DNA from: Pseudobdellovibrionaceae bacterium | Lineage (GTDB): Bacteria > Bdellovibrionota > Bdellovibrionia > Bdellovibrionales > Bdellovibrionaceae | Direction of reading: 5' to 3' | Length of the DNA: 13,940 bases | NCBI GenBank assembly: GCA_044359815.1 | Contig: JBIKLL010000072.1 | Coordinates: forward strand, 1 to 13,940 | In this document: piece after piece, positions 1 through 13,940 of the stretch | How positions within the stretch are numbered: position 1 is the stretch's first letter | Layout of the letters: every line of letters starts with the position of its first letter | Position numbers and translations under genes: made by a program | Notes under the pieces: generated by a model | Told to the model about the DNA's origin: nothing | Databases searched by the model: none | What the model saw: only the letters and a program-made list of their open reading frames with translations

Positions 1-203
1 ATTAATCGTAAAACTGATTAATCTAAATGACTCAATACGAGAGATGAGCCCGCGGCCGTTAGCGAGTGTCTAAAAATAGTGAAAAAAATTATCTTTGCAT
101 TTATGCAGTACGAGATATGCGGCGGTAAATTAAACGTCGCGCTCGCTGGATGTATCCACAAGGTGTAAAAACATAGAAATATTTTTTAAAATTTAAATTA
201 TCT

Positions 204-225
204 GCAGGCAAGTGGGCCTGTTCTT
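204..225. terminator. Weak hairpin just downstream of the minus-strand operon (possible terminator)
   Basis: CAGGC(205-209)-AAGTGG-GCCTG(216-220), followed by TTCTT on the + strand; about 20 nt past the TAG at 240-242. The stem is only 5-6 bp and there is no U-tract on the minus strand. Confidence 0.2.
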
Positions 226-239
226 GAGCGTTGTTGGAG

Positions 240-1586
240 CTATTTTTCGTGTAGGTAGTAAGAAATCTCTTGGTAAGCAACTTGGCCAGCAAACTGATTT
301 AGTCCCTTGGGACGCACAAATGTTTTTACAAATGATTCTCTAAAAGGTCGCAAATCATCTTGTCCCGGAAATGTTTTTATTTTCTCGGCACATTCCAATA
401 CAGAATGGGTGACATAAACTGCCTTTGAATCTACCAAATCACTAAAATGCAAAGCCAGTTTCTGAGTCTTTTCAAATTGCGGCAATACAATAGCCACAGT
501 GGGTTTATTAAAAACCACGGCATCTATCATGGCCGAGGTGTTGATACCAACTATTGCTTGAGCGCCTTTTATCATGGCGCCAAATTCGGATTGGCCTTTG
601 ACAGAACTGGGGAAAGAATTTTTATCTGTAAATACAAAAACTTCCTCATGACCAACTAGGCTCGAATACACTTGCTGATTCTCTGGATGAGGTCTCAAGC
701 ATACTGTGAATTGGGGTAAAAGCTTTTGCAGTTCCAAAATAACCGCCGTTTCATCCTTGGCAATGTTGCTGGAAGACCCCAGATACAATACATAGGGCTT
801 TGTCATATTCATCTTTGCTTCAATTGCTCTGATCCCAGGTGACCACCATTTATCAAACAAGCAGGCACCTACGATTTTCACTTCTTGGTCGCTGAAATCA
901 TGTTTTGATTTTGCAAACTGTTGCTGTTTTTCATTCCATACCAACAGCAAATCCGGTTTGATTGCAAATGCGCCCTTCGTAGTTAAATTATCCCAGCTAA
1001 TAACAGGCACTATTGAAAACACTCTCAAAGCCTTCGCAGCTTTTACAAACTCAATTTCGTAGGAATGTTTCATGTTACATGGCGATGCAATAATTGCTTG
1101 GGGCCTGAGCTCTTTAGTAACCCTTAAGACTTCTGGATCGGTGGGAACTACGGTCTCAATTAACCCTAATATTAAGTCTGCTGTTTCAGATTTTAATAGA
1201 TTCTGAGTCCACTGATAAGAAAATATTTTTCTAAATGGCCAAGATAAATAGGAATGCCACCTGGCCAGATAAAACTTGGACTGTGTTTGATCCAGTAAAT
1301 AATTTCTGTAGGACCTCAGTTCACGGATTTCCCAAATAAATCTTCTGAGCAGCTTGAATCTGCCCAATCGTAATGTGTGCACAACGACCGATTGATCATC
1401 GATGTACTCTGCTAAAAAATCAGTTAAAACAATATCCTTAGGATCCGGTGCAAACAAATGAACTTCATACCCAGACTTAACAAATTCTTTGATTAGAAAT
1501 TCAAAGTAACTGGAAAACAAAACCTTTCTCAATGCCAAGATTATTTTAGGTTTTCGATTTTCTGACAATTTAAAATTTTCTGTCAT
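240..1586 (-). CDS. Putative GT-B-fold glycosyltransferase (candidate CMP-ulosonate transferase; CDP-glycerol:glycerophosphotransferase-like)
   Basis: About 448 aa. The ATG at 1586 overlaps the neuA-like TGA (TGATG); the ORF track starts one codon earlier at TTG 1589. Motifs SWDNLTTKG, LLVWNE, LRPHP and GINTSAMIDAVVFNKP fit a two-Rossmann GT-B pattern. Last gene of the NeuB/NeuA module. Confidence 0.6.
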   Translation of the reverse strand: MTENFKLSENRKPKIILALRKVLFSSYFEFLIKEFVKSGYEVHLFAPDPKDIVLTDFLAEYIDDQSVVVHTLRLGRFKLLRRFIWEIRELRSYRNYLLDQTQSKFYLARWHSYLSWPFRKIFSYQWTQNLLKSETADLILGLIETVVPTDPEVLRVTKELRPQAIIASPCNMKHSYEIEFVKAAKALRVFSIVPVISWDNLTTKGAFAIKPDLLLVWNEKQQQFAKSKHDFSDQEVKIVGACLFDKWWSPGIRAIEAKMNMTKPYVLYLGSSSNIAKDETAVILELQKLLPQFTVCLRPHPENQQVYSSLVGHEEVFVFTDKNSFPSSVKGQSEFGAMIKGAQAIVGINTSAMIDAVVFNKPTVAIVLPQFEKTQKLALHFSDLVDSKAVYVTHSVLECAEKIKTFPGQDDLRPFRESFVKTFVRPKGLNQFAGQVAYQEISYYLHEK

Positions 1587-2335
1587 CAACTGTTCAACAG
1601 GGCTTCAGCCAATTTAAAATCTAATGGAGTATTAATATCCACCGACTCTTCCTCGCTCATTTCAAATGATAAAACCTTTTCACCCACTGTATTGTTAAAA
1701 TCATAAAGGGTTTCGGTTTTTACTATATAGATACTGGCATTCTGAATCTGCACTGCGGGCAACAAATGATAAGCCGCTGTATTTGTGGCACCATTGTCTT
1801 TTTTAACGAACGGGACTAAAAAATCACCGTCTTTGGTCCACATTTTAAAAGGATGCTCGCTGACTTTTTTGGTTGATCGTAAACTGTGAGCTTCTTTGAA
1901 CTGAAACAATCTTTCAATCGCATCGTCAATAGTCTCAGCCCTCCTAAAGGGAGTGGTGGGGTACAAATTAACAATCAACTCTGGCAGATACTTGTTCTTT
2001 TTATAAAGCTCATTCAATGCATGCACATGAAATTCAAATTCAGTTGAATTTTCATTGGCAATTTCAAAGGGCCGTAAAAAAGGAATTTCTGCCCCTGCTT
2101 TTTTCGCAACCTCTGCGATTTCGGCCGAATCAGTTGATACGACAATTCTATTGATCAGTTTGCTTTTTTGAGCCGCTTCAATGGTGTAGTTTATCAATGG
2201 CTTTCCATTGAGTGGTAAAATATTTTTATTTTTGACTCGCTTAGATCCACCCCGTGCAGGTATTAAACCCAGAATTTCTCCAGGTCTAATAGCCTTCAGT
2301 AAATCATCTTTGCTATCAAAAATAAGATCCAACAT
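1586..2335 (-). CDS. neuA: Acylneuraminate cytidylyltransferase family protein (CMP-ulosonic acid synthetase)
   Basis: LIPARGGSKRVKNKNI CTP-binding loop, VSTDS, PFLRP, PTTPFR, NASIY, SVDINTPLDF; 249 aa with no fused HAD domain; start overlaps the upstream stop (TAATG). Confidence 0.9.
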   Translation of the reverse strand: MLDLIFDSKDDLLKAIRPGEILGLIPARGGSKRVKNKNILPLNGKPLINYTIEAAQKSKLINRIVVSTDSAEIAEVAKKAGAEIPFLRPFEIANENSTEFEFHVHALNELYKKNKYLPELIVNLYPTTPFRRAETIDDAIERLFQFKEAHSLRSTKKVSEHPFKMWTKDGDFLVPFVKKDNGATNTAAYHLLPAVQIQNASIYIVKTETLYDFNNTVGEKVLSFEMSEEESVDINTPLDFKLAEALLNS

Positions 2336-4251
2336 TATTTAGACATCTCGCCAATTTTTGCAGCCAATGTTTCTCCGTCGATTCCATGAAATCTCAAAGC
2401 TTCCCATGGTGTTCCGCAAGCTGGAAACCCTTCCACTCCAAATTTTCTAAGTGTCAGATTCTTTAACAATCCATTGGCATTTAAAAATCCTGTCAACAGA
2501 TCGCCCAATCCTCCAGTCGGAGCATGGTCATCCAGTACAAACAAATTGCGACAATCTTTCAACGTGGCTTTCATCCATGGCAGATCAAAACGATTTAACC
2601 AAGGCAGATTATAAACCGCCAATTTAAAACCCTTTTGAGCCAGCTTTTCAGAAGCCAATAAAGCTTCATGCAACATCACTGGGCCGTAAGAAATCAAAAT
2701 ATTTTCAGATCCTTCGGTCAGTTGATTGCCACAGCCAAATTGTAGTTTCCAATCTGGTTTAAACTCGATCAATCTTGGACTGGGGCCAATGTTCATTCTG
2801 ATATTAACAGATTCTTTGGCCTCGTTAATGGACCATCTAGTTAATGATTCAGTTTCCTTGGCGTTAGCAGGTTGAACAATCGTGACATTAGGTAAAGCTG
2901 CAAACAAAGAAATATCTCGGATTGCCTGGTGTGATTTTCCAGGACCTGCAGGAATTAATCCCGCATAATGACAAGCGTATATAATTTTTCGCTTCTCAGT
3001 TTGAGTATTGTAAATCTGTTCGTTCGCTCTGGCTGCCATAAAATTTGCAAATGAATTACAAATTGGCGTAATACCTTTACCAGAAATTCCACAAGCCATA
3101 GAAACCATGTCTTGCTCAGCGATACCCATCTCGATAAATCTGTCTGGATATTTGTCTTCAAACTCTCGCAGTTTACAATCCAACGACAAATCAGCATCTA
3201 AAACTGCAAAATCTTTTCGCTCTTCTGCCATCTTCACCAATGTTTTTCCATAGGCTTCAGCTAAAACCTCGCTGGAAACTTTGGTTCCAGGTCTGGCTTC
3301 AGGAGCTGGTTCTACCCTTTTAAATGCTGTTAATTGGTGTTCAGTAAATTTCTTCTGAATATTCCCCAGCAGTTCTGAATAAGCTCTTTCATAAGACGCA
3401 TCGTCTGGAGCTCCTGCGTGCCATTTAAAAAATCCATTATTATCTTTCAGCGCCTGAGGATGTTCCATAAATGAAATGCCGCTGCCTTTGATCGTGTCAC
3501 AAATCAAAAACTTTGGTCTGTCCTTGATCGCATCAAGAGCTTTAAAGGTTTTTTCCAATTCATTATAATCATGCCCATCGCATCTCATTACTGCCCAGCC
3601 GAAAGCTTCAATTTTTTTCTGCAAATCACCTAAACTAACAATGCGGTCAATATTTCTGTCTGACTGTAATTTGTTGTGATCCATTACGACCAAGACATTT
3701 CCATTTTTATGGTGTGCCGTTGATTGCAAGGCTTCGAAATTTTGACCTTCTTGAAATTCTCCATCACCAACCATAACGATAACTCGACCGGTGTTGCCAT
3801 TATACTTTTTTGCCCAAGCGATTCCTCGGCCTTTAGAAATTCCCATCCCCAAAGAACCCGTATTGGCTTCAACTCCTGGGATTCTGACATCGGGATGTCC
3901 ATCCAAACCATCTAATCTGCGCAAGGCTAAAAATTTATTTTCAGGAACGATATTCATTGAATACAAAACGGCATACAAACCTGGAGCATCATGGCCCTTT
4001 GACGAAAAATAAATATCTCGATCAGGGCTATCAATACCCACATCTTTAACGTTCATAAATCGTTCATACAGATAAACCACAATATCCATCGCACTCAAGC
4101 TTGATCCCAAATGACCACTGCCGGCTCTTTTGACTTCAAACAGAGTATTCAGTCTGCTCATCTTGGACAGCAATTGCAGCTTTTCCTGCCATGGCAAATT
4201 GGTGCTGCGAACATTTTCAAATTCACTTTTTGGGATAAACTTCATTTCCAT
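2335..4251 (-). CDS. Transketolase-family ThDP-dependent enzyme (single chain, N- and C-terminal sections joined)
   Basis: GSGHLGSSLS, SKGH, LDGHP, TGSLGMG, GDGEFQEG...N ThDP/Mg motif, TIKG, WH, DADL, EMGIAEQ, SHQ; strong SD (TAAGGAG) upstream of ATG 4251. Confidence 0.9.
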   Translation of the reverse strand: MEMKFIPKSEFENVRSTNLPWQEKLQLLSKMSRLNTLFEVKRAGSGHLGSSLSAMDIVVYLYERFMNVKDVGIDSPDRDIYFSSKGHDAPGLYAVLYSMNIVPENKFLALRRLDGLDGHPDVRIPGVEANTGSLGMGISKGRGIAWAKKYNGNTGRVIVMVGDGEFQEGQNFEALQSTAHHKNGNVLVVMDHNKLQSDRNIDRIVSLGDLQKKIEAFGWAVMRCDGHDYNELEKTFKALDAIKDRPKFLICDTIKGSGISFMEHPQALKDNNGFFKWHAGAPDDASYERAYSELLGNIQKKFTEHQLTAFKRVEPAPEARPGTKVSSEVLAEAYGKTLVKMAEERKDFAVLDADLSLDCKLREFEDKYPDRFIEMGIAEQDMVSMACGISGKGITPICNSFANFMAARANEQIYNTQTEKRKIIYACHYAGLIPAGPGKSHQAIRDISLFAALPNVTIVQPANAKETESLTRWSINEAKESVNIRMNIGPSPRLIEFKPDWKLQFGCGNQLTEGSENILISYGPVMLHEALLASEKLAQKGFKLAVYNLPWLNRFDLPWMKATLKDCRNLFVLDDHAPTGGLGDLLTGFLNANGLLKNLTLRKFGVEGFPACGTPWEALRFHGIDGETLAAKIGEMSK

Positions 4252-4265
4252 ATTGTTCTCCTTAA

Positions 4266-5717
4266 TTACAAATGAGCTAAAGTGTTGTGATAAGTAACCT
4301 TCAATTGTGTATAAACGTCAATGGCTTCGGGGCCTGGTTCACGCCCTCCAGCTCCTGAATCTTTGACCCCACCAAATGGCATGTGGGGCTCACTACCATG
4401 AGTGCCGGCATTAATCGAACAAACCCCAGCTTGAATTTTGCGGCTGAATTCCAATGCCCTATGATAATTTGATGTGTGAATGGCCGAAGTCAGTCCAAAA
4501 TCGCAATTATTTGCCAACTCCAAGGCTTCATTTAAATTTCGAACCTTGTACAAACAGGTTATGGGTCCAAATAATTCACATTTAGAAATTCTGGAATCCG
4601 CCGAGGCGTTTTCTAAAATTGTAGGCGGCACAAAAAAACCTTTGGACCAAGTCCCAGCATCTAGTCGCCTGCCTCCAACTAAAAGAGTCGCTCCGGCCTT
4701 TTGACTTTCATGAACTTCATGCAACATGCGATTCATGCCTTTTTCATTGATAACAGGTCCAAAATCATCAGCATCATTAGTGCCGATCTTTAATGAATGA
4801 GCTTTATCTAAAAACATCTTTTTAAATTTTTCGTACACATTTTCAAAAACAATTATTCTGCTGGAAGCCGCACATCTTTGTCCTGCATTACTAAACGAAG
4901 ACAATGTAGCCCACTTAACCGCATTTTCTAAATCAGCATCATCACAAATCACCATTGGGTTTTTTCCACCCAATTCTAAAAAGGTTTTCGCTAATCTGGC
5001 TCCCGCTGTCTGAGCGATTTGTCTTCCGACCTCTGTTGATCCTGTGAAACTGACTAATTGAATATTTTTGTTAGCAACTAAAGCTGCACCGACTTCTTTA
5101 CCTTCACCATGTAACACAGTCAGAATCCCTTTCGGAAAATGGGATTCAGAAAATATTTCTGCAAAAACCTGTGCTGTCAGTGGAGTGTCTTCTGAGGCTT
5201 TCAGTAAAGCTGCATTGCCAGCAACCAGACTGGGAAATACCTTCCATGCAATGTTAGCAATAGGTGTGTTGAAAGCTACAATCAATGCCGTTAATCCCAC
5301 AGGTTCTTTTGCAATGACAGCAGATCTGTTATCCACAGAACTTCCAACACTGCGACCAAACATTCGAGCGCCTTCGCCTGCCATGTAATATCCCTGGGCG
5401 ACGGCCGCCATGGTTTCACCCAAAGCATCTTTAACCGATTTTCCAGTTTCCAGCGCAACCACTTCGGCAATTTTTAATTTGTGATTTTCTAGGGATTTTA
5501 CAAAATCAAACATGATTTCCCCACGTTTTACCGTAGGAGTTTGTGCCCAAATTTTCTGTGCTTTTTGTGCTGAAGCTATGCTTTGCTCAACATCTTTAGC
5601 TGTTGATTTTGCAACTTGAGCAATGATCTCAGAATTTGCAGGATTTAATTTTGTAAAATAGGATTTACTCTCTGATTCGGCAAATTCACCGCCGATATAA
5701 TTTAGGATTTTTTTCAT
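4266..5717 (-). CDS. NAD(P)-dependent aldehyde dehydrogenase
   Basis: AFNTP (oxyanion Asn), KASE, FTGSTEVG, LELGGKN (catalytic Glu), GQRCAA (catalytic Cys), ELFGP, PFGGVKDSG; 483 aa. Confidence 0.95.
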   Translation of the reverse strand: MKKILNYIGGEFAESESKSYFTKLNPANSEIIAQVAKSTAKDVEQSIASAQKAQKIWAQTPTVKRGEIMFDFVKSLENHKLKIAEVVALETGKSVKDALGETMAAVAQGYYMAGEGARMFGRSVGSSVDNRSAVIAKEPVGLTALIVAFNTPIANIAWKVFPSLVAGNAALLKASEDTPLTAQVFAEIFSESHFPKGILTVLHGEGKEVGAALVANKNIQLVSFTGSTEVGRQIAQTAGARLAKTFLELGGKNPMVICDDADLENAVKWATLSSFSNAGQRCAASSRIIVFENVYEKFKKMFLDKAHSLKIGTNDADDFGPVINEKGMNRMLHEVHESQKAGATLLVGGRRLDAGTWSKGFFVPPTILENASADSRISKCELFGPITCLYKVRNLNEALELANNCDFGLTSAIHTSNYHRALEFSRKIQAGVCSINAGTHGSEPHMPFGGVKDSGAGGREPGPEAIDVYTQLKVTYHNTLAHL

Positions 5718-5743
5718 GCTTTAAGACCTCGAATCCATAAGGA

Positions 5744-6565
5744 TTACCAAGCCGTCCAGCCGCCATCAATCACCAAATTTGAACCCGTCATATAACTGGA
5801 AGCATCCGACATTAGGAACACCACAGCACCGTTAAGCTCATCTGGCTTTGCCATGCGGCCCATCGGCATGCGCTTTAAATATTCATCTAAAAACTTCTGA
5901 TCTTGATTATTAAAAATCCCAGCAGGGGTTATCGTATTTACCCGTACATTCTGTTTTGCCCAATAGGTCGCCAAATACCGCGTCAGATTAAAGACCGCAG
6001 ATTTTGATATCGAGTAAGCCACTGGTTTAAACCAAGGCTTTCCACCCTCACGCTTAAATTCGTAAATATCCTGATTGGGTGAAACCAATCCATAAATCGA
6101 AGCTATATTAATTATGCTGCCACCGTCGTTCTGAGCCATTGCTTCGCCAAAAACCTGGCAGGCAAAAGTAGTTCCCAAAACGTTTACATCCATAATTTTT
6201 CTTAAAGAAGCTTCTGGATAGCTTTCAAAGGGACCATTTTCCTCTAAGCTGGCATTCGGAGGCGAATCCAAAGCGGCATTATTAACCAGTCCCCAAGGAA
6301 CTCCCATGGAAGATTTGATTTCTTGAAATGTTTTTTTGATTTCTTCAGGCTTAGTGATGTCTGTAGTAAAGGCTTTTAATTGTTTTTTCTCTGATAAAAG
6401 CTCTAAAAACTTTTGATCGCCTTTTCTGGGTTCTTTCACAACATCAACGCAGGCAACTCTGGCACCGGCTTGCACCAAGGACAGCGAAAACTGCTGCCCC
6501 AATTGTCCCATGCCACCAGTAACTACTACGGTTCGATCTTTTAAATTAAAAAGATCTGATCCCAT
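5744..6565 (-). CDS. Classical short-chain dehydrogenase/reductase (PtmA-like, as found in nonulosonate clusters)
   Basis: TGGMGQLG Rossmann motif, acidic residue after beta-2 (CVDV, suggesting NAD), NNAA, ASIYG, YSISK (YxxxK), TGSNLVIDGG. Confidence 0.93.
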   Translation of the reverse strand: MGSDLFNLKDRTVVVTGGMGQLGQQFSLSLVQAGARVACVDVVKEPRKGDQKFLELLSEKKQLKAFTTDITKPEEIKKTFQEIKSSMGVPWGLVNNAALDSPPNASLEENGPFESYPEASLRKIMDVNVLGTTFACQVFGEAMAQNDGGSIINIASIYGLVSPNQDIYEFKREGGKPWFKPVAYSISKSAVFNLTRYLATYWAKQNVRVNTITPAGIFNNQDQKFLDEYLKRMPMGRMAKPDELNGAVVFLMSDASSYMTGSNLVIDGGWTAW

Positions 6566-6568
6566 AAG

Positions 6569-7708
6569 TTAGTCGTGCAGAGGGCTAAGAATTTCAAAGC
6601 TCAGATCACCTTCCTCAGGAAGATCTTTTAGCAATTTCTGTCCCAAAATTTTATCATAATAAATTGGAGACATTCCATCAGCAGGAGATTTCAAACACAA
6701 ATCAGAATCTTGAAGGACATGACCAGCCTTTAGATTTTTGGCAGCCACCAGCTTTTTACCCATTTTTAACAATGGAGACTTTTCTCCAGGATAAGTGTCT
6801 TTCACGCCATTACCCAAAGCCACTCTGACTCGTTCAAGGTCTCTGACCATTTTCTTTAACCCGACTGGCTCTAATGAAAATGCGTGGTCCGTACCTCGCC
6901 AAGCTCTGTTGATTGTAAAATGTTTTTCAACAACTCTTGCTCCTAATACATAGGCGCCCACTGCCATGGCGATACCGTTGTCATGAGCCGACAAACCAAT
7001 CACTACTTCAGGAAATTTTTCTCTAAAAGTTTTGATAACATTTAAATTTAATTCTTCGTAACTGGCGGGATAGCTGGCAGTACATTGCAAAATAGCTAAC
7101 TGTTGATTGATTGGATAGATGGTTTCAAAAGCTCTTACCACGTCTTCCAAGGTTCCGCCCCCAGTTGAAATGATCATTGGCTTTCCTTTTTTAGCCACGT
7201 GTCTCAGCAAAGGAATGGATTTCAAATCACCCGATGCCATCTTGTAAGCTGGCACTCCCAACTTATCCAAAAAATCTGCGCTTTCTACGTCAAAAGCTGT
7301 GGAAAAAAAGTCCATATCCAATTTCTCAGCGTAGGTTTTAAGTTCTACATATTGTTCCCAACCAAACTCCAACGCATCCCTATGAGATCCATAGGTTGGA
7401 CCATAAGCATTTTCACTGGTGTATGGCTGATCATACATTGCCTTTGTGTACATAGTTTTATTATTGCGTTTTTGCAGTTTAACAGCTTGTGCACCAGCTT
7501 CTTTGGCTGCATCAAACAACTGCTTACAAACTTGCACATCACCTTTGTGATTGTGTCCGATTTCAGCAATCACATAACAAGGGCTTTGATCGTTGATGAC
7601 ATGCTTTCCGATTTTCATTTCTCTTTTTTTAGATGTCGCTGAATTCATTTCTGATTTTCCTGTTTTAAATTGGTTTTTATTCATATTAATAGATTCAGTA
7701 GATTCCAT
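6569..7708 (-). CDS. neuB: NeuB/SpsE-family PEP-dependent ulosonic acid synthase with C-terminal SAF/antifreeze-like domain
   Basis: IAEIGHNHKG, KLQKR, YKMASGD, ISTGG, QCTASYP, GLSAHD, EKHFT, GTDHAFSLEP, SAF-like tail (KKLVAAKNLKAG...KSPADG). SD-like AGGGGG 6 nt upstream of ATG 7708; an alternative start at 7648 is possible. Confidence 0.93.
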   Translation of the reverse strand: MESTESINMNKNQFKTGKSEMNSATSKKREMKIGKHVINDQSPCYVIAEIGHNHKGDVQVCKQLFDAAKEAGAQAVKLQKRNNKTMYTKAMYDQPYTSENAYGPTYGSHRDALEFGWEQYVELKTYAEKLDMDFFSTAFDVESADFLDKLGVPAYKMASGDLKSIPLLRHVAKKGKPMIISTGGGTLEDVVRAFETIYPINQQLAILQCTASYPASYEELNLNVIKTFREKFPEVVIGLSAHDNGIAMAVGAYVLGARVVEKHFTINRAWRGTDHAFSLEPVGLKKMVRDLERVRVALGNGVKDTYPGEKSPLLKMGKKLVAAKNLKAGHVLQDSDLCLKSPADGMSPIYYDKILGQKLLKDLPEEGDLSFEILSPLHD

Positions 7709-7742
7709 AAAGTTCCCCCTGCCTGGTTTTGACGAGCTTTCA

Positions 7743-7772
7743 ACGCTAGCATTAACATATGACGCAAGTCAA
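7743..7772 (-). promoter_or_regulatory. Putative sigma70-type promoter for the neuB module
   Basis: Minus strand TTGACT (7772-7767), 18 nt spacer, TAGCGT (7748-7743) preceded by TGn (extended -10). It lies in the only sizeable gap (79 bp) of the minus-strand gene run. Confidence 0.5.
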
Positions 7773-7787
7773 ATTTAGTCCCTCAAG

Positions 7788-8915
7788 CTAACGGTTTGCA
7801 TTACTTTGTCCAAACCCACCTTTACCGCTCCAGTCTTGCAGAAGCTGTTGCACAAAAACTTCCGAACCATTGCTGCCTGCCAAAGTTTTCTGACAAAATT
7901 CAGCGGCCAAATCTTGGAAAGCCTTTGAGCTTTTTTTCCAGTTGTTAAGAGCGCTTACCCAATCCTGAGGACTGGTTGCTAAACACAAAGGTTTGTATAA
8001 ACTCAAATCCAAATCTGTATTGATCACCACCACTGGCTTTCCGATCACAGAAGCATCCAAAGCAATAGTTGACGGGCAAGTGTAAACTAAATCTAAGCCC
8101 TTTATAAATTCGCTGGTGAAAATGCCTTTCCACTGAGTCAATTCATTATCCACGATTTCAAATCGCGTATGAAAATGCTTTTGCAAATCCTGAAAGCGAT
8201 TTTTAAAAAGCTTGCTATAGTGTGGTTTTAAATACACTTTTATCGAAACATCGGACCTAAGCAGCAATTCAATTCCTTTAAGGAACTGAGCTCGATAGTT
8301 TTCGTCATACCTGTGCCAATGCAAATTCTCAAAAACTCCGATTTTGAATCCTTGCCAATCAGAATCAAATTTTTGTGGGCTCTGGAAGCTTCCTATTTTG
8401 GGGTATCCAGCCGATATCATTTTCTGGCGCTCCGCAAGATCTAGCCACGAACTCAGACTGCTTGGCTTTCCCCATATCAACACCTTGTCGGAAGCGAACT
8501 TTACATTCTCGCTCAAGCTGTCTTTATAGTTGATTCCCACATTTTCAAAACCGTGTTGCCAAGTGTAGGATCTGATCCCAGAAACTCTAGCTTTTTTTGT
8601 TATTCGATGCCCTAAATTATGAGCGGCCAGATTGGTTTCAACCGCCGTTACCAAAAAATCAATTCCCTTTAATGCTGGCCATGGAATCCCCATCCGCCCC
8701 CTGATTCTGGATAGCCAAAAGGGATTCCAATCTATCAAATAAAAAATCCCCAATTCTTTCAGCCGATTTATAGAATCCGGAATCTTTAAATGAATTCCTT
8801 CCGCCAAAAAAACTTTGATCGGAATATTCTGTTTTTTACATTCAATCATTGAGCCTATTAAAATCTCAAAATCAGTGGGCATATACAGATAAAACCCAAC
8901 CACTGGCAGCTTCAT
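7788..8915 (-). CDS. Hypothetical protein, probable GT-B-fold glycosyltransferase
   Basis: 375 aa; TWQHG, VLIWG, AGYPK, LKPHY and STIALDASVIGKPVV motifs resemble GT-B/capsule-synthesis proteins; translationally coupled to the upstream methyltransferase (TAATG at 8917-8913). Confidence 0.55.
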   Translation of the reverse strand: MKLPVVGFYLYMPTDFEILIGSMIECKKQNIPIKVFLAEGIHLKIPDSINRLKELGIFYLIDWNPFWLSRIRGRMGIPWPALKGIDFLVTAVETNLAAHNLGHRITKKARVSGIRSYTWQHGFENVGINYKDSLSENVKFASDKVLIWGKPSSLSSWLDLAERQKMISAGYPKIGSFQSPQKFDSDWQGFKIGVFENLHWHRYDENYRAQFLKGIELLLRSDVSIKVYLKPHYSKLFKNRFQDLQKHFHTRFEIVDNELTQWKGIFTSEFIKGLDLVYTCPSTIALDASVIGKPVVVINTDLDLSLYKPLCLATSPQDWVSALNNWKKSSKAFQDLAAEFCQKTLAGSNGSEVFVQQLLQDWSGKGGFGQSNANR

Positions 8916-9598
8916 TAACTTTTAGATCCCACAACAAACACGGCCACACCCAACAGATCCCATAATCCAGCAGCCATAATTCGCCTTTTGATGGGCAACG
9001 AATAAACCAAATTATAAATAATTGCTGGCACTGACAGCAAAAGGATGCGTTTTACATCCCTGCGCGTGCCCTTTCTGTGAATGATCACGCCATTTTGTGA
9101 AAGTGTCTCGGCAATTTCGTTATATGGATAAGGCTGAGTGTGCGTGGGGTCGTCTTTGAAATTCAAAAACCCATCTGCCGATGGGTATTTTAGCGTTCTC
9201 TCCGAAGGTGTTTCAACATAGATAACACCTCCTTTTTGCAGCTTTTTGGCCAACTCTGCTAAAATCTTGTGACCATTCCACAGATGCTCAATCACGTGGC
9301 TAAAAATGATCACATCAAAAAAATTATCAGGGACTTTTGACAGCCCCTCTTTGTCTAAATCTATTTTATAAAACTGGTCTATGCCCTTATAATCATTTTG
9401 TTGGCCGTGCCAAAATTCACGATCGACACCATGATATTCTTTTACATTTAACCATTGTTTAGTAGTTTCAAATGAAGCATTGCCACACCCTACATCCAAA
9501 ACCATCAGTGGCTTGTTGGCCGCAAATTTTTTTACCCAATATAACTTGGGAGGTATTAAAAGTCGCTTTATCCATTTTGCCAAATTTCTTAAAACCAT
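8915..9598 (-). CDS. Class I SAM-dependent methyltransferase
   Basis: VLDVGCG motif I, GVD, FDVIIFSHVIEH, LQKGGVIYVETP, DPTH. Confidence 0.9.
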   Translation of the reverse strand: MVLRNLAKWIKRLLIPPKLYWVKKFAANKPLMVLDVGCGNASFETTKQWLNVKEYHGVDREFWHGQQNDYKGIDQFYKIDLDKEGLSKVPDNFFDVIIFSHVIEHLWNGHKILAELAKKLQKGGVIYVETPSERTLKYPSADGFLNFKDDPTHTQPYPYNEIAETLSQNGVIIHRKGTRRDVKRILLLSVPAIIYNLVYSLPIKRRIMAAGLWDLLGVAVFVVGSKS

Positions 9599-9601
9599 CT
9601 T

Positions 9602-10441
9602 TCACACTCCGAAATACAAAGAATAGCATTTTTCAGCCGAATCTTTTCTGAACTGAAAATGCTTATACGAGAAAATATTTGCCCAAGTTCCAATTGCCCC
9701 ATGTTGATAATGCTTCACTGTTATTGATGGCATGTAAACCACTTTTAGTTGCAGCTTCTTGCAATTTTCAGCCACCGTGAATTCTTCTCCAAATAAAAAA
9801 CAGGGGTGCTCAAATGTCCCGCCTCCCTCAAAATAGGAATCACTAAAAACCATCAAGCTTCCATGGGGCGCATAAATGTCGCTTTGAATCGCAGGATTAC
9901 CTGAAGCTCTTCCGAAAAAACCGAATAATCTGTATTTTATTTCAGCCAATAACTGATAAATCACAGCCGTGAAATAGTTCGAAAAAGCCTTTTTCCAAAT
10001 TTTGATTTTTTCAATTCTGGGAGAATCTTTCATAAAGGGATTCATATCACTGCCAGACACTGACGAAACTATCCGTGGCGCCAGGCAACCCCAGCCTCTG
10101 ATTTTTTGTTCGTTAAAAATCAAACTGTAAAAATCTTTGTTCAAAATTTCTAAATCGGTATTAGAAACAATGGTCATTTTTTTGATCTTCAATTGCGATC
10201 TGGCCCACTCAGCGCCACCAAAATACCCTCGATTTTCAGGGCAATTCAGAACAACCAATCTGCCAGAAGATTTTTTTACCAATTCAGTAAAATTATCCTC
10301 TTCGGTTTTTTTGGCGCTGTTATTTACCAAAACCCAACTGACTGAATCCGCATCAGGCAAATCAAACAGGCTCTGCAGAAAATCTGAAGTTTGTTTGTCA
10401 TTGTGATAGTTAACGCAAATATGCACGAGCTTTTGATTCAT
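9602..10441 (-). CDS. Glycosyltransferase family 2 (GT-A fold)
   Basis: ICVNYH, LVNNS, ENRGYFGG, SNTD (DxD-equivalent), HGSLMVF, FLFGEE, VKH; 279 aa. Confidence 0.85.
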   Translation of the reverse strand: MNQKLVHICVNYHNDKQTSDFLQSLFDLPDADSVSWVLVNNSAKKTEEDNFTELVKKSSGRLVVLNCPENRGYFGGAEWARSQLKIKKMTIVSNTDLEILNKDFYSLIFNEQKIRGWGCLAPRIVSSVSGSDMNPFMKDSPRIEKIKIWKKAFSNYFTAVIYQLLAEIKYRLFGFFGRASGNPAIQSDIYAPHGSLMVFSDSYFEGGGTFEHPCFLFGEEFTVAENCKKLQLKVVYMPSITVKHYQHGAIGTWANIFSYKHFQFRKDSAEKCYSLYFGV

Positions 10442-10477
10442 TGTCCTTTTCGTCCGTATTTGATTAAATAGGCCACC

Positions 10478-11752
10478 ATGTTTAAAAGTGCAATCTTACA
10501 AAATAGTGGTTGGAATATTCTGGGAAACTTAATGCCGTTTGTCGTCGGTATTTTTACAATCCCACGAATCATCCACGGCATCGGGATTGAACGCTTTGGG
10601 ATTTTATCAGTAATTTGGATTTTGCTAGGATATTTTGCATTGTTCGACTTTGGCCTGAGCCGATTTGTGACGATCAACAGTGCTTTGGCAATTTCTGAAA
10701 AAAACCGACAGAATATTTCAAAAATTTTTTGGAGCGCTTTCCTGGCTGTGGCTTTGGCTATGTTTATTGTTTCTTCGTTGATGATGGGTTTGTCTTACAC
10801 GGATTTTTTCTCTAAATTTCAAGTCACAGATCAGTTTAGAGCCGAAGCCCTCGAGTCCACTCGCTGGATGATATTGACAATTCCAGCTGTGATTTTGACC
10901 ACATTATTCAGAAGCCTGCTTGAATCAGATTCACTGTTTAAAGAAATCAATGCTCTGCAACTGGTTGCCGGAACTTACAATTACCTTTCACCTATGCTGG
11001 CCTTACATACTGAACAGCCTTTATTAACCACGGTGAAACTGTTGGTGTTGGGACGTTTTCTGATTTGCTTGGCTCACGGATTGTGGTGTTTGGTGTTTTT
11101 TCCTGAGATCAAAAAAATCGATCACTATTCAAAGGCAGAATACAAAAAAATGCTGACCTATGGTGGATGGATGACCATTTCAAACGTGATTAACCCTATC
11201 ATGGTGTATATTGACAGGTTGTTTTTGGGTTTGTTTTTAGAAGCTTCAAAAATTGCTTACTACACTGTGCCCACTGAAATACTTAATCGATCTTTAATAG
11301 TCCCTCAGAGCATTGCACGAGCGGCGTTTCCTCAGATGAGTGTTCAGAAAGCTGGCGAAGCCTACCAAAGCAGACCCCATCGCGAAGCCTACAAATTGAC
11401 AATAATCACGATGCTGCCTTTTTGCATTTTGGCATTTTTATTGGGTAAATTCGGATTGAATTTTTGGGTGGGCGAAGCGTTCACCCAGCAGAGTATTTTG
11501 AATTTTCAAATCCTTACAGTTGGGGTTATTTTTGCCAGCTTGGCTGGAATTCCCTATATGTTTATCCAATCGCGTGGCCGCTCAGATGTGGCAGCAAAAC
11601 TGCACATGCTTCAGTTTCCCATTTATCTTTGCGCTCTTTATTTTATGGTTTCCTATTTTGGCGCCACAGGGGCCGCAATTTGTTGGTCCGTGCGTTGGTT
11701 TTTGGATTTTGTCTTAATGGAATTTGCAGCCAAAAGGATTCAGCACTCATGA
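10478..11752 (+). CDS. wzx: Polysaccharide flippase (Wzx, MOP/PST family)
   Basis: 424 aa, highly hydrophobic with many predicted TM segments; NSGWNILG...P...GIERFG, FDFGLSR, IDRLFLG, IAYYTVP, GATGAAICW pattern typical of Wzx. Confidence 0.9.
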   Translation: MFKSAILQNSGWNILGNLMPFVVGIFTIPRIIHGIGIERFGILSVIWILLGYFALFDFGLSRFVTINSALAISEKNRQNISKIFWSAFLAVALAMFIVSSLMMGLSYTDFFSKFQVTDQFRAEALESTRWMILTIPAVILTTLFRSLLESDSLFKEINALQLVAGTYNYLSPMLALHTEQPLLTTVKLLVLGRFLICLAHGLWCLVFFPEIKKIDHYSKAEYKKMLTYGGWMTISNVINPIMVYIDRLFLGLFLEASKIAYYTVPTEILNRSLIVPQSIARAAFPQMSVQKAGEAYQSRPHREAYKLTIITMLPFCILAFLLGKFGLNFWVGEAFTQQSILNFQILTVGVIFASLAGIPYMFIQSRGRSDVAAKLHMLQFPIYLCALYFMVSYFGATGAAICWSVRWFLDFVLMEFAAKRIQHS

Positions 11753-12492
11753 CATCTGATGATCTGGTCAGCGTAGTGATTCCCATTTACAATTCACAGG
11801 AAACCATTAAGGAAACCCTACAATCATTAATTAACCAAACACACAAAAACTGGGAAGCCTTGGTCGTATTTGACCAGGGAACCACTGATGATTCTTTAAA
11901 AATTGCGAAGTCTTTTAATGATCCCAGGATTGTGATTTTAAACTCGATGGGAAAAAGCCTTGCTGCTGCCAGAAACCTGGCCCTTTTGCGAGCACAGGGA
12001 AATTGGATCACTTTTTTAGACAGCGATGATTTATGGAAACCTCAAAAACTGCAAATTCAGTTACAGATGATGAAAGACCATAATTGGGATTTTTCAGTCA
12101 CAGGTTTTAGTCGAATCAATCAGCAAAGTCGGATTATTTCAGCCGTCAGTATGCCCAAAGCAAAAACAGATTATTGGGATTTACTCAAAAACAATTCGAT
12201 TTCCTGTTTGACGGTGATGATCAGTCGTAAGGCTTTGGGGCAAAGTCAGTTCGCAGATTCTCATCAAGAGGATTTTATTATGTGGCTTGAGATTTTAAAA
12301 AAAGGTTTCACCTGCCAGGGAATTATGCAGGAACTTGCACTTTACCGAGTCCTTCCTAACAGTCGATCTTCTCGCGTCAACAGGCCATTGAATCGCTGGA
12401 AGATCATGAGACAGCGGGAAAAGCTTTCCTTCCCATTAGCTCTATATTATTGGTTAACTTATGTTTTTAGCGCCGTTGCAAAAAGGATGTGA
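11749..12492 (+). CDS. Glycosyltransferase family 2 (TuaG-like)
   Basis: The likely start is ATG 11749 overlapping the wzx stop (ATGA), giving 247 aa; LVSVVIPIYNS, AAARN, FLDSDDLW, QEDFIMWL, YR. The ORF track extension to 11464 lies inside wzx. Confidence 0.9.
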   Translation: MTSDDLVSVVIPIYNSQETIKETLQSLINQTHKNWEALVVFDQGTTDDSLKIAKSFNDPRIVILNSMGKSLAAARNLALLRAQGNWITFLDSDDLWKPQKLQIQLQMMKDHNWDFSVTGFSRINQQSRIISAVSMPKAKTDYWDLLKNNSISCLTVMISRKALGQSQFADSHQEDFIMWLEILKKGFTCQGIMQELALYRVLPNSRSSRVNRPLNRWKIMRQREKLSFPLALYYWLTYVFSAVAKRM

Positions 12493-12494
12493 TC

Positions 12495-13472
12495 ATGTTG
12501 ATTGCTAAAGCTCCATTAAGAATTTCGATTGGCGGAGGCGGCACAGACCTACCCTCTTATTATTCAAAATTTGGGTCCTGCTTTATCAGTGCTGCCATCA
12601 ATAAATATGTTTACATTGCTGTTCACAAAAATTTTCGGGATGAATTTTTACTGCGTTATTCTGAAACTGAAAAAACAAATACCATCGAACAGATCAAACA
12701 CCCACTGATCCGCGAATGCTTGAAAAAAGCCCAAATCAAAAATCATTTAGAAATTTCCAGTTTCGCAGACATCCCTGCTGGAACTGGATTAGGATCATCC
12801 GGAACTTTTACTGTGGCTTTACTAAAAGCCTTATACACCTATGGATCAATTCCGCACACGGCATTGAGTGTGGCTGAAGATGCCTGTCATATCGAAATTG
12901 AAAAACTGCAATCCCCCGTTGGAAAGCAGGATCAATATATTGCCGCTACTGGGGGCATCACACGATTTAAAATCGAACCTAACGGCCTTGTCCATGCAGA
13001 ACCTTTAGCGATGGCCCAATCCACCATTCATGAACTGCAGGATTCATTGTCACTGTATTTCACTGGTTTTTTCAGATCTTCATCAGAGGTTTTGTCAGAG
13101 CAAAAATCAAAATCGGAAAATCCTGAAATGATAGACAATCTGCACTTTGTAAAAGAACTGGGTGACCAAATTGGCAAAGCTCTTGAAAAGGGTCAGATCG
13201 AAGAATTTGGAAAGCTCATGCACACTCATTGGGAACACAAAAAAAAGCGATCAAACAAAACCTCAAATGACGAAATTGATGGATACTATGAGTTAGCGCG
13301 CAAAAACGGAGCCCTTGGCGGCAAAGTTATCGGTGCAGGAGGCGGCGGCTTTTTATTACTACTCAGTGAAAACCGCAAAAAACTGAGGGATTCATTAAGG
13401 GGAACTAATCTGCAAGAAGTTCCCTTTTCTTTTGATTATTTGGGAACTCAAGTCATGTTGAGGGAAAGCTAA
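12495..13472 (+). CDS. hddA: GHMP-family sugar kinase, D-glycero-alpha-D-manno-heptose-7-phosphate kinase-like
   Basis: APLRISIGGGGTD, PAGTGLGSSG, VGKQDQY, GGKVIGAGGGGF. ATG 12495 has AAGGA 7 nt upstream (alternative GTG 12489). Confidence 0.85.
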   Translation: MLIAKAPLRISIGGGGTDLPSYYSKFGSCFISAAINKYVYIAVHKNFRDEFLLRYSETEKTNTIEQIKHPLIRECLKKAQIKNHLEISSFADIPAGTGLGSSGTFTVALLKALYTYGSIPHTALSVAEDACHIEIEKLQSPVGKQDQYIAATGGITRFKIEPNGLVHAEPLAMAQSTIHELQDSLSLYFTGFFRSSSEVLSEQKSKSENPEMIDNLHFVKELGDQIGKALEKGQIEEFGKLMHTHWEHKKKRSNKTSNDEIDGYYELARKNGALGGKVIGAGGGGFLLLLSENRKKLRDSLRGTNLQEVPFSFDYLGTQVMLRES

Positions 13473-13940
13473 TGGCAAAATTTGTTGTAACCGGAGGGGC
13501 TGGTTTTATTGGCAGTCATTTTGTCGACACAGCCTTAGCAAAGGGCCACTCAGTTTTGTGTTTGGATAATTTCAGTACTGGCAAAAAGTTTTTTCTTGAA
13601 GCAGCATTACAGAATAAAAATTTTAAATTGGTTGAACTGGACATCACTCATTTCGACAATTTATCTAAGGCTGTTTCTGATTTTAAGCCAGACTGGGTGA
13701 TACACTTTAGTGCGAACGCTGATGTCAGAAGGGGTACAGATCACCCCCGTAAAGACCTGGATCAAAACACCATCGGCACATGGAATGTCATTGAATCCAG
13801 CAGATTATCAGGATGTAAAAATATTCTTTTCAGCTCAACAGGTTCTGTTTATGGGGAACCAGAAGTTTTTCCAACTCCTGAATCCTGTCCTTTTCCAGTA
13901 CAAACATCTTTGTATGGGGCCAGCAAATTGGCGGGTGAAG
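13472..13940 (+). CDS. NAD-dependent nucleotide-sugar epimerase/dehydratase (extended SDR), truncated by the window end
   Basis: Not in the ORF track. ATG 13472 overlaps the TAA of the kinase; translates MAKFVVTGGAGFIGSH...LDNFSTG...HFSANADVR...FSSTGSVYG...SLYGASKLAGE (GxxGxxG and YxxxK), open to the end of the window. Confidence 0.92.
   Translation, partial: MAKFVVTGGAGFIGSHFVDTALAKGHSVLCLDNFSTGKKFFLEAALQNKNFKLVELDITHFDNLSKAVSDFKPDWVIHFSANADVRRGTDHPRKDLDQNTIGTWNVIESSRLSGCKNILFSSTGSVYGEPEVFPTPESCPFPVQTSLYGASKLAGE

Follow-up and report, generated by a model that had tools for sequence, protein, structure and literature searches.

Six tightly packed genes in the window, by which we mean the whole 13,940-nucleotide stretch analysed here, may form a biosynthetic cassette for a chain-shortened, CMP-activated sugar acid. 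Their transketolase-like product combines an intact catalytic machinery with a rebuilt substrate pocket, and this combination was confined to a clade of cassette-linked enzymes. The reading that we favour, at a probability of about 0.5, is that the cassette trims the tail of a nonulosonate, which would pass through its 8-keto form and a C7 aldehyde to a heptulosaric acid and a CMP-sugar; we infer every chemical step. No description of the cassette or of this route was found in the literature searched. The cassette and the upstream genes of the same glycan locus are as follows:

7708-6569, minus strand: NeuB-family PEP-condensing ulosonic acid synthase, 379 aa, NeuB and SAF domains
6565-5744, minus strand: classical SDR, predicted NAD+-dependent oxidase producing the tail ketol, 273 aa, adh_short_C2
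5717-4266, minus strand: aldehyde dehydrogenase (ALDH), predicted to convert the C7 aldehyde to a carboxylate, 483 aa, Aldedh
4251-2335, minus strand: transketolase-fold ThDP enzyme with a remodelled substrate pocket, 638 aa
2335-1586, minus strand: CMP-ulosonic acid synthetase (NeuA/PseF-like cytidylyltransferase), 249 aa, CTP_transf_3
1589-240, minus strand: GT-B-fold protein of an unnamed family, probable CMP-sugar transferase, 449 aa, TTG start
10441-9602, minus strand: GT2-like protein, upstream gene, a sequence-similarity lead
9598-8915, minus strand: SAM methyltransferase, upstream gene, Methyltransf_23 (E 2.8e-13)
8915-7788, minus strand: GT-B/TagF-like protein, upstream gene, a sequence-similarity lead

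The open reading frame list placed the six genes in the same orientation, in the order NeuB, SDR, ALDH, transketolase-like enzyme, NeuA-like cytidylyltransferase and GT-B-fold protein. From NeuB onwards they were separated by 3, 26 and 14 bp and then overlapped by 1 and 4 bases, in agreement with the packing (gaps of at most 26 bp, or overlaps) described in the sequence-only reading. Contigs from four other lake-water runs spanned the window and bridged every gene junction, and the listed pieces showed no letter differences. The gene arrangement is therefore not an assembly artefact. The absence of a NeuC epimerase, an aminotransferase and an acetyltransferase from the module was also borne out, as a Pfam and NCBIfam profile search found none of the Epimerase_2, aminotransferase or acetyltransferase domains within 240-7708. 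The promoter proposed for the module itself was not recovered. In the 79-bp gap at 7709-7787, a sigma-70-type scan of the minus strand detected nothing promoter-like, and promoter-like sites were fewer overall (18) than the mean in shuffled sequences (25.5). Upstream are three more genes in the same orientation (10441-7788), so transcription of the unit may begin in the divergent region around 10441-10478. O-methyltransferases also flanked the cassette at six related loci (L004, L009, L017, L018, L028 and L031).

The co-occurrence of SDR, ALDH and transketolase with neuB and neuA elsewhere had been set beforehand as a refutation test, and it was conserved. A search for related loci returned 80, among which 36 with a transketolase at least 35% identical to that of the window made up the clade set. 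Cassette genes were called by tblastn at E<=1e-10 with at least 50% of the query covered. NeuB was found at 24 of the 36 loci, SDR at 24, ALDH at 25 and NeuA at 24; all four were present at 17, and at least one at 30. Judging from the record titles, the 17 complete loci came from Myxococcota/'delta', Acidobacteriota, Pseudomonadota, Melainabacteria, Chloroflexota, Elusimicrobiota, Actinomycetota and Verrucomicrobiota. The NeuB proteins of the cassette loci were 51-64% identical to that of the window, and the SDR orthologues 39-58%. If our reading is correct, the cassette would represent an undetected family of surface sugars, acidic or amino, spread over at least eight phyla, and the Streptomyces cassette would perhaps yield a natural-product building block. 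Nonulosonic and other ulosonic acids influence the recognition of bacterial surfaces.

Six of the 36 loci had no cassette gene, one of them being a 2.5-kb contig. In all of the other five genomes, a NeuB homologue was located elsewhere, and in the three whose surrounding DNA was retrieved, it revealed further cassette genes, arranged as NeuB-HAD-SDR-ALDH-NeuA (G005), NeuB-HAD-SDR-NeuA (G004) and SDR-HAD-NeuB (G001). No ALDH match was found on the G004 contig that held the remaining cassette genes. No SDR was found within 10 kb at L009 and L031, and no ALDH at L028 and L038. The set as drawn is thus not obligatory, which counts against the tail-trimming route, as does the Ignavibacteriota transketolase, which was isolated far from the other cassette genes. 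None of 40 relatives of this genome carried the remodelled transketolase, so close kin were uninformative.

The transketolase-like protein possessed all three domains of its family (PF00456, E 7e-32; PF02779, E 1.1e-25; PF02780, E 1.9e-12), and its scores lay below the NCBIfam transketolase cut-offs (NF004559, 385 vs 488; NF004556, 285.9 vs 575; TIGR00232, 154.8 vs 682). The closest solved relative was human transketolase (4kxu), with about 30% identity. In this alignment, H47, H87, H119, H278, D163, N193 and E379 matched human H37, H77, H110, H258, D155, N185 and E366. The metal/ThDP motif, the cofactor-activating Glu and the catalytic His residues were conserved in every complete clade member. 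The window enzyme thus resembles transketolase (EC 2.2.1.1) in its three-domain fold, GDG/N metal site, activating Glu and four catalytic His, but differs in lacking the phosphate-binding residues and the D-threo Asp, and in being encoded in a glycan operon. The phosphate-binding residues R318, S345, H416 and R474 of the human enzyme were replaced by A331, D358, Y429 and G489, and the D-threo-hydroxyl Asp (human D424, yeast D477) by P437. Across all 36 clade loci, the R318 site was non-Arg, the S345 site was Asp (Ser in one locus), the H416 site was Tyr, Phe, Leu or Met, the R474 site was never Arg, and the D-threo Asp was always Pro.

The cassette-linked transketolases formed a single clade with an SH-aLRT support of 100. 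Among 17 more distant homologues (at most 34% identity), Arg was kept in all and His and Asp in 16, and none of the 17 had NeuB, ALDH or NeuA nearby. These comparisons support a rebuilt substrate pocket that is restricted to the cassette-linked clade. The remodelled pocket carries less positive charge, though the proposed substrate is an acid, and this speaks against the tail-trimming route. Clade members are currently annotated as transketolase or DXS, and the replaced Arg, Ser, His and Asp provide annotators with a residue signature that would part them from true transketolases and DXS. A second transketolase-family gene was present in this genome on contig C15.

The ThDP enzyme might instead extend or branch the chain in the manner of DXS or an acyloin synthase. 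With pyruvate, hydroxypyruvate or a ketose as donor, it would attach a two-carbon unit to an aldehyde or keto group that the SDR had generated on a sugar, and the ulosonic acid would be branched or longer. Such chemistry has a precedent in YerE, a ThDP enzyme that adds a two-carbon branch to a sugar, and DXS models also matched the window enzyme (TIGR00204, 184.8 bits; PF13292, E 4.7e-15). However, the TIGR00204 score was far from its equivalog cut-off of 465.95, the best solved relative was the human transketolase, and chain extension provides no source of aldehyde for the conserved ALDH or its aminotransferase substitute. We consider it very unlikely.

In the tail-trimming route, NeuB would build a nonulosonic acid by condensation of PEP and either a hexose or a hexose phosphate. 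The NeuB protein matched PF03102 (E 8.5e-79) and a C-terminal SAF domain (PF08666, E 1.9e-06), so that the TIM-barrel and SAF architecture of NeuB was present, and its closest solved structures were SpsE (1vli) and N. meningitidis NeuB (E about 1e-46). It fell below the equivalog cut-offs for NeuB (TIGR03569, 299.9 vs 399.65) and PseI (TIGR03586, 245 vs 340.25). The NeuA protein contained a cytidylyltransferase domain (PF02348, CTP_transf_3, E 1.7e-27) and was under the PseF cut-off (147.5 vs 205.7), with the KdsB models far below their own. The cassette therefore pairs condensation by a NeuB homologue with CMP activation, as the CMP-Neu5Ac, CMP-legionaminic and CMP-pseudaminic pathways do, but neither its NeuB nor its NeuA reaches the equivalog cut-offs of those pathways (NeuB and PseI for the former, PseF for the latter). 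To our knowledge, none of the three includes a ThDP enzyme or an ALDH, and in the ulosonic-acid routes that we know of all sugar tailoring precedes PEP condensation. If true, the route would be the first in which a ThDP enzyme tailors an ulosonic acid, and chain remodelling after condensation by a transketolase homologue would be a new type of reaction in sugar-acid biosynthesis.

The Kdn pathway of Bacteroides thetaiotaomicron consists of a Kdn-9-P synthase, a KdsC-type Kdn-9-P phosphatase and a CMP-Kdn synthetase. The window resembles it in having both a synthase of the NeuB family and a cytidylyltransferase (CTP_transf_3), and the cassette has no NeuC, aminotransferase or acetyltransferase. 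At 16 related loci, the cassette also includes a KdsC-type (HAD) phosphatase adjoining NeuB, which implies that the sugar is probably dephosphorylated before the phosphate-blind transketolase-like enzyme would act. Unlike the Kdn pathway, the cassette adds an SDR, a transketolase-like enzyme and an ALDH, and this genome (G000, 91% complete) is without the phosphatase: tblastn with six cassette phosphatases and a TIGR01670 search at E 0.01 found none. A profile search of the same genome found no NeuC or Epimerase_2 either. Consequently, nothing found in this genome accounts for the NeuB substrate, which weighs against the tail-trimming route.

This gap would be filled if the three added enzymes built an unusual aldose or aldose acid for NeuB, leading to a full-length, oddly substituted ulosonic acid. 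No NeuC or other obvious source of that substrate was found in the cassette or the genome, and sugar making is the normal role of transketolases. Yet all four phosphate-binding residues are lost, at odds with the phosphorylated NeuB substrate that the phosphatase of the 16 cassettes implies. The ALDH would yield an acid, whereas NeuB needs an aldehyde, and the exchange of ALDH for an aminotransferase is hard to fit ahead of NeuB. Supply of the precursor by these enzymes is thus quite unlikely.

Returning to the tail-trimming route, the SDR would oxidise C8 to create a terminal CH2OH-CO ketol. The protein belonged to adh_short_C2 (E 1.9e-44), and its translation contained TGGMGQLG (16-23), Asp41 past strand 2, NNAA (95-98) and YSISK (184-188). 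The classical SDR set (TGxxxGxG, NNAG and Ser-Tyr-Lys) was present, with the catalytic Ser assigned by eye in IASIYG. The Asp is typical of NAD+ users and predicts this cofactor; the site of oxidation on the sugar is one that we infer. The remodelled ThDP enzyme would then cut C7-C8, and the ALDH would convert the resulting C7 aldehyde to a dicarboxylic 3-deoxy-hept-2-ulosaric acid. The ALDH matched Aldedh (PF00171, E 5.3e-147) and lay under every NCBIfam equivalog cut-off, the best being GucD (436.8 vs 770). Its catalytic residues aligned with those of 7kqv, including the oxyanion Asn (FNTP), the general-base Glu (ELGGKNP) and the Cys (GQRCAA). NeuA would activate the sugar with CMP, and trimming could precede or follow this step.

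The stereochemistry of the 8-keto tail would suit a transketolase. By textbook stereochemistry, carbons C9-C8-C7-C6 at the tail of 8-keto-Kdn or 8-keto-Neu5Ac are configured like a transketolase donor, as a D-threo ketol. The oxygen on C6 belongs to the ring and takes the place of the hydroxyl that the lost Asp would bind, which would make this Asp dispensable. A transketolase must hand its two-carbon unit to an acceptor aldehyde; no candidate for it is evident here, which counts against the route.

A second flavour of the cassette, with a class-III aminotransferase in place of the ALDH, is new here. L013 and L026 (type B) contained this aminotransferase together with SDR-HAD-NeuB' and an adjacent transketolase, the ALDH being absent, and in G001 the same aminotransferase-SDR-HAD-NeuB' set was about 5 Mb away from the transketolase. 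In the tree, the transketolases of this flavour nested within the ALDH-type clade. The swap fits an aldehyde made by the transketolase-like enzyme. We place at slightly below even odds the broader proposal that this clade was recruited to remove the glycerol tail, with the C7 aldehyde as a branch point that is either oxidised to a heptulosaric acid or aminated to an amino-heptulosonic acid.

The sequence-only reading, in which a single route explained all three additional enzymes, has gained from the co-occurrence, the rebuilt pocket and the aminotransferase swap; Dha itself is not supported as the product. The predicted product and Dha would both be 3-deoxy-hept-2-ulosaric acids (C7H10O8). 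Truncation of a D-glycero-D-galacto nonulosonate, as from a Kdn-type precursor, would give the L-arabino isomer, a diastereomer of the D-lyxo Dha, so the cassette is unlikely to make Dha itself. A 2012 review still called the activated form of Dha undetermined (PMC3355719), and another paper records Dha in A. haemolyticus NCTC 10305 (PMC4019464). We found no biosynthetic route to Dha in the literature searched. The cassette suggests a chemical route to 3-deoxy-heptulosaric acids that can be tested, and could show the origin of ones such as Dha.

In the last step of the tail-trimming route, the protein encoded at 240-1589 would transfer the CMP-activated sugar to a Wzx-exported glycan. It matched no Pfam family and TIGR04396 only weakly, and had no solved relative by sequence. 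Its AlphaFold (AF2) model (pLDDT 92.7) displayed a GT-B fold with two Rossmann-like domains, which aligned to GT-B enzymes over 315-336 residues at Z 20-25. The VIA-align Z scores were 24.8 for UDP-GlcNAc 2-epimerase, 24.1 for NeuC, about 22 for GT4 transferases, 20.8 for TarL and 19.3 for WaaA, and the best Foldseek match was NeuC (5xvs). The protein could instead be a hydrolysing 2-epimerase of a divergent, NeuC-like kind, giving NeuB a free 2-acetamido sugar, and this copy of the cassette would then be a Neu5Ac-type variant. PF02350 is assigned to a few family members in precomputed Pfam, and the genome is without a KdsC-type phosphatase or another Epimerase_2. However, identity to the epimerases was only 9-14%, GT4, TagF-type and Kdo transferases followed within 2-5 Z units, and the protein missed Pfam Epimerase_2 at E 0.001. 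Family members also occurred in phosphatase-bearing cassettes (L004, L018 and L023), and a 38%-identical paralogue on contig C31 lay behind Wzm/Wzt with no NeuB nearby. We regard an epimerase as unlikely. The modelled fold alone does not part transferases from 2-epimerases; together with the context, it makes transfer of the CMP-sugar the probable role. The family HMM matched 12 related loci, often right behind the transketolase.

The window makes up an entire contig (C82, 13,940 bases) of a 2.95-Mb, 91%-complete genome assembled in 125 contigs. Open reading frame and Pfam analysis placed six genes in the cassette:

7708-6569, minus strand, NeuB with a SAF domain
6565-5744, minus strand, classical short-chain dehydrogenase (SDR)
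5717-4266, minus strand, aldehyde dehydrogenase (ALDH)
4251-2335, minus strand, transketolase-like ThDP enzyme (Transketolase_N, pyrimidine-binding and C-terminal domains)
2335-1586, minus strand, CTP_transf_3 cytidylyltransferase (NeuA-like)
1589-240, minus strand, GT-B-fold protein without a Pfam family (open reading frame only)

The tight, co-oriented packing described in the sequence-only reading was confirmed: the first three intergenic spacings measure 3, 26 and 14 bp, and the last two junctions overlap by 1 and 4 bases. The putative separate promoter it had assigned to the cassette was not recovered; a consensus scan limited to sigma-70-type sites gave no minus-strand site in the 79-bp gap before neuB. 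Promoter-like sites over the window were rarer than expected (18 vs 25.5 in shuffles). Scans of the window for tRNA and Rfam families gave no match, and no RNA data set containing the stretch was among the matches listed. All five named cassette proteins missed the NCBIfam equivalog cut-offs (NeuB 299.9 vs 399.65, PseI 245 vs 340.25, transketolase 385 vs 488, DXS 184.8 vs 465.95, PseF 147.5 vs 205.7 and GucD 436.8 vs 770), and are therefore superfamily members outside the named, characterised subfamilies.

Upstream of the cassette, on the same strand, are genes for a GT2-like protein, a methyltransferase and a GT-B/TagF-like protein. Beyond them a divergent operon encodes a Wzx flippase, a TuaG-like GT2, a HddA-like GHMP kinase and a GalE-like epimerase. 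The window is a surface-glycan locus. As listed, the GT2 open reading frame (TTG start, 11464) shares 289 bases with that of Wzx (11464-11752). Its true start is probably near 11750, as the Pfam domain begins only at residue 103.

The stretch was found in lake-water metagenome runs. Among the pieces listed, contigs of four runs other than the likely source span the window without differing letters and bridge every gene junction of the cassette. The possibility of a mis-binned contig was ruled out by a GC content (0.403 against 0.412 +/- 0.008 for the genome) and a tetranucleotide distance (8th among 39 similarly sized contigs) typical of the genome. Contigs of three runs (X3, X5 and X6) match until 4105, 11034 and 13185 and then continue with unlike sequence, an indication that the lake populations include strain variants of the locus. 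A single breakpoint of the three falls within the transketolase gene. We also noted a partly palindromic repeat of about 200 bp at the contig end (1-220). Many of the 125 contigs carry copies (blastn, about 72-98% identity), frequently at their termini. Read depth over the repeat in four lake-water runs was 15-97x, against about 2-6x for the remaining window, and it had no tRNA or Rfam match. The repeat resembles a MITE or REP element and seems to be a cause of the fragmented assembly. Of 40 related genomes, 24 from the same family and 16 from the same order, none encoded an orthologous transketolase at E<=1e-100, which leaves no local comparative signal. In this lineage, the locus is accessory.

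Thousands of homologues share 55-82% identity with the transketolase-like protein; their sources name them 'transketolase' or 'DXS'. Using an alignment of 27 homologues, we gathered 80 loci, out of at least 590 homologues, from contigs representing one genome per species. In 36 of these the homologue was at least 35% identical to the window protein, and they were searched with the window proteins (tblastn, E<=1e-10, alignments covering half of the query or more). NeuB, SDR and NeuA each matched in 24 of the 36 loci and ALDH in 25. All four were found together in 17, whose record titles indicate at least eight phyla, and at least one cassette gene was found in 30. The transketolase orthologues thus do keep company with NeuB and NeuA elsewhere, and the absence of such company would have refuted the sequence-only reading. 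Some cassettes were incomplete, lacking the SDR (L009 and L031) or the ALDH (L028 and L038). In 16 loci the cassette also contained a KdsC-like HAD phosphatase (Hydrolase_3), mostly placed between NeuB and the SDR.

Of the six cassette-free loci, one was a contig of 2.5 kb; for each of the remaining five, the genome encoded a NeuB homologue elsewhere. The surrounding DNA was fetched for three of these genomes. A Gaiellaceae genome (G005) carried NeuB(55%)-HAD-SDR-ALDH-NeuA on a separate contig. A Gaiellales genome (G004) had NeuB-HAD-SDR-NeuA, with no ALDH match, and on a Melioribacteraceae chromosome (G001) SDR-HAD-NeuB(37%) lay some 5 Mb away from the transketolase. The genes around the transketolase in Ignavibacteriota were unrelated. 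NeuB, ALDH and NeuA were all absent from the neighbourhoods of the 17 homologues whose identity does not exceed 34% (Clostridia, Fusobacterium, Streptococcus and others).

The nearest solved structure to the ThDP enzyme was human transketolase (4kxu, E 3.7e-65), and residue correspondences were read off the pairwise alignment by counting. The catalytic histidines (H47, H87, H119 and H278), metal ligands (D163 and N193) and cofactor glutamate (E379) were retained. Human R318, S345, H416, D424 and R474, which we take from the transketolase literature to be the phosphate-binding and stereo-determining residues, were replaced by A331, D358, Y429, P437 and G489. We then aligned the window protein with those of 53 loci. 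All 36 clade members carried a residue other than Arg, an Asp (Ser in one), a Tyr, Phe, Leu or Met, and a Pro at the first four replaced positions. The distant homologues retained the Arg in 17 of 17 and the His and Asp in 16 of 17, the exception being L058. The other 27 of the 80 loci, mostly with split or short homologues, had a best single tblastn segment below 450 residues and were omitted from the residue table. One of them (L040), although truncated by the contig end, carries NeuB-SDR-ALDH-NeuA. The only filter-passing matches in the other 26 were in L056 (ALDH, 30%), L071 (GT2, 28%), L075 (NeuB 30%, SDR 27%) and L077 (a short transketolase segment, 28%).

In a quick IQ-TREE phylogeny, the 37 remodelled sequences all fell on one side of a branch with an SH-aLRT of 100. 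The tree conflicted with taxonomy in places: an Acidobacterium and a Cyanobacteriota MAG (L022 and L033) had near-identical transketolases, and a Verrucomicrobiota protein (L034) was placed within an Actinomycetota group. Such conflicts suggest that genes moved horizontally or that contigs were mis-binned.

We infer the following route. NeuB would form a nonulosonate; in cassettes with the phosphatase, its substrate would be a phosphorylated hexose. The SDR, which carries the Asp typical of NAD+ users, would oxidise C8, and the ThDP enzyme would split the C7-C8 bond of the resulting ketol. The ALDH, with its Asn, Glu and Cys motifs intact, would turn C7 into a carboxylate, and NeuA would make the CMP-sugar. 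The tail of a D-glycero-D-galacto nonulosonate, viewed from C9, is D-threo, as in natural transketolase donors, and the pyranose ring oxygen sits where the lost Asp would bind a hydroxyl; both fit the tail-trimming scheme. Against it, a pocket meant for an acid loses positive charge, no acceptor for the two-carbon unit is apparent, and some loci have no SDR (L009, L031) or no ALDH (L028, L038). Overall, we put the probability of this specific mechanism at about 0.5. ThDP-dependent decarboxylation at the 2-keto acid end was rejected, as it would destroy the centre needed by the conserved NeuA. The product had been called Dha-like, after the D-lyxo acid of rhamnogalacturonan II (RG-II). This would hold for the formula, C7H10O8, but not for the stereochemistry, since a Kdn or Neu5Ac precursor would give L-arabino heptulosaric acid. 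As to substrate supply, the 91%-complete source genome yielded neither a KdsC-type phosphatase (TIGR01670) nor NeuC/Epimerase_2, which also counts as a difficulty for the scheme. KdsA (DAHP_synth_1) is present at C15:15066-15968.

A non-exhaustive full-text literature search found no paper in which NeuB, Kdn or ulosonic acid clusters are connected with a transketolase or ThDP enzyme. We predict an undescribed post-condensation chain-remodelling module within CMP-ulosonic acid biosynthesis. Glycans that contain Dha have been solved in prasinophytes and in Acinetobacter haemolyticus NCTC 10305, and PMC4019464 states its occurrence in the latter. The activated form of Dha is called undetermined in a passage of a 2012 RG-II review (PMC3355719).

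A second cassette flavour, without ALDH, combined the transketolase with a class-III aminotransferase, an SDR, a KdsC-like HAD phosphatase and a short NeuB (about 300 aa) in Bacteroidota (L013:9202-15544, with a cytidylyltransferase 5' of the transketolase) and Polyangiaceae (L026:5028-11944). The aminotransferase flavour was also noted at L098:7409-10968. The unlinked Melioribacteraceae set has the same aminotransferase (71% identity). At three or more points in the tree, these transketolases branch from within the ALDH-type clade. ALDHs and omega-type aminotransferases have aldehydes as their common kind of substrate. The exchange is thus supportive, though not decisive, of an aldehyde as the product of the ThDP enzyme; alternatively, the aminotransferase might act on the ketone made by the SDR.

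The cultured Streptomyces sp. NBC_01237 (NZ_CP108509.1, 10105-17419) encodes NeuB(51%)-SDR(39%)-transketolase(41%, remodelled pocket), followed by a RmlD-like reductase, a HAD_2 hydrolase and a class-III aminotransferase. Beside this set are Glyoxalase/HppD-like, FMN_dh and class I/II aminotransferase genes and a LuxR regulator. These neighbours resemble phenylglycine-synthesis genes, in what looks like a natural-product cluster. The set reduces the invariant core to NeuB, the SDR and the ThDP enzyme.

The protein encoded at 240-1589 was modelled with a GT-B fold (pLDDT 92.7), and no solved structure was related to it by sequence at E 1. The highest Z scores of the model were to UDP-GlcNAc 2-epimerase (24.8) and NeuC (24.1), ahead of GT4 transferases (about 22), TarL (20.8) and the Kdo transferase WaaA (19.3). 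The modelled fold by itself cannot separate a transferase from an epimerase. A NeuC-like role, to which the top scores would point, seems unlikely in light of the gene context. The family HMM matched 12 fetched related loci, often immediately 3' of the transketolase and including two Gaiellales loci with the remaining cassette elsewhere, and family members also occur in cassettes that contain the phosphatase. Moreover, a 38% identical paralogue lies on contig C31 of the source genome (2226-5829 of L087), 3' of Wzm/Wzt, an ABC-2 permease and a Wzt ATPase with a Wzt_C glycan-binding domain. This suggests that the paralogue acts at the end of an ABC-exported glycan. For the cassette protein, gene context favours a transferase.

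Follow-up and report, generated by a model that had tools for sequence, protein, structure and literature searches.

The locus analysed here raises the question of what a transketolase-like enzyme does in an operon that also encodes a NeuB-type synthase and a CMP-type cytidylyltransferase. The window, which is the whole stretch of DNA analysed, comprises 13,940 nucleotides of a Pseudobdellovibrionaceae bacterium. An earlier note, made from the sequence alone, had described the protein as a transketolase with a remodelled substrate pocket.

Gene and Domain Composition

The transketolase-like gene (P0001; 2335..4251, minus strand) is an intact open reading frame encoding a 638-aa ThDP enzyme. 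Its product matched the Pfam families Transketolase_N (111 bits), Transket_pyr (91 bits) and Transketolase_C (48 bits). The best PDB match was human transketolase 4kxu (HMMER, E 3.7e-65), and any DXS was weaker (8e-32). The PP, Pyr and C-terminal domains were all found, together with the GDG...N motif and the catalytic Glu; D163, N193 and E379 correspond to D155, N185 and E411 of E. coli TktA. The ThDP/metal-binding motif GDGE (residues 162-165) is encoded at 3757..3768, and the Pyr-domain stretch that carries the replacements described below (residues 331-488) at 2788..3261, both on the minus strand. A second transketolase-like gene in the same genome retains Ser and Asp.

Operon Organization

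The aldehyde dehydrogenase (ALDH), SDR, cytidylyltransferase and NeuB genes all lie on the same strand as the transketolase-like gene, in the minus-strand operon of the window. This operon opens with a 279-aa protein whose family remained unassigned after open reading frame and family searches (9602..10441), followed by a class I SAM methyltransferase identified by Pfam (227 aa, 8915..9598). The 375-aa protein after it (7788..8915) has no Pfam family; by Atlas it is of the GT-B type and resembles the Glyphos_transf, Capsule_synth and polysialyltransferase clusters.

The central genes follow. A PEP-condensing ulosonic acid synthase of the NeuB type (379 aa, 6569..7708, minus strand) matched Pfam NeuB (265 bits) and SAF, scored 300 bits with TIGR03569 against a cut-off of 400, and gave PDB matches to SpsE and SiaC at about 1e-46. 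The SDR oxidoreductase, of sugar-acid type (273 aa, 5744..6565, minus strand), belongs to Pfam adh_short_C2 and matched gluconate 5-dehydrogenase (PDB 1vl8, E 1.4e-32). Its NCBIfam matches were the mannonate, gluconate-5 and KduD-type models, all under their cut-offs. The two closest relatives with a name, gluconate 5-dehydrogenase and KduD, are enzymes that oxidise sugar acids at the penultimate carbon. The ALDH (483 aa, 4266..5717, minus strand; Pfam Aldedh, 490 bits) scored 437 bits with NF042993 against a cut-off of 770. Its nearest NCBIfam models, the alpha-ketoglutaric semialdehyde and 2,5-dioxovalerate dehydrogenases, were both under cut-off, and the substrate in each case is the omega-aldehyde of a 2-oxo acid.

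The stop of the transketolase-like gene overlaps by 1 nt with the start of the CMP-type cytidylyltransferase gene (CTP_transf_3; 249 aa, 1586..2335, minus strand), the product of which scored 97 bits with Pfam and 147 bits with the PseF model (cut-off 206). Beyond it, a 449-aa protein without a Pfam family (240..1589, minus strand), GT-B and TagF/Glyphos_transf-like by Atlas, is a candidate transferase for the CMP-sugar. Divergent polysaccharide genes occupy the plus strand (10478..13939) and encode a Wzx-type flippase, a TuaG-like GT2, an HddA-like GHMP kinase and an NAD epimerase/dehydratase, the last truncated by the contig end.

Active-Site Residues and Their Conservation

Residues were paired in an L-INS-i alignment of 16 sequences that included E. 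coli tktA and dxs for reference, and the E. coli numbering was checked; for the R358 column, the pairing rests on this alignment and on the HMMER alignment to 4kxu. All residues named in the earlier note were present (H47, H87, H119, GDGE 162-165, H278, E379, H441, A331, D358, Y429, P437, K439 and I488). The residues kept, given as TktA/window protein, were H26/H47, H66/H87, H100/H119, D155/D163, N185/N193, H261/H278, D381/D354, E411/E379 and H473/H441, so that each of the donor-side His residues of TktA (H26, H66, H100, H261 and H473) has a His counterpart. On the acceptor side, five positions were swapped: R358/A331, S385/D358, H461/Y429, D469/P437 and R520/I488. The same five swaps were seen in the HMMER alignment to human transketolase 4kxu, which bears out the replacements that the note had proposed from manual motif alignment.

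Conservation was assessed in 40 diverse members of the clade, 30-55% identical to the window protein. H47, H87, H119, GDGE, N193, H278, E379 and H441 were invariant in all 40, and this invariance of the ThDP, metal and catalytic residues indicates selection as a catalyst. The replacements were also conserved: Asp at 358 in 39 of the 40, Pro at 437 in 38, L or Y at 429 in 37, a hydrophobic residue at 331 in 34 and S, N or I at 488 in 32. In the alignment, the replaced residues are a signature of the clade, beyond what chance or drift would give. The transketolase phosphate-binding set (R358, S385, H461 and R520) is therefore absent from the window protein and from the clade as a whole, as is the equivalent of Asp469, the reader of the acceptor C2-hydroxyl, where Pro stands instead.

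The residues with which DXS binds GAP are missing as well. In E. coli Dxs, R420, D427 and R478 occupy the H461, D469 and R520 columns, which hold Y429, P437 and I488 in the window protein. The position of D427 agrees with the earlier statement that the Asp of the DGxTH motif is conserved in DXS too. Two further columns are of transketolase type. The H100 column has His in TktA, in the window protein and in every aligned clade member but Phe (F107) in E. coli Dxs, and the D381 column has Asp in the window protein, as in transketolase, versus Ala (A345) in E. coli Dxs. In yeast transketolase, His103 is a contact for the donor C1-OH. These two columns point to a hydroxymethyl-ketone donor and not to pyruvate.

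No new invariant basic residue that could be a shifted substitute for the lost phosphate residues was found in the sequence alignment of the 40 clade members. R or K occurs at position -2 of the R358 column in 11 of them (Val in the window protein), and H428, one residue ahead of the H461 column, is matched by His in 8. The sole new conserved polar residue of the pocket is D358; as an acid, it speaks against a simple anion site in this position. The suggestion that K439 binds a carboxylate did not hold for the clade: the column contains H in 22, K in 6, S in 4 and F in 4 of the 40 members, a variability that rules out K439 as a general, clade-wide carboxylate device.

Phylogeny and Family Assignment

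We use the name P-clade for proteins that carry Asp in the S385 column and Pro in the D469 column, share the motif P-x-P-G-x-S-H-Q, and lack Arg in both the R358 and the R520 column; the window protein has all of these features. In a tree of 79 tips, computed after removal of five partial or aberrant rows, the 41 tips bearing the signature fell within one clade of 42 tips (support 0.83).

The window protein scored below every NCBIfam cut-off, for transketolase-type models (NF004559, 385 bits against 488; NF004556, 286 against 575; TIGR00232, 155 against 682) and for DXS models (TIGR00204 (dxs), 185 against 466; NF003933, 154 against 395) alike. All 40 clade members matched NF004559, with a best E of 1.4e-133 compared with 5.4e-115 (the 385 bits above) for the window protein. 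Since the best clade value is only modestly better, we infer that none of the 40 reaches the 488-bit cut-off.

These scores, the loss of both residues common to TktA and Dxs (D469/D427 and R520/R478), and the Ser and Asp kept by the second transketolase-like gene uphold the earlier view that the protein is neither a pentose-phosphate transketolase nor DXS. The further proposal of a new ThDP subfamily fits the single clade and the failure of its 40 sampled members to reach a curated cut-off. It also fits the literature: a full-text search, extending to papers outside subscription journals, found no published account of the clade or of a transketolase in a NeuB/CMP cassette. One literature match linking transketolase with nonulosonic acid gene clusters concerns, in the part of the source available, an ordinary pentose-phosphate transketolase. 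Overall, the sequences indicate a large, multi-phylum, uncharacterised clade in which the phosphate-binding and acceptor-hydroxyl residues appear to have given way to a pocket that is mainly hydrophobic and has a single conserved Asp.

Gene Cassette in Related Loci

Synteny was examined in the 25 loci of the clade for which 5 kb or more of upstream sequence was available. ALDH and SDR genes were each found in 21, CMP-type cytidylyltransferase and NeuB genes each in 20, and all four in 17. Identical cassette order was present in MAGs labelled Bdellovibrionaceae, Pseudomonadota and Anaerolineae. A KdsC-type phosphatase, of the KdsC / Kdn-9-P phosphatase family, accompanied 10 of the 25 loci, and in three loci without it (L100, L109 and L148) a HAD_2 phosphatase directly follows the transketolase-like gene.

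Homologues of the 449-aa protein flank the cassette in six loci (L001, L002, L004, L100, L128 and L147), and methyltransferases flank it in eight others besides the window (L094, L097, L103, L105, L108, L117, L148 and L153). Among 74 flanking ORFs, drawn from 17 cassette loci (an eighteenth gave no ORFs), a single NeuC-type epimerase was found (L093), and NeuC was rejected as a regular cassette partner. This rarity of precursor-supply genes at the flanks fits the input of a common sugar phosphate and tailoring after synthesis.

Not every relative lies in a cassette. L090 and L137, 54-56% identical to the window protein and with the same GPGKSHQ motif, are solitary among housekeeping genes. The tie to neuB clusters that the earlier note raised for this motif is a property of the wider P-x-P-G-x-S-H-Q clade and not of GPGKSHQ proteins alone.

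Proposed Function

The window protein is very probably an active member of the P-clade, acting without a phosphate site in a NeuB/CMP cassette. The cassette, consisting of NeuB synthase, phosphatase in some loci, SDR, ALDH, CMP-transferase and transketolase-like enzyme, probably serves to make an acidic sugar, activated with CMP, that goes into a surface glycan, and this gene context makes a non-phosphorylated sugar acid a candidate substrate.

We tentatively propose that the enzyme trims the tail of a sialic-type sugar, although we give the mechanism as written here somewhat less than an even chance. NeuB, with the phosphatase where present, would produce a Kdn- or sialic-type 3-deoxy-nonulosonic acid, and the SDR would oxidise its penultimate hydroxyl (C8) to give a terminal ketol, HOCH2-CO-CHOH-. 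ThDP of the transketolase-like enzyme would then attack the C8 ketone and the C7-C8 bond would be cleaved, the two-carbon unit being held as dihydroxyethyl-ThDP while a C7 aldehyde remains on the sugar ring. Oxidation of this aldehyde to a second carboxylate by the ALDH would give a Dha-like 3-deoxy-hept-2-ulosaric acid (C7H10O8 if derived from Kdn), which the cytidylyltransferase would activate and the adjoining GT-B proteins would transfer. By our own stereochemical reasoning, 8-keto-Kdn and 8-keto-Neu5Ac, read from C9, would match transketolase donors in having the 3S,4R (D-threo) pattern. At the position read by D469 there would be the pyranose ring oxygen and not a hydroxyl, which would account for the Asp not being needed.

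Several observations count against this mechanism. The two-carbon unit requires an acceptor, and none is evident for an enzyme without a phosphate site. What the pocket has acquired, an acid (D358) and hydrophobic residues, is unexpected if it holds a sugar carboxylate. The names of the nearest SDR and ALDH relatives all come from scores below curated cut-offs and are weak guides. The window contains no phosphatase, and a search of its own genome for the KdsC-family enzyme of L002 found none either, a negative of little weight given that the genome is 91% complete. The solitary genes in L090 and L137 also count against trimming, as do L127, L145 and L146, where the transketolase-like gene is accompanied by an SDR and no ALDH.

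The same residues and genes might instead serve chain extension or branching, in which a two-carbon ketol from hydroxypyruvate or a ketose is added to a carbonyl (aldehyde or keto) of the ulosonic acid to give a longer or branched sugar. Transketolases are reversible, the donor-side residues are intact, and the SDR could generate the carbonyl acceptor. However, SDRs of the cassette type usually take secondary alcohols, and ketol addition yields a ketol and not an aldehyde, leaving the ALDH of 21 of the 25 loci without an obvious substrate. We regard this alternative as quite improbable.

Predicted Structure and Remaining Alternatives

The AF2 model of the window protein had a pLDDT of 94.2 and a pTM of 0.92. 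Over its whole length, the monomer model superposed on DXS chains with Z 38 and an rmsd of 2.2-2.8 Å over 509-547 residues, versus about 19.5-19.6 Å on whole transketolase chains. A canonical short transketolase folded in the same way as a control showed the reverse pattern, with 1.8 Å on transketolases. The domain packing of the window enzyme is thus predicted to be DXS-like and not transketolase-like, a new observation. Transketolases form their active site across the two chains of a dimer, and in DXS domains I and II of one chain pack together; the monomer prediction may point to the second arrangement.

This predicted packing speaks for a reading in which DXS-like chemistry acts on a 2-oxo acid: ThDP would attack pyruvate, hydroxypyruvate or C2 of the ulosonic acid itself and bring about decarboxylation, and the aldehyde would be released for the ALDH or the fragment joined to a carbonyl. 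Ulosonic acids are themselves 2-oxo acids. Against such chemistry, the H100 and D381 columns are of transketolase and not Dxs type, the sequence is nearer to human transketolase than to any DXS, the DXS-like packing is a monomer prediction, and decarboxylation at C1 would destroy the anomeric centre needed by the cytidylyltransferase. There is only a small chance that this reading is correct.

Gene order does not fix reaction order, and dedicated precursor genes are mostly absent from the cassette flanks; the transketolase-like enzyme, SDR and ALDH might therefore act ahead of NeuB and make an unusual aldose for PEP condensation. However, the loci with phosphatases (KdsC-type in 10 of 25, HAD_2-type in at least 3 more) imply a sugar-phosphate substrate for NeuB, while the transketolase-like enzyme lacks a phosphate site, and an aldose precursor would be oxidised by the ALDH to an acid unusable by NeuB. 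Such a supply role is decidedly improbable.

That the protein is an ordinary transketolase or DXS with shifted phosphate-binding residues, or an inactive relic, is hardly credible: H428 does lie one residue ahead of the H461 column and the 91%-complete genome has no DXS above cut-off, but the five positions are replaced jointly across the clade without any Arg or Lys having newly become invariant, all cut-offs for transketolase and DXS are missed, the gene lies in a glycan operon, a homologue at E <= 1e-60 occurs in only one of 40 related genomes (34% identical), a sporadic distribution that marks the gene as not housekeeping, and the invariance of the catalytic residues speaks against a relic.

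Returning to tail trimming, a bolder version would make the enzyme a natural transketolase/DXS hybrid, combining transketolase-type ketol chemistry, for which the His at the donor C1-OH is retained, with a DXS-type same-chain architecture, trimming the glycerol tail of a finished, non-phosphorylated sialic-like sugar and, with the SDR and ALDH, forming the first known route to Dha-type sugars. We consider this version unlikely.

Comparison with Known Systems

The best sequence matches were human-type short transketolases (4KXU, 3MOS) and the split-gene transketolase of Carboxydothermus (6YAK, 6YAJ; halves at 1e-45 and 4e-39). Each half superposes at an rmsd of 2.0-2.2 Å, and the ThDP, metal and donor-side residues are the same, including the H100 and D381 columns. 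The window enzyme differs from the human type in the five replaced equivalents (R358, S385, H461, D469 and R520) and in lying in a glycan operon instead of among pentose-phosphate genes. DXS (2O1X, 2O1S, 8A29) belongs to the same superfamily, has three domains and uses ThDP, and its whole-chain packing is matched by the predicted model of the window enzyme; the window enzyme lacks the D427, R478 and R420 of E. coli Dxs and has His and Asp in place of F107 and A345.

The engineered E. coli transketolase S385Y/D469T/R520Q was reportedly designed to need no phosphorylated substrate. This variant (PDB 5HHT) is altered at the same three pocket positions as the P-clade, whereas the P-clade changes are natural and clade-wide, lead to Asp, Pro and Ser/Asn/Ile, and are joined by changes at R358 and H461.

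The Kdn or 9-phosphate sialic acid route of Bacteroides thetaiotaomicron uses a Kdn-9-P synthase, a KdsC-family phosphatase and a CMP-Kdn synthetase. The cassette resembles it in its NeuB-type synthase, cytidylyltransferase and, in many loci, KdsC-family phosphatase; the cassette phosphatase matched the 164-residue chains 3e81/3e8m (E 2e-19), which we take to be BT1713. The Kdn route has no SDR, ALDH or transketolase, and the window differs further in having no phosphatase. Models for both side-chain oxidations are supplied by KduD and gluconate 5-dehydrogenase (penultimate hydroxyl) and by alpha-ketoglutaric semialdehyde dehydrogenase (omega-aldehyde of a 2-oxo acid). In contrast to these catabolic enzymes, the cassette SDR and ALDH would be biosynthetic and CMP-linked, and they score below the cut-offs.

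Dha, a 2-keto-3-deoxy dicarboxylic sugar with seven carbons, is the type of product that the proposed mechanism predicts. By our own reasoning, a NeuB product derived from Kdn could not be D-lyxo like the Dha of plants and Acinetobacter and would be another stereoisomer. Passages in PMC4019464, PMC3355719 and PMC12168206, among them a 2025 review of RG-II, still list the biosynthetic enzymes of Dha and its activated, nucleotide-linked form as unknown, in plants as in bacteria.

Implications

For the annotation of uncultured bacteria, the database labels 'transketolase' and 'DXS' on clade proteins are probably wrong and skew metabolic reconstructions. Nature has altered S385, D469 and R520, positions that engineers mutate for non-phosphorylated substrates, which makes the clade a ready scaffold panel for biocatalysis. 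If the predicted DXS-like packing is real, the clade would also inform how the two architectures of the superfamily interconvert. The cassette offers a concrete candidate chemistry for Dha-type heptulosaric acids, the route to which is an open question. If tail trimming is true, it would represent a new type of reaction in nonulosonic acid biology, the cleavage of a side-chain C-C bond by a ThDP enzyme, and would add CMP-activated dicarboxylic sugars, as a new class, to the surfaces of bacteria from many phyla.

Active-site residues

The 638-aa transketolase-like enzyme (2335–4251, minus strand) was placed in an L-INS-i alignment of 16 sequences that included E. coli tktA and dxs for reference; the E. 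coli numbering was verified, and columns are named here by TktA residue. Residues H47, H87, H119, D163, N193, H278, D354, E379 and H441 are kept, corresponding to TktA H26, H66, H100, D155, N185, H261, D381, E411 and H473. The R358, S385, H461, D469 and R520 columns instead carry A331, D358, Y429, P437 and I488, and the same five replacements were seen in a HMMER alignment with human transketolase 4kxu (E = 3.7e-65). Both alignments confirm the earlier note's claim that the acceptor-side and phosphate residues are replaced while the ThDP and donor sides are kept; every residue it listed is present in the enzyme, whose residues 331–488 are encoded at 2788–3261 (minus strand). Its statement that the DGxTH Asp is conserved in DXS as well is correct, since D427 of E. 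coli Dxs occupies the D469 column; Dxs R478 and R420 lie in the R520 and H461 columns. At the H100 and D381 columns the enzyme is of transketolase type (His, Asp), and Dxs has Phe and Ala. Judged by these alignments, the enzyme retains an intact catalytic machinery and has lost the residues for phosphate and acceptor.

Clade signature and distribution

Among the best 120 of 8000 hits in a word-indexed search (55–82% identity), GDGE was present in all 120 proteins, GPGKSHQ in 106 and DGx[ST]H in one. When representatives clustered at 50% identity were searched exhaustively, 19,099 proteins matched at E ≤ 0.001 and 1215 at E ≤ 1e-30; within the best 150 of these, the motif graded from PGKSHQ to PGHSHQ and PG[SFTMI]SHQ at 30–45% identity, and Asp-retaining types came further down.

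Relatives with Asp at the S385 column and Pro at the D469 column are referred to as the P-clade. Across an alignment of 40 diverse members, the catalytic residues were all invariant. The R358 column held Val, Ile or Leu in 34 of 40 (Ala in our enzyme), the S385 column Asp in 39, the H461 column Leu in 34 and Tyr in three, the D469 column Pro in 38, and the R520 column Ser in 21, Asn in nine and Ile in two. No new invariant Arg or Lys was found in these 40 sequences. The suggested carboxylate-binding role of K439 was not borne out, as its column, two past D469, is variable (His 22, Lys 6, Ser 4, Phe 4 of 40).

A FastTree phylogeny was built from 79 sequences of an 84-row alignment, after removal of the partial or aberrant rows P0149, P0165, P0172, P0185 and P0227. 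All 41 signature-bearing tips fell within one 42-tip clade (support 0.83), the exceptional tip having Ser-Pro-Asn at the three signature columns. The sister clade (proteins P0192, P0194–P0196, P0221, P0239, P0240, P0242, P0253, P0255 and P0260) keeps Ser385, Asp469 and Arg520; its H26 column holds Trp, its H461 column Tyr, and its motif reads TDG[KR][ST]HQ.

All 40 aligned members matched NF004559, which is the closest NCBIfam model and has a cut-off of 488 bits. We infer that none of them reaches the cut-off, because the best E-value was 1.4e-133, while the 5.4e-115 of our enzyme corresponds to 385 bits.

Across 40 genomes, 24 from the family and 16 from the order of the source organism, no homologue was found at E ≤ 1e-60 except one 34%-identical match, and the gene is not a housekeeping one. 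Another contig of the source genome (2.95 Mb, 91% complete) bears one more transketolase-like gene (G000 C15, L082:436-2520, minus strand, 695 aa). Its product keeps the Ser and Asp, and none of its scores reaches a transketolase or DXS cut-off (best 230 bits versus 488). A search of this 91%-complete genome for DXS yielded no match above cut-off.

Gene neighbourhood

The window is a complete contig (13,940 bases). Its minus strand carries nine closely spaced genes, encoding in order a 279-aa protein of unassigned family, a SAM methyltransferase, a 375-aa protein with no Pfam family (7788–8915), a NeuB-type synthase, an SDR, an aldehyde dehydrogenase (ALDH), the transketolase-like enzyme, a CMP-type cytidylyltransferase and a 449-aa protein with no Pfam family (240–1589). 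The ALDH gene ends 14 bases before the transketolase start, and the transketolase stop overlaps the cytidylyltransferase start by one base. Neither a KdsC-type nor a HAD_2-type phosphatase was seen within the window. On the plus strand lie genes for a flippase, a GT2, an HddA-like GHMP kinase and an epimerase truncated at the contig end; GC content is even (0.38–0.43). The GT2 ORF (11464–12492, plus strand) shares ~290 bases with the flippase ORF, and residue 103 is the first of its Pfam domain; the gene probably starts downstream of the listed position.

In three MAG loci labelled Bdellovibrionaceae, Pseudomonadota and Anaerolineae, with 57–67% identity, the order NeuB, (HAD), SDR, ALDH, transketolase, cytidylyltransferase is conserved. 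A metagenome profile scan with the 40-member alignment gave 80 loci, whose ORFs, together with those of loci L001–L004, were searched with the window proteins (phmmer). Of these 84 loci with a transketolase match, 31 had at least 5 kb upstream and 25 had a P-type motif by regex. The six omitted comprise four in which the transketolase sequence stops short of the motif (two of them with the full cassette), one with a canonical enzyme, and L127, where Thr replaces Pro (GTGHSHQ).

Counted on the same strand within 7 kb, ALDH and SDR were each present in 21 of the 25 P-type loci, cytidylyltransferase and NeuB each in 20, and a KdsC-type HAD in 10; all four core partners occurred together in 17. 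The cassette phosphatase belongs to the KdsC/Kdn-9-P phosphatase family; where it is absent, a HAD_2-type phosphatase of ~230–270 aa directly follows the transketolase at L100:10824-11618, L109:10911-11714 and L148:10875-11570. The flanks encode glycan assembly functions (glycosyltransferases, methyltransferases, ABC or Wzx exporters), and a NeuC-type epimerase was found in only one of 74 flanking ORFs from 17 of 18 cassette loci, the remaining locus giving no ORFs.

Some loci run against this pattern. L090:8992-10968 and L137:9001-10698 encode 54–56% identical GPGKSHQ enzymes alone amid housekeeping genes, without the cassette, and L127, L145 and L146 have no ALDH. In L137 a PdxJ gene lies ~900 bases upstream of the lone homologue; in L127 a 464-aa ORF with no Pfam family (7025–8416) comes after the transketolase.

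The idea that GPGKSHQ defines a NeuB-tied clade stood in part: the tie to NeuB applies to the wider clade with the motif P-x-P-G-x-S-H-Q, of which GPGKSHQ is one form. The core of the earlier reading, an enzyme of neither phosphate-dependent nor DXS type in a new subfamily tied to NeuB clusters, was right, given the replaced pocket columns, the below-cut-off scores and the frequency of NeuB.

From Atlas features and structure, the 449-aa and 375-aa proteins resemble GT-B enzymes of the TagF/Glyphos_transf, Capsule_synth (KpsC/S) or polysialyltransferase kind, families whose donors are CMP- or CDP-activated. By phmmer, the 449-aa protein has relatives next to the cassette in L001, L002, L004, L100, L128 and L147. 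Both proteins are candidate transferases for the CMP-sugar.

Predicted architecture

An AF2 monomer model of the enzyme (me09d877eeee1), built with the 40-member alignment, had pLDDT 94.2 and pTM 0.92. In Foldseek, human transketolase ranked top by E-value, yet with TM 0.47 and rmsd ~20 Å; DXS chains gave TM 0.72–0.78. VIA-align superposed the model on DXS chains over its full length (Z 38, rmsd 2.2–2.8 Å over 509–547 residues), on split transketolase halves at 2.0 and 2.2 Å, and on every transketolase and PDH E1 at ~19.5 Å. The predicted domain packing resembles that of DXS and differs from that of any transketolase. A control, P0207, a canonical short transketolase with Ser, Asp and Arg kept, was folded identically with 20 relatives; its rmsd was 1.8 Å to human transketolase (571 residues) and 17–19 Å to DXS. 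Given this reverse packing, the pipeline does not force a DXS-like arrangement, although a solved structure shares 38% identity with the control versus 28–30% with our enzyme. Monomer prediction can also meet cross-chain contacts inside one chain. We consider the modelled DXS-like packing about equally likely to be real or not.

Proposed reaction scheme

Yeast His103, the equivalent of TktA H100, is described as the residue that binds the donor C1 hydroxyl. With this role, the invariant His in the H100 column points to a donor of the hydroxymethyl-ketone type and to dihydroxyethyl-ThDP as the intermediate.

Gluconate 5-dehydrogenase and KduD, to which the SDR is closest among named enzymes, oxidise sugar acids at the penultimate carbon; the models closest to the ALDH describe enzymes whose substrate is a 2-oxo acid with an omega-aldehyde. 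In the scheme drawn from these partner genes, the SDR would carry out its penultimate-carbon oxidation on a Kdn- or sialic-type acid, giving a terminal ketol, the transketolase-like enzyme would cleave the ketol, leaving an aldehyde on the sugar, and the ALDH would convert it to a second carboxylate. Each enzyme would run in its usual direction, and the 2-oxo-acid end needed by the cytidylyltransferase would be preserved. By our own stereochemical working, 8-keto-Kdn and 8-keto-Neu5Ac viewed from C9 would match transketolase donors in having the 3S,4R pattern; the loss of Asp469 would be explained, because the atom it would read is the pyranose ring oxygen.

Dha, a C7 2-keto-3-deoxy dicarboxylic sugar, is described as part of the Acinetobacter haemolyticus LPS core (PMC4019464), and also as present in RG-II and prasinophyte walls. 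Its activated form was given as unknown in 2012 (PMC3355719) and its enzymes were still listed as unidentified in 2025 (PMC12168206). The proposed tail-trimming by SDR, transketolase-like enzyme and ALDH is coherent, and from Kdn it would yield a 3-deoxy-hept-2-ulosaric acid (C7H10O8), an isomer of Dha.
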